From NCBI GenBank assembly GCA_001603805.1, contig LUZY01000013.1, forward strand, positions 348,723 to 412,722: 64,000 bases of DNA. Direction: 5' to 3'. The position numbers were made by a program, and so were the translations under genes. The stretch comes from Deferribacterales bacterium Deferri_01 (lineage in GTDB: Bacteria; Chrysiogenota; Deferribacteres; Deferribacterales; Geovibrionaceae). Below are positions 1-64,000 of the stretch, piece by piece. The notes under the pieces were generated by a model. It was not told where the DNA came from, made no database searches, and saw nothing but the letters and a program-made list of their open reading frames with translations. Within the stretch, counting starts at the first letter, position 1. Each line of letters opens with the position of its first letter.

Positions 1-197
1 ATGGCGACAAAGTCATCCGTCGCTCCTCTTGAAAAAATGTCAATAATTACAATTTCAGGGGTTATTTCCTTAATTGAAATCTGCATCTTTGCATTAACTG
101 ATTCAGATGCGAGGCAATTTAAGCCAAAATCAACTGCCATCGCCGCAATAGTTTCCCTATAGACGGTATTGGCACTGAATATTATAAAATTTTTCAT
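1..197 (-). CDS. Possible 5' part of an ORF running off the window start (N-terminus MKNFIIFSANTVYRETIAAMAVDFGLN...). Function unknown.
   Basis: Reverse-complement ATG at about 195-197 opens a reading frame with no stop before position 1. It is absent from the ORF track because it is incomplete. No recognisable motif. Confidence 0.2.
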   Translation of the reverse strand, partial: MKNFIIFSANTVYRETIAAMAVDFGLNCLASESVNAKMQISIKEITPEIVIIDIFSRGATDDFVA

Positions 198-451
198 ACC
201 CCACCAAAACATAAAATGCTTTTCTGCTTAAAAGATAGATGTATTCAAGATATGTGTAAATCCTCAAAAAACTGTATTTTAACATAATTTGTTAAAAAAC
301 AAGCAAAACAGCGTGTGTTTTAGTACGGATACAAAAAAATCAGGGTAAAGGATTGAAAGTAAATAATAAAAATTACCATTATGTGAACAATAAAAATTGT
401 TCAAAGGATGTGGATGCAAGTAATAAAGAGAAAAGAGAGTTAACTAGAAAT

Positions 452-1129
452 TCAAAGATAGTTCATTATATCATTCATCTCTATAACACTTGCCAGATTA
501 AAGTCTGCTGAACGTAGATCTTTAACTGCCTCATCAATTTTACTTTGTTCACCATTAACTCTGATTACGACGTCACGAATTTCGCCTTCTGTGTTTTTAA
601 TAAAAAAAGTCGCCAGACTGACAATATTCAACCCGTGACTATCTATAATTTTTGTCATTTCAGCCAATGCACCTTTTCTGTCCTCTAACACTATGGCTAT
701 CCTTGTACTCTGATGAGAGAAACCCATAGATTCCACAAATATATCAAAGAGATCTATTGCTGTAATAATTCCTGCAAGTTCGCCGGAATCATTAATAACA
801 GGTAAACCGCCGAAACGTTTATCACGAAGAATAAGGGCAGCTTTTTCAATGGGTGTTTCAGGATGCACTGTGATAACATTCACATTCATCGCATCTTTTA
901 CCAACGTTTTGGCAAGCAGACGCTTCATTTCGTAAATATCAAGAGAGCTTGCTTTGGATGGTGAATACTCTTTAATATCTTTTTCAGTGATAATGCCCAC
1001 AAGCTTATTATTCTCAACCACAGGAAGACGCCTTATGCCGTAGTCCTTCATTGTATGTTTTGCATCAAGTATTGTCTCATTCTGAGAAATTGTTATGACT
1101 TCTCTTCTCATCCAGTTTTTTACAAACAT
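452..1129 (-). CDS. CBS-pair + ACT domain protein (AcuB-like putative regulatory or ligand-binding protein)
   Basis: Tandem CBS motifs (GIRRLPVVENNKLVGIITEKDI and FGGLPVINDSGELAGIITAIDL) followed by a C-terminal ACT-like segment (IAIVLEDRKGALAEMTKIIDSHGLNIVSL). It is the last gene of the Liv-type operon. Confidence 0.8.
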   Translation of the reverse strand: MFVKNWMRREVITISQNETILDAKHTMKDYGIRRLPVVENNKLVGIITEKDIKEYSPSKASSLDIYEMKRLLAKTLVKDAMNVNVITVHPETPIEKAALILRDKRFGGLPVINDSGELAGIITAIDLFDIFVESMGFSHQSTRIAIVLEDRKGALAEMTKIIDSHGLNIVSLATFFIKNTEGEIRDVVIRVNGEQSKIDEAVKDLRSADFNLASVIEMNDIMNYL

Positions 1130-1138
1130 TTGTTGCTC

Positions 1139-2278
1139 CTACCTGCGGTTAAGCTGTTTTCTTATGTCATTAATACTGCTTACAGAAATAGTATCATCAA
1201 CTTTGATTTCAGGCAAACGCAATCCGAATGCATTATAAAATGCTGCTCCTATCATGTCGGTATCCCCACTGGAAACCGCAAGAGACATGGTATCTGAACC
1301 ATCGGAAAGATTGTAAATTTCCAGTCTGCCTGAAATTCTCTGCTCTTCACAAAACTTTTCAAACACCCAGAAGTGAATAAATACGCCTTTGAACTTAACA
1401 GAAGAATCTGTTCTGCCAAAAACTCCTGCCAGCCGCCCGTTTTCTATAAACGATAAGTCTCCGGTTGCAAGGCGGACAAAAGGGGTTGTCCCGCTCATAA
1501 AAGTTATAACTACCTCACCTGTCTCTCCTTCTGCTGCGGGTTTTCCATCAACCGGATCAAGTATTTCTATAAACAATGTATCTGTATCCGCCTTCATGCC
1601 CCGTTCACCTGCGGTTTCGTAAGCAATAAGACCAGCCTCTGCAGTGCCGTAAGCCTGATAAGCTTTTATGCCGTAGTCACTGAAAAGAGTGAGTTTATCA
1701 TCTTCTGTTAGCTTTTCCGCCATGAGAAAAGCTTTTTCAAGCCGACTGCTGCCACCCAGTTTTTCCAGACACTTAAAAAGAAAGGTCTTAGTACCGATAA
1801 AAGCATTTGCGTTTATCAAAAGGATTGCTTCAGCTCCTTTTTCACTGTCAGCCGGACCCAGAGGATACACGGCGCATCCGCATTTCTCACATGCCTCATC
1901 AGCCATATCTCCGGCCGGACTGCCGTGGTAGGAAAAAGCATTAACCGCAATGTCTCCCTCCATAAACCCTGCCGCTTCAAGAGCTTTATAAAACCTGTAA
2001 TGTTCGTATCTTTCGCCTTTAACATTATAAACAGGACCAGGAGAGGTGAATATTTTTGAAACATAGCCTCCTGCCAAAATAAGAGGAAGAAGAGTTCCGG
2101 CAGAGTGCATTTCAGAAAGTTTCTGTTTTGTGAGAGGAGTGATAAACTGAAAGGTTTCATAGTCTTTTATGAGAGAAGGCGATATTTCAGACCGCACAAA
2201 AGCGTCCTGAATCAGCGGATGAGCAGAGTTTTCTTTTATGAACTCCAGAACACGTTCAAAATCGCCTAGGAAAGCCAT
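1139..2278 (-). CDS. PaaK-like adenylate-forming enzyme (phenylacetate-CoA ligase / coenzyme F390 synthetase family)
   Basis: 379 aa with the PaaK-family layout: an adenylation core (YGTAEAG, GETGEVVITF) and a C-terminal swivel domain. It overlaps livF by 13 nt, which implies co-translation. Confidence 0.65.
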   Translation of the reverse strand: MAFLGDFERVLEFIKENSAHPLIQDAFVRSEISPSLIKDYETFQFITPLTKQKLSEMHSAGTLLPLILAGGYVSKIFTSPGPVYNVKGERYEHYRFYKALEAAGFMEGDIAVNAFSYHGSPAGDMADEACEKCGCAVYPLGPADSEKGAEAILLINANAFIGTKTFLFKCLEKLGGSSRLEKAFLMAEKLTEDDKLTLFSDYGIKAYQAYGTAEAGLIAYETAGERGMKADTDTLFIEILDPVDGKPAAEGETGEVVITFMSGTTPFVRLATGDLSFIENGRLAGVFGRTDSSVKFKGVFIHFWVFEKFCEEQRISGRLEIYNLSDGSDTMSLAVSSGDTDMIGAAFYNAFGLRLPEIKVDDTISVSSINDIRKQLNRR

Positions 2279-3048
2279 CTTTTCCTTCTCCTGTAATGTT
2301 TGACGTCCCTGAAGCTTTTCTTTTCAGACAGACCGAGGTAAAATTCCTTCACATCGTCATTAGCCTTCAGTTCCTCTGTGGTGCCGTCAAGAACCACACG
2401 GCCATTCTCCATAATGTAACCATAATGAGCAGCAGAGAGCGCCATATTTGCGTTCTGCTCCACCAAAAGAATCGTTGTGCCCTCTTCCCTGTTAAGAGTA
2501 GTGATAATGTTAAAAATCTCTTTTACAAGCAGCGGGGCAAGACCAAGGGAAGGCTCATCCATGAGAATAAGCTTCGGAGCAGCCATAATCGCCCGTCCGA
2601 TGGCAAGCATCTGCTGTTCGCCTCCGCTCATATATCCTGCAAGCTGGCTGCGCCTGTCTTTCAGCCGGGGAAAGTAATTATAAACACGCTCCATGGCAGT
2701 TGAAACGGTATTTCCCGGACGGGTGTAGGCGCCTGCTATGAGGTTTTCTTCAACAGTGAGATCTTTAAAGACTCTTCGTCCTTCCATAACCTGAAAAATG
2801 CCTGATTTCACTATGTCTGCGGCGTCTTTTTTATCTATCCGCTCGCCGTCAAACCAGATTTCCCCGTCAGTGATCTCACCGTCATCAGGGCGCAGAAGAC
2901 CGCTAACCGCCTTAAGAGTGGTGGTTTTGCCCGCACCGTTGGAGCCAAGCAGGGCGGCTATACTGCCCTGCTTCACCTCAAGGGAAAGCCCCTTCAATAC
3001 AAGAATCACATCATTGTAAACAACTTCGATGTTGTTGATTTTAAGCAT
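2266..3048 (-). CDS. livF: Branched-chain amino acid-type ABC transporter ATP-binding protein LivF
   Basis: Walker A GSNGAGKTT, signature YMSGGEQQML and Walker B LILMDEPSLGLAP. Its length and order in the Liv operon match LivF. Confidence 0.9.
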   Translation of the reverse strand: MLKINNIEVVYNDVILVLKGLSLEVKQGSIAALLGSNGAGKTTTLKAVSGLLRPDDGEITDGEIWFDGERIDKKDAADIVKSGIFQVMEGRRVFKDLTVEENLIAGAYTRPGNTVSTAMERVYNYFPRLKDRRSQLAGYMSGGEQQMLAIGRAIMAAPKLILMDEPSLGLAPLLVKEIFNIITTLNREEGTTILLVEQNANMALSAAHYGYIMENGRVVLDGTTEELKANDDVKEFYLGLSEKKSFRDVKHYRRRKRWLS

Positions 3049-4193
3049 TATTCCGCCGATATATAGTCTGTCATGGGAACAAGTTCACCGCCTTTAACCT
3101 GATACATCTTAAGGGCTCTGACGCCTTTATGGCTCGCCGGAGTGAATGTAACAGGTGCTGTGAGTCCCATAGTGCTGAAATCCTTCATGCTTTCGAGTGT
3201 TTTCTTGATATTCTCGCCGCTGTAATTGCCGTTTGACATTTTGAGGGCGTTCAGCAGAACATACATTGAAGAAAAGCCCTGAATATAGTTCACTTCTCTG
3301 TAGGTAACTTCTGGGTGATATTTCTTATTGAGCTCACGCAGAAACTTTATTCCCTCAACATCCGTATCAGTCCAGAGGGTAAAGGCATTTGTACCGATAA
3401 AGCCTTCGGAATCCGCCCCTGTCATCTCAACCAGCTTTTTGCCGAATGTCCAGTTAAGCCCGATGAACTTTGTGGGCACATTAAGCTTTTTCGCATCTTT
3501 GAGGATTGTGGAGGTCGCCATATATGTCTGCTGAATAAACGCATAACCGGGGTTTTTCTTAGTCATATTAAGAAGCTGGCTTGTTGCATCCAGAGCCTTG
3601 AGATCCACAACCTGATTATCTATAACCTTTATTCCCAGTTCCTTTGCGCTGTTTTCGCCGTCCGGAAAAAAGGGTGAGCGACCGAAGCTTGAATCATTGT
3701 AAATAAAAGCCACGTCAGTTTTACCGCCCTGACTTTTGATATATTTAAGAGCAGCACGCACCTGATCGGAGTATGTTGCACCGACTATGAAGTTATAAGG
3801 AGCTGTTTTAGGATCTGTCACATGCTCTGAATATGATGCCGAGAAATAAGGAATCTTGTCTTTAGTGACCATCTTAACAAGGTTTTCGGTATCACCAGTG
3901 CCCCAGCCGTGGACAGCCACAACTTTCTCACGCATAAACTTTTTATATGCACTCAAGGCAGCGGGGATTTTGTATCCGTAATCAACATAGAGTATCTCAA
4001 CCGGAGCGCCGTTTATCCCTCCGTTTTCATTAAACCAGCGTACACAGTCTTTAATCCCTTCGCCGTAGGGTTTCCCAACATCGCCCGTTCCGCCGGATTC
4101 ATCCACAAGAACCCCTATTTTCACAGGTTTGGCAGCAAATACCCCGCCGGTAAGCAGAGTAAGCACCATAAAAAGTAATATCAATTTCTTCAT
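3048..4193 (-). CDS. livK: Liv-family periplasmic substrate-binding protein (LivK/LivJ-like)
   Basis: N-terminal signal peptide (MKKLILLFMVLTLLTGGVFA), followed by a type-I periplasmic binding fold typical of Leu/Ile/Val-binding or aromatic-acid-binding proteins. Confidence 0.85.
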   Translation of the reverse strand: MKKLILLFMVLTLLTGGVFAAKPVKIGVLVDESGGTGDVGKPYGEGIKDCVRWFNENGGINGAPVEILYVDYGYKIPAALSAYKKFMREKVVAVHGWGTGDTENLVKMVTKDKIPYFSASYSEHVTDPKTAPYNFIVGATYSDQVRAALKYIKSQGGKTDVAFIYNDSSFGRSPFFPDGENSAKELGIKVIDNQVVDLKALDATSQLLNMTKKNPGYAFIQQTYMATSTILKDAKKLNVPTKFIGLNWTFGKKLVEMTGADSEGFIGTNAFTLWTDTDVEGIKFLRELNKKYHPEVTYREVNYIQGFSSMYVLLNALKMSNGNYSGENIKKTLESMKDFSTMGLTAPVTFTPASHKGVRALKMYQVKGGELVPMTDYISAE

Positions 4194-4212
4194 AAATCTT
4201 CCTCCTTACAAA

Positions 4213-5265
4213 TCAGTATGAAAACGGCCACAGTTTCCAGTATGCCTTTATCAGTCTCCATCTTCTCACCATTCCTTCCGGCTCAAACATCAGAAAAAGA
4301 ATTATCACAAGCCCGAAAACACCCTCTTTTATTGAGCCTATAATCTGAGTCAGATTGGGGTAATATCCCCCTGCCCAGTCGGAAAAGCTTTGCAGAACCT
4401 CCGGCAGAATTACTATGAAAACTGCGCCGAATATACTGCCCAGAATGCTCCCCAGACCGCCTATGATAATCATCGAGAGATACTGTATAGAAACGCCTAT
4501 GGTAAAGTTCTCAGGCGTGATTATTGTTGTGTAGTATGCCCAGAGCGACCCTGCAACACCAGCGTAGAATGAACTGACGGCAAAAGCGGTGAGCTTATAG
4601 CGAAAAAGGTTTATCCCCATAGCTTCTGCTGCTATGTAGTTGTCACGAATGGAGAGGAAGGCCCTTCCTGCTCTGGTGCGCATCATGTTTACTCCGGCGA
4701 GGGTCATTACCAGACAAATGGCAAGAGCCAGAAAATAGAATGAAAAATCGCTGTCAATCTCATATCCCGCCAGACTTGCGTAATCTATGGAAAGCCCTGT
4801 GACTCCGCCTGTGATAAACTCAAGTCTTACGAAGCCGAATTCAATTATAAACTGCGCCGCAAGTGTGGCTATGGAGAGATAAAGCCCCTTAAGCCTTAAT
4901 GACGGTATTCCGAAGAATGCTCCGAAAACAGCAGTAATCAGCCCTGCCGCCGGTATGGCTATGAAAAAAGGAAGCCCGTAAGTGAGAGAAAGATAGCCTG
5001 CGGCATAAGCCCCCACTCCCATGAAAGCACCCTGCCCAAGGGATATAAGCCCTGTGAAGCCTGTGAGTATATTAAGCCCCACAGCACCTATTACGGCTAT
5101 GAATATAAGATTCATAACGTAGAGATAATAGTCTCCGAGGAAAAACGGCACAGAGAAAAGAGCCGCAATAAAGGCGTATATAAGGATTTTGGAAAAAGTT
5201 GTCTGAAAAAGCTCCGCATCCTTTTCGTAGGAGGTTTTGAAGTTGCCGCAATTGACGTAGCTCAT
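4213..5265 (-). CDS. livM: Liv-family ABC permease LivM
   Basis: 350 aa, polytopic and hydrophobic. Its position and size match LivM, and a 4-nt overlap with livH indicates translational coupling. Confidence 0.85.
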   Translation of the reverse strand: MSYVNCGNFKTSYEKDAELFQTTFSKILIYAFIAALFSVPFFLGDYYLYVMNLIFIAVIGAVGLNILTGFTGLISLGQGAFMGVGAYAAGYLSLTYGLPFFIAIPAAGLITAVFGAFFGIPSLRLKGLYLSIATLAAQFIIEFGFVRLEFITGGVTGLSIDYASLAGYEIDSDFSFYFLALAICLVMTLAGVNMMRTRAGRAFLSIRDNYIAAEAMGINLFRYKLTAFAVSSFYAGVAGSLWAYYTTIITPENFTIGVSIQYLSMIIIGGLGSILGSIFGAVFIVILPEVLQSFSDWAGGYYPNLTQIIGSIKEGVFGLVIILFLMFEPEGMVRRWRLIKAYWKLWPFSY

Positions 5266-6146
5266 ACCTTCTCCACCGCCTTAGTGCCGAAAAGACCGTA
5301 AGGCTTAATCATAAGCACTGCGATCATAACCACATAAGGGAAAATCTCCTTCGCTCCGCCGCCTATGAGCGGATCAATGTATCCTCCGGCGAGGTTTTCC
5401 AATATACCTATTATCAGCCCGCCCACTATTGCGCCGACTATGCTGTCCAGTCCGCCGAGAATAACCACGGGAAATACCTTCAGCCCGAAGTGCGAAAGAG
5501 TGGTGTTGATTCCGTTGATGTTGCCGAGGAATATTCCGCCTACGGCAGAAACAACAGCCGCTATGCCCCATGACAGAGCAAAGATTTTTTTAACGTCAAT
5601 CCCCATGGAAAGAGCCGCCTGCTGATCACTCGCCACGGCTCGCATTGCAACCCCGACCTTTGATTTCTTGAAAAACAGAGAAAAAAGCACAAGAAACACC
5701 GCAACAGCCGCTATGGAGTATATATAAACCCTGCTTATGCTCAAACCTGCTATCATAAAAGGTTCGGATGAAAATACCTGCGGATATGTCCTTGTGTCAG
5801 TTCCCCAGAATATCTGAACAACAGCCTTCATTACGGATGAGAGACCTATTGTCAGCATTATTATTGAAATTATGGGTTCGCCTATCATCCTGCGGAGGAA
5901 CACCTTTTCTATAAAAAAGCCCATTGTGAATGAGAAAACAAGAGTGATAAGGAACGAAGCCCAGAACGGAACATTATAGCTAACTGTAAGATGCAGACAG
6001 ATGTACGCACCCACCATAAGAAGCTCACCCTGAGCAAAGTTTACTACATCAGTCGCCTTGTAAATCAGCGTGAAGCCGAGTGCCAGAAGAGCATAAATGC
6101 TCCCTATTACTGTTCCGGTTATTATGAGCTGAACAAAAAATTCCAT
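5262..6146 (-). CDS. livH: Liv-family ABC permease LivH
   Basis: 294 aa polytopic membrane protein showing the LivH-type permease pattern, followed immediately by livM. Confidence 0.85.
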   Translation of the reverse strand: MEFFVQLIITGTVIGSIYALLALGFTLIYKATDVVNFAQGELLMVGAYICLHLTVSYNVPFWASFLITLVFSFTMGFFIEKVFLRRMIGEPIISIIMLTIGLSSVMKAVVQIFWGTDTRTYPQVFSSEPFMIAGLSISRVYIYSIAAVAVFLVLFSLFFKKSKVGVAMRAVASDQQAALSMGIDVKKIFALSWGIAAVVSAVGGIFLGNINGINTTLSHFGLKVFPVVILGGLDSIVGAIVGGLIIGILENLAGGYIDPLIGGGAKEIFPYVVMIAVLMIKPYGLFGTKAVEKV

Positions 6147-6149
6147 TCC

Positions 6150-8048
6150 TTAACTCTCCATCAGGTAAAGGCGCATATCAGTTTCGATTGTCCTTTCCCT
6201 GCCGTCCTGAAGCTTAATAATAGCTTTTATATGAACAGACTCCGTATCCTCGTACAAAGCCCTTGTGATTTCGCCGTATTTCTCTTCTATGAAGCTTCTG
6301 CGCACCTTACGGGTTCTGGTAAGCTCACCGTCGTCTGCATCAAGCTCCTTATAAAGAAGAACAAACTTCCTTACCCTCATTTCCGGAGGAAGCTGTTCGT
6401 TTACCGCTTTCAGCTCTTCTGCCACAAGACCATAAACCTCGTCCTTTGCGGAAAGATCGGTGTAAGTGGTGTAGGCTGTCTTGTTGTTCTCCGCCCATTT
6501 GCCCACTATGCCCATATCGATATTGAGGATAAGAGTTATGTAGTCCCGCCTGTCACCGAGAGTTACCGCTTCTTTAATATACGGGCTGAACTTGATCTTG
6601 TTCTCTATAAACTGGGGTGAAAATCTTGTACCGTCTTTCAGGTGCATGAGATCTTTCATACGGTCGATAACAACAAGCTTGCCGTTTTCATCAAAATATC
6701 CTGCATCGCCGGAATAGAGCCAGCCGTCCTTGAGGGATTCATCTGTTGCCTCGCTGTTGCCGTAATATCCGGCAAATACCGCATCACTTCGGGAAATGAT
6801 CTCCCCGTCTTCAGTTATGCGTATCTCTGTCCCAGCTATGGGCGCACCAACGGAGGTAAAGTCCACATCGTCACTTCTGTGTATGCAGGAAATACCTGAA
6901 ATCTCAGTCTGTCCGTATATCTGCTTGAGGTTAATGCCTAAAGCGTGGAAGAACCTGAAGGTATCCGGTCCAAGGGCCGCACCGCCTGTCATGGCACTTC
7001 TGAGGTTGCTGAACCCCATACGTTCTTTCAGCTTGCGGAAAAGCACCTGATAGGCAAAAGCGTAACGGAGCTTAAGCGCAAGAGACGGCTTTTTCTTGCT
7101 GAATTTTGCGTCTGCGTATTCATAGCCTACGGGAAGCATTTTATTATAAATAAACCGCTTGAACGGGGTCGCATCCATGATTTTGACCTGCACAGTGGAC
7201 GCCATATTCTCCCATACTCTTGGGGGAGAGAAGACAAAATCAGGTCCTATTTCCTTCATATCCGCCTGAACCGTGTCAGTGCTTTCAGGAAAATTGACAG
7301 TGAAACAGAAGCGTAATGCGCTGACAACACACATCATCTGCTCCCCTATCCACGGAAGAGGCAGAAACGACACAAACTCGTCTCTGTCATTCTTAGGGTC
7401 AGCTTCTGCGAGACTTTCCGCCATGAAGATAAGGTTTTTATGAGTAAGCATTGCAAGTTTAGGGTGTCCGGTTGTTCCGGAAGTTGTACACATCACAGCC
7501 ACATCGTTTTCCGATACGCTTTTGAGCCGCCCTTCCATATATCTTTTCACCCATTCGCTCCCCACCTTTTCACGGGCAAGAATATCTTTAAAATATATCA
7601 GCTTCGGGTCGTCATACTGATACATCCCTTTATCATCATAATAGATTATCTTCTTAATTGCCGGCAGTTCGGGCAGAAGCTCCAGAATTTTATCCGCCTG
7701 CTCCTGATCTTCTGCTATAACCAGAGACGTGCCGGAGGTCTGCAACAGATATTTTACCTCTTCTGTTACAGAGTCCTGATATATGCCGAAAGGTACAGCT
7801 CCCACAAGCTGTGCAGCAAGCTCGGCATAAACCCATTCGGGTTTATTGTCGCCGATTATCGCCACCCTGTCCTCCGGCTTGATTCCGATATGCTCAAAGT
7901 AAAGGGCAATTTTCACCACATTTCCGGCATAGCTTTTCCAGTCGGATTCCTGCCAGATACCGTAGTCCTTCTCACGGACAGCAGTTTTATCCGGCGTTTC
8001 CATGAAGTTTTTATAGAGATAAAAAGGGAGAGTTCTGTCTAATACCAT
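6150..8048 (-). CDS. AMP-dependent acyl-CoA synthetase (long-chain-fatty-acid-CoA ligase-like) embedded in the ABC operon
   Basis: AMP-binding signature TSGTTGHPK, 632 aa. It overlaps livG by 10 nt. Confidence 0.8.
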   Translation of the reverse strand: MVLDRTLPFYLYKNFMETPDKTAVREKDYGIWQESDWKSYAGNVVKIALYFEHIGIKPEDRVAIIGDNKPEWVYAELAAQLVGAVPFGIYQDSVTEEVKYLLQTSGTSLVIAEDQEQADKILELLPELPAIKKIIYYDDKGMYQYDDPKLIYFKDILAREKVGSEWVKRYMEGRLKSVSENDVAVMCTTSGTTGHPKLAMLTHKNLIFMAESLAEADPKNDRDEFVSFLPLPWIGEQMMCVVSALRFCFTVNFPESTDTVQADMKEIGPDFVFSPPRVWENMASTVQVKIMDATPFKRFIYNKMLPVGYEYADAKFSKKKPSLALKLRYAFAYQVLFRKLKERMGFSNLRSAMTGGAALGPDTFRFFHALGINLKQIYGQTEISGISCIHRSDDVDFTSVGAPIAGTEIRITEDGEIISRSDAVFAGYYGNSEATDESLKDGWLYSGDAGYFDENGKLVVIDRMKDLMHLKDGTRFSPQFIENKIKFSPYIKEAVTLGDRRDYITLILNIDMGIVGKWAENNKTAYTTYTDLSAKDEVYGLVAEELKAVNEQLPPEMRVRKFVLLYKELDADDGELTRTRKVRRSFIEEKYGEITRALYEDTESVHIKAIIKLQDGRERTIETDMRLYLMES

Positions 8049-8821
8049 TGCTCCTCCCCAAGATAAGCAGCTATTACGTCAGGATGCGATGAAATCTCAT
8101 CCGGTGTGCCTTCTCTGCATATTTTCTCACCGAAATTAACCGCAACAACCCTTGAGGATATATCCATAACAACCTTCATATCATGCTCGATGAGAATGAT
8201 CGTCACTCCCGCCTCTTCATTGATGTCGATTATAAACCTTGCCATGTCCTCTGTTTCTTCGCTGTTCATCCCTGCCATAGGTTCATCCAGCAGAAGAAGC
8301 CGAGGCTCAAGGCAGAGCGCCCTCGCCAGCTCCACACGCTTCTGCAAGCCGTAGGACAGCTCAAAAACATGCTTCTTGCGTATATGGGTAAGCCGCAGGA
8401 AATCTATAACTTTCTCCACACGCTTGCGGTGTTCAATCTCCTCTCTCCTTGCTTTTCCGAAGTACAGCATGGATGAGAGAAGACCGTATTTTATGAAAAT
8501 GTGCCTTGAAAGCATTAGATTATCGAGAACTGTCATCCCCTTGAAGAGTTCAAGGTTCTGAAATGTGCGCACTATGCCCATCTGCGGGCGTTTATGTACC
8601 GGAGTGGCTGTTATATCTGTTCCGTCATAGATTATTCTACCCTTAGTGGGCGGATAAATACCTGTGATTGTATTAAGGATGCTTGTTTTACCTGCTCCGT
8701 TGGGTCCGATTATTGAGAATATTTCACCCTCGTAAACCTGAAAGCGTACTCCGGCTATTGCCTGTATTCCGCCGAAACTGAGATAAATATTGTCAAAGTT
8801 CAATAAAGGCTTTTTTTCCAT
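8039..8821 (-). CDS. livG: Branched-chain amino acid-type ABC transporter ATP-binding protein LivG
   Basis: Walker A GPNGAGKTS, signature LSYGLQKRVELARAL and Walker B LLLLDEPMAGMN. It is the first gene of the operon, with an AT-rich promoter region upstream at 8822-9014. Confidence 0.9.
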   Translation of the reverse strand: MEKKPLLNFDNIYLSFGGIQAIAGVRFQVYEGEIFSIIGPNGAGKTSILNTITGIYPPTKGRIIYDGTDITATPVHKRPQMGIVRTFQNLELFKGMTVLDNLMLSRHIFIKYGLLSSMLYFGKARREEIEHRKRVEKVIDFLRLTHIRKKHVFELSYGLQKRVELARALCLEPRLLLLDEPMAGMNSEETEDMARFIIDINEEAGVTIILIEHDMKVVMDISSRVVAVNFGEKICREGTPDEISSHPDVIAAYLGEEQWY

Positions 8822-9014
8822 ATACTTCCTTGCTTCTGCATCTCTTGGTCAGCCGCTCAAATAAACTCTGGCAGAAATTTAACACGGTGTTCTGCTCAAG
8901 TCAAAGTAATTTTAGCCATATTAAAATTTATTACGGCACACTTAACACGATGGCTGAAATAAATAAATTATAGCTGAACAGACGATTGATGAATCAAACG
9001 AAGCTATTCTTTTT

Positions 9015-9776
9015 TCAGCATTTTATCATCTCAAGCATATCCTCATGGATGAGCCCGTTTGAAGCCATGATGAAGTCACCGGTTATACGGTGCTTTCCGC
9101 CGTTCAGAGCAGTTACTTTTCCGCCGGCTTCCTGCACTATGCAGATACCGCCCGCCACATCCCACGGCTTTAGGTTAAATTCGTAATAGCAGTCGAAAGT
9201 TCCTTTTGCAGTATAACATAAATCAAGCGCCGCAGAGCCTGCCCTGCGTATTCCTCTGGTTCCGCTTAAAACTCTGCCAAGCATGGAAAGAACGTCCGGG
9301 CATTTTCGTTCAACAATTGAGTAAGGGAAACCTGTGGCAATGAGAGATTTTTTTGTTTCTGATGTTTCAGAGACCTTGATCCTTTCGTTATTTAAAAATG
9401 CCCCTGCCCCTTTTTCGGCGCAAAACATTTCATCAAGCACAGGGTTGTAAACAAGCCCTCTCACAGCCTCACCGTTTTCATAAAAACCAATGGAAATTGC
9501 CGTAAAAGGAAAGGCGTGGACAAAGTTAGTAGTGCCGTCTATGGGGTCTATATATATCGCTTTTTCCGGTTCTTCCTTCCCTGTGGCTGATTCCTCGCCT
9601 ATTATAGTGTGGGAAGGAAAAAGGGGGGCGAGCTTCTTTTTGAGAAAATTTTCAACTGCGACATCATATTCAGTCACCAGATCTATGCTTCCTTTATATT
9701 TCACTTCTTTATTCTTTTTAAAACCGTCTTTTATAATCTCACCCGCTTCGAGAGCGGCTTTTATCAAAGCTTCCAT
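9015..9776 (-). CDS. suhB: Inositol monophosphatase family protein (SuhB/ImpA)
   Basis: IMPase motifs DPIDGT and WDVAGG are present. The start was moved to the internal ATG (MEALIKAALEAGE...), which is preceded by a GGAGGAG ribosome-binding site. The track ORF begins 15 codons upstream with no RBS. Confidence 0.85.
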   Translation of the reverse strand: MEALIKAALEAGEIIKDGFKKNKEVKYKGSIDLVTEYDVAVENFLKKKLAPLFPSHTIIGEESATGKEEPEKAIYIDPIDGTTNFVHAFPFTAISIGFYENGEAVRGLVYNPVLDEMFCAEKGAGAFLNNERIKVSETSETKKSLIATGFPYSIVERKCPDVLSMLGRVLSGTRGIRRAGSAALDLCYTAKGTFDCYYEFNLKPWDVAGGICIVQEAGGKVTALNGGKHRITGDFIMASNGLIHEDMLEMIKC

Positions 9777-9869
9777 TACTCCTCCGGAAAATTTTAATAA
9801 TTTAACACTTGCAGAAATCAAACCTTTCCGCTAATTTTTCAAATCTGTTATTTACGGGGGATTATTACC

Positions 9870-10916
9870 TTGAGCATCACCGGAAACTACATCGACATAA
9901 ACAAAATAAGTTTCAATGTATCAATAGAGGAGTGTTTTGCAAACCTCAAGCCGCATCCGAAATTTTCAGGATGTACATTTGACAATTACATTCCCGATGA
10001 AAATTTCCCCTCACAGCACTATATCAAAAATCTGCTGAAAGAGACAGTCGAGATAATGAAAAAGAAGAATGAAAAGCCTGTCAAAAAAGGATTTTCATTC
10101 TTTAAGCCAAAAAACACATTTGAAAAACCTCTGAACATTTATATTGACGGAAGCTACGGAATCGGCAAAACACACCTTCTCAGCGCCACATACAACATGA
10201 CAGACATGAAAAAAGCCTTTATGAGCTTTTCTGAAATGAATTATTTTTTCCATTACCTTGGAGTGGAAAAATGCATTGAGGAATTCTCCAAGCTCGATCT
10301 TCTTCTTGTGGATGAGTTTGAGCTTGATGATCCTGCTATGTGCCTGATAATGGTTCGTTTCTTTAAAGAGGTAAATAAAGACACGCTGATCGTGACTACG
10401 TCAAACACCCTGCCCACCGAGCTTGGCAAGCTGCGCTTTCAGGTGGACAGGTTTGAAAAAGAGATGGGAGTAATAGCCTCTACCTTCAAAACAGTAGTTG
10501 TTGAAGGTGAAGATTACCGCAAAAAACACAAAACATGGAAACGCAATATATCTACGGAGTCGTTCTTTGACTCATTCAATAACTATACATGCGAAAGCAA
10601 AGCAAAAACACGCACCGATTTTGACAAACTCATGAAAATACTTTCTGATAATCATCCTTTCAGATACTTCATGATTCCTTCAAACTGTGAGGCGATATTC
10701 ATTGACGGGCTTACACCTTTTAAAGATCTTAACAATGCGCTGCGCTTCAACCATCTGATTGATCACTGCTACTACTATAACACTAAGCTTTTTATCAAAT
10801 CCGACTATGAATTAAAGGATCTTTTCTCTGTTGAAATGCTGGAATCACCCTTTGAAAAGAAGCTGAAAAGGTGTCTTTCGAGGCTGGATGAGCTTGCGGT
10901 GTTCTACAGAAGCTGA
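9870..10916 (+). CDS. zapE: ZapE/AFG1-family ATPase
   Basis: Walker A GSYGIGKTHLL, then LLLVDEFELDDPAMCLIMVRFF...LIVTTSNTLPTEL...DYR. This matches the AFG1/ZapE pattern (DEF..D..DAM...TSN..P..LY...DYR). Confidence 0.55.
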   Translation: MSITGNYIDINKISFNVSIEECFANLKPHPKFSGCTFDNYIPDENFPSQHYIKNLLKETVEIMKKKNEKPVKKGFSFFKPKNTFEKPLNIYIDGSYGIGKTHLLSATYNMTDMKKAFMSFSEMNYFFHYLGVEKCIEEFSKLDLLLVDEFELDDPAMCLIMVRFFKEVNKDTLIVTTSNTLPTELGKLRFQVDRFEKEMGVIASTFKTVVVEGEDYRKKHKTWKRNISTESFFDSFNNYTCESKAKTRTDFDKLMKILSDNHPFRYFMIPSNCEAIFIDGLTPFKDLNNALRFNHLIDHCYYYNTKLFIKSDYELKDLFSVEMLESPFEKKLKRCLSRLDELAVFYRS

Positions 10917-10950
10917 TTAAGCCACCCGCAGAACACCTTCGCTCAGTATA

Positions 10951-12879
10951 TTAAGAATACTTGTTTATCATTACATTCAGCTTGCCGATAAAGTTTTCAA
11001 TCTCACTCTGAAGAGCATCAAGCTCGTCAGCAGGATTTTCTTTTCTCTCAAGCATATTTTTGATTTTCTGTGCCATGGCATGTATGTTTCTGTGCGGAGC
11101 ATCCAGAGCGGCAAAGTCTGAGTCACGCCCGAACTGTTCCTCACCCTCTCCTCTCATGAACTTGGTAAAGTCACAATCTTCAAACGATTTGATATTCACA
11201 CGCTCATTGTACATATAACCGTGGTAAACAGCCTTCATCATAAGAACATGACTCGCCTTGGCATGGATAAACGGAATTATTTTAGCATCAAGGGTAAACT
11301 TTTTAAGTTCGGATTCAGACTCGTCAAGCTGCTGAACGACAACCTCAACACCTTTTACCATTTTATCTATTCCGCCGGAGTTCATTTCACTCATTTTGGC
11401 AACATCTTCAATATTAACAGCAATCTGCGATGTTGCCGCTGACTGCTGCTGAACAGCAGTAGCAATGTGCATGAGAAGACCGTTAAGCTCCTCCACAGAC
11501 GCTTTGATGTCCATGAATTTTTCATTAGCGGTTATGACCTTGCTTCCCTGAAGGTTGACTATATCAAGGGCTTTCCCTGCGTTATCGACAGCCATCTGCA
11601 CCTTTGACTGCATAGAGCTTACCACATCAGTAATATCCGCTGCGGATTTGTGTGTTTTTTCAGCAAGCTTACGTACTTCATCCGCAACAACGGCAAAGCC
11701 CCTGCCCGCTTCACCTGCCCTTGCCGCCTCGATAGCTGCGTTCAGGGCGAGGAGATTTGTCTGTTCGGTAATATCAGTTATCACCTGAACAATGTCTCCG
11801 ACTTCTGTGGATGACTTCAGCAGATCCTGCATATCATCAGCCAGAGTATTCACAAGCCCGCTTACATTTGAGGCTAATTTTGTAGTCTCCTGCATAGCTT
11901 CTCCGCCGTCTTCAGAAAGGCGAAGAGTTTCGTCCGCTTTGGTGGAGGAGTTCTGTATATTTTCTGCTGAATCACGCACAGTGGCGCTTACTTCCTCACT
12001 GGCAGCAGCAACCTCCCCCGCAAGGCGAAGGGTTTCATCGTTCATCTTCTTAATCCGCATAGCAGAAAGAGACAAAGGCAAAACCTGTTCCATAACATTG
12101 GAGATTGACTTGAACGTTCCGGTTATGTCACGTCCGATAGTTTCCATAAATTTATTGTAACGGGCGGCAATTTCACCCATTTCATCCCGTGAGGCTATAT
12201 CTGACTTGAGGCTCAAATCAAGGTTTTCCGCCGCACTGACTATCGTATTCTGAAGCCTGTTAACATTCCTGATAACCAGTTTATTAACAAGGAAATAGAT
12301 GATAAACACCAGTGCCGCACCGCAGATAAGCACAAAAATGTCAGATATATACGACATACGCTGCACACTTATGAGCGCATCACGTTTAAGCTTTACAAGA
12401 TAATATGAATTAACCTTATCCTCTTCCCAGTCTGTGTGACAGCGCAGGCAGTATCCTATGGTTTTAACAGGAAAGTGGTAAACCACATTGCCGTTATCGT
12501 TAAAGCTCTCCTCGTGTTCAGGATTAAAATTATGCTGAACCTTCGTGCCGACTTTGCCGGGTTCTGATGAATAAGCCACCAAACCGTCCGTATGCACAAG
12601 GGAAAACTCCGCCACATCATGATATTTTCCTATTTCTGAGAGCATGTTTTTAAAAACGTGCATGTTTCCTTTCTTTAGGGAGTCATAGGTGGACATGAAG
12701 ATCATATCCTTAAGCTGGTTCATATAGCCGGAAAGAGCAGTTTCAACACGGTGAAGTCTTATACTGTCAAGCACAAGCACACCGAACACAGTAACAGCCA
12801 CAAGCAGAGAGGATGCTATAGCCATTTTTACATTAAGGGAAAGACCATCCAGATAGCGCATAAAATTCTTAAAACTCAT
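10951..12879 (-). CDS. Methyl-accepting chemotaxis protein with a periplasmic c-type haem motif (CXXCH) and a C-terminal CZB-like zinc-binding domain
   Basis: Layout: TM1, a periplasmic domain of about 145 aa containing CLRCH, TM2, a HAMP-like segment and the MCP signalling domain ([32 protein letters not shown]). The C-terminal 110 aa match the CZB pattern H-x24-C-x-F-x-x-F-x21-HRNIH. The start overlaps the hydrogenase small-subunit stop by 4 nt. Confidence 0.9.
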
Positions 12880-13835
12880 CTGCGCCCTCCTTTTTCAGAG
12901 TATGTTTTAAACTCACTCCACGGAACATCCTCAACATTTTTAGCTTCAATGTATATATCAGAAGTGAAAGGCCATTTTTCATTAACACAGCCAACACAGG
13001 GAGCATTGCTCTCCACGCAGACGTTCACACTGCCGTTCCATCTTCTCGTGGGGCAATCAGCCTTTGTTATTGTTCCTCTGCACCCTTTTTTCAAGAGGCA
13101 GGAATGTTTATCTGTATTGTAGTCTTCAAGATAGATATCCTGTGAGAAATACTGAAAACGGGGACAGTTATTGTGTATAAGCTCGCCGAAGTATTTTACA
13201 GGTATGCCGTCCTTAAGTTCAGGGAGTTTTCCTGTGGCGATGAGGTATGCAACCGTACCCATAAACCTGTCCGGCTGTATGGGGCATCCGGGAATCTTCA
13301 CCAAAGGCTTTTTGATGCCGACCATCTGCATATATTTTTCAACGGACACAGCGCCGGTTTCATTCATTCCCGAAGCAGGTATTCCACCGAAGCAGGAGCA
13401 GGAGCCGCAGGCAATAACCGCAGCCGCTTTTTCCATATGCTTTTTAAGCTCATCGTATAAAGTATGCTCGCCAAGCATGCAGGCTTTTTTCATTTTCACC
13501 GGAACACTGCCTTCAACCACAAGCACATGCCCGCCCTTAGCCGATACGGTGTCAAGTATCTTAAGATAGCTTTCACCCTGACTGAAAGAAAGGTTGGGAT
13601 GAACCTGAAGCCGGATAAGCTTCATAATAAAGTCTATAAAGTTTGTTTCATTGCCATATGTCAGGGATATGGAACAGCCTGTGCAGCTTTGCCCCTGAAT
13701 GAAAGAGACCAGAGGTCTGTCGGATGCGGCTATCTTCATGAAGCCTTCGGCAATATCCGTACCGAACATCTCCACTCCGAACGCAGCAACTGAAACATCT
13801 CTGCATCTTTTGAGAAATTCTCTTCTGCTTATCAT
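12876..13835 (-). CDS. [NiFe]-hydrogenase small subunit
   Basis: Proximal-cluster motifs QSCTGCS and [11 protein letters not shown], and distal-cluster H-x2-C (HNNCPRF). N-terminal RREFLK resembles a Tat motif but is followed by a weak h-region. 319 aa. Confidence 0.9.
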
Positions 13836-13844
13836 ATCTAAACC

Positions 13845-15287
13845 CTAATGAACTGAGCAGGCTGTGCAAGGGTCAAAACTTCTCACAACCCTGCCAACCT
13901 CTATCGAGCCGCCTTCGCCGCCAAAGCGTACGGGCGTTCCTGTTATTGCCTTTTCCACAACCCCTGCTTTACCGTCAGCAGCAGGACCAAAATTCCATGT
14001 GGAAGGGACAATCATTTTATAATCAGTCACTTTACCCTTCTCCGCAGTAATGTGATGAACAAGCGCGCCTCTGGCAGCAACGGAAAAACCTATTCCCTGC
14101 CCGCTTATGGGAGCCTGAAGGTCAACAGGACGGATTGTAGGCTCATCCAAACGGAAATCCTCTGAGCGTTCAAAGAGATAATTGCACAGAATCACAGATT
14201 CGTAAGCTCTGGCAACTATCCTTGACATTGTCGAGGATGTTATGGAGGAAACACCAAGCCTTGATAAAACCGACTTAAAGCCTGCGTCATTATTTACCGC
14301 AAATCTTGCCACAGGACCGACTTCAAGAGGATAACCTTCATATCTGGGAGCCTTTATCCAGCTGTAGGCACCCTTTCTGTTTTCATCTGGTTTTCCGGAA
14401 TTGTCATAAAAAGACGCTGAGAGAAGTTCCTTAACCTTTGCATAGTCAAATTTTCTTTTTTCTCCGCCGATTATAACTCCGGCATTGAAAAGATTATTGC
14501 CCTTGGAGTTTTTGAAGGACGAGTGGGCATAAAATGTATTGTATGTTTCGCCTATTTTAAAATACTGCGGATAACGGCGTGCTATTTCAAGAGCATCCGG
14601 CAGAAAAGAATTATTTACAAAATCTGCCGTTTTCTCCAGTACGTGATAATATTTCATCAGAGTGTCGGCAGTTATCTCAGTTGTGATACCGCCGGGCAGA
14701 AGGGCGTGGATAAATGGAACTTTTCCGCCCAGAAGAGCAAGACCGGAAGCAGCTTCACTGCGTATTTTAAGCGCTTCAAAGTAATTAAGAGCAAGTCTGT
14801 ATACAGTTTCCCTGTCTCTTATATAGTCTCCTTCCGCAGCACCGCTTATGAAAGCAGTACCGGATCCGCGCATCCACCCTGCTATGTCCTTAAGACGGGT
14901 GTCATTTCCGCTGTATGTTGCTGCTACAGAAAGATCGGCATAATCAGGAAGGCAAAGATTGTAAAAGTGAAGCATGTGGTCGGTAACTATATGAAGCCCC
15001 AGAATCATGTCTCTGAGAACAACACCGTTTTCCGGCGGTGTTACACGGTATATTTCCTCCAGTGCCATAACAGAAGAGACGCCGTGAACCTCGTGGCATA
15101 CTCCGCATATGCGCTGGGCTATCCTTGCCGAGTCTACAGGATGTCTGCCAAGAAGCATTCTTTCAAAGCCTCTGTACATGTTCCCCGCAACTCTTGCACT
15201 GGTAACTGTTCCTGAATCAATTTCCGTTTCTATTTTGAGGTGTCCCTCTATTCTGGAAATAGGGTCTACGGATAAAATGCGAGCCAT
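13845..15287 (-). CDS. [NiFe]-hydrogenase large subunit lacking the C-terminal maturation extension (sensory/regulatory-type or group 4-like)
   Basis: N-terminal Ni-binding motif RICGVCHEVH. The C-terminus is ...DPCTACSVH followed directly by the stop codon, so there is no endopeptidase-cleaved tail. 480 aa, similar in size to HoxC/HupV. Confidence 0.9.
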   Translation of the reverse strand: MARILSVDPISRIEGHLKIETEIDSGTVTSARVAGNMYRGFERMLLGRHPVDSARIAQRICGVCHEVHGVSSVMALEEIYRVTPPENGVVLRDMILGLHIVTDHMLHFYNLCLPDYADLSVAATYSGNDTRLKDIAGWMRGSGTAFISGAAEGDYIRDRETVYRLALNYFEALKIRSEAASGLALLGGKVPFIHALLPGGITTEITADTLMKYYHVLEKTADFVNNSFLPDALEIARRYPQYFKIGETYNTFYAHSSFKNSKGNNLFNAGVIIGGEKRKFDYAKVKELLSASFYDNSGKPDENRKGAYSWIKAPRYEGYPLEVGPVARFAVNNDAGFKSVLSRLGVSSITSSTMSRIVARAYESVILCNYLFERSEDFRLDEPTIRPVDLQAPISGQGIGFSVAARGALVHHITAEKGKVTDYKMIVPSTWNFGPAADGKAGVVEKAITGTPVRFGGEGGSIEVGRVVRSFDPCTACSVH

Positions 15288-15450
15288 TAATCCCCCTTGT
15301 ATTACAGATCATCAAACATGGATGACACTATTTTCACTTTATTAATAAAAATTTGAACGAAATCTTACAACACGACAAATTTATGTCAACATGTATATTA
15401 GCCTTTATTATAGTGACTATTTGATAAAACAATGTTTAAATTTGTCAGAT

Positions 15451-15467
15451 GGTATGACCGTCATACC
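15451..15467. promoter_or_regulatory. Perfect 17-bp palindrome GGTATGACCGTCATACC, about 165 bp upstream of the hydrogenase large-subunit start. Candidate operator.
   Basis: The inverted repeat is visible directly in the AT-rich 446-bp region (15288-15733) between the XRE/cupin regulator gene and the hydrogenase operon. Confidence 0.4.
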
Positions 15468-15733
15468 GTAAAAATAATATCCTTATTTTCAATGAGTTAG
15501 AAAATGTTAATCAATAATTAAGACTTTTAAGATTAGATTTGCCTTCAACCGAAGAGGAGAAACATATAAAAGCGTTATACTTATTATTTAGGATAAATCG
15601 TGCATAAAACAAAAGCATATGCTGTTTTGAAAATGCGATTAAAGAAATCTCACTGATACGGATACAACGGTATTGTATTCGCTTAACATAGAAAAAAAAT
15701 CAGATTAACCGGAATATATAGAGGAAATAACTG

Positions 15734-16327
15734 TTATTTGTCCTTTTTTTCGAGATGTTCTTTTAAACCTTCTGTTTTCAGGAGAATTCCGATAACTTTC
15801 GCTTCTCCCGAAGGGCACTCAAGGTAGTGAGGTATACGGGAGTTAAAGGCTATTGAATCACCTTCTTCCATTTCGATTACTTCATCATTGAGATAAAGAT
15901 TAATCTGCCCTCGCTGAAGATAGACATACTCATAGCCTTCATGATTGAAAAGCTTTTTATCATTACCGCTTTCTTTGATAGTAACCATATATATCTCAAG
16001 ATTTTCAAAACCGTGTACCTTTGCCAGCTCTTCATAAATATAGCCGTGCTTTACTCCTTCGCGGAATATAAGTTTGCGGTCATTTCTTTTAACCATATGG
16101 TAGTCATTGTAGTCTATTTCTTCTTCAAAGAAGTAAGTCATTTTTACATTTAAAACTTTAGCTATTTTGGAAAGAGTGTTTATAGGTGGGGTGACAACAT
16201 TGTTTTCTATCTGGGAGATAAGAGCTTTAGAGAAACCTGTGTACGATGCAACATCCTGTAGGGTTAGCCCTCTCTGGTTTCTGATCTTTCTGACTCTCTC
16301 GCCGATTTTAATGACGTGTTCTGACAT
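15734..16327 (-). CDS. XRE-family HTH + cupin domain transcriptional regulator
   Basis: N-terminal HTH_3 (IGERVRKIRNQRGLTLQDVASYTGFSKALISQIENN) and a C-terminal cupin fold (GDSIAFNSRIPHYLECPSGEAKVIGIL). Confidence 0.8.
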   Translation of the reverse strand: MSEHVIKIGERVRKIRNQRGLTLQDVASYTGFSKALISQIENNVVTPPINTLSKIAKVLNVKMTYFFEEEIDYNDYHMVKRNDRKLIFREGVKHGYIYEELAKVHGFENLEIYMVTIKESGNDKKLFNHEGYEYVYLQRGQINLYLNDEVIEMEEGDSIAFNSRIPHYLECPSGEAKVIGILLKTEGLKEHLEKKDK

Positions 16328-16569
16328 CTCCCACCTTTATTCGTTTAATTTAATCAACTTTTGTTAAGGTATATTTAAAACAATCAGAGTTGTCAACCAT
16401 AATCATGCGAAAAATTAAAACAAAAAGGTTAAATATGCTCAAAACATATGTCAGCTAAATAAAAAAGTGAAAACTCACTTCCATTGTTTCACAAAATATG
16501 AGAATATACACATTAAAATCATGTGTCTTCGCATTCTTTGTTATGCAGCATGTTTTTAGGGAGGCTTTT

Positions 16570-16965
16570 ATGAAAGCATACGATGTTCTTTTAATAGATG
16601 AAGATAAATCTTTCACAGAAACAGTGAGAACAGAACTCCAGAAAGCAGGGATAGGAGCTGCCTCTGCAAACTGCAAGGGCGAGGCTTTTTACTGCCTTGA
16701 AAAGAAGCATCAGGACGGCGAAAACTTTTATCTCGTTGTAATGGATATGCACTGCAAGTTTATCACCCCTGACGAAGTTAAAAGTGTAATAAACTCCCTC
16801 GGCGGGGTTATGCCGCACCTGCTTTTTTCCACAAGTGCAGACAAGATGCTTCAGAAAAATATAGGCGGAGATGCGTTCAAGCCGAAACTTCTTCTTGAAC
16901 GCATGCTGAAAATTCTGATTAACCACCCTTCCATTGCCGGAAAAATAGACAGAAGCTGCTGCTAA
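16570..16965 (+). CDS. Stand-alone CheY-like receiver domain protein
   Basis: Start refined to the ATG after an AGGGAGG ribosome-binding site (MKAYDVLLIDEDK...). Receiver hallmarks: an acidic pair (IDED), a phospho-acceptor-like D in LVVMDMH, T/S in LLFSTSAD and a conserved KP (FKPKLL). The track ORF starts 24 codons earlier with no RBS. Confidence 0.6.
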   Translation: MKAYDVLLIDEDKSFTETVRTELQKAGIGAASANCKGEAFYCLEKKHQDGENFYLVVMDMHCKFITPDEVKSVINSLGGVMPHLLFSTSADKMLQKNIGGDAFKPKLLLERMLKILINHPSIAGKIDRSCC

Positions 16966-19247
16966 AACTCCACAACAGTAACCGCCTGACCGCCCTCTTC
17001 ATTTGAGGCAAGGGCATACTTCTTCACCCTGCGGTCACGGCGCATATACTCATGCAGCCCTTTACGAAGCTGACCTGTTCCGCGACCGTGTACTATGTAT
17101 ATCTTTTCAAAACCGCTTAAGAGCGACTCGTCCATAAATTTATCAAGTTCATCAACGGCTTCCTCGACCCTTTTGCCCACAAGAAGAATCTCTCTGCGGA
17201 AAGCGGGTACAGCTTCTGTTTTGAGCTTCACATCTTTAACTCTTTCCTCTTCCTGAAGTTTTTTGCCGATTATATCCGCACGCTTCATTTTAATTTTGAG
17301 CCCGCCAAGATCAAGGGAAACAACATTACCCTCTATTGCGGTAATTTTGCCGCTCTTTTCGTATTTTTCAAGGAATATAATGTCGCCGTTTTGGATATCA
17401 CGCACAGGCTTAAGCTTTTTCTTCAAAACAGTAAGTTTTTCTGCCGATTTTTCCATACCTTCAAGGGCTTCTGCTTTATCTATCTTCCCCTGTTTTTCTC
17501 CGGCGAGTCGTTTTGCCCTCTCAAAAAGACGCATAGCTTCCTCAAGAAGCTCTGTTTCTTTCTTATCAAGCCTTTGCTTGAGGCTCTTTTCCTTCTCCTC
17601 AAAAACAGCCTGACGCTCCAGAAGCTCCAGCTTTCTGCTGCGGTAGATTTCTTTCTCTTTTATCAGCTCTGACTTAAGTCTGTTAACTTCCTCTATGCCT
17701 ATTTCAAGAGAGTTTTTTGCTTCTTCAATGAGTTCTTCAGCCCGTTTTACCACACCCTCCGGAAAACCAAGACGCTTGGAGATAACCAGCGGATCAGACT
17801 TGCCGGCAACACCTTTCTGGAGGCTGTATTTCGGTTCAAATGTTTTATAGTCGAACTCAACTGAAAAGATCGCAGAATCCGCCCTGGAAAGGGCAAAGTT
17901 TTTTATCTCCGCAAAGTGTGTGGTGACAAAAGTTACAGCACCTTTTCCCGCCAGACTTTCACATACAGCAACAGCAATCGCCGCTCCTTCTCTGGGCTCG
18001 GTACCTGTACCAAGCTCATCCATAAGCACAAGGCTGTCAGAAGATGCTGCGGACAGTATGTCACGTATATTAACCATGTGAGATGAAAATGTGCTTAAGT
18101 CCATAACAAGTGACTGATGGTCACCTATATCCGCCAAAACATTCTTTATTCTGAAAAGTTTGGCGGACTTACCCATGAGCGGTAATCCGCAGGAGGCAAT
18201 TATGTGATTAAGCCCCAGTGATTTCAGCGCAGCCGTCTTACCGCCGGTGTTAGGACCGGAGATAACGCCTATATTCTCACCCTTCTCCATTCTTATACTC
18301 AAAGGAACAGAGTCGTTCTTCTTTTCAAGAAGGATTATAGGATGATGCACCCTGTCAAACTCCAGCACTTCACCGAAAACAGGCATGCAATGTGGTTTTT
18401 GTTTGTAGAACTGTGCTGTCTCCAGAAAAAAAGCCACTTCACCGTAGTTTTCAGTAGTGGAGCGGACTTCCCTGCGTTTTTCATAAATACTTCTGATTAT
18501 GGAGCTTAAGATCCTGAAGATCTCTTTGCGCTCTTCCGCTTTGAGTTCGTGGTGAGTATTGTTCATGGAAACGGTGGATTCCGGCTCCACAAACAATGTC
18601 TGCCCGCTGGCGGAGCGGTCGTGGACTATACCGTCGATATATTGACGGAAATTACTTTTGCAGGGAAGCGTAAAACGCCCGCTGCGCTCTGTTATCACAA
18701 GTTCCTGAATAAACTTTTCAGCGTTCAGGCTGTACAGAACAGAGTTCAGAGAGTTATGTATCTTCTTTCTGACGGCTTGCAGCTCGTTTCTTATCTCTTT
18801 AAGCCGGGGGGAAGCGTCATCACGGATATCGCCTTTATCGTTAAGCACTTCACCTATTGCCGTTGTGATATCGCTTAATGCGGACATTCCTTTAAGATAA
18901 GCTTTAAGATTCACCGCTCCTGCGTCTATCAATGCCGCCTTCAGAGCCGCAGCATTCATAAGAAATTTGCGTATTTCCATCAGTTCCTGCGGTTCAAAAA
19001 ATGCAAGAGGATCATTTATCCGGGGATAAACCGCAAGATAATCTTCATCACGTTCAATACGCAGGCTTACGGATTTCACAAGCCCAAGGGCCTCCTCCAT
19101 AACATCCTGACGCATTTTTATTGTCTCATAATCCCCGAAGGGCTCAAGTTTTTCCAGCACCTGAGCAGAAAGACTTGAAACGAATGAACCTCTAAGATAT
19201 TGTCTGAATAGGGGAAACTCTAATGATTCTATGTGGGAGTCTGTCAA
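16962..19247 (-). CDS. mutS2: Endonuclease MutS2 (MutS domains + C-terminal Smr)
   Basis: Walker A GPNTGGKT, MutS family core and C-terminal Smr domain (IVHGRGTGQLRKGLHEYM). 761 aa. Confidence 0.9.
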   Translation of the reverse strand: MTDSHIESLEFPLFRQYLRGSFVSSLSAQVLEKLEPFGDYETIKMRQDVMEEALGLVKSVSLRIERDEDYLAVYPRINDPLAFFEPQELMEIRKFLMNAAALKAALIDAGAVNLKAYLKGMSALSDITTAIGEVLNDKGDIRDDASPRLKEIRNELQAVRKKIHNSLNSVLYSLNAEKFIQELVITERSGRFTLPCKSNFRQYIDGIVHDRSASGQTLFVEPESTVSMNNTHHELKAEERKEIFRILSSIIRSIYEKRREVRSTTENYGEVAFFLETAQFYKQKPHCMPVFGEVLEFDRVHHPIILLEKKNDSVPLSIRMEKGENIGVISGPNTGGKTAALKSLGLNHIIASCGLPLMGKSAKLFRIKNVLADIGDHQSLVMDLSTFSSHMVNIRDILSAASSDSLVLMDELGTGTEPREGAAIAVAVCESLAGKGAVTFVTTHFAEIKNFALSRADSAIFSVEFDYKTFEPKYSLQKGVAGKSDPLVISKRLGFPEGVVKRAEELIEEAKNSLEIGIEEVNRLKSELIKEKEIYRSRKLELLERQAVFEEKEKSLKQRLDKKETELLEEAMRLFERAKRLAGEKQGKIDKAEALEGMEKSAEKLTVLKKKLKPVRDIQNGDIIFLEKYEKSGKITAIEGNVVSLDLGGLKIKMKRADIIGKKLQEEERVKDVKLKTEAVPAFRREILLVGKRVEEAVDELDKFMDESLLSGFEKIYIVHGRGTGQLRKGLHEYMRRDRRVKKYALASNEEGGQAVTVVEF

Positions 19248-19265
19248 AATTATGCCACCGTTTTT

Positions 19266-19976
19266 TTATTGATCGGACTGCGGGGCAAGGAGTTTTTCAG
19301 CCAGAGCATCTTTTTCTTCTCTGGTCATGTCTTTTATTTTATCCATGATGTCTTCTGTTTTCTCTTCTGCCCCGTCCTTGATATTTTCAGCGGATTCTTT
19401 AACCTTTTCAAGGGCCTTCTGCCCATGGTCACCGCCGAAAATTTCAATTGGCTCAAGCTCTATCTTCTCTTCACGGAAGGGGTTAATCTGCGAGCCGCCG
19501 AACTTGTTCACTATGTCGTATATAACAGGGGAAAGCTTTATGAGAAATCCTGAAACTGCGCCGTTTTTCGTTGTTTTCACAAATCCTGAGTCCTTCGGCA
19601 TGAAGGAAACAAAGGATGTGAGGATAACAGAAAGTATAACAGCCGCCTTAAAAGCGCCGAAAACCATTCCGCCGCCCCTGTTCACTTCGGAAAGGGACAC
19701 GTTTTTGATAATCTTACTTATAAAAACAGCAACTATCATCACTATAAGGTACGTGACAATGAAAACTATCACAAAACCGAGTGCGCTTAAGGATTTCTCT
19801 GACAAATCGAATGATTTGAACAGGCTTCCCACCGTCAGGGAATATTTATAAGCCACTACGTAGCCGGCTATTATAGCCGCCACGCCGAAAAGCTCATGCA
19901 CAAGCCCTTTGATGAGCCCGCGCACGGCAAATGCGCCGATTAGTATCAGCAGTACAATATCAGTTATTTCCATCAA
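19266..19976 (-). CDS. cvpA: CvpA-family membrane protein with a charged C-terminal extension
   Basis: N-terminal CvpA pattern with four TM helices (DIVLLILIGAFAVRGLIKGLVHELFGV...) and an acidic C-terminal tail. Confidence 0.75.
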   Translation of the reverse strand: MMEITDIVLLILIGAFAVRGLIKGLVHELFGVAAIIAGYVVAYKYSLTVGSLFKSFDLSEKSLSALGFVIVFIVTYLIVMIVAVFISKIIKNVSLSEVNRGGGMVFGAFKAAVILSVILTSFVSFMPKDSGFVKTTKNGAVSGFLIKLSPVIYDIVNKFGGSQINPFREEKIELEPIEIFGGDHGQKALEKVKESAENIKDGAEEKTEDIMDKIKDMTREEKDALAEKLLAPQSDQ

Positions 19977-20418
19977 ACACTGCCTTTACAAGCTCATTAA
20001 CCAGCTTGCCGTCTGCCTTGTTTTTTGTTTTTTCCATAACTTTTTTCATTACAGCGCCGAAGTTCTTTTTATCAGTCACATCAACGCCTTCTGCCGCTTC
20101 GGCAACTATAGCCCTAACCTCGTCAGCGCTCATCTGAGCAGGCATATATTTTTCAAGAAACGTAATTTCAAGCTCTTCCTTGTCGGCAAGCTCAGGTCTT
20201 CCCGCATCCCTGTACTGGGTTGCGGCATCCTTACGTTTTTTAACGGCTGATGCAATAACCTTAAGAACGCCTTCATCATCCAGTTCGCCTGCCGGTCTGT
20301 TGTTGATTTCAACATTTTTTATCTCAGAGCGGAGCATACGCACTGTATCAAGGGCTATCTGGTTTTTCTCTCTCATGTATGTTTTCATATCGTCGGTTAT
20401 AATGTCTTTAAGGCTCAT
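19960..20418 (-). CDS. yqeY: GatB/YqeY domain protein
   Basis: 152 aa with the YqeY pattern (LKDDMKTAMREK..., KKRKDAATQYRDAGRPELADKEELEI). Confidence 0.8.
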   Translation of the reverse strand: MSLKDIITDDMKTYMREKNQIALDTVRMLRSEIKNVEINNRPAGELDDEGVLKVIASAVKKRKDAATQYRDAGRPELADKEELEITFLEKYMPAQMSADEVRAIVAEAAEGVDVTDKKNFGAVMKKVMEKTKNKADGKLVNELVKAVFDGNN

Positions 20419-20924
20419 TTTTCGTCTTTCTCCTTTCCTATCACTCTCGCCATCATAAAAAGCATATCGGACAGTCTGTTGACATACTTTCTGACGACCG
20501 GGTCAAAATTAACATATGCGGACAAAGTTATCAATCTTCTTTCATACCTTCTGGAAACAGTTCTGCATATGTCCGCCTTTGAGGCATTAAGATTTTCAGA
20601 AGGAATGATAAAGCCATGCAGCTCGCCTGTGATGGCTTCGTACTCTTTAGTTCTTGTTTCGAGAAAGTCTACTTCCTCCTGCGGGACAAGAAATTTCTCG
20701 CGCCCTTCCCTCGTGGCGGCGTATGAGTTTATACGGAAGATTGTCTTCTGTATCCTCATTATATCATCCGCATGAGCGCTAACCCGAAGACGCAGTTCAC
20801 CGAGATTGGAAACAAGTTCATCTCCGGTTCCCACGAACTCCATAACAGGATCATCTTTATTCACCCTCTCTCCTGTATAAAGGGAGGTCTGTCCCTTGTC
20901 TCCTGTTTTGGTTGTTACGCTCAT
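20415..20924 (-). CDS. ATP:cob(I)alamin adenosyltransferase, PduO/MMAB type
   Basis: N-terminal TKTGDKGQTSLYTGERVNKDD motif typical of the PduO-type adenosyltransferase. 169 aa. Confidence 0.8.
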   Translation of the reverse strand: MSVTTKTGDKGQTSLYTGERVNKDDPVMEFVGTGDELVSNLGELRLRVSAHADDIMRIQKTIFRINSYAATREGREKFLVPQEEVDFLETRTKEYEAITGELHGFIIPSENLNASKADICRTVSRRYERRLITLSAYVNFDPVVRKYVNRLSDMLFMMARVIGKEKDEK

Positions 20925-20933
20925 ATAGGACTC

Positions 20934-21896
20934 CTATGTGCTTAAATCTTCCGCCATTTTCAGCAGGTTGGCATCAAATTCCTTCTTTCTGCCTATCACC
21001 TCTGACAGCGGAATAAGATCTATCTCTCTTCCGGTCAGGGCTGTCATCATGGATGTTTTGCCGTTCATAAGCCCTTTAACCGCTGCATCCCCCATTCTGG
21101 TAGCAAGTATACGGTCAAAGTAAGTCGGACTGCCGCCCCTTTGTATGTGCCCCAGAACAGTTATGCGGGTTTCAAAGCCCCCCATAAGCTCCAAAGTTTT
21201 ACCGAAGTCATAGGCAGAACCCACACCCTCTGCTAAAATTATCACGCTTCTGGTCTTGCCTTCATCATAGCGTTTTCTGATTTTAGCGATTATATTTTCC
21301 AAATGAAACGGAACTTCAGGAATAAGCGCAGTTTCCGCTCCGCCGGCTATGGCGGACATAACAGCAAGATAGCCGCAGTGCCTTCCCATAACCTCAATTA
21401 TGAAAGTTCTATCATGCGAGCTTGCCGTATCATTTATGGTATCTATGGCATGGACTATGGTATTCAGAGCCGTGTCAACACCTATAGAAGTATTTGTGCC
21501 GTAGATATCGTTATCTATCGAACCGGGAAGCCCGATAACTTTGATACCGTAATTTTCAGCAAGGATCTTTGCTCCGGTCAGTGAGCCGTCGCCGCCTATA
21601 ACCACTAGCCCTTCTACGCCGTTTTTCTCAAGGTTGCTGACTGCGAGCTTTTGTCCGCTCTCTGTCTTAAACTCCATGCAGCGGGCACTGCGGAGGAATG
21701 TTCCGCCACGGTAAACCATATTGGAGACATCCTTGCTGGAGAGCAGGCGCATCTTGTTTTCGATCATGCCTTTGTAGCCCTGCTCTATCCCGAAAACCTC
21801 GATACCGTTTGCAAGTCCTGTTCTCACCACGCTTCTGATGGCGGCGTTCATACCGGGGCTGTCGCCCCCGCTGGTCATAACGGCAATTTTTTTCAT
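20934..21896 (-). CDS. pfkA: ATP-dependent 6-phosphofructokinase
   Basis: MKKIAVMTSGGDSPGMNAAIR, GGDGS and MGR motifs. The start was refined to the internal ATG (MKKIAV), which has an AGGA-containing upstream sequence. Confidence 0.9.
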   Translation of the reverse strand: MKKIAVMTSGGDSPGMNAAIRSVVRTGLANGIEVFGIEQGYKGMIENKMRLLSSKDVSNMVYRGGTFLRSARCMEFKTESGQKLAVSNLEKNGVEGLVVIGGDGSLTGAKILAENYGIKVIGLPGSIDNDIYGTNTSIGVDTALNTIVHAIDTINDTASSHDRTFIIEVMGRHCGYLAVMSAIAGGAETALIPEVPFHLENIIAKIRKRYDEGKTRSVIILAEGVGSAYDFGKTLELMGGFETRITVLGHIQRGGSPTYFDRILATRMGDAAVKGLMNGKTSMMTALTGREIDLIPLSEVIGRKKEFDANLLKMAEDLST

Positions 21897-21906
21897 AGCT
21901 ATCCTG

Positions 21907-22581
21907 TTACCTCTTTTTGTAGGGGATCGGGTCGGAATAACCCGCCTGTTCAAATCCTCTTAAACGAAGAAGGCAGCTGTCGCACTCACCACAAGCCTCA
22001 TCTTCGCTTTTATAGCAAGACCATGACAGTTCAAGGGGTGCTTTCAGCTCTTTACCTAATTTAACTATATCCGATTTTTTCAGGGAAATGAGCGGAGTTT
22101 CAATTTTTATTTTAGTTTCCGGTTTGGTTCCTGCATCAACTGCCGCTTCAAAGGCATCATAAAACACTCTGCGGCAGTCAGGGTATCCGCTGCCGTCCTC
22201 TTCCACAGCGCCAATGAAAATCGCCGAAGCTTCAAGAACTTCTGCCCAGCTTGCAGCAATTGAAAGAATGTTTGCATTTCGGAAGGGAACATATGTTTTA
22301 GGTATTCCCTGCCTTTCAAGCTCGCCTTCCTCAACTTCGATTGCTTCATCCGTAAGGGACGAACCGCCGATCTCTTTCAGATAGCTGATATCCACAACAA
22401 GTTTTCTTTTTATTCCGTAAAAACGGCAGAGATCCTCAAATGCCTTGTATTCTCTGTTTTCTGTTCTCTGCCCGTAGTTTACATGGAGAAAGCAAGGCTC
22501 GTAATTCTGAGCGGCGATAGCCGCTGTAACGCAGCTGTCCATACCGCCACTTACGAGAACAATGGCTTTTTTCTTAGACAT
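21907..22581 (-). CDS. queC: 7-cyano-7-deazaguanine synthase QueC
   Basis: PP-loop [11 protein letters not shown] and a C-terminal Zn-binding CxxC...CxxC cluster (CGECDSC). ATG start (MSKKK) with an AGGAAG ribosome-binding site. The track ORF begins at a GTG 3 codons upstream. Confidence 0.9.
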
Positions 22582-22593
22582 ATTAAGCACTTC

Positions 22594-24681
22594 CTATTTT
22601 GATTTAAGGGTATATACCCCATCCCAATCTTCTTCAGGAGGGTTCTCAAGGAAATCAGCGCATCTTTCAGCGAAAATTCCCGAAGGTCCGTCAGAAAATT
22701 TTTCCGCTAAATCACGGAAAACCGCAAGTGCTTCATTGAAATTCATGTTGAAGTATTTATCAAGGGCTTTTTCAAAAAGCTCCTTGATCTCTCTGTTTTC
22801 GGGTGTGTCTGTCATTGGCTCGAATATTTCCACAGGCTTGTGTTTGCCTTTTACACGCACTTTATCCAAAAGACGGCAGAGAACAGGAATAGTGAGTCTG
22901 TTCATTGTAAACTCACTGATCACTATTCTTGTTTTGTACTGTTTGCAGAGCCCCTCAAGGCGGGAGGCAAGGTTAACGCTGTCGCCTATGGCAGTGTACT
23001 CAAAACGCACCTTTGAACCCATGTTCCCCACAACAACTGTTCCGGTGTTTACTCCCACACCTATGTCAACAACAGGAATACCCTCTTTTGCGAACTCAGC
23101 ATTAACCGCTTTAAGAGTTTCAAGCAGCTCAAGGGCGCTTTTTACAGCCTTGTCGGGATGATCAGGAACATCAACAGGTGTATTGAAAACAGCCATCATC
23201 GCATCGCCTATATATTTATCCAGCATGCCTCTGTTTTTGAGAATAACGTTTGTCATCGGGTCAAGAAGTCTGTTCAACATTGAAACAAGGGCGGTAGGAG
23301 TCAGGCTTTCAGACAGGGTGGTGAATCCCCTTATATCAGAAAACAGGATAGTCAGATCCCTTTCCTGTCCGCCAAGCTCAAGACCATCGGGATTATTGAG
23401 AATTTCCTCCACAAGTTCCGGTGAAACATATGAGCCGAAAGCTTTTTTAACTTCAAGAGCGTGGATCTCTGTTTTAAAGAAGGCGGCAGCTTCTGTCCCC
23501 ACAATCATCAAGACTGCAGGGAAAAGAGCGTAAAACTCACGCAGCCAGATATTTCCGTATATGAAAAAAACATATGAAACGCAGACAACAGCCATGAGAG
23601 CGAAGATGTAAAGCAACCACCGCAAATACTGCTTTCCTATGAGGCTTAAAGCGGCAATGATAAGCAGCACAGGAATAATAAGCATATAGTCCCAAGCTTT
23701 ATTCCATTTAATGAGGTGCCCCTCAAGGAGATTGCTTATTGCAGTGTAATGCAGCGAAACACCGGGAGTAATGGGGCTTATGGGAGTGGGACGCATGTCG
23801 TAAACCCCTGTCTCCGTAACACCGACCACGACTATTTTATTTTCAAAAAACTCTGGCGCAACCGCACCGGAATATACATCATACGCAGAAATATATTTAA
23901 CATCGTCATAGAAATTCAGCTTAAAATAACTCTGCTTGTTGAATACGATATTCCCCAGAGCGAATTTTCTCACCCCGTTTTTATCAAGTTCAAGCTCCAC
24001 ATCCTGATTGAGATAGTACCGCAGAGCCTGAATTCCCAGCGGAGAAAACAGATAACCTTTATGGATGTATGTTATGGGATAGCGCCTGTAAAGTCCGTCT
24101 ACGTCTGCCTCTGTGTTGAAATAGGCGCATGTCAGCCCGCTGTGGGCTATTTCATCAATATTGACTTCAGCAAAGGGAAATTCCTTAACCCCTGTGGTGT
24201 TATCAAGCATTTTAAAGGAGAGATAAGCGCAATCCTCAAGGGCATCAATGGTGTCCTCAGTTGTTTCCTGCGTTGCATTGTCCCTCATGAAGAAGCCGAG
24301 AATAATGTTGTCGGAATCGAGTATTTTTTCTGCCAGATAATCGTCACGTTCCGGCTCTGTATGCTCAGAAAAAACAATATCCAGAGTTACTATTCCCGCA
24401 TTGCGGAGATTGAAGAACATATCTCCGATAACATCTCTGCGCCATGGCCATCTTCCCAGCTTGTTTACGCTGTATTCATCCACGGTAACTATGACCATAT
24501 CCTGATAAGGTTTAGGAGTTTTACCTATAAGAGAGCGGAAATGAAACTTGCCGTCTTCTATTCCCAAAGCGAATTTATCGATAAAAGAAGGCTGAAAGTG
24601 GAAAAGAACTGTGGCAAATATAAGAAAACCGGCAAGAAGCCCGAATTTATAATTCTTTAAAAAAGAGGGTATAAACTTCAT
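22594..24681 (-). CDS. CHASE2 sensor domain-containing class III adenylate/guanylate cyclase
   Basis: N-terminal TM, a periplasmic CHASE2-like region and three further TM helices, then a cyclase domain (LTILFSDIRGFTTLSE...GDAMMAVF...GVNTGTVVVGNMGS). Confidence 0.85.
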   Translation of the reverse strand: MKFIPSFLKNYKFGLLAGFLIFATVLFHFQPSFIDKFALGIEDGKFHFRSLIGKTPKPYQDMVIVTVDEYSVNKLGRWPWRRDVIGDMFFNLRNAGIVTLDIVFSEHTEPERDDYLAEKILDSDNIILGFFMRDNATQETTEDTIDALEDCAYLSFKMLDNTTGVKEFPFAEVNIDEIAHSGLTCAYFNTEADVDGLYRRYPITYIHKGYLFSPLGIQALRYYLNQDVELELDKNGVRKFALGNIVFNKQSYFKLNFYDDVKYISAYDVYSGAVAPEFFENKIVVVGVTETGVYDMRPTPISPITPGVSLHYTAISNLLEGHLIKWNKAWDYMLIIPVLLIIAALSLIGKQYLRWLLYIFALMAVVCVSYVFFIYGNIWLREFYALFPAVLMIVGTEAAAFFKTEIHALEVKKAFGSYVSPELVEEILNNPDGLELGGQERDLTILFSDIRGFTTLSESLTPTALVSMLNRLLDPMTNVILKNRGMLDKYIGDAMMAVFNTPVDVPDHPDKAVKSALELLETLKAVNAEFAKEGIPVVDIGVGVNTGTVVVGNMGSKVRFEYTAIGDSVNLASRLEGLCKQYKTRIVISEFTMNRLTIPVLCRLLDKVRVKGKHKPVEIFEPMTDTPENREIKELFEKALDKYFNMNFNEALAVFRDLAEKFSDGPSGIFAERCADFLENPPEEDWDGVYTLKSK

Positions 24682-24703
24682 AAGCTCCAGCCGGTTTCAG
24701 AAT

Positions 24704-25807
24704 TTATTGAGGAGATACAATTATTTCATAATCAGAGAATTTTTCTACCTTAAACCCTGATCTTCCGTTAAGAGACGTAGCAAGATAAAGAGTTTTTTCA
24801 GGATATGTCACCACAAGGGAATCCACACCCTGATCTTTGACCTCAAGAACCCAGCTTGTGTAAGTCAGCATCTGTTTAAGCTGCATAAGCCTGTCCATAT
24901 CCGTTTTGCCCATGAGACGCACAGTCACCATTCTGCTGTTTGCTCCCTGCATTTTTTCCATCACGATTCCCACAAGGGTCGCAGAAACAGAATCACGCAG
25001 GTTTTCGGTCATTCTGAATGTGGCGTCTTCTATTGTGGAGCCCTGCCCTCTCACCGGAATATATCCGCTGGCGAGGATCACACGGTTTCCATATTTTTCA
25101 GTTATAAGCCTGTAGGTAAGTCTGCCTGTGACCACATTGAAAGGCAGTGAAACGCCATAGCCTATATCTGCTCCCTGCTGGGCTGTGGCAGTGGTTTCAA
25201 CTTTGCCGATGAGGATTGTGTTTGAAAGATTTTTAAACGCAGCATTGCGCAGAGCAAGGTAGTCATTGGACTTCATTGCCTTTTCAAGCTCTTTTACACC
25301 AAAGCCGTTTCCGCCCGCCATATCCACAACTTCCATATTACGTGAAGTAAGTTCATTTATAACATTCTCTGAAAGTGCGCTGGATTCCTCAACTTTTCCG
25401 TTAGGAAACACTACAGGCAGCATCACAGAAATAGTTGTGTTTTTAGAAACAATGCCCACTGCACTTTCGGCTTTTGTTTTCTCAACAGTGGCAGAAATCT
25501 GAACCCTGTAGATAGAGTCATCCTTCTCCTCTCCTGTCACATTAAAGCTTTTGATAACGCCCTGAACCTCTGTTTTGATAGCCTCATCCACAAGGACAGC
25601 ATTTTGCAGTATAGTATCAGACTTTACTTTGACTCCTGCTGCTTCCTCAAGAGCTGCCCATTTTGCTCTGGCAATGGCGATTGTTCTTGCGGAGGCGGTA
25701 TCACCGCCCATTATATCAGCTTCGCCAACAGCACTTACCTTTACAGGCTGGGCATAAACAGCCGTACACATAAAAGCTGAAATAAGCAGAATAATCAGTT
25801 TTTTCAT
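24704..25807 (-). CDS. Secreted protein with an N-terminal LPP20/FlgP-like domain
   Basis: Signal peptide MKKLIILLISAFMCTAVYA. The LPP20/FlgP-type pattern is VSAVGEADIMGGDTASARTIAIARAKWAALEEAAGVKV. 367 aa, 22-bp gap to the cyclase gene. Confidence 0.5.
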   Translation of the reverse strand: MKKLIILLISAFMCTAVYAQPVKVSAVGEADIMGGDTASARTIAIARAKWAALEEAAGVKVKSDTILQNAVLVDEAIKTEVQGVIKSFNVTGEEKDDSIYRVQISATVEKTKAESAVGIVSKNTTISVMLPVVFPNGKVEESSALSENVINELTSRNMEVVDMAGGNGFGVKELEKAMKSNDYLALRNAAFKNLSNTILIGKVETTATAQQGADIGYGVSLPFNVVTGRLTYRLITEKYGNRVILASGYIPVRGQGSTIEDATFRMTENLRDSVSATLVGIVMEKMQGANSRMVTVRLMGKTDMDRLMQLKQMLTYTSWVLEVKDQGVDSLVVTYPEKTLYLATSLNGRSGFKVEKFSDYEIIVSPQ

Positions 25808-25827
25808 AGAAACCTCGTTAAATCAGT

Positions 25828-26553
25828 TTATTTAAGAAACGTAAATACAATTTTAACATCCGCATCTGACCCAAGGAGTTTTTTAAGCTCTTCCGATGCG
25901 GTTTTACCAAGATAAACATCTGTATAGGAAACTACTCTCTCCGCATTCAGAGACAGAGGCTTTCGCCTGCCTTCCTGAAAAAGCATGGTGACAGCATCCG
26001 GCAGATCTGCAACATAAACCGGGTGGGAAAATGTTCTGTTCCAAAGCTCATTACCGTCAGCAGAATAAAGTCTGTTTCCCAAAGCCGGAACAAAGCTTCC
26101 TATTGCTGTATTAATTATAACAGAATCATACTCTGCGAAGCTTCCGTTATCATAAGCCTCCGGCGCGGACAAGGTTCTTCCTGCCAGAACATCAAGAGGA
26201 TCAATCCTTCCTGATAGACAATAATAACCTTTTTTACTTTCTTTGTCGTATATTCCTTTGCCTTTACAGGAAGAAAGAGAGGAAAGAAGCTCTCTGAAAA
26301 CCTGCTCGGATTCATTATCAAATAATGCTGTATCTTCAAGGGTTCTAACTCCGCTTACGGGGAGATCGGATAAAACAGCATGAGCCTTTTCTTCTGCCTC
26401 GATCCTTGCCCTTGTGAGGGCATCGCCCATCTGCAATCCTTCTGCGGATTCGCCTATAACAGTTATTTTTCCGCTGTTGAGAATGTCAATATAGCTCAAT
26501 GTCTCCTGCGGGAAAAAGCTGTCAGCTCCGTAAGAACAGACAGAAAGCGCCAT
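25828..26553 (-). CDS. Hypothetical protein with an LPP20/FlgP-like segment. The N-terminus is uncertain.
   Basis: VIGESAEGLQMGDALTRARIEAEEKAHAVL resembles the LPP20 family. There is no clear signal peptide from the annotated ATG. The in-frame upstream stretch ...IRPKLTVLFFLMALSVC looks signal-like but contains no canonical start codon. Confidence 0.4.
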   Translation of the reverse strand: MALSVCSYGADSFFPQETLSYIDILNSGKITVIGESAEGLQMGDALTRARIEAEEKAHAVLSDLPVSGVRTLEDTALFDNESEQVFRELLSSLSSCKGKGIYDKESKKGYYCLSGRIDPLDVLAGRTLSAPEAYDNGSFAEYDSVIINTAIGSFVPALGNRLYSADGNELWNRTFSHPVYVADLPDAVTMLFQEGRRKPLSLNAERVVSYTDVYLGKTASEELKKLLGSDADVKIVFTFLK

Positions 26554-26749
26554 AAGAAAAAAGAGAACCGTAAGCTTAGGTCGTATAGCAGATCTCCTCA
26601 GGATGTTTTATTGATTTTAGCTTTGATAAAAGGACTTAACAAGGTAAAAAACACATAAAAAAGAACGAAAGGAGGGTTGAGGTTTTTAAGGTGGTATGCG
26701 GGAATAAACGCATCCGGCAAATTAAATAATTTACCGGATGCAAAAAAGA

Positions 26750-27952
26750 TTAAAACATTTTCTTAAACATGCTCTGTCCTTCAAGCTTCTGACGCTTGAT
26801 GATAGAGCCGTTTTTAACTCTTGAAACGGCTGCCGGGTCGCCGTCAATTTTTGCCCAGGCCTGATCCTGAGCTATCTGATCAGAAATTGTCAGTTCTACA
26901 GGTATCTTAGCCATATTGCATGATTTCTGCCCTGAAAAAGGATCAGCAATCTCGATAAACTCATAAACTTCAAGTTTTTCACCTGAGTTCACACCAGCAT
27001 CGCTTCCCATATTCACAAGAGCCAGTGCCTTGTTGCCTCTGAGCTGTTTGATATATCCTTTGGGAGAAAATCTCTGAGAGAGAGTCGGCTTAACATCGTC
27101 AATGGCTTCGCCCATGGCTTTTTTAGCTGCTTCGGCTATGAGTTCAGGGTTAAGCCCCTGTCCGCCGCCTGCAACTTCACGTCCTTTGACTTTGTTATTA
27201 ACGATAACCTGACCTGTCTCAACATCGATCATTTTCACTGTCATCTCGACATTGACTATCCAGCCGGACTGTGTGTTGGCAGCAGCTTTTCCAACAGCAA
27301 GGGCAAGGTTAAACCATGCGTTTCCGGTATCGGATGTTTTATTATTGTTAGGCGGAACGTACTTAGCGCTGATGCTGTCAACGGTGCCTGCGAAAACATA
27401 CTGAACACCGGCGAGTTTACCTGCACGCACCGCAGTATTCGGGTCAGCTATCGCCATCTGAAACTTTTGTTCGCTGAGTATGCTTTCAAGACTTGAGCGG
27501 TCAAATATACTCATACCGCCAATGTTAGCCACAATATTTTCAGTAGCAGACTGGGCATATTCGCCTATTTTGGGAGCAACTTCCCTCATGTAGGTATCAA
27601 CCTGACCTGAAGATGTTACATCAGTTTTTGAAGCGCCTACATGCCCAACACCCACTGCTCCGGGAGCTACCACAACTCCGGCAACGCCTGCGCTTGTGCG
27701 TTTGGTCGTTGATTTGCCGGCAAAGCTGGTATTTGATGCTGACATTTTTCCGTATGATGTGTTATTGACGAACTGAGCAACAGCAACTCTGGGAACGTCG
27801 AATTTGTAAAAAGATTTGCATACTTCGGGGATAACCACCATCTCAGCATCCGCAGATGTTACCTGAGACGCCATAGGATCAACTTTGGGTCCCCCTCCTG
27901 TGCATCCTGCGATCGCAGCAACCGCAAGAGCAGTTAAAAATAACTTTCTCAT
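26750..27952 (-). CDS. CsgG-family outer-membrane lipoprotein (curli-secretion-channel-like)
   Basis: Lipobox AIAGC. CsgG-like motifs PRVAVAQFVNNTSYG and DRSSLESILSEQKFQ. The start was taken at the ATG preceded by a GAGGTG ribosome-binding site. The track ORF begins two codons earlier at a GTG. Confidence 0.7.
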   Translation of the reverse strand: MRKLFLTALAVAAIAGCTGGGPKVDPMASQVTSADAEMVVIPEVCKSFYKFDVPRVAVAQFVNNTSYGKMSASNTSFAGKSTTKRTSAGVAGVVVAPGAVGVGHVGASKTDVTSSGQVDTYMREVAPKIGEYAQSATENIVANIGGMSIFDRSSLESILSEQKFQMAIADPNTAVRAGKLAGVQYVFAGTVDSISAKYVPPNNNKTSDTGNAWFNLALAVGKAAANTQSGWIVNVEMTVKMIDVETGQVIVNNKVKGREVAGGGQGLNPELIAEAAKKAMGEAIDDVKPTLSQRFSPKGYIKQLRGNKALALVNMGSDAGVNSGEKLEVYEFIEIADPFSGQKSCNMAKIPVELTISDQIAQDQAWAKIDGDPAAVSRVKNGSIIKRQKLEGQSMFKKMF

Positions 27953-28030
27953 CACCACACCTCAATTGAGTAATTACAAATCTTAACATATTTATTTTTT
28001 TTTGAGGACTTATAATATTAGGCAAATAAA

Positions 28031-28669
28031 TTATTTTTTGCCGAGAACTGCCATTACTTTCTGAAGATCGTCCCATGCAAATTTTTTCATATTCGGACTG
28101 CGAAGAAGGTAGGCAGGATGGTAAGTCGGCATAACCATTATTCCGTTCATGTCCACAAATTCACCCCTCATTTTGGATATGCTGGTGTTTGTTTTAAGCA
28201 GATACTGGGTTGCCACACTGCCCAGACAAACGATAACCTTTGGTTTAACATATTCGATCTGGCGGTAAAGATATGGGATGCATGCTTCCGCCTCGTCCCT
28301 AAAAGGGGCTCTGTTATCAGGCGGACGGCATTTCACTATATTTGCTATATAAACTTCCTCACGGCTGAACTGCATGGCTTCAATCATTTTGGTGAGCAGC
28401 TTCCCGGCTTTTCCCACAAAAGGCTTGCCCTGCATGTCCTCATCATATCCGGGTCCTTCACCCACAAACATAAGTTCGGCTTTTTCATCACCGTCAGAGA
28501 AAACAGGGTTGGTTCTTCCTCTCGATAATCCGCATTTTTCGCAGGATGCGACCTTTTCGGCAAGAGTTTTCATGTCGTCTATAGTCTCCTGTTTTGCCGG
28601 AACGGCGGGTTTTAGAATGTGGCTGACGCCGTAAACTTCCTCTATGGGATTTTTGCTGAATGAACTCAT
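28031..28669 (-). CDS. udg: Uracil-DNA glycosylase, family 4
   Basis: Fe-S Cys motif CEKCGL and family-4 motifs GEGPGYDEDMQGKPFVGKAGKLL and HPAYLLR. Confidence 0.85.
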   Translation of the reverse strand: MSSFSKNPIEEVYGVSHILKPAVPAKQETIDDMKTLAEKVASCEKCGLSRGRTNPVFSDGDEKAELMFVGEGPGYDEDMQGKPFVGKAGKLLTKMIEAMQFSREEVYIANIVKCRPPDNRAPFRDEAEACIPYLYRQIEYVKPKVIVCLGSVATQYLLKTNTSISKMRGEFVDMNGIMVMPTYHPAYLLRSPNMKKFAWDDLQKVMAVLGKK

Positions 28670-29841
28670 TTCAGAAGCCCCGCAGCACGGATAAGTATCA
28701 GTTCTGCAAGCTTTTTCTTTGAACCTTTGTCAAAATGCTCTGATGAGCCATCGGCAAAGAAAATATCCGCCTCATTATCATCAGAACCGAAACCTATATC
28801 TTTTCTGGAAATATCATTGGCTACAATCATATCCAGTTTTTTTTCATTGAGTTTGCGAATGGCATTTTTATTAAGATTTTCGCTCTCTGCTGCAAAACCG
28901 CAGAAAACCTGCGAATGTTTTTTGAGAGGAGCAATCTCTTTTAAAATATCAGGATTCTTTTTCAGGCGGATAACAAGCTCGCCTTCGCTCTTTTTTATCT
29001 TCTGCAATGCAGCCTCGACAGGTGCATAGTCCGCCACTGCGGCAGCTTTTATAAGGATATCACATGAGCCAACATTTTCTTTCACAGCCTTAAGCATATC
29101 TTCCGCTGATTTAACCCTGACAGTATCAAACCCGGAGCAGTCAGCGCTGATGCTCCCTGCTATAATTTTAACCTCAGCACCGAGTTCACGGGCTTTCAAG
29201 GCAACAGCAAGTCCCATTTTGCCGCTGGAATAGTTGGATATATACCGAACCGGATCAATAGGCTCAACAGTTGCTCCGGCAGTGACCAGAACCCTAAGCC
29301 CCGCAAGAGGACGTTCCCCTTCAATGAGCCTGAAAAGCTCCTCCGGTTCTTTCATCCTGCCTTTGCCGCTTGTTCCGCAGGCAAGCTCTCCGCTGTCAGG
29401 TTCTATAAGAATATTACCCCTTTCGGCTAAAATCCTAAGATTATTCTGTGTGGCAGGGTGGTTAAACATATTGGTATTCATAGCAGGTACAAAATAGGCA
29501 GGCTTAGTGTACACAAGAAGAGTGGACGCAAGAAGATTGTCTGCAATACCTTGTGCAGCTTTTGCGACAGTGTTGGCAGTGGCAGGGGCTATGATAAACT
29601 TATCAGCCCAGCCCGCCAGTTCAATATGCTCGATAATTTCAGGATCCAGCCCCGGGTCAAACTCTCCGGTGTAGGCTCTGTTTCCTGTAACAGACTCAAA
29701 AGTAAGCGGGGTGACAAACTTTGAGGCATTTTCAGTGAGAATCACTTTTACGTCATGCCCCTCTCTCTTAAAAAGCCTGCACAAAGAAGGTATCTTATAA
29801 CAAGCTATGCCTCCGCTTACTCCGATGAGGATGTTAGCCAT
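28666..29841 (-). CDS. coaBC: Bifunctional phosphopantothenoylcysteine decarboxylase / phosphopantothenate-cysteine ligase CoaBC
   Basis: Flavoprotein N-domain (ILIGVSGGIACYK) and a C-terminal CoaB domain (SGKMG...). 391 aa. Confidence 0.9.
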   Translation of the reverse strand: MANILIGVSGGIACYKIPSLCRLFKREGHDVKVILTENASKFVTPLTFESVTGNRAYTGEFDPGLDPEIIEHIELAGWADKFIIAPATANTVAKAAQGIADNLLASTLLVYTKPAYFVPAMNTNMFNHPATQNNLRILAERGNILIEPDSGELACGTSGKGRMKEPEELFRLIEGERPLAGLRVLVTAGATVEPIDPVRYISNYSSGKMGLAVALKARELGAEVKIIAGSISADCSGFDTVRVKSAEDMLKAVKENVGSCDILIKAAAVADYAPVEAALQKIKKSEGELVIRLKKNPDILKEIAPLKKHSQVFCGFAAESENLNKNAIRKLNEKKLDMIVANDISRKDIGFGSDDNEADIFFADGSSEHFDKGSKKKLAELILIRAAGLLK

Positions 29842-30046
29842 CTATCTCCTCAAAATCCACAGCTTTCTCAATGATTTCATCAAGAGCATTGGTAGTCACC
29901 TTGTGGTATTTTTGAAGTCTGGCTGGTATATCGCCTTCCTTAAAGCAGTTAAGTTCTTTAGCACGAAGACCCGCAAGCCTCACAAGCTTGAAACGGCTTT
30001 TAACTTTTTCATCCTTAATTCTCTTTTCAATGTCGAGCATGGGCAT
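29834..30046 (-). CDS. rpoZ: DNA-directed RNA polymerase omega subunit
   Basis: 70 aa showing the RpoZ pattern (SRFKLVRLAGLRAKEL), located in the conserved gmk-rpoZ neighbourhood. Confidence 0.8.
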   Translation of the reverse strand: MPMLDIEKRIKDEKVKSRFKLVRLAGLRAKELNCFKEGDIPARLQKYHKVTTNALDEIIEKAVDFEEIDG

Positions 30047-30051
30047 AAAAT

Positions 30052-30708
30052 CTAATCCTCCTCTTTCATCAGCTCGTATATGTCTTTCACGTCTTCAGTT
30101 TTAAGATGTTCTGCAATATACACTGACTCAAGATGTTTATATGCTTCGTCAAAATTTCTGTTCATTATAATATAGTCATATTCGCTGAAAAGGCGAATTT
30201 CTTTGCGGGCATTGTCAAGGCGGAGCTTCATAACATCTTCCGGCTCAGTCCTGCGGTTGCGCAGACGCTTCTCCAGCTCCTTTATACTTGGAGCAGTGAT
30301 GAAGATGTATACCCCGTAGCCCAGAGTAGCTTTAAGCTGGCGGGCTCCCTGCGGGTCGATGTCGAGAAGAACGTCTCCTCCCTCTCCGATTATACTTTCC
30401 ACAGTCAGTCTGGATGTTCCGTAATAATTTCCATGCACCTCAGCCCATTCAATGAATTCACCGTCATCTATCATTTTCTTAAACTCAGGCACATCTATAA
30501 AGAAATAGTCCACCTTATCGGCTTCATCAAATCTGGGTTTTCTGGTGGTATACGAAATGGAATAACGGAGAGCTTTGTTGTTTTCCAGAAGCTTATTACA
30601 CAAAGTTGTCTTGCCTGCGCCGCTGGGGGCACTGACTACAAAAAGCTTTCCCTGCTTAAATGTTTTATGCTCAGACAATGTTCTGCACCTGTTCACGGAT
30701 TCTGTCAA
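30052..30708 (-). CDS. gmk: Guanylate kinase
   Basis: P-loop SAPSGAGKTT and the Gmk fold. The annotated start overlaps the yicC end by about 38 nt, so the true start may lie downstream. Confidence 0.9.
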   Translation of the reverse strand: MTESVNRCRTLSEHKTFKQGKLFVVSAPSGAGKTTLCNKLLENNKALRYSISYTTRKPRFDEADKVDYFFIDVPEFKKMIDDGEFIEWAEVHGNYYGTSRLTVESIIGEGGDVLLDIDPQGARQLKATLGYGVYIFITAPSIKELEKRLRNRRTEPEDVMKLRLDNARKEIRLFSEYDYIIMNRNFDEAYKHLESVYIAEHLKTEDVKDIYELMKEED

Positions 30709-31546
30709 GCTCGCTTTTCGCCCTGACTACATTGTTTATTATACCAATTTTACTGCTTTTTGAACCGATGGTGTTGAATTCTCTGTTGAATTCCTGACAC
30801 AGGAAGTCAAGTTTTTTACCGCAGGCAGTTTTTGAGTTTATAATCTGCCTCATATGCTCTCCGTGAGCATATATGCGGGTCACTTCTTCGGTGATATCAC
30901 TTCTTTCGGCGTAAAGAGCCGCTTCCTGAATTATCCTCTCATCCGAAAAGCCTTCAGGAAGAAGTTCCTTAACCCTAGCTGTATATTTATCATACCAGAA
31001 ATTATAAACATCTTTACGGTTTTCATCAATCTCACGGTTCATCTCTTCCAGAACTGCAATGCGCTCAAGAAGATCCGCTTTCAGTGCCTGTCCTTCCTCC
31101 GCTCTCATGGACTCAAGCCCGTCAAGAGCAGTGTTCAGAGCATCAATAAGCACCTTGCCCACTGTGTCGCCCAGAGTATTGTCCTCTTCTGTGCCGATGA
31201 CATCAGGAAGGGAGATAACATGATCCAGACTTATGCTGCCGTCAAGAGAAAATTCCTCTTTCGCCGCAGTAAGTGTGTTGATGTATCCTTCAAGCAGTTC
31301 CCGGTTAAGTTTCGGTTTATACTGGGATTTTTTAAGGTTCACATCCACAAACATATCAACCTTGCCTCTTTCAAGGCGTTCTCTGATTATGTTCTTAATG
31401 GAAATTTCGATAAAGGATAGATATTTGGGCATTCTGATGTTAAGATCAAGATACTTGCTGTTCACACTCTTTATCTCGACTTTTACATCGCAGCTCTCTG
31501 AAACGGAAATACCTTTTCCGTATCCTGTCATACTTTTTATGCCCAT
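30671..31546 (-). CDS. yicC: YicC-family stress-induced protein
   Basis: Start refined to the internal ATG ([12 protein letters not shown]...) preceded by an AAGGAGA ribosome-binding site. The 85-codon upstream extension in the track ORF is low-complexity and has no RBS. Confidence 0.8.
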
Positions 31547-31625
31547 GGAATTTTTCTCCTTACGGGTATGGCAAATTTTTGATATTGAGTGTAAAATGAT
31601 ACATAAACAGACTTTGGAGGTCAAT

Positions 31626-32375
31626 ATGTTTCCATCTTTGGGAGTGCTGGTACTCCTTGCCGTTGTTTTGCTGGCAAATTCCATACGCGTGCTTAAGGAA
31701 TATGAGCGTGCAGTTATTTTCCGTCTCGGCAGATTTTCCGGCGTAAGGGGTCCCGGACTTATAATCCTTATCCCCGTTCTGGAAAAAATGGCAAAAGTCA
31801 ACCTCCGTACCGTGGTTATGGATGTTCCGCCTCAGGATATTATCACAAAGGACAATGTGTCTGTTAAGGTAAATGCTGTTATTTATTTCCGCATTCTCAG
31901 ACCGGAAAACGCAATTCTTGAAGTTGAAGATTACTATTATGCCACAAGCCAGCTTGCCCAGACAACATTAAGAAGCATTCTGGGACAGTTTGAGCTTGAT
32001 GACCTTCTCTCTAACCGTGAGCAGATTAATGATGAACTTCAGTCTGTGATAGATAAACAGACAGACCCTTGGGGTGTTAAGGTCAGCTCCGTTGAAATGA
32101 AGCATGTTGACCTGCCCAGCGAAATGCAGAGAGCTATGGCAAAACAGGCAGAAGCAGAAAGGGAAAGAAGGGCTAAAATCATTCATGCGGAAGGTGAAAT
32201 GCAGTCCGCCGAAAAACTTGCCGAAGCAAGTGAGATCATGTCAAAAAACCCTGTTACAATACAGTTAAGATATCTGCAGACACTCACGGAAATAGCGTCA
32301 GAGAAAAACTCCACCGTTGTTTTCCCGCTGCCTATTGATCTGATCAGCAAGTTTATGGATAGGTTACCCAAGTAG
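31626..32375 (+). CDS. SPFH/band-7 (stomatin/prohibitin-like) membrane protein
   Basis: Start refined to the ATG after a GGAGGT ribosome-binding site ([11 protein letters not shown]...). N-terminal TM followed by the SPFH domain ([16 protein letters not shown]..., [11 protein letters not shown]). Confidence 0.8.
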
Positions 32376-32386
32376 GAGGAGACTGT

Positions 32387-35032
32387 ATGCTCAAATCGGA
32401 TTACAAAAAGATTCTGGACACCTCAAAAGGCAAAGTTGCCATGTATGACATCACTAAGCTGGAGAAAGACGGTCTTGCCGATATTAAAAGACTTCCGTAT
32501 TCCATCAGAGTGCTTGTGGAAAACATGCTCCGTAAGCTGGACGGACAGATCGTCACCGAAGAAGACGTTCTGGAGGTTGCAAACTGGAAACCTGCATATG
32601 ACGCACCGAAAGAAATTCCGTACCACCCGGCAAGAGTTATCATGCAGGACTACACAGGCATACCCGGCATAGTTGACCTTGCCGCAATGAGAGACGCTGT
32701 AAACGAGGCGGGCAAAAATCCTTCCGTAATCAATCCGCTTGTACCTGTTGATCTCATAGTAGACCACTCCGTTCAGGTTGATTACTTCGGCAGCGAAGAC
32801 AGCCTTGATAAAAACGTGGATCTTGAATATAAACGCAACAGCGAGCGTTACGCCGTTCTCAAATGGGCACAAAAGGCATTCCTTAATCTCCGCATAGTCC
32901 CTCCCAGTTCAGGTATCTGCCATCAGGTTAACCTTGAATATCTCGGAAAGGTTGTTGACACCCGTGAGATTGACGGAGAAACAATCGCCATATGCGATAC
33001 ATGCGTCGGCACAGACTCCCATACTCCGATGATTAACTCCATAGGCGTAATGGCATGGGGCGTGGGCGGTATTGAAGCTGAAGCTGTTATGCTCGGTCAG
33101 CCATATTATATGCCAATTCCGGAAGTTATCGGTCTTAAACTCACCGGAACAATAGCCGAAGGAATAACAGGAACAGACGTAATCCTTACTATCACAGAGC
33201 TTCTCAGGAAACACAAAGTGGTGGAAAAGTTCGTTGAAGCGTTCGGACCGGGTATAAAAGCCCTTAAAATCCCTGACAGAGCAACAATCTCCAACATGAG
33301 CCCCGAATTCGGCGCAACGATGACCTTCTTCCCCGTGGATGACGAAACCCTGCGTTTCCTTCGTTTTACAGGCAGAGAGGCAGAAGCCGATCTTGTTGAA
33401 AAATATACCAAAGCAAATGGTCTCTTCTATGATGATTCCGTTACTCCGGAATACACCAAAGTTGTGGAGCTTGATCTTTCAACCATAAAACCATGCGTTG
33501 CCGGTCCCGCAAGACCGCAGGACAGAATAATCCTTAAAGATCTGCCCAAGGTTATGAACGAATACGCCGGCAAAGGAGCGGAAGTTCCCCTCACTCTTCA
33601 GGGAGAAAACTTCACTCTGAAAAACGGCTCAGTGGTAATAGCCGCCATAACTTCATGCACAAACACCTCAAACCCTTTTGTGATGATAGGCGCCGGACTT
33701 GTGGCTAAAAAAGCGGTAATGAAAGGTCTCCGTGTGCCTGCGTATGTAAAAACAAGCCTTGCACCCGGTTCAAAAGTGGTTACTGATTACCTTGATAAAT
33801 CAGGTCTTATGCCCTATCTTCAGGCATTGAGATTCCATACGGCAGGCTACGGCTGTACCACATGTATCGGTAATGCCGGACCTCTGCACCCTATTATAGA
33901 AAAAGCAGTCAAGGACAACAAAATGTCCGTTGCCTCTGTTCTTTCAGGCAACAGGAACTTTGAAGCACGTATTCACGCCAACGTCCGTGCAAACTTCCTC
34001 GCCTCACCCATGCTTGTTGTGGCTTATGCTCTCGCAGGTACAGTGAATCTCAACATGGATACGGATCCCATAGCCTACAACCCCAATGATGAACCTGTGT
34101 ATCTTAAAGATATATGGCCCACATCGGAAGAGATATGGGAACTTGTGGAATCAAGCCTTTCCAGCGAGGACTACCTCAAGGAATACGGACGCATACTTGA
34201 AGGCGATAAGTTCTGGGCTGCCCTTTCCGCCAACAAAAGCGAAATTTTTGACTGGCAGAAGGACTCTACCTATATCCGCAGACCTCCCTTCTTTGAAGGT
34301 TTTAAACCCACACCTGCACCTATAACAGACATTAAAGGAGCAAATGCAATAGCTCTTCTCGGCGATTCTGTCACCACCGACCATATCAGCCCCGCAGGTT
34401 CTATAATGCCTGATTATCCCGCAGGTCAGTATCTCATTTCCCATGGCAATACCAAGGATGATTTCAACTCCTACGGTTCAAGACGAGGCAACCATGAAGT
34501 AATGATGAGAGGCACCTTCGGAAACGTGAGAATCAAAAACAAACTCGTTGAACCTAAAGAAGGCGGATACACTAAATATATTCCAACAGGCGAAGAGATG
34601 TTCATCTATGACGCTTCGATGAAATATATTGAATCCGGCACGCCCACAGTTATTCTCGGCGGAAAGGAATACGGAACAGGCTCATCCCGTGACTGGGCAG
34701 CGAAGGGGACCAAACTTCTGGGAATCAGAGCTGTTATAGCCGAAAGCTTTGAGCGCATCCACAGAAGCAACCTTGCAGGAATGGGCGTTCTGCCTCTGGT
34801 TTTCAAAAACGACCAGAGCTGGAAATCACTCGGTCTGGACGGTTCAGAGACCTTTACAATTGAAGGGCTTGCAGATGTCACTCCCAGATGTACTGTCAAA
34901 GTCAAAGCTGTTAAACCTGACGGCAAAGTTACAGAGTTTGATACAATGTGCAGACTGGACACAGACATCGAGATCGAATACTTTAAACACGGCGGAATCC
35001 TCGATTTCGTTTTAAGAAAACTCATGAACTAA
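32387..35032 (+). CDS. acnA: Aconitate hydratase (AcnA/IRP type)
   Basis: 881 aa with conserved aconitase Cys ligands and SGNRNFEAR-type motifs in the swivel domain. An 11-nt gap after the SPFH gene suggests co-transcription. Confidence 0.9.
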   Translation: MLKSDYKKILDTSKGKVAMYDITKLEKDGLADIKRLPYSIRVLVENMLRKLDGQIVTEEDVLEVANWKPAYDAPKEIPYHPARVIMQDYTGIPGIVDLAAMRDAVNEAGKNPSVINPLVPVDLIVDHSVQVDYFGSEDSLDKNVDLEYKRNSERYAVLKWAQKAFLNLRIVPPSSGICHQVNLEYLGKVVDTREIDGETIAICDTCVGTDSHTPMINSIGVMAWGVGGIEAEAVMLGQPYYMPIPEVIGLKLTGTIAEGITGTDVILTITELLRKHKVVEKFVEAFGPGIKALKIPDRATISNMSPEFGATMTFFPVDDETLRFLRFTGREAEADLVEKYTKANGLFYDDSVTPEYTKVVELDLSTIKPCVAGPARPQDRIILKDLPKVMNEYAGKGAEVPLTLQGENFTLKNGSVVIAAITSCTNTSNPFVMIGAGLVAKKAVMKGLRVPAYVKTSLAPGSKVVTDYLDKSGLMPYLQALRFHTAGYGCTTCIGNAGPLHPIIEKAVKDNKMSVASVLSGNRNFEARIHANVRANFLASPMLVVAYALAGTVNLNMDTDPIAYNPNDEPVYLKDIWPTSEEIWELVESSLSSEDYLKEYGRILEGDKFWAALSANKSEIFDWQKDSTYIRRPPFFEGFKPTPAPITDIKGANAIALLGDSVTTDHISPAGSIMPDYPAGQYLISHGNTKDDFNSYGSRRGNHEVMMRGTFGNVRIKNKLVEPKEGGYTKYIPTGEEMFIYDASMKYIESGTPTVILGGKEYGTGSSRDWAAKGTKLLGIRAVIAESFERIHRSNLAGMGVLPLVFKNDQSWKSLGLDGSETFTIEGLADVTPRCTVKVKAVKPDGKVTEFDTMCRLDTDIEIEYFKHGGILDFVLRKLMN

Positions 35033-35072
35033 AAAAAATATAGAGGCACTTGCGCCTTCAGCAGTATAGTAG

Positions 35073-35107
35073 AGGGCGCTCATCATGATGAGCGCCCTTA
35101 TTTTTTG
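35073..35107. terminator. Rho-independent terminator (bidirectional) after the aconitase gene
   Basis: Hairpin AGGGCGCTCATCATGATGAGCGCCCT followed by TATTTTTTG. An A-run precedes it, so it can also terminate the convergent minus-strand gene. Confidence 0.6.
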
Positions 35108-35782
35108 TTAAGCTGTCACATCAACAGGCTGCTGCGCTGCTGCTGTTATCTCTTCTTTATGGGCGTCTATCTTCTCCATGAGAAGTTCAAGGGTATCCAC
35201 GCAAACCTGCGGCATTTGCCCTATCTGGTTTTCCACACTTTTATAACCTTTAACCGCACCTTCACGAGCCTGTTCAAGCCTTTCGGGGTCGCCACCCGCT
35301 ATGGATTTTATGAAATCGAAAATCCTTCCTGATGTTTTTTCCGCACCCCAATAAGCATCATCACCAAAGTAATTATCATAGGTGTCAGTGGGTTCTTCTG
35401 AAACTAACCCCTCTTCCATGGATATTTCAATGGAAGAGTAGCTGAACCTGAAACCTTCGCTTACTTTGGAGTGTTCACTGTTTTGCTCAGAAAAGGCTTC
35501 GATGGTAATAGATTGAATCTTCATTTTGAAGCCTTGGTAATTCAAACCTTCACTCTGGGAGCTTTCATTATTCAGATAAGAGGCAAAACTCTGCGCCCCC
35601 TCTTTCAGCCCTGCTATATCAAGGATAAAAGCTGAACCGCTGCTCACATATCTGCTTCCTGCTTTATTTCCTGTATTATATGCCGGAGCAGTGGTGGCTC
35701 CTTCTTTTGATGATGTCCGTTTTGATGAATAGGCAGTTGCCTCAAAACGGGTACTGGTCATGTTCAGCGTCATTGACTGCAT
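35108..35782 (-). CDS. Hypothetical protein (Ser/Thr-rich N-terminal half, acidic C-terminal half)
   Basis: 224-aa ORF, apparently monocistronic and bracketed by terminators. No recognisable domain. Confidence 0.5.
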   Translation of the reverse strand: MQSMTLNMTSTRFEATAYSSKRTSSKEGATTAPAYNTGNKAGSRYVSSGSAFILDIAGLKEGAQSFASYLNNESSQSEGLNYQGFKMKIQSITIEAFSEQNSEHSKVSEGFRFSYSSIEISMEEGLVSEEPTDTYDNYFGDDAYWGAEKTSGRIFDFIKSIAGGDPERLEQAREGAVKGYKSVENQIGQMPQVCVDTLELLMEKIDAHKEEITAAAQQPVDVTA

Positions 35783-36037
35783 GATATTCCTCCGTAAATA
35801 CTGTCCTTAGTCTGCCCATATCTGAAGGCGCAAAAATATCCGCACCGCAGTAAAGGGCTTTTTTCAATCCTTTGAATTGTGAGGGTTACATCGACGTACT
35901 GTTAATAACGAAGCTTCGTATATGCAGACAGGTGCAGATGCGTCACTTCCTCCATCCGCTGCATGTGTATATTATCGGTCAAAACGGAAAAATCTTGAGG
36001 AGAAGAGTCACTGTTATTTTGCAATCTATGAGATGGT

Positions 36038-36070
36038 AAAAACAAAAAAGGCACCGGATATCCGGTGCCC
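36038..36070 (-). terminator. Rho-independent terminator after the CoA-transferase gene
   Basis: Hairpin GGCACCGGATATCCGGTGCC with an A-tract on the plus strand (a T-tract on the minus strand) immediately following. Confidence 0.55.
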
Positions 36071-36116
36071 TTCTTTATTCTTCGCAGTATAAGCCTGAGG
36101 GCTTTGTCTGAGTTTC

Positions 36117-37676
36117 TTATTTGTTCCAGAAACGCATTGTGCCGTTTTCTGCAAGGTTGATGTGCATTTTGTATGCTTCTGAGAGTATGTGGGGCTCATG
36201 GTGGTAACCAGTAGCCTTTTCAGCTCTTTCAAGGTAGTCAGTAAGGTAGTCTTTGTATGCGGGGTGAGCGCATTTTTTGATAATTTCGCGGGCTCTGTCT
36301 TTGGGAGCAAGACCACGAAGATCCGCAAGACCCTGCTCAGTAACAAGAACATCAAGATCCGCTTCAGTATGGTCAACGTGCGGAGCTTTTGTAACAACGC
36401 CTGATATACCGAATTCGTCAGTTTTAGAAGGACGAACAGAGGGGCAGTGCATGATAGAGAGGTAAGCGTTTCTCAGGAAGTCACCTGAACCGCCTATACC
36501 GTTAAGCATTTTTGTACCGCCGGCGCAAGTTGAGTTAGCATGAGCATATATGTCGAACTCAAGGGGAGTGTTCATACCGATAACGCCGAGTCTTCTGATA
36601 AGTTCGGGGTTATTGGAGATCTGCTGAGGTCTCATAAGAACTTTGTCTTTGTAGAACTCGAATTTTTCCCACCATTCTTTAAAGCCTTCTGCTGAAAGTG
36701 AAAGAGATGTGCAGTTGATATATTTGCACTTTCCGGAGTCAAGGAAAGGAAGGAAAGTATCCTGAAGAACTTCTGTGAAAACTACGAGATCTTCAAAAGG
36801 AGAAGCAGTAAGACCGCCCACAACCGCATTTGCGATTGAACCAACTCCTGACTGAAGAGGAAGAAGGTTTTTGGGAAGACGTCCGGCTTTAACTTCGTGT
36901 GTAAAGAAGTCAACTATGTTATCTGCGATAGCCTGAGCAACATCGTCTGTTCCTCTGAGCGCACGTCCGTTGTCGGGAAGCTTGGACTCAACTATTGCAA
37001 CGATTTTGTTTTTATTTGTTTCCACCCATGGTGTTCCGCAGCGCTGACGAACGTCAGTTATGGGGATGATTTTTCTGTAGGGAGGAAGGTCCGTCGTCAT
37101 AATGTCGTGCATTCCTTCGAGAGAAGGCATTGCAGTATTGATCTCAACAATAATTTTTTCTGCTATATCGATAATTTCAGGAGCAGCACCCACAGAACCG
37201 GCGAGGATAATGTTGCCGTCTTCGGTGATAGCTGTAGCTTCGATTATAGCCACGTCAAGCTTGCCGCCTCTGTCTTTGGTGTAGAAGCCGTATTTAAGAT
37301 CCTGAGCAAACATGGAGAGGTGTTTGTCACCCATTCTGATTTTACCGGAGTTGATACCTTTGCCGATGTCTTTACCAGTCTGGTAAGGCCATCTTCTGTC
37401 GATCATGTCAAGTGTTGCCCATCTGTTTTCAGTTTCAGAACCAACAGATGCGCCAATGAAAAGGTTGAACTTCCATTTCCCCTGAAGACCGTTTTTCTCA
37501 ACATGGTCAGCAAGTGCAATAGGTATAACTTTGGGATAACCCACAGGTGTGAAACCTGACCAGCCGAGATCCATAACTCTGTTATCGGCATCTTTGAAAA
37601 ACTTAATTGTGTCCTCAGGTTTCATAAAAAGATGATGAAGGCTCTTATCACGAACCCTGCTCTGAAGTTCAGACAT
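36117..37676 (-). CDS. Acetyl-CoA hydrolase/transferase family protein (probable succinyl-CoA:acetate CoA-transferase, Cat1/Ach1-like)
   Basis: 519 aa with N- and C-terminal AcetylCoA_hydro domains (GSVGAAPE, GIGGSGDFLRNA). Confidence 0.85.
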   Translation of the reverse strand: MSELQSRVRDKSLHHLFMKPEDTIKFFKDADNRVMDLGWSGFTPVGYPKVIPIALADHVEKNGLQGKWKFNLFIGASVGSETENRWATLDMIDRRWPYQTGKDIGKGINSGKIRMGDKHLSMFAQDLKYGFYTKDRGGKLDVAIIEATAITEDGNIILAGSVGAAPEIIDIAEKIIVEINTAMPSLEGMHDIMTTDLPPYRKIIPITDVRQRCGTPWVETNKNKIVAIVESKLPDNGRALRGTDDVAQAIADNIVDFFTHEVKAGRLPKNLLPLQSGVGSIANAVVGGLTASPFEDLVVFTEVLQDTFLPFLDSGKCKYINCTSLSLSAEGFKEWWEKFEFYKDKVLMRPQQISNNPELIRRLGVIGMNTPLEFDIYAHANSTCAGGTKMLNGIGGSGDFLRNAYLSIMHCPSVRPSKTDEFGISGVVTKAPHVDHTEADLDVLVTEQGLADLRGLAPKDRAREIIKKCAHPAYKDYLTDYLERAEKATGYHHEPHILSEAYKMHINLAENGTMRFWNK

Positions 37677-37707
37677 TCTTTTCCTCCTTTAACTTAATGT
37701 CATTATT

Positions 37708-38490
37708 TTAGTTTTTTCTCTCTATTACAAAAGCGTTTAAAGCATCGTCAAAACTGGGAATCTTTTCCCTAATCACAGCCACCTTGGCTGACTCCATAAA
37801 GCCTGTATAGACCCCTTCTTCGGCAGAGGGCTCATAAACAGCCTCACCCCACGGGTCATACATTACCGAATAGCCGCATGGCATATCCTTGCGGCCGTGC
37901 ATAACGCTGGTATTACATCCGGCAATATAGCATTGGTTCTCTATGGCTCTGGCGCGTAAAAGCGTCAGCCAGTGTTCTTTTTTCATTGCGCCCCATACAG
38001 CGGGCACAGCTATGAGTTCGGCACCGGCTCGTGCAGTCATGCGGAAAAGTTCGGGGAAGCGGATTTCATAGCAGAGGAGAAGCCCGACCTTAACACCCAT
38101 GAATTCAAAAAGCGTAATGCCTTTACCGTTATCAATATATACATGCTCATTAAGAGGGGTAAAAAGGAAATTCTTGCGGTAGGAGGCTATAACACCCTTG
38201 GCTGAAACCGCATAAACGGTGTTGTAAACCTTGTTATAATTCCCTTCAGGCAGAGTTGAAATAACCAGCGTATTTTCATTAAGCCTCTCGGAAATAATGT
38301 TACAAATCTCTTCCGTCTGCCTGCTGAATCCGTTAAGGTTCTGGTAGTCGAAACCTGTCGCCCACATTTCAGGCAGGATAATAATTGAAGGTTGTTCATC
38401 AATAACTTCCGACAAAACTGCTAGGAATTTTTCCTTATTGGATTCAATGTCCCCCAGCCTCATCGGAAACTGAAGAGATAGTATCCGCAT
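37708..38490 (-). CDS. Carbon-nitrogen hydrolase (nitrilase superfamily)
   Basis: The E-K-C catalytic-triad context is present (ILPEMW..., LLCYEIRFPE). 260 aa. Confidence 0.85.
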   Translation of the reverse strand: MRILSLQFPMRLGDIESNKEKFLAVLSEVIDEQPSIIILPEMWATGFDYQNLNGFSRQTEEICNIISERLNENTLVISTLPEGNYNKVYNTVYAVSAKGVIASYRKNFLFTPLNEHVYIDNGKGITLFEFMGVKVGLLLCYEIRFPELFRMTARAGAELIAVPAVWGAMKKEHWLTLLRARAIENQCYIAGCNTSVMHGRKDMPCGYSVMYDPWGEAVYEPSAEEGVYTGFMESAKVAVIREKIPSFDDALNAFVIERKN

Positions 38491-38657
38491 TCAGTCCCTC
38501 TTAAACTCCGGTGATAATAAAACAGAATTTGAACCATGTCAAGCAGTTCAATATGAAGACATATGAAATTTATTAACTTTAAGCGGACAATACCGTATCA
38601 GAAGGGTTATTAGCTTTTATAATAATGAAACACGTTTGATTTTAAAACAAGTAGGGA

Positions 38658-38702
38658 TAAAAAAGAAAAAAGCCGGAACGTAAGACGAACCGGCTTTTTT
38701 AT
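38658..38702. terminator. Bidirectional rho-independent terminator downstream of the radical SAM/SPASM gene
   Basis: AAAAAAGAAAAA-AGCCGGAACGTAAGACGAACCGGCT-TTTTTT. Confidence 0.55.
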
Positions 38703-38725
38703 CTATTGCTTATTACTAATAATTA

Positions 38726-39796
38726 TCAGCCGCAGGGCTTATAGTTTGTGGGAATATAATCACAGAAAGGCTCTTCTTCCATATAAGAGCCGCTTACGGC
38801 GTATGATCTCGCACGGCATCCGCCGCATACACCGAGATACTTACAGACTCCGCATTTGCCCTCATAGTCTTTAAAGCTTCTCATATCTTTAAATAACTGC
38901 GAGTTGTTCCATATTTCCCAGAAGCCCTGTTTAAAAACATTACCGGCAGCCATGGGAAAATATGAGCAGGGATAAACATCGCCTTCATGGTTGAGCAGAC
39001 ATATTGACTGACCGGCTATGCACCCTTTTCCGCCGCCTGTGCCGAAAGAAAGGCTTCTGCGTTCGGGGTCAAGCCCATCCGCCTTACTGCGTTCGTGCCA
39101 TATGCGGTAATATTGCGGCGCACAGGTGGGACGGACAAGAATATCCTCTTCCTCACGCTCCATATCATAGTGCCAGTTAAGAAGGTCTTCGTAATCCTCT
39201 TTAGAGACAAGCTCCTTCATAACCTCTTCCCCTCTTCCGGTGGGGACGATGAGGAACATATACCATGCAGTAGCGCCGATCTTTTTGGCAAGCTTGTATG
39301 TGCCTTCTATCTGGTTCTGGTTTCTTTTGGTGAAAGATGAGTTCACGATAAACTTGATATCATGCTTCCTGAAATGCTCTGCCGCGTTCATGACGGATTC
39401 ATAAGCACCTTCCTGACCACGGAAGTTGTCATGCACCTCTTTGGTAGCTCCGTCAAGACTAAGGGAGACTATGCGGATGCCTGACTGTTTCATGTTTTTA
39501 CAGACTTCATCATCCACAAGCATTCCGTTGGTAGCCATAGCCATGCGGAAACCTTTCTCTGTTCCGTATGCTGCTATGTCGAAAACATCTTTTCTTAAAA
39601 GCGGTTCACCGCCTGAAATAACTATAACAGGCTTGGCTTGTTCGCCTATCTCATCCATAAGAGATTGGCATTTGTCAAACGTAAGGTTTCCCTCCGCAGA
39701 TTCTATTGTTGAATTAGAACGGCAGTGAACGCAATTCATGTTGCATTTTCTGGTTACTTCCCATGCCATCCATTTCAGATCCCACTGTTTGTTCAT
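38726..39796 (-). CDS. Radical SAM / SPASM-domain enzyme, AhbD/NirJ-like (anaerobic haem or haem-d1-type maturase family)
   Basis: CxxxCxxC ([14 protein letters not shown]), SGGEPLL, LSLDGA and a C-terminal SPASM Cys cluster ([13 protein letters not shown]). The N-terminal block closely resembles AhbD/NirJ. Confidence 0.75.
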
Positions 39797-39856
39797 GTCA
39801 GCTCCATATATTTCGATTGTTATAATGATATTATCTTAAAAAAGATTAAACAAGTA

Positions 39857-40039
39857 TTACATTGCCGTCTGAATAATTTTTACAGACCGCAGTTGTCTGA
39901 TCTCCCGCACGGCGGCTTCCGTCTGTGGAAGCTTAATATACGTCTGTCTGCCGCAGAAAACTGAACGTCCTGCCCAGCCACCGCTGTTCAAAAAACCTGC
40001 GTCCATGCAGTTTTTTTCACTCGCATCTTCACGGCACAT
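39857..40039 (-). CDS. Questionable 60-aa Cys-containing small ORF directly upstream of the radical SAM/SPASM gene
   Basis: MCREDASEKNCMDAGF... has a GGAGGAAG sequence about 14 nt upstream. The region is unusually GC-rich for an intergenic stretch and contains direct repeats. It could equally be a structured RNA or regulatory region. Confidence 0.2.
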   Translation of the reverse strand: MCREDASEKNCMDAGFLNSGGWAGRSVFCGRQTYIKLPQTEAAVREIRQLRSVKIIQTAM

Positions 40040-40073
40040 CCATGTGCCTTTAACTTCCTCCGTCCACGGAAGC

Positions 40074-40952
40074 TTAGTAAATATCTATAGCTCCGCTAAG
40101 ATAGTATATAAAATAACCGTCAACACGGAGAACATTCAGTTCATAGGAATCGGGCAGAGGGACACCCCCCATGTTGCGGAGCGCACGCACTGCCTCATTA
40201 TCAAGATCAGGGTAGCCGCTGCTTTTTACCACCTGAACATCAGTTATTCTTCCGTCCTTATGTATGGCAAACTTGATGCGCACCGTACCCTGCTCTCCAC
40301 GCATAGCGGCTGAATAAGGGTAAGCCCATGTCTGATAAAGCTGACGGCGGAATTTATAAAAATACGAAGTATAGCGTGTTTTGACCTCCTGCATAGACAC
40401 CGTATCTTCACCGGTTTTATCACCTCCGCCTTCCGCAGCTCTGTTTATAACATCAGTGGGATTAAGAATCCGGTCTATAACTTCCCTGTCAAGCCCCTGT
40501 ATCGAATCTCTCTGGGGAAAATCCATCTTAGGAAGCTCAGGTTTTTCCAGTTTGTCCGGCTCTGCTCTTCGGGTCTGCTGATCTTTCGGAGCTGGAACAG
40601 GACGCTCCCTGCCTGGCTTTTCACTCTGCTTTTGCTGCTGGTCTTTTACACCTGTCTGCTGCTTTTCGGCAGATTTTGCAGAAGCTTGCTGATCATCCGG
40701 AGTAACTTTTATCACTTCTTTCTCAGGTTTTGATTCAGGAACAGGTTGAGGTCTGGGTACAGGCTCAGGCGGCGTCTGCCTTACAGGAGGCGGCGGAGTT
40801 TCTTTTTCTTTCTCTATTATTTCCACACTGATCGGTTTCTCTTTCTTCTCCGGTTCATCAATTTTAATGAACATAAAAAGAAGAAGATGAAGCATAGCCG
40901 AAATCAGCAAAAACCATGCGAGTCTTGAGTTCATTTTTATAATTATAGTCAA
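40074..40952 (-). CDS. tonB: TonB-family energy transducer
   Basis: N-terminal TM anchor, a Pro-rich spacer (PPPPVRQTPPEPVPRPQPVPE) and a C-terminal TonB domain (GTVRIKFAIHKDGRITDVQVVKSSGYPDLD). TTG start. Confidence 0.8.
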   Translation of the reverse strand: MTIIIKMNSRLAWFLLISAMLHLLLFMFIKIDEPEKKEKPISVEIIEKEKETPPPPVRQTPPEPVPRPQPVPESKPEKEVIKVTPDDQQASAKSAEKQQTGVKDQQQKQSEKPGRERPVPAPKDQQTRRAEPDKLEKPELPKMDFPQRDSIQGLDREVIDRILNPTDVINRAAEGGGDKTGEDTVSMQEVKTRYTSYFYKFRRQLYQTWAYPYSAAMRGEQGTVRIKFAIHKDGRITDVQVVKSSGYPDLDNEAVRALRNMGGVPLPDSYELNVLRVDGYFIYYLSGAIDIY

Positions 40953-41041
40953 TTCCTTATTAAATCAAGTGCCAGAAACACTATGATTCATATGACAGCC
41001 ACACATCTTTTTTGTTCCATATTAAAATCCATATCAAAACA

Positions 41042-41072
41042 CTTGACATGAATCGACTCAGATATTATTAAT
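41042..41072 (+). promoter_or_regulatory. Sigma-70-type promoter overlapping a HAIR-like inverted repeat (putative HspR operator) upstream of hsp20
   Basis: CTTGACA-TGAATCG-ACTCAGA compared with the HAIR consensus CTTGAGT-N7-ACTCAAG. TTGACA, a 17-nt spacer and TATTAT/TATTAA form the -35/-10 elements about 35 bp upstream of hsp20. Confidence 0.45.
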
Positions 41073-41105
41073 TCTACTAGATAACATTTTCTACGGAGGT
41101 TTTCT

Positions 41106-41543
41106 ATGGCAATTGTAAGATGGGATCCGCTTAAAGACCTGATGGCCATGCACGACAGAATCAACAAGATGTTCAATGACTCCTTCGACAAACAAAGCTC
41201 ACCGGCATATGGTGAATGGATGCCCCCGGTGGACATATATGAAACGGAGGATGAAATTGTCGTAATCTCTGAACTGCCCGGAATAGACGAAAATGATGTG
41301 GATATCCAGGTAGCTGAAGGAGTGCTGACCCTTAAGGGTGAAAAAAAATATCCTGTTGACAGAGAATCGGACAATTACTACAGACTTGAACGTGCATACG
41401 GAAAATTCCAGCGTTCATTCGCTGTACCGAACACCATAGATATGAATTCAATAAAGGCGAATCTGAAAGACGGTGTGCTTAAAATTATCCTGAAAAAGCG
41501 TGCGGAAATAAAACCCACGGTAATAAAGGTTGAGACCGAGTAA
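41106..41543 (+). CDS. Hsp20/alpha-crystallin small heat-shock protein
   Basis: Alpha-crystallin domain (WMPPVDIYETEDEIVVISELPG..., AYGKFQRSFAVP). RBS GGAGG. Confidence 0.9.
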   Translation: MAIVRWDPLKDLMAMHDRINKMFNDSFDKQSSPAYGEWMPPVDIYETEDEIVVISELPGIDENDVDIQVAEGVLTLKGEKKYPVDRESDNYYRLERAYGKFQRSFAVPNTIDMNSIKANLKDGVLKIILKKRAEIKPTVIKVETE

Positions 41544-41570
41544 GCACCGCTTAAAAAACGAAGGTGAAAA

Positions 41571-42674
41571 ATGGCTAAAGACTACTACGAAGAGCTGGGC
41601 GTCGGGCGTGGCGCAACCGCTGATGAAATAAAAAAGGCATACAGAAAACTTGCCCGCAAGTATCACCCTGACGTTAACCCGGGTGATAAAACAGCAGAAG
41701 ACAGGTTTAAGAAGATCTCCGAGGCTTACGGCGTTCTCAGTAATGAGGAAAAACGCAAACAGTACGACTCAGTGGGACACGATGCCTTTGTATCCGGCGG
41801 TCAGGGGTATGACTTCTCCGGCGCTAATTTTGACGATATCAGAAACACCTTCGGCGGCGGCTTCGACTTTGACGATATATTCGGCGACCTTTTCGGCGGC
41901 GGCAGACGTTCAGCCGGCAGAAACAGAGTGATGCGCGGTGATGATCTCTACTACAACGTACGCATACCTTTTTATGATGTAATACACGGCAACGAATACG
42001 AACTGAACATCAACCACACTGTGACCTGCTCTGTATGCGGCGGTAAAGGCGGCGAAAAAAAAGCATGCCCAACATGCGGAGGAACAGGTCAGTCCTCACG
42101 CAATAAGGGCGGATTTTTTGTGGGCAGCGTATGTACAAGCTGCGGAGGTTCCGGTCAGGTTACTGTTAAGCAGTGCGGTACATGCCACGGCAAAGGGCAT
42201 GTGGAAAGCAAAGAACGAATCAAAGTGCGCATCCCTAAAGGCGTGGATAAGAATTCAAAAATACGTGTTCCCGGCAAAGGCAACGCAGGTGTAAACGGCG
42301 GAGCATCCGGTGACTTATATATTGTCACCAATGTTCAGGATCACCCTGTGTACAGACGTGAAGGTGATAATCTCTATGTTGATGTGGAGATGGACATGTT
42401 TGAAGCGGCACTCGGTGCAAAGATCGAAGCCCCTACTCCATACGGAGCTGTAACGCTGAATATACCCGCAGGTACACAGTCTGGACAGAAATTCAGGCTG
42501 AAAAACAAAGGTGTTCCAATGCTGAAAGGCAGCGGAACAGGAGATCTTTACCTTGTAATAAATGTTAAAATTCCTTCTGTTGCTTATGAAGCTGACAGGG
42601 AAGCTCTCAGGGAAATGATGCAGAAATACGCAACGAGCGCACGGGAAGATCTTTTAAAAAAAGGCAAGATATAA
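41571..42674 (+). CDS. dnaJ: Chaperone DnaJ
   Basis: J-domain with HPD (KDYYEELGV...YHPDVNP), a G/F region and four CxxCxGxG zinc-finger repeats. Confidence 0.9.
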
Positions 42675-42725
42675 AACATCCGGTTTCCTGAAAAGAATAT
42701 TTAAGGAACCTCAGCAAGGTGACAT

Positions 42726-43106
42726 ATGGCAAATAAACCTCTGTATGTAATAAGCATAGTATCGGAAATGCTGGAACTTCATCCGCAGACACTGCGCCAG
42801 TATGAACGTATGGGGCTTGTAACCCCTTCCCGCACAGTGGGAAATACAAGGCTTTACTCCGATGAGGATATTGAAAGGCTAAAGTTTATAATGACCCTCT
42901 CAAAAGACATGGGAGTAAACCTTGCGGGAATTGAAATTATTCTGAACATGCGTGAGCAGATAGAAACACTCCACGCCCAGCTCGAGGGCATGAAAGAATA
43001 TGTCCGGCAGCGTATGGGCGAGGAGATGAAGGCAAAAGAGGCGGAAAAGGCTCTGATTCCCTCTCCGCCGAAAGAAATAATTAAAATAAAAATCGAAAAA
43101 GAATAA
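42726..43106 (+). CDS. hspR: MerR-family heat-shock repressor HspR
   Basis: MerR-type HTH (YVISIVSEMLELHPQTLRQYERMGLVTPSRTVGNTRLYSDEDIERLKFI). It lies in the conserved dnaJ-hspR-clpB arrangement. Confidence 0.85.
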   Translation: MANKPLYVISIVSEMLELHPQTLRQYERMGLVTPSRTVGNTRLYSDEDIERLKFIMTLSKDMGVNLAGIEIILNMREQIETLHAQLEGMKEYVRQRMGEEMKAKEAEKALIPSPPKEIIKIKIEKE

Positions 43107-43129
43107 GCCTCACAAGGAGGTAACATACA

Positions 43130-45736
43130 ATGATTAACTTCAACAAAATGACTATAAAAGCGCAGGAGGCAGCAGAGCAGGCTCTTGCCCTCGCCTCTGA
43201 AAAAAATCAGCAGCAGATAGAGCCCGAACACTTTCTTATTGCCCTTTTAAAACAGGAGGACGGGCTTGTGAAGCCTCTTCTTCAGAAGGCAGGCGTCAAT
43301 GTGAATGCTCTGGAAGCAGGCACAGATGATATCATAAACTCCCTTCCCACTGTCAGCGGTTCGGGTCAGCAGTATTTCTCTCCTGACTGCAACAAGGCAC
43401 TGGAAAAGGCATTTAAAATAATAAAAGACTTCGGGGACGAGTATGTCTCTACTGAACATATTCTCCTCGGTATAATTGATAACGCAGGCTACAGACTGCG
43501 CACCCTGCTTTCTCAGACAGGAGCGGATAAGAAAGCCGTGGAAAAGGCGATAAAGGAAGTCAGAGGTTCAGCCAAGGTTACAGACCAGAACCCTGAAGGC
43601 AAAATGAACGCCATAGAGAAATACACAATCAACCTTACAAACCTTGCCAGAGAAGGCAAACTTGATCCCGTTATAGGACGTGATGAGGAAATAAGGCGTG
43701 TTGTGCATGTTCTCTCCCGCAGGACAAAAAACAACCCCGTTCTGATAGGCGAACCGGGTGTCGGCAAAACTGCCATTGTTGAAGGACTGGCGCACAGAAT
43801 AGTAAACGGCGATGTGCCGGACTCCCTGAAAGATAAAACAGTAGCATCCCTTGACATGGGTGCGCTTATCGCAGGAACAAAATTCAGGGGCGAATTTGAA
43901 GAGAGACTTAAAGCCATCCTCACCCAGATAAGAGAAAAGGAAGGCGAAATAATACTCTTTATAGACGAAATGCACACTCTTGTGGGTGCTGGTGCGGCAG
44001 AAGGAGCGATGGACGCTGCTAATCTTCTCAAACCCGCTCTGGCGAGGGGCGATCTGCACTGTATAGGCGCAACAACCCTTGATGAATACAAAAAACATAT
44101 TGAAAAAGATGCCGCCCTTGAAAGACGTTTTCAGCCTGTAATGGTTAAGGAGCCCAGCGTTGAGGATACCGTTTCAATACTGAGAGGACTCAAGGAAAAA
44201 TATGAGGTTCACCACGGGGTGCGTATAAAAGACTCTGCACTTGTGGCGGCTGCTCATTTGGCAAAGAAATACATAAGCGACCGCTTTATGCCCGATAAAG
44301 CCATAGACCTTATTGATGAAGCCACAGCAAAACTGAGGATGGAGATAGACAGCCTCCCCACAGAGCTTGATGAAACAGAACGTAAGATCACACAGCTTGA
44401 AATAGAAAAACAGGCACTTAAACGTGAGTCTGACAATGTGAGTAAAAACCGCTTGGTCAAACTTGAGGAAGAGCTTGCAAATATCAAGTCTGAGGCTGAC
44501 AGACTCAGAGCCCACTGGAGCAACGAAAAAGGACTTATCAAAAAGTCCAGAGAGATAAAAGAGCATATAGAAGAGGAAAAGCATCAAATGCAGAAGGCCG
44601 AGCGTGAAGGAAACTTCGCCCTCGCCTCAGAAATAAAATACAGCAGGCTTGTCCAGCTTGATAAAGAACTTGAAGAGGCTAACGCAAAACTCGCCGAAAT
44701 TCAGAGCGGTAAAAAAATGCTCAAAGAGGAAGTGGACGAGGAAGACATAGCCGCTATAGTTTCCAAATGGACAGGAATACCTGTGACCAAACTCATGCAG
44801 GAAGAAGCCGACAAGCTCATCAACATGGAAGACTACCTCCACAAAAGGGTCATAGGACAGGACAGAGCAATAAAAGCAGTGAGTGAAGCAGTCCGCAGAA
44901 ACAGAGCCGGTCTGGGCGACCCGAACAGACCCATTGGTTCATTCATATTCCTTGGACCCACTGGCGTCGGTAAAACGGAGCTGGCAAAGGCACTTGCGGA
45001 GTTTATGTTTGACTCGGAAGATGCGATGATCCGCATAGATATGAGTGAGTACATGGAGAAACACGCAGTAGCAAAGCTTATCGGAGCGCCTCCCGGATAT
45101 GTGGGGTATGATGAAGGCGGACAGCTTACTGAAAGAGTACGCCGCAAACCATACGCTGTCATACTCATGGACGAGATAGAAAAAGCGCATCCGGATGTTT
45201 TTAACATACTGCTCCAGATGCTTGATGACGGCAGGCTCACAGATTCCAAAGGCAGAACTGTAAGCTTTAAAAACTGTGTAGTAATAATGACATCAAACAT
45301 CGCATCGCAGGAGATACAGGAAGAATTCGCCAAGGAAAGCTCTATGGAACAGAAATATATGTTCATAGATAACGTGGTGATGAACAGGCTTTCATCATTC
45401 TTTAAACCGGAGTTTCTTAACAGGCTGGATGATATTATTGTATTCCACCCTCTTAATAAGGAACATCTTTATAATATTGCAGAAATGCTTATGAGAGATT
45501 TTGCTGCAAGAATGCGTGAAAATTCTGTTGAACTTGTCTGGGATGATTCTGTCATTATAGAAATAGTAAAAGCAGGTTTTGATCCTGCTTTCGGCGCCAG
45601 ACCCATGAAAAGAGCCATAAGGAAACTTGTGGAAAACAAACTGGCGGAAGCACTTATAAAAGGTGACATAAAAGCAGAACAGAAAATAAAACTGACCTAT
45701 GGTCAAACCGGCATGAACTTCAGTACAACCTCCTGA
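43130..45736 (+). CDS. clpB: Chaperone ClpB (Hsp100 disaggregase)
   Basis: Two AAA+ modules (GEPGVGKT and GPTGVGKTE), a long coiled-coil middle domain and the Clp N-domain. 868 aa. Confidence 0.95.
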
Positions 45737-45741
45737 AAAGA

Positions 45742-45768
45742 GGCGGGGGCAGCACCCCGCCTTTTTTA
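45742..45768 (+). terminator. Rho-independent terminator after clpB
   Basis: GGCGGGGGCAGCACCCCGCC followed by TTTTTT. Confidence 0.6.
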
Positions 45769-45878
45769 TATTCATGAAAAAAGCTTTTATAAATAAACCA
45801 TATACAGAAATGTTTTTTGTTTCAAAATATGGTATATTTGATATACTTCTTAAGTTATATAAGGGTTGAGAGTTGAAA

Positions 45879-46817
45879 ATGGATCATGAACTTGACGACC
45901 TTCAGGAAGAGCAGGAAGAAACCGAAGAAACGGAAAGCACTGCTGAATCTGCAGAGGTTGAAGAAGTAATTCACAATGACGCCCCGCCTCCTGTGAGTGA
46001 AAACACGCTGAAGCATTATCTTAACAGCATCAGCAAATACAAACCGATGACAAAAGAGCAGGAGTTTGTGATAGGGGAAAGAATACAAAAGGGCGATAAA
46101 GATGCTCTTAATACTCTTATACTCTCAAATCTCAAATTTGTTGTTTCAATCGCAAACCGCTACAGGAACACTGGTTTACCTATTTCTGATCTGATAAATC
46201 AAGGCAATTTAGGACTTGTGGAGGCGGCAAAACGCTTCGACCATACCAAAGGAGTAAAATTCATCTCCTATGCAGTATGGTGGATACGCCAGGCTATCAT
46301 TCAGGCTCTGGCGGAACAGTCGGGAACAGTGAAGCTGCCTATTAAACAGGCAGGGATATTATACAAAATAAACGGTGCCATAGAAAAACTCAGCAAACAG
46401 CTCGGGCGTGAGGCTACAAACAGCGAGCTTGCCGAATATCTCGGCATGGAAGAACCGGACATTGAAAATGTTCTGCGTGTTTCAAGAAACTATCTGTCAC
46501 TTGAAGCACCAATAAAAGACGGAGAAGACCGTTCTTTTATAGATCTCCTTGAATCAGGTTCTAAAAGTATAGAAGAAGATATAATCTCCAAAACCCTTAA
46601 ACAGGCTCTTGGTGACATTATTGATGAGCTTACCGAGCGTGAGGCAAAGATTATAGAGCTTCGTTTCGGCATAGAAGGTGATGCGCCGAAAACTCTGGAA
46701 GAAATAGGCGATATGCTTAAAATAAGCCGTGAGCGAGTGCGCCAGCTTGAGGCTAGAGCATTATCAAAACTCCGCAAGAAAGCCATGCGGAAAAAACTCC
46801 ACGACTTTTTAAACTAA
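45879..46817 (+). CDS. Sigma-70 family RNA polymerase sigma factor (group 2/3, RpoS/RpoH-like size) with an acidic N-terminus
   Basis: Region 2 (FISYAVWWIRQAI), region 3 and region 4.2 HTH (TLEEIGDMLKISRERVRQLEARALSKLR). ATG start chosen (MDHELDD). The track ORF begins at a TTG two codons upstream. Confidence 0.8.
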   Translation: MDHELDDLQEEQEETEETESTAESAEVEEVIHNDAPPPVSENTLKHYLNSISKYKPMTKEQEFVIGERIQKGDKDALNTLILSNLKFVVSIANRYRNTGLPISDLINQGNLGLVEAAKRFDHTKGVKFISYAVWWIRQAIIQALAEQSGTVKLPIKQAGILYKINGAIEKLSKQLGREATNSELAEYLGMEEPDIENVLRVSRNYLSLEAPIKDGEDRSFIDLLESGSKSIEEDIISKTLKQALGDIIDELTEREAKIIELRFGIEGDAPKTLEEIGDMLKISRERVRQLEARALSKLRKKAMRKKLHDFLN

Positions 46818-46853
46818 AAAAAGCGGAAGGCAGAACCTTCCGCTTTATTTTTT
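46815..46853. terminator. Bidirectional rho-independent terminator between the sigma factor gene and lipoprotein paralogue A
   Basis: AAAAAAA-GCGGAAGGCAGAACCTTCCGC-TTTATTTTTT. Confidence 0.6.
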
Positions 46854-46865
46854 AATTACAAACAA

Positions 46866-48134
46866 TTAATTGAATACGTTACCAATACGCACTTCCTCAG
46901 CTTCCCATTCGGCAGGTTCGCTTGAGCCTAAGTTTCTCTCTATACCGATTACAGAACCGTAAAATGAAAGAGTCTGGTCCTCGAACTCGTAATTAAGAGC
47001 AATCATCTCTATATTCTCTTCATTATCATCAATATATTTTCCAAAAAACAGAATACTGTCTTCTCTTGTATCTATAAAACCTTTGAAAGTATCATCCCCT
47101 TCGGTGAGTGTAACGTTGCAGCCATCCTGCACAATAGTCACTGTGCCGTTGTCTTCCTCTATTTCAGTAGGGTCATTGCTGCTTATAATGCGAGAAATGA
47201 AAGGCATATCTGTAACAGAGAGGTCAACACTTGAGCATGAGGGATCTTCGGGGTTAGCCCCTACAGCACGTTTCATGGTTGCTGTTGCAGTGCATGAGCC
47301 GTCCTTGGGTGAAAAAGTCATAAGAAACTCACTGGAATCCGTGTATTCCATAGACATATTATATTCAGGCATACCCGTCTCAGTATATTGACGAAGAACA
47401 GCGGAATTAGGATCAGTCAGGTTTCCTGAAAAGAAGTCAATGTTCTCAATCACCTGTTTCACTGAGGCTGAAGACAAGCCGGAAGGAAGAGTGGATGGTT
47501 GCTTTGAATAGTTTGCAGAAATGGTGTAAAGGTTAACTGAGCCTCCGGTTAAATAAGCTATGAATCTTTCAGTTGTGTTATCCTCACCATCGCACACAAT
47601 ATTAACTTCGGCAGCATATACACCGTAAAGTGCATCGGAGTTCATATTGCCTATTGCCACATCCTCGTCTATGAGGTTGAGAGTGTCAAAGCTGCCAGCA
47701 AAATCGTCAAGCTCTGTTTCCTCAGTCACAAGACCGTTAATGTCATCCACAGCCGTTTCATTCATTATAAGAGTACCGTTATCCACCGAGCTGAGAGTCT
47801 GGATAAGTCTGGCAATAAGAACAGCATTGTTATGATCTGTTATATCAAAGGGGGTGATATAAGTAGCAGCGGGCGCACTTCCCAGAACAAGATTGCCTAT
47901 TCTGAAAGTTACAGTATCGCCTTCATTGAACAGGAATTTGCCTTCCGCATCGGTAAAGCCTGAATACCCGCTGGGTGAAGTGGAATAAGCTATGCCCGCC
48001 ACAGGTGCATCAACAAAAATACCTGTTGATGAAGGGGCGGATGGTTCACTGCTGCTACTGCTGCTTCCGCCGCAGCCGTAAATAAAGAGTGATAAAAGCA
48101 TAGCACTGAGTGCCGTTAAGATTATTTTGTGCAT
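46866..48134 (-). CDS. Lipoprotein, paralogue A of the tandem pair (CarboxypepD_reg-like N-terminal beta-sandwich motif)
   Basis: Signal peptide and lipobox (LLSLFIYGCGGSSSSSSEPS). TDAEGKFLFNEGDTVTFRIGNLVLG motif. ATG start 6 nt after GGAGGT. The track ORF begins at an upstream GTG. Confidence 0.7.
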   Translation of the reverse strand: MHKIILTALSAMLLSLFIYGCGGSSSSSSEPSAPSSTGIFVDAPVAGIAYSTSPSGYSGFTDAEGKFLFNEGDTVTFRIGNLVLGSAPAATYITPFDITDHNNAVLIARLIQTLSSVDNGTLIMNETAVDDINGLVTEETELDDFAGSFDTLNLIDEDVAIGNMNSDALYGVYAAEVNIVCDGEDNTTERFIAYLTGGSVNLYTISANYSKQPSTLPSGLSSASVKQVIENIDFFSGNLTDPNSAVLRQYTETGMPEYNMSMEYTDSSEFLMTFSPKDGSCTATATMKRAVGANPEDPSCSSVDLSVTDMPFISRIISSNDPTEIEEDNGTVTIVQDGCNVTLTEGDDTFKGFIDTREDSILFFGKYIDDNEENIEMIALNYEFEDQTLSFYGSVIGIERNLGSSEPAEWEAEEVRIGNVFN

Positions 48135-48175
48135 AAGCACACCTCCGCAGAAATTATAATCATTTCCAATATTTA

Positions 48176-48204
48176 ATTTTTATACGGGTGAACAAAGGTG
48201 TCAA
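48176..48204 (-). promoter_or_regulatory. Predicted sigma-70 promoter of lipoprotein paralogue A
   Basis: The minus strand reads TTGACA-N16/17-TAAAAAT about 40 nt upstream of the RBS. A copy lies upstream of paralogue B. Confidence 0.4.
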
Positions 48205-48240
48205 GCCGAAATGAACATTATTGCTGGAATTTTAGCTATT

Positions 48241-48277
48241 AAAAAAGCGGAAGATTTTACCTTCCGCTTTATTTTTT
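48241..48277. terminator. Rho-independent terminator after lipoprotein paralogue B (a duplicated copy of the 46815-46853 element)
   Basis: AAAAAA-GCGGAAGATTTTACCTTCCGC-TTTATTTTTT. Confidence 0.55.
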
Positions 48278-48284
48278 GTACAAA

Positions 48285-49541
48285 CTAATCTACAGGAAAG
48301 TAAATATCGACTTCCTCTATTGACCATTCAGCAGGTTCATTTGAGTTTAAGTTTTTTACTACTCCCATCACTTCTCCTTCAAACTCAGGATACAAATGTG
48401 TTACATTGTAGTCCATAGTAATCGTTTCAATATTCTCTTCATTATCTTCAGTATAGGTTCCGATTAATAAAATCCTTTCAGCTTGAGTATCTACAAAACC
48501 GGTAAAAGTGTCGTTCCCTTCTGTAAGAGTTACATTGCAGCCATCCTGCACAATTGAGACTGTTCCGTTATCCTTATTAAGCAGATTCTCTGAATTACTG
48601 CTGCCAATTATAATGGACCTGAAAGGAATGTTTGCTACAGATACATCAACGCTTGAGCATGTGGGATCATCAGAATTGGCACCTAAGACACGTACCATGT
48701 CCGCAGTTGCAGTGCAGGAACCGTCGCTGGATGAAAGAGTCATTTGAAACTCGCTGGAATCGGTATACTCCATAGACATATTGTATTCAGGCATATCCGC
48801 TTCTGTATATTGATGAAGCACTGCAGAATTAGAATCTGTTAACTCTCCTGAGAAGAAATCAAAACTATCTATAGTTCTTATGCCAGAAGGAGATGATAAG
48901 CTGTTGAAACCATTCAACCTATGTTCTATTGCATAAATTTTTACCTTTCCAGCACTGATAACAACACCGAACTCTCCTGTTACATTGTCTTCACCTTCAC
49001 AAACAACAGTAGCAAGACCGGAATAAGCTCCGTAAAGAGCATCTCCATTCATATTTCCTATTGCCACATCCTCGTTTATAAGATTGAGGGTATCAAAACT
49101 CCCTGCAAAATCGTCAAGCTCTGTTTCCTCTGTCACAAGACCGTTAATGTCATCCACGGCTGTTTCATTCATTACAAGAGTGCCGTTATCCTCCGAGCTG
49201 AGGGTCTGGATAAGTCTGGCAACAAGAACAGCGTTTGTTCGGTCTGTTATGTCAAAGGGTGTGATATAACTAGCCGCAGGCGCACTTCCCAGAACAAGAT
49301 TACCTATCTTGAAAGTTACCGTATCGCCTTCATTGAACAGGAATTTACCTTCCGCATCGGTAAAGCCTGAATACCCGCTGGGTGAAGTGGAATAAGCTAT
49401 GCCCGCCACAGGTGCATCAACAAAAACACCTGTTGATGAGGGGGCGGATGGTTCACTGCTGCTACTGCTGCTTCCGCCGCAGCCGTAAATAAAGAGTGAT
49501 AAAAGCATAGCACTGAGTGCCGTTAAGATTATTTTGTGCAT
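48285..49541 (-). CDS. Lipoprotein, paralogue B of the tandem pair
   Basis: The N-terminal 160 aa or so are near-identical to paralogue A (same lipobox and leader, nucleotide-level identity). The central region is divergent and the C-terminal motifs are shared (NGTV.IVQDGCNVTLTEG.DTF). Confidence 0.7.
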   Translation of the reverse strand: MHKIILTALSAMLLSLFIYGCGGSSSSSSEPSAPSSTGVFVDAPVAGIAYSTSPSGYSGFTDAEGKFLFNEGDTVTFKIGNLVLGSAPAASYITPFDITDRTNAVLVARLIQTLSSEDNGTLVMNETAVDDINGLVTEETELDDFAGSFDTLNLINEDVAIGNMNGDALYGAYSGLATVVCEGEDNVTGEFGVVISAGKVKIYAIEHRLNGFNSLSSPSGIRTIDSFDFFSGELTDSNSAVLHQYTEADMPEYNMSMEYTDSSEFQMTLSSSDGSCTATADMVRVLGANSDDPTCSSVDVSVANIPFRSIIIGSSNSENLLNKDNGTVSIVQDGCNVTLTEGNDTFTGFVDTQAERILLIGTYTEDNEENIETITMDYNVTHLYPEFEGEVMGVVKNLNSNEPAEWSIEEVDIYFPVD

Positions 49542-49582
49542 AAGCACACCTCCGCAGAAATTATAATTATTTCCAATATTTA

Positions 49583-49611
49583 ATCTTTATACGTGTGAAC
49601 AAAGGTGTCAA
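49583..49611 (-). promoter_or_regulatory. Predicted sigma-70 promoter of lipoprotein paralogue B (duplicate of 48176-48204)
   Basis: TTGACA-N16/17-TATAAAGAT on the minus strand. Flanking sequence is near-identical to the paralogue-A upstream region. Confidence 0.4.
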
Positions 49612-49730
49612 GTTAAAATGAACATAAGTAATGTTTGAGGTATACTCGTTAATTTGATAAATGGATCTGCGAAAAAAATTCAAGGAATAATAGAGAGATA
49701 TGAAGGCAGCGGATTAGGCTGCCGATATAA

Positions 49731-50264
49731 TTAACAGTTGTTTTTTATTTCTTCCAGAGTGAGGATCGAATACACACCCTCTTCCCCTTTTTTATCTATG
49801 ATAACCGCACAGCCGGCAAGTTCTGCACCTGATTGCGCTACAATCTCTTTCACAGCTTTCAGGGTGTTTCCTCTGGCGAAAAAATCATCCACATATATAA
49901 CCCTGTCATCACTGCTGAGAACCTCTTTTGAGACGTAAAGAGTAGTGTTCTCCTGCTTGGTAAAGGAATAACTTTCAGCACTGTAAAAATCTGCCATTGT
50001 AATGGGTTTCTTTTTCTTGGCAAAAATGTAGGGAATCCCCAGCGCCTCCGCCAAAGGATGAGCTATGGTTATTCCGCTGGTTTCCGCAGTAACTATTTTG
50101 GTAAGTCCGGCATTTTTAAAATGCTGCGCCATATCATCCGCCATGATGCGGAAAAGCTCTATATCAACCTGATGGTTGATAAATTTATCAACCTTGACGA
50201 CCTCGCCGTTTACACTGCCGTATTTTTTTATTCTCTCAAGCAGAGCTTCGCTTGCTTTTCTCAT
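49731..50264 (-). CDS. xpt: Xanthine phosphoribosyltransferase
   Basis: PRTase motif VIYVDDFFARGNT and the Xpt-specific N-terminus (LERIKKYGSVNGEVVKVDKFINHQVD). Confidence 0.9.
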   Translation of the reverse strand: MRKASEALLERIKKYGSVNGEVVKVDKFINHQVDIELFRIMADDMAQHFKNAGLTKIVTAETSGITIAHPLAEALGIPYIFAKKKKPITMADFYSAESYSFTKQENTTLYVSKEVLSSDDRVIYVDDFFARGNTLKAVKEIVAQSGAELAGCAVIIDKKGEEGVYSILTLEEIKNNC

Positions 50265-51190
50265 TTTCTGTCCTCTCTGTCATATGGAATACCAAGGCTT
50301 TCCGGTTCAGGTGTAGTACCCTTGCCGAGCCTGATTGTGGATATTACAAGAACTATAATAGTAAAAAGGTATGGAAGCATCTGCAGCACATGGGAGGAAA
50401 TATCTGTTCCCATAGCCTGCATCCTCAGTTGGAGCGCATCTATACCGCCGAAAAGGTAAGCCCCGAAAACAGCTCTGGTGCTGTTCCATTGGGAGAAGAT
50501 AACAAGGGCAACAGCAATCCATCCCCTGCCCGCCGTCATGTTTTCCACCCAGAAAGGTGTATAGGCAAGAGAAAGGTAAGCACCGCCTATTCCGGCAAAA
50601 CCGGAACCCACAAGAACAGCCATCATGCGGTATTTGGTAACACTTATACCAGATGTATCCGCCGCTGCGGGGTTTTCGCCCACAGACCGAAGATAAAGCC
50701 CCCATTTTGTCCGGCGGAAAAAAAGGTGAACGCCTATGACAAGAACTATGGAGAAGTAAACAAGCATATCCTGCCTGAAGAGAGGATTTATAACAGGTAT
50801 AGACGATAGAAAAGGGATCTCAACTCTGGAGAACTCTGTGATCGTTTTCCCCACCATCTTCTGACCGAAAAGAGCCGTAAAGCCTATACCGAACATTGTG
50901 AGCGACAGACCGCTGACGATCTGGTTTCCTCTGAGATAAACAGTAATAAGCCCGTGAATCGCACCTGCGGCAAGGGCAGCAAGGAAAGAAGCACAGACTC
51001 CCAGAAACAGGCTCCCTGTGATATTAGCAGTGGCAAAGCCCGCTAGAGCGCCTATTAGCATAAGCCCTTCTATACCAAGATTTATAACACCGGAGCGTTC
51101 CATAATTATTGCGCCTGTTGTGGCGAAAAGAATTGACGTGCCTGCTCTTATGGTTGCATCAAGCAAAACTTCTATCATGATTTGCCCCAA
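50261..51190 (-). CDS. Nucleoside (BMP-family) ABC transporter permease
   Basis: 309 aa polytopic permease with a 4-nt overlap with xpt. Position and type correspond to YufQ/NupC-like. Confidence 0.8.
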   Translation of the reverse strand: MGQIMIEVLLDATIRAGTSILFATTGAIIMERSGVINLGIEGLMLIGALAGFATANITGSLFLGVCASFLAALAAGAIHGLITVYLRGNQIVSGLSLTMFGIGFTALFGQKMVGKTITEFSRVEIPFLSSIPVINPLFRQDMLVYFSIVLVIGVHLFFRRTKWGLYLRSVGENPAAADTSGISVTKYRMMAVLVGSGFAGIGGAYLSLAYTPFWVENMTAGRGWIAVALVIFSQWNSTRAVFGAYLFGGIDALQLRMQAMGTDISSHVLQMLPYLFTIIVLVISTIRLGKGTTPEPESLGIPYDREDRK

Positions 51191-52239
51191 ATAATCCGCA
51201 TTTTATTGGCTATAAAAAAATCTGACGACAGAACAAAAAAGAGAATCAACCCCTGAAACAGGTTTACAAACGCCACAGGAAGCTGCCACATGATCTGGAG
51301 GCTGTCACCACCCACAAGCAGAACACCCATTATAAGAGAAACGATAAGCACGCCCAAAGCAGAGCGCCTCGCCAGCCACGCAACAATTATAGCTGTATAT
51401 CCGTAGCCGATAGATACCCCTTCCTGCAAACGGTACTGAACTCCGGAAACTTCGCTGAATCCTGCTATACCTGCTATGGCGCCGCTCAGAAACATTGTAC
51501 CTATAATAGCGGTTGTTATATTCATCCCGGCATACTTAGCGGCGTTGGGGTTGTCACCTATTACCCTGATCTCATAACCGTACACAGTTTTTTCCATAAA
51601 TATATAAACAAGAAAAACCAGAACCAAAGCTATGAAAAAACCTGTATGCAGCCTTGAATCGAAGTAATATGACATCCTTGCTGCTTCAGCAAACTGAGCT
51701 GAGTGAGGAAAATTGAACCCTGACGGGTCCTTCCACCTGCCGTAAATGAGCAGTGAAAGTATTGATATAGCAATATAGTTCATTAAAAGAGTGACTATAA
51801 TCTCGTTAACTCTGTATTTTGCTTTTAAAAAACCCGAAACAACAGCCCATAGACCGCCGCAAATCATTGAACCCGCTATCATTGCTGTTATCAGCAGAAA
51901 GTGGTTTTCAATCCCTGAAAATAAAGCAATGCCGGATGCGCCTATGGCGCCCATAACGAGCTGTCCTTCCGCTCCGATGTTCCAGAGCTGCATACGGAAA
52001 GCCACTGATATGCCAAGCCCGCATATTATAAGCGGTGTTGCCTTAACAAGTGTTTCGCTTATGCCGTATGATGTTCCGAGGGCTTCCATGATCATATCTC
52101 TGTATGCCTCAAGCGGGTTTATGTCCGCAAAAAGCATAATTATTCCCGCAGTCAATAGAGAAAAAGCCACAGCAACAAAAGGTGCGGTTATGCGGAAAGT
52201 TTTTGAGGCTTCCAGTCTTTTTTCAAATCTTATCCGCAT
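51175..52239 (-). CDS. Nucleoside (BMP-family) ABC transporter permease
   Basis: 354 aa polytopic permease, overlapping both neighbouring genes. Position and type correspond to YufP/NupB-like. Confidence 0.8.
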   Translation of the reverse strand: MRIRFEKRLEASKTFRITAPFVAVAFSLLTAGIIMLFADINPLEAYRDMIMEALGTSYGISETLVKATPLIICGLGISVAFRMQLWNIGAEGQLVMGAIGASGIALFSGIENHFLLITAMIAGSMICGGLWAVVSGFLKAKYRVNEIIVTLLMNYIAISILSLLIYGRWKDPSGFNFPHSAQFAEAARMSYYFDSRLHTGFFIALVLVFLVYIFMEKTVYGYEIRVIGDNPNAAKYAGMNITTAIIGTMFLSGAIAGIAGFSEVSGVQYRLQEGVSIGYGYTAIIVAWLARRSALGVLIVSLIMGVLLVGGDSLQIMWQLPVAFVNLFQGLILFFVLSSDFFIANKMRIIWGKS

Positions 52240-53740
52240 TTTTCACTCCGCTCATCATCAGTCCGATCTCCTCTCTGGTGGCTGTGTCAGGCTTAACAAC
52301 ACCTGTGATAACTCCCCTGAACATAACAGCCACACGGTCTGAAAGTTTGAGAAGCTCATCCAGATCCTCAGATATAAGGATCGTACTCATTCCGCTTTCC
52401 CGTGCGTCTATAATAACTTTGTGAACATACTCCGCAGAGCCTATATCAAGCCCTCTGGTCGGATATAGAGCAACCAGAACGAGAGGGTTAAGGGAAAGCT
52501 CACGGGCAATTATGACCTTTTGTATATTTCCGCCGGAAAGAAGACGGACAGGAGAACCCGCAGGACCTGTTTTTATGGCAAACTTGGATATAAGCTCTTC
52601 GGCATTACGCTTTATTGCTCCTGCGTTCTGCATGAAAAAGCTTTTGAATTTACTGTCTTTATAACTTTTCAGGATAAGGTTTTCATCCACACTCATTTCA
52701 GGAGCGATACCGAACGCTTTTCTGTCTTCAGGGATATGGGCAATGCCTGCGATGTAAGGATTTTTGCCTTTATGGTTGGTGAAGTCCTCGCCGTTGACGA
52801 TAATCTGCCCGCCGGAAGGTCTGCGGAGTCCTGTGAGAACCTCCGCAAGGGCTTTCTGTCCGTTTCCGGCAACTCCGGCTATTCCGAGAATTTCACCCTT
52901 GAAAAGCTCAAGGTTTATCCCCTTCACGTCTGAAAGACCTTTATCGTTTTCAACAGAAAGGCTTTTAACTTCCAGAACCTTTTGATCAAATGCCTTAGAT
53001 GTTTTTTCCCAGTGGGGCACATCGTCTGAGCCGATCATGAGCCCCGCAAGCATAGCTTCATCAAATTCACCTGCGGTGAGCGACTTGACAGTCCTGCCCT
53101 TTTTAAGAACAGTTACACGGTCGGAAAGCTCCATAACCTCACGCATTTTATGGGAAATGAAGATGATCGACTTACCCTGACTCTTCAGTTTTTTAAGAAA
53201 GCCGAAAAGAATATTCGCCTCCTGCGGAGTAAGAACCGCAGTTGGTTCATCAAGGATAAGCACTTTACAGTCACGGACAAGAAGCTTAATAAGCTCCACC
53301 CACTGCTGTTCACCGATGGAAAGCTTCCAAACCGGTTCATTCAGGTTTATATCAAGCCCGAAATCATCAAGAATTTTCTTCGTTCTTTCAAATACCTCAC
53401 CCCTGTTTATTATCCCCGGGAGGTTATCAAGAGAAAGAAGGATATTCTCCATTACGGAATGGTTTCTCACCAGCATAAAATGCTGATAAACCATACCAAT
53501 GCCATATTTTAGCGATTCAGAAGGAGAGGAGATTAAAACCTTTGTGCCGTCAACAGAAATACTCCCTGTTTCAGGTTTATAAAGCCCTGCCAGTACGCTC
53601 ATAAGCGTACTTTTACCCGCTCCGTTTTCGCCAAGGAGGGTATGAATCTCCCCTTCGTAACAATTCAGAGAGACATTATCCAGCGCCTTTACGCCCGGAA
53701 AGCTTTTTGTGATATTTTCAAGTTTAAGATACGGTTTCAA
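52223..53740 (-). CDS. ABC transporter ATP-binding protein with duplicated nucleotide-binding domains (nucleoside/sugar type)
   Basis: Two Walker A motifs (GENGAGKST...) and two signature motifs. 505 aa. Confidence 0.85.
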   Translation of the reverse strand: MKPYLKLENITKSFPGVKALDNVSLNCYEGEIHTLLGENGAGKSTLMSVLAGLYKPETGSISVDGTKVLISSPSESLKYGIGMVYQHFMLVRNHSVMENILLSLDNLPGIINRGEVFERTKKILDDFGLDINLNEPVWKLSIGEQQWVELIKLLVRDCKVLILDEPTAVLTPQEANILFGFLKKLKSQGKSIIFISHKMREVMELSDRVTVLKKGRTVKSLTAGEFDEAMLAGLMIGSDDVPHWEKTSKAFDQKVLEVKSLSVENDKGLSDVKGINLELFKGEILGIAGVAGNGQKALAEVLTGLRRPSGGQIIVNGEDFTNHKGKNPYIAGIAHIPEDRKAFGIAPEMSVDENLILKSYKDSKFKSFFMQNAGAIKRNAEELISKFAIKTGPAGSPVRLLSGGNIQKVIIARELSLNPLVLVALYPTRGLDIGSAEYVHKVIIDARESGMSTILISEDLDELLKLSDRVAVMFRGVITGVVKPDTATREEIGLMMSGVKNADKI

Positions 53741-53750
53741 TGTGATCCCT

Positions 53751-53806
53751 TAAAAATAAAAAAGCGGTGCAGAGATTTTACACCCTGCACCGCCCCTATT
53801 TTTTAT
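53751..53806. terminator. Intra-operon hairpin (attenuator/terminator) between the substrate-binding-protein gene and the ATPase gene
   Basis: AAAAATAAAAAA-GCGGTGCAGAGATTTTACACCCTGCACCGC-CCCTATTTTTTATT. Confidence 0.5.
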
Positions 53807-54867
53807 TATTTAGGTGAGCCCTGAACTCCTTCAACGAAGAAATTCATACTGAGCATTTCGGCGTCTGTCATTGTTTTGCCTTCGGGAACAACGATTTTGC
53901 CTGACTGGTCTTTGATAGGACCAGTGAATACTTTGACTGTGCCGTTTTTAACAGCAGCTTTTCTTTCTTCAACTATCTTTTTAACATCTGCGGGAACAAG
54001 GTCAGTAAGGGGAGCAAGGTCTACAAGTCCGTGTTCCATTCCCCACCAGATCTGCTCGCTTTTCCATGTTCCTTTGCTTACCTGTTCTGCAACTATAGTG
54101 TAAAGAGCGCCCCAGTTCCATACCGGTGAAGTGAGATATGCCTTGGGAGCAAATTTTTTCATCTCAACGTTGTATCCAATAGCGTATGCGCCTCTTTTTT
54201 CAGCAGCCTGAAGAGGAGCAGGAGTATCCTGATGCATTGTTATAACATCTGCCCCGGCATCAAGAACACTTTCAGCAGCTTCACGTTCTTTACCTGGGTC
54301 AAACCATGTGTGCGTCCATACAACTTTCACTGTGGCTTTGGGGTTTACACTCCTTACGCCTAGAGTGAAAGCATTTATTCCTCTGATAACTTCAGGGATA
54401 GGGAAAGCGGCGACATAACCCACCACATTTGATTTAGTCATTTTACCGGCAACAACACCGGAAAGGTAACGGGGCTGATACATTCTGCCGAAGTAAGCGC
54501 CAACGTTTTCTGCTGTTTTATAGCCGGAACAATGCATGAAAATGATGTCTTTATTTCTTTTAGCAACTTCAATTGTCGGATCCATATAACCGAAGCTGGT
54601 GGTAAAGATCAGGTTGTGTCCTTTTTTAGCAAGACCGGTGATGATCCTTGTTGCGTCAGCGCCTTCTGGTACTGATTCGATGTACGTGGATTTTTCGACA
54701 TACGGAAGCTTTTCCATTTCCTGTCTGCCCTGATCATGTGCGTAGGTCCAGCCTGCATCGCCTACAGGTCCGACATAGATAAAGCCAGCCTTGATCTGCT
54801 TGTCAGCAGCGAAAGCACCTGCGGTACAGAGAGCCGCCGTTAAAAGTGCCAAAAGAATTTTCTTCAT
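53806..54867 (-). CDS. BMP-family lipoprotein (PnrA/Med-like purine nucleoside-binding protein)
   Basis: Signal peptide and lipobox (LLTAALCTAG), followed by the BMP fold. It is the first gene of the operon. Confidence 0.85.
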   Translation of the reverse strand: MKKILLALLTAALCTAGAFAADKQIKAGFIYVGPVGDAGWTYAHDQGRQEMEKLPYVEKSTYIESVPEGADATRIITGLAKKGHNLIFTTSFGYMDPTIEVAKRNKDIIFMHCSGYKTAENVGAYFGRMYQPRYLSGVVAGKMTKSNVVGYVAAFPIPEVIRGINAFTLGVRSVNPKATVKVVWTHTWFDPGKEREAAESVLDAGADVITMHQDTPAPLQAAEKRGAYAIGYNVEMKKFAPKAYLTSPVWNWGALYTIVAEQVSKGTWKSEQIWWGMEHGLVDLAPLTDLVPADVKKIVEERKAAVKNGTVKVFTGPIKDQSGKIVVPEGKTMTDAEMLSMNFFVEGVQGSPK

Positions 54868-55099
54868 GTACTACCCCTTCTTTCAGTTTAGTGGAGCAAA
54901 ACCGCATTTTTACGGCAGCCCGCAAATTTTGTCAAAAAGATATTTATTTTTTAGTTCAGTGTGCCATCTATGTCAATCGAATAACGTTAATCCGTACACA
55001 ATCATATAACGCAGAAAATATTAAAAATAAAAAAGCCTCCCGCATAATATACACGGAAGGCTCTGAAATCTTTTATGCTTATACTGCTGCTAAACAGCG

Positions 55100-55300
55100 C
55101 TAGTTGCCGGAAGCATCTGAAGACGCAGGAAAACACCCTTTGGGAGTGCAACAGACACATCCGCCGGAATGCTTCACATTCTCCATACGCTCAACATTTG
55201 TTCCCGAACACTTTGTGCATGGAACAGGCTCTCCTTCCTTAAAAATAAGGCGGGAAAACTCCGTACCGCAGTCTTTGCACCTGTATTCATAAAAGGGCAT
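55100..55300 (-). CDS. FmdB-family zinc-ribbon protein
   Basis: MPFYEYRCKDCGTEF...CTKCSG. The paired CxxC zinc ribbon is typical of the FmdB family (TIGR02605). Confidence 0.6.
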   Translation of the reverse strand: MPFYEYRCKDCGTEFSRLIFKEGEPVPCTKCSGTNVERMENVKHSGGCVCCTPKGCFPASSDASGN

Positions 55301-55311
55301 ATGAATAACCC

Positions 55312-55629
55312 TTAGATATATTTCTTGATAGCGTCCTCATAAACGCCTTTGGGCTGAACGCCGATGAACTGCTCAACCACTTTGCCGCCCTTAAAGACCA
55401 TGACAGTAGGGATACTCATGATGCCGTATTTTGCAGCAAGCTGCTGGTTTTCGTCCACATTTACTTTGCCGACCTTTATTTTGCCTGCGTATTCATTTGC
55501 CAGCGCTTCCACTGTGGGAGTAAGCATTCTGCAGGGTCCGCACCAGACAGCCCAGAAATCCACAAGAACAGGGAGATCGCTCTCTACCACATCAGTTTGA
55601 AAGGTTGACTCATTAAGTTCAACAGCCAT
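55312..55629 (-). CDS. trxA: Thioredoxin
   Basis: WCGPC active site. 105 aa. Confidence 0.9.
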   Translation of the reverse strand: MAVELNESTFQTDVVESDLPVLVDFWAVWCGPCRMLTPTVEALANEYAGKIKVGKVNVDENQQLAAKYGIMSIPTVMVFKGGKVVEQFIGVQPKGVYEDAIKKYI

Positions 55630-55717
55630 TGTTTCCTCCTTAATAACTTATAAGTTATAGTATACAAATTCATCCGTTTGTCAATCATAGTAATTAAGAT
55701 TGTTTTGCTCTCAATTA

Positions 55718-56524
55718 CTATCCTGATTCTTCATTAAACGGACATAAATCTCTTTCAGCGCATGATGCGCACTTTTCATCCGCGCCGTATGTGCAGCCAA
55801 AGGCTATTCCCAGACGGGACACGGCGAAATCATATTTAGCGGGGTCTTCAGGATTCATTGCTCTGAAAAAATCTGTAACAGTATCAAGATTTTTTCTCGT
55901 TCCGGAATCATTCTTTATTATCCCGTTCTTATATGCGAATCTTAATATATGTGTGTCTATGATAAATTGCAAGTCCTTACAGGCATAATTTTTCCATAAG
56001 CCGAAATCTACCTCATCCTTTCTCACCATCCAGCGTAAAAACATCCGCAGGCGCTTTGCTCCGGACTTAACCGGATCAGCGAAAAGGAAGTCATACCCTT
56101 TTCCACCGCCGTAAGCTTTTCCCCTCTTCTTCATATGGATAACAAAGTTTATGAGAGACTCCTCAAGGCTTGCCCCCATTGAGGCAAAAGCGTTTTCGAT
56201 GGAGCCGTGTTCACTGTAAAGATCCCTCAGAACGAGTACAAAAGCCCGGACATCAGCAGGCTTCTGAAACCTGTAATAAAGCCTTGTGGGTTTATCCTCA
56301 AGCCTAAACGGATCTGTTCCGAATTCACTGAAAAAAGTCATGAGAAAACCCTGAATAGCCTTCACATTCCCATACGCAAAACAGCTTGAGCAGAATGCCA
56401 CAAACTCGGTATTGCCCTGAACTGTGCAGGGGTAAACTATCGGATCTGTGCCCACATACTCCGGTTTGTTGTACTTTTTATACAGCTCCTCAAAAAACGG
56501 GCGAAACTTCTCAGCTTTCGTCAT
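55718..56524 (-). CDS. TIGR02757/DUF2400-like uncharacterized protein
   Basis: Start taken at the internal ATG (MTKAEKFRPFFEELYKKY...). It overlaps the end of the upstream radical-SAM gene by about 14 nt. The C-terminus is Cys-rich (CASCAERDLCPF). Confidence 0.5.
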   Translation of the reverse strand: MTKAEKFRPFFEELYKKYNKPEYVGTDPIVYPCTVQGNTEFVAFCSSCFAYGNVKAIQGFLMTFFSEFGTDPFRLEDKPTRLYYRFQKPADVRAFVLVLRDLYSEHGSIENAFASMGASLEESLINFVIHMKKRGKAYGGGKGYDFLFADPVKSGAKRLRMFLRWMVRKDEVDFGLWKNYACKDLQFIIDTHILRFAYKNGIIKNDSGTRKNLDTVTDFFRAMNPEDPAKYDFAVSRLGIAFGCTYGADEKCASCAERDLCPFNEESG

Positions 56525-58943
56525 CTTCCACTTCAGCTTCTTCTGCTGTATTTTTTTCCTGTCTTGGCTTTGGAAACATGTAAAGGTTTTTGCGTTCCAC
56601 ATCAAGCTCTGCTCTGCTTAACCCGTGATATGAAAAGAACTCAAGAGGGTTGAAAGAACCTGTTTCACCGGAGAGGAGAACAATCTCATCCTTCTGTCTG
56701 TGGAGAAGAAATTCAGAAAGCTCAACCTTTTTATCTCTGCCTTTTTTGTCTTTCTTCATATAAAAGGCTTTATCCTCAGCAATAAGCTTATCCAGCACCA
56801 CAGGCAGTTCGCCGCCCAAACGGTAGCGTCCTGCGAAGCTTACTTTCTTCTCATTTACCTTATAAGGCATAACCCTTTTGACTTTCACACCATCAGGCAG
56901 AATTGAGTTTATCTTCTTCTGCACTTCGCCGAAGTTGTTCAGTCTGCCGCACTCAAGAGCAAGAAGATCCCAGGAGCATTCCACACCAACTGGAGGCGGG
57001 ATCAGATAGCGCATCTTCGGCTGGGGATTAAACCCCTGAGTGAAAGCAAGCTTTATCTCCGCTATGCGGGCAGCGTGAGTGAAAAGGCGGACAGATTCAA
57101 TTGCAGACAGAAACTTACCTGCCTTGCGTTTTTCTATATAAAAAACATAATGGAAGGTCTCTTCCGATTCCTTAGGTGTTGTTTCTTCCGGAATTTTGTC
57201 ACCTGCATAAACATTTAGAATGTCCTTAAAGTCGCATACGCCGCAGTTTGTGCATGAACCCTCACGGCAGTCTTCCGTAACGGCTTCCTCCCGTGCCTTT
57301 TCGTATTCATTCTCAAAAAAGCCGGACTCAACACCGGAATCTATATTGCTCCAAGGAAGTTTATCCTGCGTCATAAACTCTCTGGAGGCGAACTCCTCCA
57401 TTGTGAATCCCAGATCTCTGAATACCTGTTTCCATGCATTAGAATCAAAGCATTCGCTCCACCCATCAAACATCAGTCCTCTGTCAGCGGCAAGGGCAAG
57501 AACATCACAAAGTCTTTCATCGCCTCTGGAGAAAACTCCCTCCATGACACTTTGCTCAACATCATGCCAACTAAGGCGCATACGGTAGCTTTTCAGTCTG
57601 TCAGAGAGGAGCATCTGTTTGCGCCTAAGCTCCGCCGCAGTATTCTGCGGAAAAATCTGAAAAGGTGTATGGGGCTTGGGAACAAAATTTGAGGCGGATA
57701 CCTTGATATCAAACCTGCCTTTTCCCACAGCACGTTTAACACGGTGAGCAAGATCAGCTATGGCAAGCACATCTTCATCTGTCTCAAAGGGAAGACCTAT
57801 CATGAAATAGAGCTTCGCACCGTTCCATCCTGCATCGGCGGCTTTGGTAACTGCGGATATTATATCCTCTTCTGTGAGGTTTTTATTTATTACGTTACGG
57901 AGTCTCTGCGAACCCGCTTCAGGGGCTATGGTAAAGCCGGATTTACGAACCTTTGCCAGTTCCCTGAAAATGAAATCCTGTATTCTGTCTGCCCTTATAG
58001 AAGGGAGAGAAAGTGACGAGCCTTCTGCGCTGATAAGCCTTGTCATGGTAACAAGCAGTTCCTCAAGCCTGCTGTAGTCAGCGGCGGAGAGAGAAAGCAT
58101 GGAAACTTCCATATATCCGCTTGAGGCGAGCTGACGCAGAGCGTCGTTTGCGATAGCCTCTATGCTTCTCTCACGGGACGGCCGGTATATGTAGCCTGCC
58201 TGACAAAAGCGGCAGCCTCTGGTGCATCCTCTCGATATTTCCACCGCCACCCTGTCCTGCACGGCGGGCATCATGGGAACTATCAAGCTGTTTATGGTCA
58301 CATCATCGCTGAAACCGGTGTAAACGTTTCTTTTTACCGTCTTGTCAGGTTCAATTAGCGGAACATACGTAAACGGCAGACTGTTCAGATACTCAAGCTT
58401 GGTTTTTCTGTTTTCTCCCTTCATTTCGGAGAGTTTGTCAAAAATATCGGTGATCTCTCCTTCCATTTCTCCAATGAAGAATACATCAATTATATTTTTA
58501 AGAGGCATAGGGTTCATTACGCACGAACCGCCCGCAGTAACTATCGGATCATTCTCCCCTCTTTCTGCTGAGAAATAAGGAATGCCTGAATACTTCATAC
58601 TGTGGAGAACATTTGTATATGACAGTTCATACTGAAGAGAAAACCCGAGGACATCGAAGCTTTTCAGCCCGCATCCTGATTCAAGGGAAACAAAGACCTT
58701 TTCGCCAAGCTCCGAAACTGCGTCTGTCCACGGCATAAAAAACCGCTCGCAAACTATATTGTCAGATGAATTGAGCCTTTCATAAAGCATTTTAAAGCCT
58801 ATGTGGCTCATACCAACTTCATAAACATCAGGAAAAGCAAGGCAGAACGAGAGCCTGCCCTCTTTCGACTTGTGAACGGAGTTTATCTCATGGTTCACGT
58901 ACCTTGAGGGTTTTGATATTGTTAAAAGAGAATTATCAAGCAT
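56511..58943 (-). CDS. B12-binding-like / radical SAM protein (TIGR03960-like) fused to a C-terminal DUF2344-like domain (TIGR03936-like)
   Basis: 810 aa. Radical SAM CxxxCxxC (CTRGCRFCQAG). The N-terminal part resembles TIGR03960 and the C-terminal 200 aa or so resemble DUF2344. 3-nt gap to rodA. Confidence 0.7.
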   Translation of the reverse strand: MLDNSLLTISKPSRYVNHEINSVHKSKEGRLSFCLAFPDVYEVGMSHIGFKMLYERLNSSDNIVCERFFMPWTDAVSELGEKVFVSLESGCGLKSFDVLGFSLQYELSYTNVLHSMKYSGIPYFSAERGENDPIVTAGGSCVMNPMPLKNIIDVFFIGEMEGEITDIFDKLSEMKGENRKTKLEYLNSLPFTYVPLIEPDKTVKRNVYTGFSDDVTINSLIVPMMPAVQDRVAVEISRGCTRGCRFCQAGYIYRPSRERSIEAIANDALRQLASSGYMEVSMLSLSAADYSRLEELLVTMTRLISAEGSSLSLPSIRADRIQDFIFRELAKVRKSGFTIAPEAGSQRLRNVINKNLTEEDIISAVTKAADAGWNGAKLYFMIGLPFETDEDVLAIADLAHRVKRAVGKGRFDIKVSASNFVPKPHTPFQIFPQNTAAELRRKQMLLSDRLKSYRMRLSWHDVEQSVMEGVFSRGDERLCDVLALAADRGLMFDGWSECFDSNAWKQVFRDLGFTMEEFASREFMTQDKLPWSNIDSGVESGFFENEYEKAREEAVTEDCREGSCTNCGVCDFKDILNVYAGDKIPEETTPKESEETFHYVFYIEKRKAGKFLSAIESVRLFTHAARIAEIKLAFTQGFNPQPKMRYLIPPPVGVECSWDLLALECGRLNNFGEVQKKINSILPDGVKVKRVMPYKVNEKKVSFAGRYRLGGELPVVLDKLIAEDKAFYMKKDKKGRDKKVELSEFLLHRQKDEIVLLSGETGSFNPLEFFSYHGLSRAELDVERKNLYMFPKPRQEKNTAEEAEVEDDES

Positions 58944-58946
58944 TAA

Positions 58947-60059
58947 TTACGCGCCTATTGGATTGTATTTTCGCATGGCCACACTGTTTACAAGTCCCAG
59001 CATAGCCATGAATGTAAGCAAAGATGAACCGCCGTAACTGAATATGGGCATAGGGATACCCACAACAGGCATTATACCCATTGTCATAGCGGCATTTACA
59101 AAAAACTGAAAAAATATGTACGAGGCAACGGCAACACATATAACCTTGCCTGATGCCTCCCTTGTTTCCATTGAGATGCTTAGTATGCGGATGATCATAA
59201 ACAGAAACATGCAGATGATGATTGAAGCTCCCACAAGACCTGTTTCCTCCGCAACAACGGAAAAAATAAAATCGGTATGCCTTTCGGGTATAAATTTAAG
59301 ATGGGACTGTGTACCCTCCATAAACCCTTTACCCCAGATTCCTCCGCTGCCTATGCCTATTTTCGACTGAATAACGTGATAGCCTGAACCGAAAGGATCT
59401 TTCTCAGGATCAAGAAAGGTCAGAACCCTTTGTTTCTGATAATCCTTCATCAGAAATATCCACATAACAGGGAGAAGTATCGCCGCAGAAGCAGCAGCAA
59501 ACACCATAGGAGTCCGTTTTATTCCGATAAAAAGAATAACCAGACCCCATATAGCAAGAAAGCTTCCTGCCGTGCCCAGATCAGGCTGAAGGAATATAAG
59601 AATGAACGGAGGCAGAAGCGGAAGAATCTTAATGAAAATATCCTTAAAACCCAGCTTCAAACCATCATAAGTTATAAACATTCTTGCCAGAGTAAGCACC
59701 CATATAAACTTGAAAAACTCAGAAGGCTGTATCCTTGAACCGCCTATTATAAGCCATCTCCTCGCCCCCATGATAGGAGGCATGAGAAGCACCATAAACA
59801 AAGCCACACAGCCTATAATATAAAGCACCGGAAGGTATTTCACAAACCTCTGATGCCCCACCCATGAGATAAGGAAAAAAACAACAAATCCCAACACAAC
59901 CCAGAGAACCTGTTTTTCATAAAAATCTCTTATCACATCCGCCTGAGCGTCAAACGATGCGCTGTAAACAGCGGCGCAGCTCATTGTGAGAACTATTGCT
60001 ATAATAGTCAGAAGAGCTTTATCTATATTTTCAATTTCCTTCTTGTTCAGTCCTAACAT
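58947..60059 (-). CDS. rodA: Rod-shape peptidoglycan glycosyltransferase RodA (SEDS family)
   Basis: FtsW/RodA/SpoVE family polytopic protein (e.g. GGSSLLTFMAMLGLVNSV). It follows mrdA. Confidence 0.9.
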   Translation of the reverse strand: MLGLNKKEIENIDKALLTIIAIVLTMSCAAVYSASFDAQADVIRDFYEKQVLWVVLGFVVFFLISWVGHQRFVKYLPVLYIIGCVALFMVLLMPPIMGARRWLIIGGSRIQPSEFFKFIWVLTLARMFITYDGLKLGFKDIFIKILPLLPPFILIFLQPDLGTAGSFLAIWGLVILFIGIKRTPMVFAAASAAILLPVMWIFLMKDYQKQRVLTFLDPEKDPFGSGYHVIQSKIGIGSGGIWGKGFMEGTQSHLKFIPERHTDFIFSVVAEETGLVGASIIICMFLFMIIRILSISMETREASGKVICVAVASYIFFQFFVNAAMTMGIMPVVGIPMPIFSYGGSSLLTFMAMLGLVNSVAMRKYNPIGA

Positions 60060-61866
60060 ATCCTAAATCCACAAGCTTATTAACTATCGCCCCGGCCACA
60101 GGAGCAGCACTTCTGCTGCCGGAACCGCCGTGCTGCATAAGAACAGCTATGGCATACTTCGGTTTGTCCTCCGGCACAACAGCACCAAACCATGCGTGAT
60201 CCCGCATGAATTCAGGTATTTCATCCTCTTCCATATGCTCTGTTTTGCTTAAGGAAACAACCTGTGCTGTCCCTGTTTTCCCGCCATAGGTTATTCCGTG
60301 TACTCTTGCTCTGTACCCTGTCCCGCTGGTTCCGTAAATAACCTTGACCATTCCGTCCATAACGGAATCAACAATCCATTTAGGGATCTCAATCTCCGAA
60401 ACAGTTTCCATAGGGGTATGTATCTTAACATCCGTAACAGGATTATGTACAAATTCAACAACTTTTGGTTTCATAACCTTACCGCCGTTGAAAATTCCGG
60501 CAAGCATTACCGCAACCTGAAGAGGAGTTGTTGTCATATAACCCTGACCGATACTGGTAATAATTGTTTCACCCGGATACCATGATTCATTAAACCTGCG
60601 TTTTTTCCAGTCTCTTCCGGGGAAAAAGCCTGATTTTTCATTGGGAAGATCAATCCCTGTGGTTTTGCCCAGCCCCAGAGTTGTGGAATATTTCTCTATA
60701 TCATCAATACCTAAATTAAGCCCAAGTTGGTAAAAGTAGACATCACACGATTCCGCTATGGCATCTATAAGCTTCATAGAACCGTGCCCCGTTTTTTTCC
60801 AGCATCTGTAAGTGAAATTTCCGTATCTCATCTCTCCAGTGCAGTTCACCACAGTATCCAGAGTTATCTTTCTTTCAAGAAGTCCCGCCATGCCCATAAG
60901 CACCTTATAAACAGAGCCGGGAGGATAAGCGCCCTCTATAGCTCTGTTGAGAAGAGGCTTATCCTGATCTGTCATAACAGAGACTCTTTCTTCAGAAGTA
61001 TGAAAAGGGGAAAAAATATTGAGATCATAAGTCGGGGCAGAATAAAGAGCCATAACACCGAAGGTTTCAACATCCAGAACCACCGCTGCGCCCTTTTTCC
61101 CTTCAAAGATGTTATGAACAGCCTTCTGAAGATCCATATCCAGAGTGAGTACAAGGTCATTTCCTGTTATGGTATGTTTTTCTGAAAGGGTTTTGATAGG
61201 ACGACCGTAGCTGTCAACCTCAACCTGTCTGGCACCGTCAACGCCTCTCAGATCCTCTTCATAAACTTTTTCTATTCCTGTTTTTCCGATCATATCCCCG
61301 CTGGAATATGAAAGGTCTGTCTTAAGGTCATTCTCCGTGACTTCTGAAAGATAACCGAGAATATGGCTCAGAGCCTTGCTGTCCATATATTCTCTTACAG
61401 ATTCAATATCAACCTCAAGTCCCTTGAAGTCGTTGTAATTTTCCAGTATCTCAGCGACCTGCTCAAAAGTGAGTCCTCTTGCTATTACGGCTGGTTCATA
61501 AAAATATGACCTTTTTATTGACTTCATAGCATAGTCACGGTCTATCTGAACATATCTTGCAAGCTCCTTCAGAAGCTCGTCAATATCTCCGGCATCCTCT
61601 TTTACCACCTTAAGCTCATAGCTTGGGGTGTTTTTCACAAGGAGTCTGCCTTTACGGTCATATATAAACCCTCTGTCTGCACGCACCTTTACTATTCGGA
61701 TGCGGTTGTTCTCAGACAGTCTCTTATATTTATCGTATTCATGTATCTGAAGATAAACCAAACGCATTATCAAACCTGCAAACACAGCAATGACAAGAGC
61801 CATAGCCCAGTAGGTTCTGCGTTTATAATATTCCAGAACTTCGTCTTTCAGCACCTTTAAAAGCAC
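60031..61866 (-). CDS. mrdA: Penicillin-binding protein 2 (elongasome transpeptidase)
   Basis: N-terminal TM, PBP dimerisation domain and transpeptidase motifs (SVYK, SGT, KTGTAQ). 611 aa. Confidence 0.9.
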   Translation of the reverse strand: MLLKVLKDEVLEYYKRRTYWAMALVIAVFAGLIMRLVYLQIHEYDKYKRLSENNRIRIVKVRADRGFIYDRKGRLLVKNTPSYELKVVKEDAGDIDELLKELARYVQIDRDYAMKSIKRSYFYEPAVIARGLTFEQVAEILENYNDFKGLEVDIESVREYMDSKALSHILGYLSEVTENDLKTDLSYSSGDMIGKTGIEKVYEEDLRGVDGARQVEVDSYGRPIKTLSEKHTITGNDLVLTLDMDLQKAVHNIFEGKKGAAVVLDVETFGVMALYSAPTYDLNIFSPFHTSEERVSVMTDQDKPLLNRAIEGAYPPGSVYKVLMGMAGLLERKITLDTVVNCTGEMRYGNFTYRCWKKTGHGSMKLIDAIAESCDVYFYQLGLNLGIDDIEKYSTTLGLGKTTGIDLPNEKSGFFPGRDWKKRRFNESWYPGETIITSIGQGYMTTTPLQVAVMLAGIFNGGKVMKPKVVEFVHNPVTDVKIHTPMETVSEIEIPKWIVDSVMDGMVKVIYGTSGTGYRARVHGITYGGKTGTAQVVSLSKTEHMEEDEIPEFMRDHAWFGAVVPEDKPKYAIAVLMQHGGSGSRSAAPVAGAIVNKLVDLGYVRTEQEGN

Positions 61867-62308
61867 CGGTAACCTCCGTGATTAACACAAGCGCTGCTAA
61901 AGCAAGAGTGTTTATAAGCAGATAGTAAAGATATGCACTTATGAACGGTGTTTTCAGATAATCATTCATAGCCATATTTAGAAAAACATGGACAGCCACA
62001 AGTCCTAAACGGAAAAAAAATCTGGACAGGAATTTCTGCATGTCGAAAAATACGCCTGCCTTTATTGTGAGAACTCCGTAAAAGAAGTAGATCAGGACTC
62101 CGGGACCAAGATAGCCGCCTCTGATAAAATCACTGAAAAGACCAAACAAAACTGCGTGCCATATATAGTTTGTTTCATCCAGTTTTTCAAGCACAGCTAT
62201 GTAAACGATAAGTACATATGAAACAGGGTTAAGAAACCCCAGAACAGAACTTGCGAGAACATGGAGAATAAGAAGAGTGAGAATCAGCAGCACATAATAC
62301 ATAAGCAC
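61823..62308 (-). CDS. mreD: Rod shape-determining protein MreD
   Basis: 161-aa multi-TM protein in the expected mreC-mreD-mrdA position. Confidence 0.6.
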   Translation of the reverse strand: MLMYYVLLILTLLILHVLASSVLGFLNPVSYVLIVYIAVLEKLDETNYIWHAVLFGLFSDFIRGGYLGPGVLIYFFYGVLTIKAGVFFDMQKFLSRFFFRLGLVAVHVFLNMAMNDYLKTPFISAYLYYLLINTLALAALVLITEVTGAFKGAERRSSGIL

Positions 62309-63099
62309 TACCTTTTCAGCACTAAAACATTTTCCAGCTTATAGAAATCCACCACAGGACGCACAAAAAGATCCTGGAAAAGCCCTGTGTCTTTTTCGTC
62401 CACCCTGTTGACAACGCCCACAGCAATGCCTTTAGGGTAAACACCGCCGAGACCAGATGTTATAAGTTCATCGTTTATCTCAACTTTATCCAGCCTGTCA
62501 TAATAATCCACCACAAGCTGCCCTTCACCGTTGCCGCGGATTATACCCACTGCTCTGGTACGTTTATTCATAATACTTGCGTTATTTTTAATGTTAAGGA
62601 TAACATCCACACGGGCAGTGTTTTTGTAAACTTCGCTGACAGAACCCACAAGACCTTCAAAACTGATCACAGGATCTTTAAGATCTATTCCGTCTTCAGA
62701 ACCTCTGTCAATGATGATATACTTGAGATAGCCGTCAACGTTTCTGCCCACTACATTACACGCAACAGACTGAAAGCTGTACGCCTCTTTAAAGTTAAGA
62801 AGCTTTTTCAGCCTTTCATATTCCAAAACTTTTTCACGGAGGAGAGAATTCTCCATTTTAAGCCTGTCATTCTTCTCTTTAAGCTCAAGGTTATCCTGAC
62901 GGACATACACAAGGTTTATATACCCGCTCCAGACATCGCCAAAAAAGCCCGCTGTCTTGGAAGAGTAATAAATAAAGGGATTTACGACATTGCCGAAAAT
63001 CCCTTTGAATGGTCCGTTAATTTCAGGGTTCTGCACCTGAAGCAGAATGAGGAAAAAAAGAAAGGCTGTTATTCCCGCTATTTTTTTCCAGCCGGTCAT
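62308..63099 (-). CDS. mreC: Rod shape-determining protein MreC
   Basis: N-terminal TM, a coiled-coil region and the MreC beta-domain (GIAVGVVNRVD). 263 aa. Confidence 0.8.
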   Translation of the reverse strand: MTGWKKIAGITAFLFFLILLQVQNPEINGPFKGIFGNVVNPFIYYSSKTAGFFGDVWSGYINLVYVRQDNLELKEKNDRLKMENSLLREKVLEYERLKKLLNFKEAYSFQSVACNVVGRNVDGYLKYIIIDRGSEDGIDLKDPVISFEGLVGSVSEVYKNTARVDVILNIKNNASIMNKRTRAVGIIRGNGEGQLVVDYYDRLDKVEINDELITSGLGGVYPKGIAVGVVNRVDEKDTGLFQDLFVRPVVDFYKLENVLVLKR

Positions 63100-63106
63100 C
63101 GATAAA

Positions 63107-64000
<894 letters not shown>

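Follow-up and report, generated by a model that had tools for sequence, protein, structure and literature searches.

A conserved gene unit of an extension-less [NiFe] hydrogenase and a transducer with a periplasmic CxxCH domain is a candidate H2 sensor

The genes considered here lie in a window of 64,000 nucleotides, the whole stretch of DNA analysed, of Deferribacterales bacterium Deferri_01 (contig LUZY01000013.1, positions 348,723 to 412,722). They code for the large and the small subunit of a [NiFe] hydrogenase and for a methyl-accepting chemotaxis protein (MCP) and follow each other in this order as a three-gene unit on the minus strand (Table 1). The initial annotation had described a large subunit of about 480 residues, a gap of 9 nt to the small subunit gene and an overlap of 4 nt with the MCP gene, and these sequence statements are all confirmed. 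The overlap has the form ATGA, in which the start codon of the MCP (12879..12877) shares bases with the stop codon TGA of the small subunit (12878..12876). As read from the sequence, a Shine–Dalgarno-like AAGGGGGA precedes the ATG of the large subunit. Further upstream a promoter-like site is the best match in an AT-rich region of 446 nt; it is weak evidence, because the scan returned 13 sites while 10.8 are expected from shuffled sequences. The unit is surrounded by housekeeping genes. Among 46 open reading frames of the window that were scanned against Pfam (five more, at 19.9–31 kb, were read only) we found no hyp, maturation protease, histidine kinase, che or cytochrome genes, so that the earlier statement on the lack of hyp and histidine kinase genes holds over these 46 frames. 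Genes for cytochrome c3, cytochrome b, a membrane anchor or a protease are absent from the unit and from the scanned part of the window.

Table 1. Features of the hydrogenase–MCP unit (positions in the window)
Feature	Position	Strand	Remarks
Promoter-like site	15362..15389	(-)	TTGACA, 16 nt, TAAGAT; consensus match only, 10/12
[NiFe]-hydrogenase large subunit	13845..15287	(-)	480 aa; PF00374, E = 6e-95
L1 Ni-site motif RICGVCHEVHG	15081..15113	(-)	residues 59–69
L2 Ni-site motif DPCTACSVH	13845..13874	(-)	residues 472–480, TAG directly after
Gap between large and small subunit genes	13836..13844		9 nt
[NiFe]-hydrogenase small subunit	12876..13835	(-)	319 aa; PF01058 and PF14720
Tat signal-like N-terminus of small subunit	13719..13835	(-)	residues 1–39, ends IAA/SD
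MCP	10951..12879	(-)	642 aa
TM1 of MCP	12766..12825	(-)	about residues 19–38; hydrophobic stretch, K/R on N-terminal side; predicted
Periplasmic sensor domain	12337..12768	(-)	residues 38–181; single-Cache fold with haem-c binding motif
Met73 in KKGNM	12661..12663	(-)	invariant; candidate distal haem ligand
CLRCH (C144-x-x-C147-H148)	12436..12450	(-)	predicted covalent haem-c attachment motif
TM2 of MCP	12283..12348	(-)	about residues 178–199; hydrophobic stretch, then K/R; predicted
HAMP	12136..12285	(-)	residues 199–248; 19.7 bits, below cut-off 25
MCP signalling domain	11392..11856	(-)	residues 342–496; PF00015, E = 1.5e-42
C-terminal CZB (chemoreceptor zinc-binding)	11062..11250	(-)	residues 544–606; PF13682, 31.4 bits, cut-off 29.4

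The large subunit ends with ...RSFDPCTACSVH, followed by a TAG stop codon. No residue lies beyond the His of the nickel site in any of the 104 homologues with intact C-terminus (42–91% identity). The missing C-terminal extension, already claimed in the initial annotation, is therefore not an artefact of a frameshift or of sequencing; it is fixed throughout the clade. The clade is also marked by the signature CHEVH: of the 106 closest homologues, 105 contain R[IVT]CG[VI]CHE[VA]H, whereas the L1 motif contains C[PT]xxH in group 1 references and CSVSQ in group 2b. In 199 of 200 bootstraps the clade was monophyletic. It is nearest to the periplasmic group 1a/[NiFeSe] enzymes and stands apart from group 2b, which it joined in just 9 of 200 bootstraps. 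The best sequence match and closest solved relative is a periplasmic [NiFeSe] hydrogenase, HysAB of Desulfovibrio vulgaris Hildenborough (PDB 5jsu_B, E = 7.6e-81), and the identity amounts to 35–42% with group 1a-like enzymes as against 29–33% with HoxC/HupV. The active site and the gas channel (V/L, not I/F) look as in an ordinary catalytic enzyme, and the status of a low-turnover sensor is thus not marked by the sequence alone. In the large subunit the active site is complete and of the group 1 type, and a C-terminal extension is lacking. The order of large before small subunit gene, which had been thought atypical, is normal for the clade and for its nearest neighbours.

The small subunit has Cys and His ligands for three FeS clusters. 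Invariant are C51, C146, C184, H221, C224, C246, C252, C273, C280 and C283, and C54 and C261 are nearly so (at least 90%). An extra Cys is present, as in those [NiFeSe] enzymes whose medial cluster is of the 4Fe type. The protein begins with MISRREFLK, and the initial annotation took RREFLK for a remnant on a cytoplasmic protein. However, 116 of 120 homologues retain RRxF(L/I/M)K, and in three of the other four the sequence can be seen to start only downstream of the signal. Distant members of the clade bear textbook Tat signals, for example SRREFLKLGAQMAALLGVGAAMGPKAASA. The motif RRxFLKxC has the same form as in HoxK. In the AF2 model the first 40 residues are outside the confident fold (pLDDT 52–65 at residues 1–40, 88 from residue 41). 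The h-region of the window protein is short with 8 uncharged residues before a Glu, the family median being 12. Taken together, the hydrogenase is probably exported to the periplasm. We know of no documented Tat-exported [NiFe] hydrogenase with an extension-less large subunit; in known hydrogenase systems cleavage of the extension comes before assembly and export.

The periplasmic CxxCH motif of the MCP had been missed in the earlier reading of the sequence, and its presence changes the interpretation. The family of the sensor domain comprises 64 clusters among 1.84 billion representatives; CxxCH is found in every complete member, and its Cys, Cys and His are invariant in the family alignment. 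This family is rare and tightly defined. Its domain is always N-terminal and leads into an MCP in 43 of 63 homologues, besides GGDEF/EAL and kinase outputs, with HAMP found in 41 of the 63. The sequence match to GSU0582 of Geobacter sulfurreducens is weak (E = 0.56), and the family profile aligns with that protein in register (GNM with GDM, CxRCH with CQSCH). Met73 thereby aligns with the Met of GDM, which by our own count from the alignment is Met60 of the literature. The domain stays under the Pfam thresholds of PF11845 and PF21563; the window domain gave no hit and a relative 16.1 bits (cut-off 24.1). A homologue, P0148 (33% identity, CLSCH), belongs to an MCP at locus L025 without adjoining hydrogenase, so that the sensor domain is able to function with no such enzyme at its side. 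The C-terminal CZB domain is faintly present also in the orthologue of Denitrovibrio acetiphilus.

We then compared 12 related loci, the window included, at 37–72% identity of the large subunit. In all of them the genes follow in the order large subunit, small subunit, signalling protein, while the flanking genes differ at each locus. The transducer is an MCP at eight loci (window, L002, L011, L012, L015, L017, L019, L026), a PAS-HisKA-HATPase kinase at two (L016, L027) and a (PAS-)GGDEF(-EAL) protein at the remaining two (L018, L028). Thus, in the synteny check the hydrogenase is co-conserved with a transducer, which is not always an MCP. Common to all partners are only TM1, a periplasmic domain of about 140 residues with sCache fold, and TM2. 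Nine of the partners were aligned, and all nine have G, M, F, FSL, YSS, P, CxRCH and W of this domain in common; CxxCH was read in the three further ones. The divergence of the sensor domain tracks that of the small subunit (r = 0.94, 45 pairs). The suggested contact of the hydrogenase with the cytoplasmic domain of the MCP is unlikely, since MCP, kinase and GGDEF partners share just the periplasmic CxxCH domain and the two transmembrane helices. A neighbouring member of the extension-less clade, L024, has the large and small subunit genes without a transducer. We regard the hydrogenase as having a functional link with a signal transducer and as a good candidate for an H2 sensor.

Several known systems share parts of this arrangement. 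With the group 1a [NiFe]/[NiFeSe] enzymes the window enzyme has in common RIEGH and HFYxL, the Tat-type signal of the small subunit, the extra Cys of the medial cluster, and that it is a soluble, anchor-less enzyme with a c-type haem protein as presumed electron acceptor. It differs in the lack of a C-terminal extension and of a protease gene, in Cys instead of Sec, in CHEVH instead of CPxxH in L1, and in the presumed acceptor, a one-haem sensor domain of a transducer instead of cytochrome c3; NCBIfam NF033181 matches it with 433 bits, under the family cut-off of 600. On the side of the receptor, DcrA of Desulfovibrio vulgaris, an MCP with c-type haem for which O2 or the redox potential has been proposed as the stimulus, resembles the window MCP in its periplasmic CxxCH haem domain and its anaerobic host. 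To our knowledge DcrA has no hydrogenase partner. GSU0582 and GSU0935 of Geobacter sulfurreducens have, like the window MCP, a periplasmic single-Cache fold between two transmembrane helices, and together with the sCache_haem family (DUF3365/Tll0287, PF11845) they share with it a single CxxCH and a conserved Met some 70–80 residues upstream. The outputs of sCache_haem proteins also cover the same range of MCP, kinase and GGDEF/EAL. The helix with CXXCH is placed between β3 and β4 in the sCache_haem preprint and between the fourth and fifth predicted strands in the window model, two numberings that are not reconciled. The haem c of GSU0935, a paralogue of GSU0582, is ligated by His144 and by Met60, the redox-switching distal ligand, and both Geobacter proteins change their spin state upon reduction (PMC8396549). 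The literature examined on this family makes no mention of a hydrogenase partner.

We lean towards the view that the unit is a periplasmic hydrogen receptor in which the hydrogenase reduces the haem of the receptor with H2. The folded heterodimer of large and small subunit would leave the cytoplasm via the Tat pathway, and haem c would be bound covalently in the Cache domain. H2 would then be oxidised at the Ni-Fe site and the electrons passed via the three FeS clusters to the sensor haem, which would stand where cytochrome c3 serves related periplasmic hydrogenases. On reduction the ligation of the haem could change from His/water (high-spin) to His/Met (low-spin), as is reported for the homologous Geobacter sensors. 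The conformational change might travel via TM2 and HAMP and reach CheA through the MCP signalling domain, and swimming would be biased with respect to H2; in the relatives the same input of hydrogenase and sensor would be passed on to a histidine kinase at some loci and to a c-di-GMP enzyme at others. Because periplasmic acceptors can re-oxidise the haem, the read-out may be the balance of H2 supply and electron sink. The binding of the haem, the export, the passage of electrons and the taxis are all inferred. The unit suggests that bacteria sense H2 by electron flow from an enzyme to a chemoreceptor, a mode of sensing of which we found no description in the literature searched.

Other explanations have to be weighed against this hydrogen receptor. 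An ordinary energy-conserving uptake enzyme of the periplasm could feed a soluble pool of cytochrome c, with the haem-Cache transducer merely co-expressed and sensing alone; its stimulus would be a gas or the redox state of the periplasm, and the operon would mediate energy or redox taxis without direct electron transfer from enzyme to receptor. The catalytic motifs and gas-channel residues of group 1 type, the catalytic [NiFeSe] enzymes as closest solved relatives, the orphan sensor at L025 and the transducer-less L024 would agree with such an enzyme. We nevertheless think it unlikely, as the unit is kept at all 12 loci with three types of output, the sensor domain and not the output being retained, as it comes without genes for cytochrome c3, cytochrome b, anchor or protease, and as the loss of the extension is fixed in the clade. 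For uptake, Deferribacterales are moreover reported to have separate hydrogenases, which are of the Hyb type and are accompanied by a protease and by hyp genes (PMC13186404). It is also conceivable, if rather improbable, that the ferrous receptor haem senses NO, CO or O2 and that the hydrogenase is a dedicated haem reductase, H2 being a co-factor and not the signal. A two-subunit Ni-Fe enzyme would be costly for this task because anaerobic periplasms offer many other reductants, and among the neighbours of the unit no gene related to gases is conserved. Yet haem-Cache domains of the Tll0287/GSU0582 family fused to transducers bind NO and are reported to act as NO sensors (PMC12889525), the Geobacter sensors bind CO only if reduced, with Met60 displaced by the ligand (PMC8396549), and the sensor family of the window has kept this Met as well as CxxCH.

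The initial annotation had instead pointed to the regulatory hydrogenases HoxBC/HupUV, which belong to HydDB group 2b (HoxBC-HoxJ of Cupriavidus necator, HupUV-HupT). These are likewise signalling-dedicated [NiFe] hydrogenases beside a transducer gene, their large subunit also ends at the nickel-site His and is of similar size (485 aa, 480 aa in the window), and the relatives at L016 and L027 likewise precede a PAS-HisKA-HATPase kinase. The enzymes of group 2b, however, are cytoplasmic, their small subunit has a C-terminal tail and no Tat signal, the gene order is small subunit, large subunit, kinase, the motifs are RVEGD, CGICSVSQ and HFYLF instead of RIEGH, CHEVH and HFYxL, and the conserved element of the partner is a cytoplasmic PAS domain instead of a periplasmic haem domain. 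The window enzyme shows none of the 2b signatures, and together with the low identity and the few bootstraps uniting it with 2b this argues against the proposed kinship. Hence we disfavour as very improbable a cytoplasmic sensor of this type which touches the cytoplasmic part of the MCP and carries RREFLK as a dead remnant. The weak h-region of the window protein would fit it, but not the RRxF[LIM]K motif of the homologues with the canonical signals of distant members, nor the partners, whose cytoplasmic parts are unrelated whereas the periplasmic domain is conserved. Of the H2-responsive module proposed earlier, the link of hydrogenase and transducer stands, and the cytoplasmic sensor of HoxBC/HupUV type gives way to a clade of its own with a Tat motif.

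The idea of a hydrogenase feeding into c-di-GMP signalling or chemotaxis is shared with two further HydDB classes, [NiFe] 2c (diguanylate-cyclase-linked) and [FeFe] C2 ('chemotactic', MCP-linked), both putatively sensory and proposed from gene context only. The C2 proteins are [FeFe] hydrogenases and thus unrelated to the window enzyme. The published description (PMC4853749) gives SFDxCLVCTVH as the L2 consensus of group 2c and a cytosolic location for group 2. The clade of the window, in contrast, has DPC[TLIMV]AC[SA][VI]H in L2 and a Tat signal, and its members at L018 and L028 precede GGDEF(-EAL) proteins.

The three genes of the unit encode, in this order, the large and the small subunit of a [NiFe] hydrogenase and an MCP (see the table of features). 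Only 9 nt lie between the two hydrogenase genes, and the TGA of the small-subunit gene overlaps the ATG of the MCP gene. Both Ni-Fe ligand pairs (RICGVC and DPCTAC) are present in the large subunit, whose last codons read DPCTACSVH and are followed by TAG. Coordinates and Pfam matches agree with the initial annotation in the gene order, the gap, the overlap and the terminal histidine. In the MCP, two transmembrane helices can be read from the sequence upstream of the signalling domain, and the HAMP match scores 19.7 bits, which is below its Pfam cut-off. We scanned 46 ORFs across the 64-kb window with Pfam and found no hyp, maturation protease, kinase, che or cytochrome gene among them; the absence of kinase and hyp genes had already been noted. 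The scanned ORFs are housekeeping genes, including those for branched-chain amino-acid ABC transport, MutS2, the PfkA region, aconitase, ClpB, a sigma factor and MreBC/PBP2/RodA.

Features of the hydrogenase unit and of its surroundings (window coordinates)
Feature	Position	Strand	Evidence
[NiFe] large subunit, 480 aa	15287..13845	-	PF00374 E 6e-95
Small subunit, 319 aa, starts MISRREFLK	13835..12876	-	PF01058 E 1.3e-25, PF14720 E 6.7e-26
MCP, 642 aa	12879..10951	-	MCPsignal PF00015 E 1.5e-42, HAMP, C-terminal CZB
CZB (chemoreceptor zinc-binding) of the MCP	11062-11250	-	31.4 bits, cut-off 29.4
Inverted repeat GGTGTTCT...AGAACACC	10905-10950		loop of ~24 nt
HTH_3 + cupin regulator gene	15734-16327	-	
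CHASE2 + adenylate/guanylate cyclase membrane protein, 695 aa	22594-24681	-	
ORF without Pfam match	24704-25807	-	E up to 1e-5
ORF without Pfam match	25828-26553	-	E up to 1e-5
ORF without Pfam match	35108-35782	-	E up to 1e-5
ORF without Pfam match	46866-48140	-	E up to 1e-5
ORF without Pfam match	48285-49547	-	E up to 1e-5
ORF without Pfam match	1139-2278	-	E up to 1e-5

A search of 5.8 billion proteins retrieved relatives of the large subunit from MAGs and isolates of Deferribacterales, Desulfuromonas and Thermosulfurimonas and from many metagenome contigs. Within Deferribacterales, the identity to the window protein is 70% in Denitrovibrio acetiphilus and 72% in Seleniivibrio woodruffii, and Geovibrio-labelled transducer fragments are 90-93% identical. 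We analyzed in more detail the 106 nearest relatives of the large subunit (identity 42-91%), which form with the window protein what we call the CHEVH clade after its L1 Ni-site motif. This motif, R[IVT]CG[VI]CHE[VA]H, is found in all but one of them. The C-terminus is intact in 104, and all 104 end exactly at the Ni-site histidine. An extension hidden by a frameshift can thus be dismissed, as in the window the TAG directly follows the histidine codon and the small-subunit ATG comes 9 nt later, and the intact homologues are all alike.

Judged from its motifs, the CHEVH clade combines a group-1-type core with a 2b-like loss of the extension. The N-terminal RIEGH and the gas-channel motif HFYxL (HFYNL in the window) are those of the group 1 references, whereas group 2b has RVEGD and HFYLF with its narrow I/F gas channel. 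After the second cysteine of L1 the clade reads HEVH (CGVCHEVH in the window), as against [PT]xxH in the group 1 references and SVSQ in 2b (CGICSxSQ). The Ni-site histidine is followed by a stop in the clade and in 2b and by about 15 residues in the group 1 references. For the phylogeny, a distance-based NJ tree with 200 bootstraps covering groups 1a/1c/1d and 2b only, we used as references HoxG (1d) and HoxC (2b) of C. necator, HybC (1c) of E. coli, the C. acetobutylicum pSOL1 enzyme, the [NiFeSe] enzyme HysA of D. vulgaris (rebuilt from a PDB alignment), an annotated Azospirillum HupV and three of seven 2b-like loci. These seven loci stem from a single-protein scan of the genome collection, which also gave two close loci. 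The CHEVH clade is monophyletic in 199/200 bootstraps and the 2b sequences in 200/200, and both are joined in only 9/200. Within the groups covered the clade is therefore separate from 2b, and a placement with HoxC/HupV does not hold; the NJ tree supports this separation and no particular place among the group 1 subgroups. The similarity scores agree with the tree, being highest for periplasmic [NiFeSe] enzymes (275 bits), followed by standard periplasmic [NiFe] enzymes (about 240), Hyd-2 (214) and Hyd-1 (190), and lowest for Huc (2a; 146). With the model NF033181 the window large subunit reaches 433 bits at a cut-off of 600.

A second set of large subunits without extension (~40% identity, L1 motif CP[IV]xH) comprises the proteins P0108, P0112, P0115, P0116, P0118 and P0119 and those of the contigs L024 and L026. 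It is interleaved with canonical enzymes bearing an extension of 14-15 aa. An MCP with a haem-Cache domain follows in L019 and L026 and not in L024 (6001-8501). The extension may have been lost more than once; monophyly was seen in just 64/200 bootstraps.

The small subunit has a Tat-type start. RRxF[LIM]K is kept in 116 of 120 homologues, and three of the four exceptions visibly begin downstream of the signal. Thus, the RREFLK of the window is hardly the remnant for which it had been taken. The window signal has the form RRxFLKxC, like that of the membrane-bound hydrogenase HoxK, and more distantly related small subunits bear canonical Tat signals such as SRREFLKLGAQMAALLGVGAAMGPKAASA. In all of these proteins the first cluster cysteine comes only after about 45 residues, whereas HoxB and the 2b small subunits readable in five of the seven loci (L003, L004, L007-L009) begin right at the fold (NVLWLQSGGCGGC). 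In the AF2 model the residues 1-40 have a pLDDT of 52-65 and the fold starts at residue 41. As criterion for a Tat signal we used S/T-R-R-x-F-L-K followed by an h-region of moderate hydrophobicity and by a cleavage site. The uncharged h-region extends over eight residues before a Glu in the window and in its closest relatives, with a family median of 12. With its conserved motif and an h-region which is adequate in the family and short in the window, the small subunit is a candidate Tat-exported protein. There is no C-terminal anchor or tail on the window small subunit. Across 56 small subunits the Cys/His ligands of the three FeS clusters are invariant or nearly so. Among them are the His of the distal cluster and, at the medial cluster, an additional Cys, an arrangement known from [NiFeSe] enzymes. 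Small subunits of the Thermosulfurimonas type (L017 7477-8418, P0271, P0277) have C-S-G-D/E instead of C-x-G-C at the proximal cluster. In these clade members the cluster would be altered or would have Asp or Glu as a ligand.

The initial annotation had proposed a sensory enzyme of the HoxBC/HupUV type (group 2b). Of this reading the missing large-subunit extension stands, and membership in 2b is ruled out by the motifs, the gene order, the NJ tree and the small-subunit start. Unlike the window protein with its Tat-type start and no tail, the 2b small subunit is cytoplasmic, carries no signal and has a C-terminal extension. The order large, small, MCP differs as well from the 2b order small, large, PAS-histidine-kinase: small before large is readable in five of the seven 2b loci, an ORF of ~455-470 aa, by reading consistent with a kinase, follows in four of these five, and L020 and L023 have an adjacent gene annotated as 'ATP-binding protein'. 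Group 2 enzymes are described as cytosolic, and 2c has the L2 consensus SFDxCLVCTVH (PMC4853749). Membership in 2c, whose enzymes are encoded next to GGDEF/EAL genes, is ruled out on this published motif only (SFDPCTACSVH in the window); the Tat signal and the MCP partner are further differences. The closest similarity is to group 1a [NiFe]/[NiFeSe] enzymes, with which the window enzyme shares the Tat-type signal. Unlike these, it lacks the extension, which in group 1a a specific endopeptidase removes, and, in the scanned part of the window, a protease gene, stays below the NF033181 cut-off and belongs to a separate clade.

We read the neighbourhoods of 12 loci, which belong to the CHEVH clade or to the extension-less enzymes nearest to it. 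In all 12 the large and small subunit genes are followed within a few nt by a gene for a membrane signalling protein, and the flanking genes are different at each locus. Hydrogenase and transducer are thus co-conserved well beyond this genome. The output is an MCP in the window and in L002, L011, L012, L015, L017, L019 and L026, a PAS-HisKA-HATPase kinase in L016 and L027 and (PAS-)GGDEF(-EAL) in L018 and L028. Common to nine aligned partners is only the N-terminal module, namely TM1, about 140 residues and TM2. This speaks against the suggested contact of the hydrogenase with the cytoplasmic part of the MCP. The divergence of the sensor domain correlates with that of the small subunit (r = 0.94, 45 pairs), which is compatible with inheritance as a unit, although adjacent genes would co-vary anyway.

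The MCP contains, between its two hydrophobic helices, the c-type haem attachment motif CLRCH (residues 144-148), which the initial annotation had missed. Invariant in the nine aligned partners are, in window numbering, G71, M73, F76, FSL, YSS, P, C144-x-R-C147-H148 and W151, and the motifs were also read in three further partners. No Pfam family matches the window sensor domain at E up to 10. A word-indexed search with the sensor profile gave eight fragments, and we used an exhaustive phmmer search over 1.84 billion representatives instead. It yielded only 64 clusters, with the domain always at about residues 30-180 and with CxxCH in every complete member. Of 63 members, 43 have an MCP output; GGDEF/EAL, kinase and, in one case, hemerythrin occur besides. 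The AF2 model of the domain (pLDDT 91.3) has a Cache fold with CXXCH on a short helix (domain residues 107-110). Fold and strictly conserved CXXCH on a short helix are as in sCache_haem (PF11845; GSU0582/GSU0935); unlike members of that family, the window domain has no significant match to the family model, and its best relative scores 16.1 bits at a cut-off of 24.1. Our family profile aligns with GSU0582 non-significantly (E 0.56) and fully in register, pairing KKGNM with AGDM, FSL with LRI and CxRCH with CQSCH. By count from this alignment the aligned methionine sits at the position of Met60 in GSU0935, whose haem ligands are His144 and Met60 (PMC8396549). In both Geobacter sensors reduction turns the haem from high-spin to low-spin, which is ascribed to binding of Met60, and the methionine is displaced by CO or NO (PMC8396549). 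The sCache_haem family (DUF3365/Tll0287) was defined in a 2026 preprint, in which fused members are reported to act like NO sensors and stand-alone ones like redox proteins and which makes no mention of hydrogenases (PMC12889525). On the 6.8-kb contig L025 an MCP (1652-3577; P0148) that shares the haem-Cache domain (33% identity, CLSCH) and also has CZB is flanked by an aminotransferase gene and cstA, and no hydrogenase is present; the sensor domain thus occurs on its own too. CZB is faintly recognizable in the D. acetiphilus orthologue as well as in P0148, and was not reported for the other partner MCPs. The receptor may take a second, cytoplasmic input via CZB, such as zinc or an oxidant.

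The export signal on the enzyme, the haem c motif and the restriction of the partners' shared part to the periplasmic module point to the same compartment for hydrogenase and sensor. In known systems haem c is matured only outside the cytoplasm (Ccm/Ccs). The nearest characterised hydrogenases reduce periplasmic c-type cytochromes. In the simplest reading the sensor haem would be the electron acceptor. We suggest the following course of events. The heterodimer would be exported to the periplasm by the Tat pathway, and haem c would be attached covalently to the Cache sensor domain. Electrons from the hydrogenase could then reduce this haem, and a redox-linked switch of the methionine ligand could be the signal, with H2 taxis as the probable output in the window. 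The arrangement of the genes, the conserved motifs, the fold and the separate phylogenetic position are results of the analysis; export, haem attachment, electron transfer, ligand switch and H2 taxis are inferred. We rate the chances of this model as a whole, which is built on sequence comparison, at slightly better than even.

The unit might instead combine a common uptake hydrogenase with a redox sensor that works independently of it. The catalytic-type motifs, the orphan sensor MCP of L025 and the extension-less pair without transducer in L024 would fit, but the linkage in 12/12 loci across output types, and the absence of cytochrome, anchor and protease genes from the unit and the scanned part of the window, make such an arrangement unlikely in our view. 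Still less probable is a gas sensor whose haem is merely kept ferrous by the hydrogenase, a role for which the NO and CO chemistry of related haem domains could be invoked. The cytoplasmic HoxBC/HupUV-like sensor proposed initially conflicts with the lineage of the large subunit, the conservation of the Tat motif and the shared module being periplasmic only, and we regard it as very improbable.

Hydrogen is a central currency in anaerobic communities. To our knowledge, no bacterial H2 sensor has been proven apart from the HoxBC/HupUV-kinase system, which is cytoplasmic and belongs to aerobic H2 oxidisers, and all H2-sensor classes of HydDB appear to be cytoplasmic in design. Among these, 2b is proven and 2c and [FeFe] C1-C3 are putative. 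Within the literature searched, H2 taxis is shown only in a methanogen, with no receptor given (PMC3817446), and we found no description of a hydrogenase-MCP or hydrogenase-haem-sensor unit like this one and no paper in which a [NiFe] hydrogenase with a Tat signal is connected with a haem-Cache transducer; an earlier mention is possible. A 2025 neighbourhood survey tabulates an MCP gene cluster near [NiFe] hydrogenases, and a term search of it gave no MCP-related text (PMC12727194). New would be a hydrogenase-based sensor joined to a haem-Cache receptor, in another compartment and with another coupling logic. We see even chances that this is a new class of H2 receptor, in which an entire Tat-exported [NiFe] hydrogenase acts as 'ligand-binding' co-receptor and passes electrons as the signal to the haem c in the periplasmic Cache domain of a modular transducer (MCP, histidine kinase or c-di-GMP enzyme) in Deferribacterales, Desulfuromonas, Thermosulfurimonas and metagenomic lineages. 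Bacterial H2 chemotaxis would gain its first molecular route, and the enzyme would be the first extension-less [NiFe] hydrogenase known to operate outside the cytoplasm and would challenge the rule that periplasmic [NiFe] hydrogenases require C-terminal processing ahead of export. If true, an exported redox enzyme could report its substrate by reducing a sensor haem as a general principle, and one input would drive motility, gene expression or c-di-GMP, depending on the lineage. A hydrogenase-linked branch would be added to the recently recognised haem-binding Cache domains. The unit is a concrete candidate H2 receptor in the cultured Denitrovibrio acetiphilus DSM 12809, Seleniivibrio woodruffii and Thermosulfurimonas sp. 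F29.

Public annotations of this hydrogenase family are misleading. The D. acetiphilus large subunit (P0006) is named 'Cytochrome-c3 hydrogenase', and several small subunits from Desulfuromonas MAGs (P0235, P0249, P0252, P0272) are named 'hyaluronate lyase'. In a Denitrovibrio sp. MAG the hydrogenase unit has hypC and hypD (L014/L015 204-1491) about 6.5 kb upstream, on the other strand and adjoining a gene for an NrfH-like multihaem cytochrome; the lineage thus possesses maturation genes, though outside the unit. In the window, the CHASE2 cyclase is a signalling gene amid housekeeping genes, and six ORFs of 224-424 aa have no Pfam match. The HTH_3-cupin gene is located 446 nt upstream of the hydrogenase, on the same strand. 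It is kept in a 91%-identical MAG (L001), and at this place Seleniivibrio (L012) has an HTH_3-only gene and D. acetiphilus rubrerythrin, with neither HTH nor cupin. We did not adopt the regulator as a component of the system, as it is conserved in the closest relative only. The inverted repeat directly after the MCP stop overlaps the end of a convergent AFG1-like ATPase gene; it was found by eye, is absent from the terminator-scan list, and may be a terminator common to both genes.

Follow-up and report, generated by a model that had tools for sequence, protein, structure and literature searches.

The gene for a CsgG-family lipoprotein (G1), followed on the same strand by genes for two exported proteins (G2 and G3), raises the question of whether this Deferribacterota locus serves secretion through the outer membrane, as in the curli system, or the building of some other envelope structure. 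The three minus-strand open reading frames, with spacers of 196 bp and then 20 bp, lie where the original prediction had placed them, in the window (the whole 64-kb stretch of DNA that was analysed) and within one co-oriented gene array that runs from ~16.9 to 31.8 kb and also includes a fourth gene, G4 (Table 1). All four genes are under purifying selection, which is strong for G1, G2 and G3 (dN/dS of 0.03-0.10 against two related species), and scans of the window for tRNA genes and Rfam families came back empty. The named homologues are all annotated as 'hypothetical', and the NCBI name for G1 is 'CsgG/HfaB family', a label that does not warrant reading these proteins as secretion channels. 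Searches of the literature on CsgG-like/LPP20/GNA1162 clusters, on SLH and CsgG tethers and on CHASE2 neighbourhoods retrieved no description of the module. As discussed below, G1, G2 and G3 may tentatively be seen as a conserved cell-envelope module with the domain types of the Vibrio H-ring proteins FlgT and FlgP.

Table 1. Features of the locus, with positions in the window.
Feature	Position	Strand	Description or basis
G1	26750..27952	-	Outer-membrane lipoprotein; CsgG/FlgT_M-like core and FlgT_C-like beta-barrel
G1 signal peptide and lipobox, MRKLFLTALAVAAIAG followed by C (Cys17)	27902..27952	-	Sequence; Cys17 conservation; Shine-Dalgarno GAGGTG upstream
G1 insertion 1, residues 70-126	27575..27745	-	Gly/Ala/Val-rich (…SAGVAGVVVAPGAVGVGHVGASKT…); at the CsgG constriction-loop position
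G1 insertion 2, residues 200-229	27266..27355	-	Putative CsgG TM1 hairpin equivalent, from alignments with E. coli CsgG by hhalign and MAFFT
G1 C-terminal beta-barrel domain, residues ~298-390	26783..27061	-	FlgT_C-like; Pfam, model, Foldseek
Terminator-like hairpin	26709..26742	-	15 bp stem, just 3' of the G1 stop
45-nt intergenic block	26612..26656	-	Nearly invariant; four-species alignment
G2 ribosome-binding site and proposed start	26584..26599	-	GAGGAG (26599..26594), 7-nt spacer, ATA (26586..26584)
G2	25828..26586	-	Exported protein, 252 aa from ATA (241 aa from ATG at 26553)
G3	24704..25807	-	Exported 367-aa protein
G3 N-domain, residues 22-108			FlgP/FlgT_N-like
G3 middle domain, residues ~123-290			TolB_N/CsgG/FlgT_M-like
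G3 C-domain, residues 292-366			Small alpha/beta
G4	22594..24681	-	CHASE2 sensor and class III adenylate/guanylate cyclase fusion, 695 aa

G1 could start at GTG 27958 (402 aa) or at ATG 27952 (400 aa) and runs to 26750; the ATG is the better placed, 5 nt after GAGGTG, and is the start used in public collections. The N-terminus, MRKLFLTALAVAAIAGC, has the lipobox AIAG-C that had been predicted, with a cysteine that hardly varies among 20 homologues.

CsgG is an outer-membrane-associated oligomeric ring. The E. coli protein (PDB 4UV3/4UV2; the reference sequence is 100% identical to 4uv3_A) is, like G1, an N-terminal lipoprotein, and the two have a core alpha/beta fold in common. The family match proposed for G1 is above threshold: Pfam CsgG (PF03783) scores 32.0 bits (E 9.5e-8), where the cut-off is 20.8. 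It is limited, however, to profile positions 33-152 of 210, whereas the profile is followed to position 209 in E. coli CsgG and to 198 in the G1 orthologue of metagenome contig L050. Alignment of the G1 profile to E. coli CsgG by hhalign was sensible, if not significant (E 0.021, probability 2%), and the G1 family profile found nothing relevant among the PDB sequences. In place of the constriction-loop motif of CsgG (Tyr-x3-Asn-Phe after strand 1), G1 has a 57-residue insert rich in Gly, Ala and Val; the TM2 hairpin is missing, with a 7-residue loop between strand 5 and helix 3, and G1 has an extra C-terminal beta-barrel. The second insert, of 30 residues, is aligned with the TM1 hairpin of CsgG and has a similar Gly-rich composition.

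These features bear on the possibility, which appears unlikely, that G1 forms a variant outer-membrane channel of the CsgG type in which both inserts would supply beta-hairpins to an oligomeric barrel, with G2 and G3 as periplasmic adaptors or as surface-exported cargo, like CsgA and CsgB in the case of CsgG: the Pfam match and the putative TM1-equivalent insert speak for it, while the short loop in place of TM2 and the absence of the constriction motif speak against it. The orthologues also point in both directions. In L050, in the same gene context, the orthologue matches the CsgG domain over nearly its full length (133 bits, profile 5-198), both hairpin segments included, so that a channel ancestry of G1 stays plausible, and across orthologues the two inserts come and go together. 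Conversely, Nitrospirota orthologues are without any hairpin-like inserts and yet the module is kept; since such inserts are present, partial or absent among G1 orthologues of the same gene context, a channel is disfavoured as the conserved function. Insertion 1 is kept in homologues from Deferribacterota, Aquificota and Geomesophilobacter and is missing in those from Nitrospirota and L050. A distant CsgG-like protein from L040 was considered as a bridge to CsgG and discarded, as it consists of an LpoB-like domain and Sel1 repeats.

The monomer model of G1 has a moderate overall pLDDT of 69, with values of 84-91 in the C-terminal beta-barrel domain and below 50 in insertion 1, and insertion 2 is modelled as a low-confidence helix. 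As neither insert has a reliable model, G1 may still form a pore or insert into the membrane. Foldseek places the model ~9 orders of magnitude closer to FlgT (E 7e-14, in an alignment that covers both the M and C domains) than to CsgG (E 2e-5), and this nearness to a non-channel fold argues against the channel. The corresponding Pfam models score below their cut-offs on G1, with 19.1 bits against 27 for FlgT_C (E 0.0018) and 14.9 against 31.2 for FlgT_M; the L050 orthologue passes FlgT_C with 29.9 against 27.

In Caulobacter, the holdfast anchor operon hfaABD encodes HfaB, a CsgG-like lipoprotein that exports HfaA and HfaD. The resemblance to this combination of a CsgG-family lipoprotein with two exported partners would favour the channel; G2 and G3, however, are FlgP/FlgT-like and not HfaA/HfaD-like, and no holdfast genes are evident here. 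Moreover, G2 and G3 have folds that are usual in periplasmic ring lipoproteins and not in cargo such as amyloids or adhesins, the presence in some clusters of a separate gene for a small beta-barrel outer-membrane protein also counts against the channel, and no csgE, csgF, csgA or csgB Pfam family was detected around these genes or at 10 related loci. Of the predicted outer-membrane secretion or assembly apparatus, secretion is poorly supported in view of the partial CsgG match, the lack of TM2 and of the constriction motif, the additional beta-barrel, the model closer to FlgT and the Nitrospirota orthologues without inserts, whereas an assembly apparatus is compatible with the evidence.

With regard to G2, the original prediction had pointed to a signal-like in-frame sequence upstream of its ATG at 26553, and had raised a sequencing error or a non-canonical start in the region 26553-26620. 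The upstream sequence does resemble a signal peptide, read as (I/M)RPKLTVLFFLMALSVCSYG with cleavage before ADS. A sequencing error can be rejected: all 7 independent assemblies have ATA here, and in related species the aligned position reads ATA (Geovibrio thiophilus), ATC (L052) or TTG (L007), with a GGAG-type motif ahead of it in all three. Judging from these sequences, G2 starts at a conserved weak codon (ATA/ATC/TTG) after a Shine-Dalgarno site, in line with the second option, and such beginnings lead gene callers to mis-start G2 orthologues in the clade. That G2 is a pseudogene was ruled out by its dN/dS of 0.09-0.10.

G2 comprises a FlgP-like N-domain (~26472..26203) and a C-domain that bears the motif YDg.IIDa..f.PAL.NRI in the alignment of the G2-like family (YDSVIINTAIGSFVPALGNRLY in G2 itself). 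Neither Pfam nor NCBIfam assigned a family to G2 or to any of the G2-like proteins, and independent hits were obtained in L049 and L050 (E 1e-60 and 5e-78). The signal peptide of G3 is clean and of type I, as predicted, with MKKLIILLISAFMCTAVYA cleaved before QP, and the folds matched by G3 are FlgT_N, TolB_N, TraT, PelC and Lpp20. Pfam FlgT_N scores 26.3 on G3, below the cut-off of 28.8, and is passed by many G3 homologues. Profiles of both proteins match solved FlgP structures: 9hmf_C for G3 (E 1.7e-6), and 9yfg (1.1e-5), 9yec (1.8e-5), 8z5n_2 (9.7e-5) and 9hmf_C (3.9e-4) for the G2 family. The relationship between G2 and the N-domain of G3 is visible with profiles only (hhalign, 82% probability, E 1e-5), as BLASTP between the two was not significant. 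Of the LPP20/FlgP-like segments foreseen in both proteins, the FlgP likeness therefore stands (E 1e-5 to 2e-6), whereas Pfam LPP20 (PF02169) has no match in G2, G3 or 11 G2-like proteins, and when the profiles of G3 and G2 were compared by hhalign with one bona fide LPP20 sequence (L047), neither gave a match; at the level of fold, the likeness to LPP20 is found.

The titles of PDB entries describe TraT, PelC, FlgT and FlgP as outer-membrane-associated oligomeric rings. The lipoprotein rings of PelC, LpoB and TraT differ from the present case in that there is no pel or PBP1b context here and that G1 has extra domains and dedicated partners. In the CsgG-like/LPP20/GNA1162-like clusters, such as the Neisseria GNA1162 locus, the same lipoprotein families recur in an uncharacterised setting; however, the cluster of the window contains neither LPP20 proper nor GNA1162 and is set apart by a FlgT_C-type domain, the G2 family and its link to a cyclase. 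The closest inventory is that of the Vibrio H-ring FlgT/FlgP/FlgO (PDB 3W1E, 8Z5N, 9YEF, 9YDS), which has in common with G1-G3 the FlgP/LPP20-type domain, FlgT_N, the TolB_N/CsgG-type FlgT_M and the FlgT_C beta-barrel. The FlgT and FlgP rings of the V. cholerae motor have been described (preprint 10.64898/2025.12.02.691832), and, by analogy, a ring would be expected here, in addition to the shared outer-membrane association. The domains are nevertheless distributed differently: FlgT holds N, M and C in one polypeptide, whereas G1 is M and C, lipid-anchored and interrupted by two inserts, G3 is N and a second M-like domain with an unrelated C-domain, and G2 joins its FlgP-like domain to a novel C-domain.

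This likeness could mean that the module serves the flagellar motor, as the counterpart of an H-ring or basal disk in the polar flagella of Deferribacterota, Aquificota and related bacteria; G1 and G3 would then jointly take the part of FlgT and G2 that of FlgP, a reading that we consider rather doubtful. FlgT is the best structural match of G1, over its M and C domains; G3 matches FlgT over 159 residues and has a FlgT_N-type domain; and the G2 and G3 profiles match FlgP from motor structures of Vibrio and, probably, Campylobacter. Furthermore, at least one member of the phylum, Calditerrivibrio, has a polar flagellum (PMC3072091), and the TPR and SpoIID-type genes of some clusters are reminiscent of motor scaffolds. 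Conversely, the annotation of five different lineages shows no flagellar Pfam family within +/-10 kb, and inspection of the ORF list of the window revealed none, in agreement with the original prediction, in which no curli subunit or flagellar genes had been seen nearby. The FlgT models of Pfam all stay below cut-off in the window proteins, and G2 and G3, unlike FlgP, are not lipoproteins, as they have type-I cleavage sites and homologues do not keep the cysteine found in these signal peptides. Neither a sigma-28-like nor a sigma-54-like promoter was seen by eye upstream of G1 or G2, and the conserved promoter is sigma-70-like. A G3 homologue has also been reported from a metagenome-assembled genome of Flexistipes sinusarabici, a species which we take to be non-motile.

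That promoter (TTGTTA-17-TAAAAT, 26642..26614) lies in the 45-nt intergenic block, whose near-invariance contrasts with the saturated synonymous sites between the four species; no sigma-28, sigma-54 or CRP-box motif was recognised by eye in the block. Between G1 and the promoter is a terminator-like hairpin, and a hairpin of different sequence occupies the same place after G1 in three related species. With both signals between G1 and G2-G3-G4, G1 may be expressed separately.

Co-conservation, which the original prediction had set as a test, is found: G1 and G3 are adjacent in four phyla (Deferribacterota, Aquificota, Nitrospirota and Desulfuromonadota), with G2-like genes in a subset, and they are co-oriented neighbours in all loci with a full G1 homologue except L024, at a contig end, and L030. 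Outside the Geovibrio/Denitrovibrio/Seleniivibrio clade, G1 and G3 often occur with a gene for an SLH-domain lipoprotein and a G2-like gene, and the four-gene set G3-G1-SLH lipoprotein-G2-like is present in Geomesophilobacter, L050, Nitrospirota, Aquificaceae and Deferribacter. The window holds no SLH lipoprotein gene, and about eight Deferribacterota species have the cluster without G2. A true LPP20 gene is found in an Aquificota cluster and a GNA1162-like domain in a Nitrospirota cluster; some clusters contain a separate gene for a small beta-barrel outer-membrane protein, and some contain TPR and SpoIID-type genes. That the genes are mere neighbours without a joint function, in a long co-directional housekeeping array, would suit the common orientation of the array, the terminator of G1 itself and the dispensability of G2 in several species, but it is hardly credible given that the G1-G3 adjacency survives across four phyla while the flanking genes all differ, and that the three proteins have related ring-forming envelope domains.

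In the window, the partner of the module is the CHASE2 cyclase G4, 22 bp downstream of G3 (Pfam CHASE2 145.7 bits, Guanylate_cyc 97.5 bits), and this cyclase lies directly 3' of G3 in all loci of the Geovibrio/Denitrovibrio/Seleniivibrio clade, about 11 species. Since the housekeeping genes queC and pfkA are tightly packed downstream of the cyclase, its adjacency alone is weak evidence. Genes for cNMP-binding proteins, however, flank the cluster in two lineages beyond this clade: in Nitrospirota L029, a cyclase, a BrkB-cNMP-binding protein and a Crp-type regulator are encoded immediately upstream, and in L050 a gene for a BrkB-cNMP-binding protein lies upstream. To our knowledge, CHASE2 has no established ligand, and a literature search found none.

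Taken as a whole, the module could plausibly, if short of probably, be a periplasmic ring or scaffold complex that is anchored in the outer membrane and coupled to cNMP signalling, and not a curli-type secretion system. G1 would be lipid-anchored at the inner face of the outer membrane and would oligomerise via its CsgG/FlgT_M/PelC-type domain, with the FlgT_C-type beta-barrel facing the periplasm. G2 and G3, as Sec-exported and non-lipidated periplasmic proteins, would bind to it, their FlgP-type N-domains and the second, TolB_N-type domain of G3 adding layers to the assembly, and in other phyla the SLH-domain lipoprotein would tie it to the cell wall. Co-transcription of the module with the CHASE2 cyclase in this organism would imply a functional coupling to cAMP/cGMP signalling, in which the complex may be what the periplasmic domain of CHASE2 monitors, possibly by contact, or may be made together with the sensor.

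A bolder and quite improbable reading would see here a widespread non-flagellar envelope machine of deep-branching diderms (Aquificota, Deferribacterota, Nitrospirota and Desulfuromonadota), an outer-membrane-anchored ring of the FlgT/FlgP type that was ancestrally tied to the cell wall by an SLH lipoprotein and stands for the type of module that gave rise to FlgT of the Vibrio H-ring, through fusion of a G3-type N-domain to a G1-type M and C body; here, the orphan sensor domain of CHASE2 would take the complex as its periplasmic input and set cAMP/cGMP levels accordingly. If the reading of the locus as such an envelope module is right, FlgT/FlgP-type ring proteins would not be a flagellar speciality of gamma- and epsilon-proteobacteria but an older, broadly distributed envelope module, with a bearing on the way in which flagellar motors came by their outer rings. 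A further implication would be an attachment of the outer membrane to the cell wall through SLH domains in phyla where such tethering is poorly known. The repeated neighbourhood of CHASE2 cyclase, Crp-type regulator and cNMP-binding membrane protein provides a testable candidate for what CHASE2 monitors.

Three consecutive minus-strand ORFs, as originally predicted and referred to here as G1, G2 and G3, are indeed found in this Deferribacterota genome, followed by the cyclase gene G4 (see the table). Comparison with two related species, in which synonymous sites are saturated, gave dN/dS ratios of 0.04-0.06 for G1, 0.09-0.10 for G2, 0.03 for G3 and 0.03-0.04 for G4, and this range of 0.03-0.10 points to purifying selection and indicates that all four are functional genes. 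Six independent assemblies from metagenomes or MAGs also contain the locus; the nearest named relatives are Geovibrio thiophilus, Limisalsivibrio and Denitrovibrio. The cluster is flanked by UDG, coaBC, rpoZ and gmk upstream and by queC and pfkA downstream, and scans of the 64-kb window found no tRNA and no Rfam match. Elsewhere in the window, two tandem paralogous lipoprotein genes (46866-48140 and 48285-49547, minus strand; 424 and 420 aa, 72% identity) are near-identical over their first ~160 residues, signal peptide and lipobox (LFIYGC) included, suggestive of a recent duplication or of gene conversion. A heat-shock-like group (41106-45736, plus strand) comprises Hsp20-like, DnaJ-like, MerR/HspR-like regulator and ClpB-like genes and is followed by a sigma-70-family factor (45873-46817), all judged from N-terminal sequences only.

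Features of the cluster and of homologous loci (window positions unless a fetched locus, L, is named)
Feature	Position	Strand	Remarks
G1, CsgG-superfamily lipoprotein	27952..26750	-	ATG start; GTG at 27958 gives a 402-aa form
Terminator-like hairpin after G1	26742..26709	-	15 bp
Intergenic block	26656..26612	-	45 nt, near-invariant among four species compared, with synonymous divergence saturated
SD of G2, GAGGAG	26599..26594	-	7 nt before ATA codon 26586..26584
G2, ORF	ATG 26553, end 25828	-	
G3, ORF	25807..24704	-	
G4, CHASE2 sensor fused to class III nucleotide cyclase	24681..22594	-	22 bp after G3
SLH lipoprotein genes	L028:5503-6705; L029:11293-12564; L048:11222-12436; L049:12478-13689; L050:12379-13587		
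Crp-type regulator/BrkB-cNMP-binding genes flanking the cluster	L029:6025-6738; L029:1329-2549; L050:7874-9076		

G1 carries an N-terminal lipobox (MRKLFLTALAVAAIAG followed by C) with a Cys that is nearly invariant among its homologues, which bear the NCBI name 'CsgG/HfaB family'. It passes the Pfam CsgG model (32.0 bits, cut-off 20.8) over profile positions 33-152 of 210 only, and the FlgT_C, FlgT_M and LpoB models are all under cut-off. In the family alignment to E. coli CsgG (reference sequence 100% identical to 4uv3_A), a 30-residue insert is retained at the position of the first membrane hairpin, only a 7-residue loop occupies that of the second, and a 57-residue insert rich in Gly, Ala and Val (…SAGVAGVVVAPGAVGVGHVGASKT…) stands in for the constriction loop; relative to CsgG, G1 also has an additional beta-barrel domain at its C-terminus. 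Foldseek comparison of the AF2 model (pLDDT 69, both inserts below 50) with solved structures ranked FlgT (3W1E, E 6.9e-14) and FlgT in the Vibrio LPHT ring (1.4e-13) above CsgG (2.2e-5) and PelC (4.1e-5). Taken together, the partial CsgG match, the hairpin and loop differences and this ranking indicate a lipid-anchored protein with a predicted FlgT-type M+C body. The original prediction of a CsgG-type lipoprotein thus holds with regard to lipobox and superfamily, but the protein is incomplete as a CsgG channel, the second hairpin being absent. Besides the lipobox Cys, Cys45 and Cys345 (about 27820-27818 and 26920-26918) are invariant in 20/20 aligned homologues, and they probably pair in a disulfide that fastens the segment at the N-terminus to the C-terminal beta-barrel.

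The LPP20/FlgP-like segments claimed for both partners are real by profile matches to FlgP chains, though Pfam LPP20 is unmatched. Searches of Pfam and NCBIfam with G2 and G2-like proteins matched no family, and only four clusters of close G2 homologues were found. The G2-family profile nevertheless matched solved FlgP chains (9yfg, 1.1e-5; 9yec, 1.8e-5; 8z5n_2, 9.7e-5; 9hmf_C, 3.9e-4) and aligned to the N-domain of G3 (hhalign probability 82%, E 1e-5). G3, which has the clean type-I signal peptide foreseen for one partner, scores 26.3 bits against FlgT_N, below the cut-off of 28.8 that most of its homologues pass; these are named 'flagellar assembly protein T N-terminal domain-containing'. 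Its model (pLDDT 75) has three domains, the C-domain being a small alpha/beta unit, and its family profile matched 9hmf_C at 1.7e-6 and Vibrio FlgP weakly. The 9hmf_C entry is a 171-aa chain titled 'putative lipoprotein', which we take to be Campylobacter FlgP. A search of 1.84 billion representatives gave 699 clusters (50% identity) for the family at E<=1e-10, its named members all being 'hypothetical'. Unlike FlgP, which is a lipoprotein, neither G2 nor G3 is one.

Conservation was scanned in one genome for each species, which yielded 40 loci. G1 and G3 lie side by side in the same orientation in Deferribacterota (L007-L019, L023), Aquificota (L020-L028, G3 often being longer there) and Nitrospirota (L029), except in L030 and in L024, which reaches the end of its contig. 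Geomesophilobacter (Desulfuromonadota) and L050, an unassigned metagenome contig, have this pair as well. Profile searches of the fetched loci placed a G2-like gene at the same operon position in Denitrovibrio-type MAGs, Deferribacter, one Aquificaceae and one Nitrospirota locus, and a profile built from G2-like sequences recovered two independent members adjoining G3-G1, in Geomesophilobacter (E 1e-60) and L050 (5e-78). About eight Deferribacterota species have the cluster without G2. The expected neighbourhood conservation was found for G1 and G3 across these four phyla, and adjacency of the three genes by chance is highly improbable. Individual members are disrupted in L004 (~118-bp deletion in G3, L004:12146-13131), L006 (G4 split, L006:10259-12182) and L010 (G3 split, L010:12301-13440), which reflects either natural loss-of-function variation or errors of assembly.

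A four-gene set of G3, G1, an SLH lipoprotein gene and a G2-like gene occurs in Geomesophilobacter, L050, Nitrospirota, one Aquificaceae locus and Deferribacter. The SLH partner, a lipoprotein of roughly 400 aa whose N-part is helical and whose SLH domain is C-terminal, is alignable full-length across five loci from at least four phyla (L050 unassigned), always within the cluster, and is found neither in the window nor in the loci of its clade. Desulfuromonadota and Nitrospirota do not usually have SLH proteins. Other recurrent neighbours include small beta-barrel outer-membrane proteins, a second CsgG-like TPR lipoprotein, a GNA1162-like protein and transglutaminase-like genes (L029, L049, L050), with a true LPP20 protein in Aquificota L047.

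These orthologues also bear on whether the module is a variant CsgG-type channel. The G1 orthologue of L050 matches CsgG at 133 bits over profile positions 5-198, with both hairpin segments, and passes FlgT_C as well. The TM1-like and Gly/Ala/Val inserts are shared by the G1 of the window, Aquificota and Geomesophilobacter, and the Nitrospirota type has neither. Since the hairpin segments vary despite the same gene context while the ring-type core, C-terminal barrel and partners stay constant, a channel seems unlikely and an outer-membrane-anchored scaffold is favoured as the conserved function, with membrane insertion via the two inserts being possible in the window lineage.

With regard to expression, the signal-like in-frame sequence noticed upstream of the G2 ATG encodes the missing half of its signal peptide, with no in-frame ATG, GTG or TTG upstream of that ATG. 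A sequencing error, one of the two explanations originally proposed, is rejected because the SD/ATA stretch is identical in seven independent assemblies. The other, a non-canonical start, agrees with the codons aligned to ATA in three related species, namely ATA (G. thiophilus, L051), ATC (L052) and TTG (L007), each preceded by a GGAG-type motif 5-7 nt away, as in the window. The called starts in L051 and L052 lie downstream and truncate the signal peptides, the called TTG of L007 already gives a full one, and more distant G2-like genes have ATG starts and normal signal peptides. Translation of G2 is thus inferred to begin at a weak, non-canonical but conserved codon, which would give a 252-aa precursor, (M)RPKLTVLFFLMALSVCSYG, with the signal peptide cleaved before ADS…. 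The hairpin after G1 recurs at the same place in related species with a different sequence, and the 45-nt block contains a sigma-70-like promoter (TTGTTA-17-TAAAAT); on these signals, G2-G3-G4 are probably transcribed from a promoter of their own, and expression of G1 may be separate. Upstream of the -35 hexamer, about 14 conserved bases form a possible site for a regulator.

G4 lies downstream of G3 in every Geovibrio/Denitrovibrio/Seleniivibrio-clade locus examined. In lineages without this CHASE2 cyclase, Crp-type or BrkB-cNMP-binding genes flank the cluster: in Nitrospirota L029 the genes ahead of it encode a class III cyclase, a BrkB-cNMP-binding membrane protein and, directly next to the cluster, a Crp-type regulator, and in L050 a BrkB-cNMP-binding gene lies upstream. 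The recurrence of cyclic-nucleotide genes in three separate lineages suggests, though does not prove, functional coupling of the module to cyclic-nucleotide signalling.

The module shares the domain kit of the Vibrio H-ring, the outer ring of the flagellar motor that includes FlgT and FlgP (10.64898/2025.12.02.691832). That it is itself a flagellar outer ring is nonetheless doubtful: five annotated lineages show no flagellar family inside 10 kb, the promoter that is conserved resembles a sigma-70 one, no FlgT Pfam model reaches its cut-off in the window proteins, and the domain distribution is unlike that of FlgT. Inspection of the ORF list of the 64-kb window likewise recognised no flagellar gene. 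The individual families are already annotated, and the literature searched gave no account of the module, of its association with SLH and cNMP genes, or of the weak start. The secretion or assembly apparatus first proposed is partly supported, and the best explanation, put forward tentatively, is that G1-G3 would form a periplasmic ring or scaffold of FlgT/FlgP type, anchored to the outer membrane and, in this genome, coupled to a CHASE2 cyclase.

What the first reader, a model, noticed from the sequence alone, without database searches (positions are those of the whole stretch)
46815..49632. Recent tandem duplication producing two mosaic lipoprotein paralogues (identical 5' ends, divergent centres)
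Two units of about 1.42 kb repeat promoter, RBS, gene and terminator. The first 480 nt or so of the two genes are almost base-for-base identical, covering signal peptide, lipobox and a CarboxypepD_reg-like motif. The central 150 aa or so are strongly diverged, and the C-terminal motifs are again shared. Identical ends with variable middles is a signature of gene conversion or concerted evolution, or of diversifying selection on a surface-exposed segment. Both are surface-lipoprotein candidates of unknown function.
Basis: seen in the sequence. Interest (0 to 1): 0.6.

Follow-up and report, generated by a model that had tools for sequence, protein, structure and literature searches.

The report
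Old lipoprotein gene pair, homogenised starts
Two neighbouring genes for membrane-anchored lipoproteins in a Geovibrio bacterium are old copies of each other whose first third, promoter included, is kept nearly identical by DNA copying between them, which is a familiar evolutionary pattern in an otherwise unstudied protein family.

Summary
Two head-to-tail units (period 1407-1424 nt, minus strand) each carry a promoter-like region, an RBS, a lipoprotein gene (B 49541-48285, A 48134-46866) and a terminator.

Identity is mosaic. It is 93% over the 84 nt upstream, 98.6% for coding nt 1-210, 88% for nt 211-495, 54% for nt 496-720 and 69% after that.

"Recent duplication" is not supported. Synonymous divergence is 0.04 in codons 1-70, 0.5 in codons 71-165 and above 1.3 or saturated in the rest. 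The paralogues are therefore old, and only the 5' third was homogenised recently by gene conversion.

Independent assemblies confirm the tandem pair. Conspecific strains, including the isolate Geovibrio sp. ADMFC3, carry only one A-type gene in the same slot. A sister MAG has a toxin-antitoxin pair there, and Limisalsivibrio has nothing. The locus is thus a copy-number-polymorphic accessory cassette.

The proteins comprise a lipobox signal peptide, a Ser-rich tether and a small N-terminal module shared with many lipoproteins (weakly like SslE/AcfD). These are followed by two eight-stranded beta-barrels (AF2 pLDDT 78) found only in Geovibrio relatives. A disordered loop in barrel 1 is hypervariable among strains.

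The function is unknown, and a ligand-binding outer-membrane lipoprotein is inferred. The mechanism is ordinary and the interest is modest.

The parts
48232..49625 (-). Repeat unit B: promoter-like region, RBS, gene B and terminator
   Evidence: Unit-against-unit blastn and repeat families with 1407-1424 nt spacing.
46808..48218 (-). Repeat unit A: promoter-like region, RBS, gene A and terminator
   Evidence: Homology with unit B starts 84 nt upstream of the ATG.
48285..49541 (-). Gene B, a 418-aa lipoprotein (ATG 49541, stop 48285-48287). The ORF listing extends the ORF to a GTG at 49547.
   Evidence: The exact protein is in public collections as 'hypothetical protein' (P0143).
46866..48134 (-). 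Gene A, a 422-aa lipoprotein (ATG 48134, stop 46866-46868)
   Evidence: The exact protein is P0138. Single-copy orthologues occur in Geovibrio sp. ADMFC3 and other contigs.
49583..49611 (-). Promoter-like site of B: TTGACA, 17 nt, AAAGAT
   Evidence: Read from the sequence as the equivalent of the A site. This is a consensus match only, and the number of sites in the region does not exceed the shuffled controls.
48176..48204 (-). Promoter-like site of A: TTGACA, 17 nt, AAAAAT
   Evidence: 10 of 12 matches. It lies inside the 84-nt upstream stretch, which is 93% identical between the units and 93-96% identical to the upstream region of the single-copy strains.
48244..48270 (-). Terminator hairpin after B (AAAGCGGAAGG..CCTTCCGCTTT followed by a T run)
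   Evidence: (family D4).
46820..46846 (.). Bidirectional terminator hairpin shared by gene A (-) and the convergent sigma-factor gene (+)
   Evidence: One search reports it on both strands. The sigma-factor stop codon is at 46815-46817.
47925..48218 (-). Most recent conversion tract in A (-84 to +210). Its partner in B is 49332-49625.
   Evidence: There are 9 differences in 294 nt, and dS is 0.04 for codons 1-70. A and B of the two-copy strains cluster together for nt 1-210. B in the window carries A-type bases at +24, +33 and +54.
47640..47924 (-). Older shared tract in A (+211 to +495). Its partner in B is 49047-49331.
   Evidence: 88.4% identity and dS 0.5. Here A is 98.6% identical to the ADMFC3 orthologue and 88% identical to B.
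47415..47639 (-). Most divergent core between A and B (+496 to +720): the first strands of barrel 1 plus the loop. B lacks 15 nt here.
   Evidence: 54% nucleotide identity, pS 0.84 and dN 0.55.
47295..47549 (-). Strain-variable patch of gene A (codons 196-280). Codons 208-227 form a predicted disordered loop in barrel 1.
   Evidence: Window against L001 is about 85% identical here and 98-100% elsewhere. dS is 0.3-0.39, and dN/dS is 0.81 in codons 196-240. pLDDT is below 50 for model residues 44-63.
48072..48134 (-). Lipoprotein signal peptide and lipobox of A (residues 1-21, FIYG|C). The equivalent in B is 49479-49541.
   Evidence: Read from the translations. The homologues have LVMGC and FIAGC at the same place.
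47628..48029 (-). N-terminal module of A: a small beta-sandwich (residues 36-88) and a helical region (residues 101-169)
   Evidence: AF2 model 1. There is a weak NCBIfam SslE/AcfD local match at residues 42-114. The module is shared with unrelated lipoproteins P0005-P0016.
46872..47624 (-). Two consecutive eight-stranded up-and-down beta-barrels of A (residues 171-292 and 305-421)

Best explanation
**What is there.** Genes B and A are old paralogues of one lipoprotein gene, arranged head to tail. They sit in a strain-variable slot between the convergent xpt and sigma-factor genes of a Geovibrio genome (Deferribacterota), conspecific or nearly so with isolate ADMFC3. Each gene keeps its own promoter-like region, identical RBS and terminator.

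**How the pattern arose.** The 3' two-thirds diverged long ago. The promoter and the first 165 codons or so are repeatedly overwritten by gene conversion between the copies. The newest tract runs from -84 to +210, and an older one reaches +495. The same 5' homology allows unequal crossing-over, so the species is polymorphic for one copy (A-type only) or two copies.

**What the proteins look like.** They are modular: a lipid anchor and Ser-rich tether, then a conserved N-terminal beta-sandwich/helical module, then two eight-stranded beta-barrels.

**What is shown.** The anatomy, the age difference between the 5' and 3' parts, the concerted evolution of the 5' end, the copy-number polymorphism and the fold class of the C-terminal region.

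**What is inferred.**
- The conserved N-terminal module serves a common task such as anchoring, sorting or a shared partner.
- The diverged barrels bind different ligands or present different surfaces.
- The floppy loop of barrel 1 evolves under relaxed or diversifying pressure.
- Both genes are co-regulated through their identical 5' regions.
For: **Age gradient.** Nei-Gojobori dS is 0.04 (codons 1-70), 0.50 (71-165), saturated (166-240) and 1.33 (241 to the end). Fisher's test on synonymous differences gives p = 3e-14, and the maximal chi-square breakpoint falls at nt 495 with 0 of 1000 permutations reaching it.

**Segment trees.**
- For nt 1-210, A and B of the two-copy strains are 98.6-99% identical to each other, but A is only 95-97% identical to the ADMFC3-group orthologues.
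- For nt 211-495, A is 98.6% identical to ADMFC3 and 88% identical to B.
- For nt 496-1266, B is a deep outgroup to every A allele (52-76%).

**Site table.** B in the window has A-type bases at +24, +33 and +54, where B in L001 and L016 has the single-copy type. Position +102 is swapped between the strains.

**Shared third allele.** One divergent patch is 48/48 identical between a B copy (L004) and an A copy (L007).

**Copy number.**
- Tandem pairs occur in L001, L003, L016 and L017.
- Single copies occur in ADMFC3/L012, L013, L014, L015 and L002.
- The flanking genes are 95-99% identical among all of them.

**Variable slot.** Homology with the sister MAG stops at 46817 and resumes at 49741. 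That MAG holds a HepT/MNT pair there, and Limisalsivibrio holds nothing.

**Structure.**

**Orphan status of the barrels.**
Against: - SNP phasing between two near-identical 300-nt repeats in metagenome assemblies is unreliable. The strain-specific conversion events could therefore be assembly chimeras, and L004 carries an odd internal deletion.
- The origin of B is unresolved. An ancient in-situ duplication requires two or more losses or a long-lived presence/absence polymorphism. No B-type gene was found as a single copy anywhere.
- Nothing is known experimentally about function, localisation or regulation.
- Promoter-like hexamers are no more frequent here than in shuffled sequence.
- dN/dS in the variable loop is 0.81, so positive selection is not demonstrated.
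Confidence: 0.8

Rival explanations
1. One reading: a recent tandem duplication, after which the centre and the 3' part diverged fast under diversifying selection while the ends stayed identical.
For: The promoter and the first 210 coding nt are near-identical. A loop in the divergent core is hypervariable among strains.
Against: - Synonymous sites in the 3' two-thirds are saturated or at dS 1.3, and selection on the protein cannot produce that.
- dN/dS there is 0.1-0.45, which indicates purifying selection.
- Conspecific strains differ by only 2-5% in the flanks, yet B differs from every A allele by 24-48%.
- The 3' end is not identical (66-72%).
Confidence: 0.04
2. B is not an in-situ duplicate. 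It is instead a very divergent allele or xenologue of the same gene, imported from another Geovibrio lineage and captured in tandem upstream of the resident A gene. The 5' third was later homogenised, or itself served as the crossover site.
For: - Two-copy strains form one tight group, whereas single-copy strains are more diverse and include the most basal one, L002. One gain is therefore more parsimonious than two or more losses.
- The slot holds different accessory genes in related genomes.
- Recombination imports divergent patches into gene A.
Against: - No B-type gene was found alone or in any other lineage.
- The whole unit is repeated in the same order, including the promoter region and a similar terminator hairpin. 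That is what a tandem duplication leaves.
- A single-copy locus has exactly the structure that unequal crossing-over between the 5' repeats would produce: B-type upstream plus an A-type body.
Confidence: 0.3
3. The 5' identity reflects strong purifying selection on the signal peptide and N-terminal module, or on the mRNA 5' end, rather than gene conversion.
For: The N-terminal module is the only part conserved outside the family. dN is low there (0.006-0.04).
Against: - Selection on the protein does not hold synonymous sites at dS 0.04 when the rest of the gene is at 1.3.
- The non-coding 84 nt upstream are homogenised as well.
- The paralogues are closer to each other than A is to its orthologues for nt 1-210.
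Confidence: 0.03
4. Assembly artefact: one gene with strain variants was wrongly laid out as two tandem copies.
For: The source appears to be a metagenome-derived contig. One Logan contig (L002) shows a single, frameshifted copy.
Against: - Four other assemblies from different samples contain B and A together or span the B-terminator to A-promoter junction, at 98-100% identity.
- The two bodies are too different (54-72%) to be strain variants of a population whose flanks are 95-99% identical.
- Single-copy loci are real in an isolate genome.
Confidence: 0.02

Closest known systems
Paralogous lipoprotein or surface-protein gene families with conserved 5' ends and divergent bodies kept alike by gene conversion. 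Examples recalled from my own knowledge and not tested here: Mycoplasma vlp/vsp lipoprotein genes, Campylobacter fetus sap homologues, Borrelia lipoprotein paralogues.
   Same: The promoter, signal peptide and N-terminal region are near-identical between neighbouring paralogues, while the exposed remainder is divergent. Copy number varies among strains, and recombination occurs at the conserved 5' block.
   Different: - There are only two copies, and each has a full promoter and terminator.
- There is no silent cassette.
- No invertase or recombinase gene lies among the neighbours listed. The only inverted repeats of 20 nt or more in 45000-51500 are the palindromic terminators and two weak pairs.
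- No slippage-prone homopolymer or dinucleotide tract was noticed on reading the sequence.
- The host is free-living and environmental.
- Nothing indicates switching of expression.
Slam/T11SS-dependent surface lipoproteins of Proteobacteria (TbpB, LbpB, HpuA, fHbp, NHBA, PmSLP)
   Different: - There is no sequence match to their Pfam families.
- No handle domains are present.
- No DUF560/Slam gene lies in the neighbourhood.
- The phylum is different.
SslE/AcfD family lipoprotein metalloproteases (NCBIfam NF037974, NF037973)
   Same: Residues 42-114 give a local match to the N-terminal non-catalytic region (E 6e-5 to 2e-4). Assuming NF037973 model positions track SslE residue numbers, the match (positions 286-363) would fall within the flexible NT2 domain (residues 230-425) of SslE, whose function is unknown (PMC8881592). 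Both are lipoproteins.
   Different: The score is 19-21 bits against a cut-off of 800. There is no M60 protease domain, and the proteins are 420 aa against about 1500 aa.
Hypothetical lipoproteins of Geovibrio thiophilus (EP073_01155, P0004) and a related Geovibrio contig (P0017)
   Same: These are the only full-length homologues. They have the same four-module architecture and four invariant cysteines, with 31-35% identity.
   Different: They are single-copy and sit at another locus, followed by a DtxR-family regulator gene. They carry insertions in barrel 2.

Membership tests
Bacterial lipoprotein (signal peptidase II substrate) | An N-terminal positively charged n-region, a hydrophobic h-region, and a lipobox [LVI..][ASTVI..][GAS]C with the Cys within the first 35 residues or so | tested here: met
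   The sequence is MHK-IILTALSAMLLSLF-IYG-C21 in both proteins. Tyr at position -2 is unusual. The homologues have VMGC and IAGC. The test is by inspection only, and no predictor was run.
Gene conversion / concerted evolution between paralogues | Synonymous divergence is sharply heterogeneous along the paralogue alignment | tested here: met
   dS is 0.04, then 0.50, then above 1.3. Maximal chi-square is 131, reached by 0 of 1000 permutations.
Gene conversion / concerted evolution between paralogues | In the converted tract the paralogues of one genome are closer to each other than to their orthologues, while the opposite holds outside the tract | tested here: met
   For nt 1-210, A against B is 98.6% and A against ADMFC3 is 95.2%. 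For nt 211-1266, A against ADMFC3 is 84-99% and A against B is 54-88%.
Gene conversion / concerted evolution between paralogues | Independent, strain-specific conversion events (polymorphisms shared between the paralogues) | tested here: inconclusive
   Such patterns are seen at +24, +33, +54 and +102, and in a patch shared by L004 and L007. SNP phasing inside a repeat in metagenome assemblies cannot be trusted without reads.
SslE/AcfD lipoprotein zinc metalloprotease (NF037974) | A full-length match above the curated cut-off, including the M60-like peptidase domain | tested here: not met
   The score is 19-21 bits against a cut-off of 800, and only model positions 176-251 are matched. There is no M60 or other Pfam hit.
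CarboxypepD_reg-like domain (Pfam PF13620 and relatives) | A sequence match to the Pfam model | tested here: not met
   hmmscan against Pfam-A returned no such hit at E<=1. A small beta-sandwich is predicted for residues 36-88, and one distant homologue is named this way by UniRef (P0016). A fold-level resemblance therefore remains possible but was not tested.
Slam/T11SS-dependent surface lipoproteins (TbpB-like) | A C-terminal eight-stranded beta-barrel | tested here: met
Slam/T11SS-dependent surface lipoproteins (TbpB-like) | A neighbouring Slam (DUF560) outer-membrane protein gene, and sequence membership in the TbpB barrel families | tested here: not met
   The neighbours are an ABC transporter, xpt, a sigma factor, ClpB, MerR, DnaJ, HSP20 and TonB. 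There is no Pfam hit. Only about 6-10 kb on each side was inspected.
Phase- or antigenic-variation locus | A switching device: an invertible promoter with a recombinase, slippage-prone repeats in the promoter or 5' coding sequence, or silent cassettes | tested here: not met
   The inverted repeats are the palindromic terminators plus two weak pairs. The Ser tract is an AGC/AGT mix of 18 nt, which stays in frame. No recombinase gene is nearby. No tandem-repeat finder was run, and the absence of slippage-prone tracts rests on reading the sequence.
Anti-phage defence protein (PADLOC) or phage protein (PHROGs) | A match to a defence or phage family model | tested here: not met
   PADLOC gave no hit at E<=1. 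PHROGs gave only one weak hit of unknown function (E 0.0036).

The most novel reading that the evidence does not exclude
A and B define a Deferribacterota-specific class of outer-surface lipoproteins with twin calycin-like barrels. They would act as exchangeable binding modules, for example for a metal, haem or redox-active ligand or another cell-surface partner in an electroactive bacterium. The homogenised promoter and N-terminal block would serve as a recombination handle, letting strains gain, lose and swap barrel cassettes under phage or predator pressure. This would be a TbpB-like receptor-diversification system outside Proteobacteria and without Slam.
Probability: 0.1. Interest if true: 0.6.

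Novelty: new member of a known kind. Interest (0 to 1): 0.3.

Why it matters
The finding gives a clean, well-bounded natural example of partial gene conversion. Three age strata sit in one 1.3-kb gene pair, together with copy-number polymorphism inside a single species, and the case could be used for teaching or for benchmarking conversion detectors.

It also flags an uncharacterised lipoprotein family restricted to Geovibrio relatives, which are electroactive, metal-reducing bacteria. The architecture consists of a widespread N-terminal module plus two orphan beta-barrels, and the strain-variable loop suggests an exposed interaction surface.

The finding does not reveal a new mechanism. The practical lesson for annotation is that 'identical 5' end' should not be read as 'recent duplication'.

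Tried and rejected
**Family and structure searches**
- Pfam gave nothing for A or B.
- A sequence search of the PDB gave nothing.
- PADLOC and PHROGs gave nothing useful.
- Rfam found no RNA family in the whole window, so no riboswitch sits near xpt or the ABC operon.
- The full-length AF2 model was poor (pLDDT 57.8). Its Foldseek hits to TbpB and LbpB have TM scores of only 0.1-0.2 and were not used as evidence for a TbpB-like overall architecture.
- The afdb50 fold library was unavailable.
- hhalign of barrel 1 against barrel 2 shows no detectable internal sequence repeat (probability 0.2%).

**Collection scans**
- The two GTDB genome scans found only an N-terminal-module match in a Planctomycetota MAG.
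- The metagenome scan added one locus, L007.

**Regulation**
- A Fur-box scan scores the shared 5'UTR palindrome GGAAAT(G/A)ATTATAATTTC at 13 of 19. That is like 33 other places in the window and is not significant.
- No promoter motif is shared with the Geovibrio thiophilus homologue.
- The DtxR-regulator neighbourhood of the G. thiophilus-type homologues is not conserved at this locus.

**Other**
- Base composition of the cassette does not differ from the flanks, so it offers no compositional sign of foreign origin.
- Sequence downstream of the two terminators is too diverged to define a duplication junction.

Full report
**1. What is at the coordinates**

Both genes lie on the minus strand. 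Gene B is 48285..49547 and gene A is 46866..48140. The likely starts are the ATG codons at 49541 and 48134, each 7 nt after a GGAGG.

- The repeat finder reports direct repeats spaced 1407-1424 nt apart, plus two similar terminator hairpins at 46817-46853 and 48241-48277.
- Unit-against-unit blastn gives 596 nt at 92%, starting 84 nt upstream of each ATG. About 180 nt with no nucleotide similarity follow, and then 636 nt at 71% through the terminators.
- No further copy exists in the 64-kb window (tblastn).
- The order on the minus strand is: Bmp-type ABC transporter genes, xpt (49731..50264), B, A. The convergent sigma-70-family gene (45873..46817) and clpB follow.

**2. The identity profile and whether it exceeds chance**

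| Region (relative to ATG) | Nucleotide identity |
|---|---|
| -84 to -1 | 92.9% |
| +1 to +210 | 98.6% (3 differences) |
| +211 to +495 | 88.4% |
| +496 to +720 | 54.3% |
| +721 to +1266 | 69.2% |

A maximal chi-square test places the main breakpoint at +495 (chi-square 131), and 0 of 1000 permutations reach that value.

Two points need correcting. '480 nt almost base-for-base identical' is too strong, and only the 5' end is homogenised.

**3. Age of the copies**

Nei-Gojobori estimates are as follows.

| Codons | dS | dN |
|---|---|---|
| 1-70 | 0.04 | 0.006 |
| 71-165 | 0.50 | 0.04 |
| 166-240 | saturated (pS 0.84) | 0.55 |
| 241 to end | 1.33 | 0.27 |

Synonymous differences number 2 of about 50 sites in codons 1-70, against 137 of about 230 sites in the rest (p = 3e-14).

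Selection on the protein cannot create a thirty-fold range in dS, and the non-coding 84 nt upstream are homogenised too. The duplication, or the split between the two gene bodies, is therefore old. The 5' third was overwritten later, in at least two layers.

**4. Evidence from other assemblies**

The organism belongs to Deferribacterota.
- Its ClpB is 81% identical to that of Limisalsivibrio acetivorans and 96% identical to that of a MAG.
- The exact A and B proteins are present in public collections as 'hypothetical protein'.
- A 423-aa A-type protein belongs to Geovibrio sp. ADMFC3, an electroactive isolate from an anaerobic digester (PMC11737074).

Copy number differs among assemblies.
- Tandem B+A occurs in L001 and L016. 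L003 and L017 hold the 3' part of B followed by gene A, so they span the B-A junction. All four are 98-100% identical to the window. This rules out a private assembly artefact.
- A single A-type gene in the same slot occurs in ADMFC3/L012, L013, L014, L015 and L002.
- The flanking permease, xpt and sigma genes are 95-99% identical among all these strains. This is therefore copy-number polymorphism within one species-level group.

In the next relative (MAG GCA_023395255.1, flanks about 84% identical), homology stops exactly at the sigma stop codon (46817) and resumes at 49741. The slot there holds a HepT/MNT toxin-antitoxin pair. Limisalsivibrio has only a 354-nt spacer. The 2.9-kb cassette is thus accessory DNA at a variable spot. 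Its base composition is unremarkable.

**5. Concerted evolution shown by segment trees**

- For nt 1-210, A and B of the two-copy strains cluster together at 98.6-99%, apart from the ADMFC3 group at 95-97%.
- For nt 211-495, A is 98.6% identical to ADMFC3 and B is 88% identical to everything.
- For nt 496-1266, B is a deep outgroup (52-76%) to all A alleles, including the single-copy genes.
- For the upstream 84 nt, the single-copy genes cluster with B. This is expected because both follow xpt.

A single-copy locus therefore looks like 'B upstream plus A body'. That is exactly what unequal crossing-over between the 5' repeats would leave. It is also what an ancestral single-copy state would look like.

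Finer patterns point to continuing exchange.
- B in the window carries A-type bases at +24, +33 and +54, where B in L001 and L016 does not.
- Position +102 is swapped between strains.
- A third allele patch is 48/48 identical between a B copy (L004) and an A copy (L007).

I treat these as suggestive only. Assemblers can mis-phase SNPs inside a near-identical 300-nt repeat, and L004 carries an unexplained internal deletion.

**6. Strain variation in gene A**

Window against L001 is 98-100% identical everywhere, and gene B is 100% identical over more than 1 kb. The exception is 47606-47306 in gene A, at about 85% with an indel.

This is an imported patch covering codons 196-280, with dS 0.3-0.39 against 0-0.06 in its flanks. 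dN/dS is 0.81 in codons 196-240 and 0.04 in codons 241-280.

Two loop allele classes exist. Window and L016 have one class, and L001, ADMFC3, L013, L015 and L002 have the other. The loop is relaxed or diversifying, but positive selection is not demonstrated.

**7. The proteins**

*Anchor and tether.* The signal peptide ends in the lipobox FIYG|C21 and is followed by GGSSSSSSEPSAPSS.

*N-terminal module.*
- Pfam gives no hit.
- NCBIfam gives only a weak local match of residues 42-114 to the N-terminal region of SslE/AcfD lipoproteins (19-21 bits against a cut-off of 800). If model positions 286-363 of NF037973 track SslE residue numbers, the match would fall in SslE's flexible NT2 domain (residues 230-425), whose function is unknown (PMC8881592).
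- The same 85-residue module or so heads otherwise unrelated lipoproteins that carry CAP, choice-of-anchor-I or unknown C-terminal parts.

*C-terminal region.*
- A profile of the C-terminal 300 residues finds only two 50%-identity clusters among 1.84 billion representatives. One is its own cluster and the other is the Geovibrio thiophilus type.
- The G. thiophilus-type homologues are single-copy, sit at another locus and lie next to a DtxR-family regulator.

*Predicted structure.*
- AF2 on the full protein was poor (pLDDT 57.8).
- AF2 on residues 165-422 alone gave pLDDT 78.3 and pTM 0.73. It shows two consecutive eight-stranded up-and-down barrels and a disordered loop at residues 208-227, which coincides with the hypervariable segment.
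- This fixes the fold class as a calycin-like ligand-binding barrel. That fold is common in lipoproteins, and it does not indicate a specific function.
- Four cysteines are invariant across the family (C181, C281, C300, C339), which is consistent with an extracytoplasmic location.

**8. Interpretation**

*Best supported (about 0.8).* These are old paralogues whose promoter, signal peptide and N-terminal module are homogenised by gene conversion. The 5' homology also mediates loss, or possibly gain, of a copy within the species.

*Open question.* How B arose remains undecided. One option is ancient in-situ duplication followed by losses. The other is capture of a divergent allele from another lineage, which I put at about 0.3. 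That figure is not exclusive of the main explanation, because it concerns only the origin of B.

*Function (inferred).* I infer two co-regulated outer-membrane lipoproteins that share an anchoring or partner-binding N-terminal module. Their barrels have diverged in what they bind or display.

*Rejected.*
- Recent duplication, by the dS profile.
- Purifying selection alone, by dS and by the non-coding identity.
- Assembly artefact, by the independent assemblies.
- A phase-variation device. Among the neighbours there is no recombinase gene, no silent cassette, and no inverted repeat other than the terminators and two weak pairs. No slippage-prone tract was noticed on reading the sequence.
- A defence or phage protein.

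**9. Novelty and score**

The evolutionary mechanism is textbook. The family is uncharacterised and narrow, with an interesting but generic fold. I rate it a new member of a known kind, with interest 0.3.

Noticed in passing
window 46818-49740; L008 13687-14410; L010 13700-14052: The gap between the convergent sigma-factor and xpt genes is a variable slot. It holds the two lipoprotein genes here, a HepT/MNT toxin-antitoxin pair in MAG GCA_023395255.1, and only a 354-nt spacer in Limisalsivibrio acetivorans.
   Followed up: yes
L002 about 2390-2445 (Logan SRR10520227): The single-copy A-type gene on this contig is split into 96-aa and 342-aa ORFs by one extra C in a C-run near codon 94. This is either a pseudogene or a sequencing or assembly error.
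   Followed up: partly
L004 319-321 (JGI 3300029202), equivalent to window 49480-49292: This contig lacks about 190 nt of the 5' coding region of gene B. Just after the gap it carries a divergent patch identical to the one in the A gene of L007. It is either a real deletion or recombinant, or a chimeric assembly.
   Followed up: partly
window 48149-48167 and 49556-49574 (minus strand 5'UTRs): A near-palindrome, GGAAAT(G/A)ATTATAATTTC, lies between the promoter-like site and the RBS of both genes. The A copy matches the E. coli Fur-box consensus at 13 of 19 positions, no better than about 33 other places in the window.
   Followed up: partly
L005 10001-11979; L011 239-2241: In Geovibrio thiophilus and a related contig, the single-copy homologue is followed on the same strand by a DtxR/Fe-dependent-repressor family gene. 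In G. thiophilus it is also preceded by a hybrid histidine kinase. This is a possible metal link and it is not conserved at the window locus.
   Followed up: partly
window 45736-45772, 46817-46853, 48241-48277: Three terminator hairpins of similar design (AAAAGxGG..CCxCTTTTTT) follow clpB, sigma/A and B. The A and B hairpins are 86% identical to each other. The clpB hairpin is 62% identical to the A hairpin, which is probably convergence.
   Followed up: no
window 39902-40101 against L007: Alignment with contig OBLN01000606.1 shows about 141 gapped positions in this interval, in an otherwise 96-100% identical 9-kb stretch. Several 200-nt bins are at 90-93% (43902-44101 in clpB, 40702-40901, 39302-39501), which hints at further recombination patches.
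   Followed up: no
window 48135-48140 and 49542-49547: The mechanical ORF calls begin at a GTG two codons upstream of the ATG. The ATG has the better spacing to the GGAGG (7 nt) and matches the public protein records (422 and 418 aa).
   Followed up: yes
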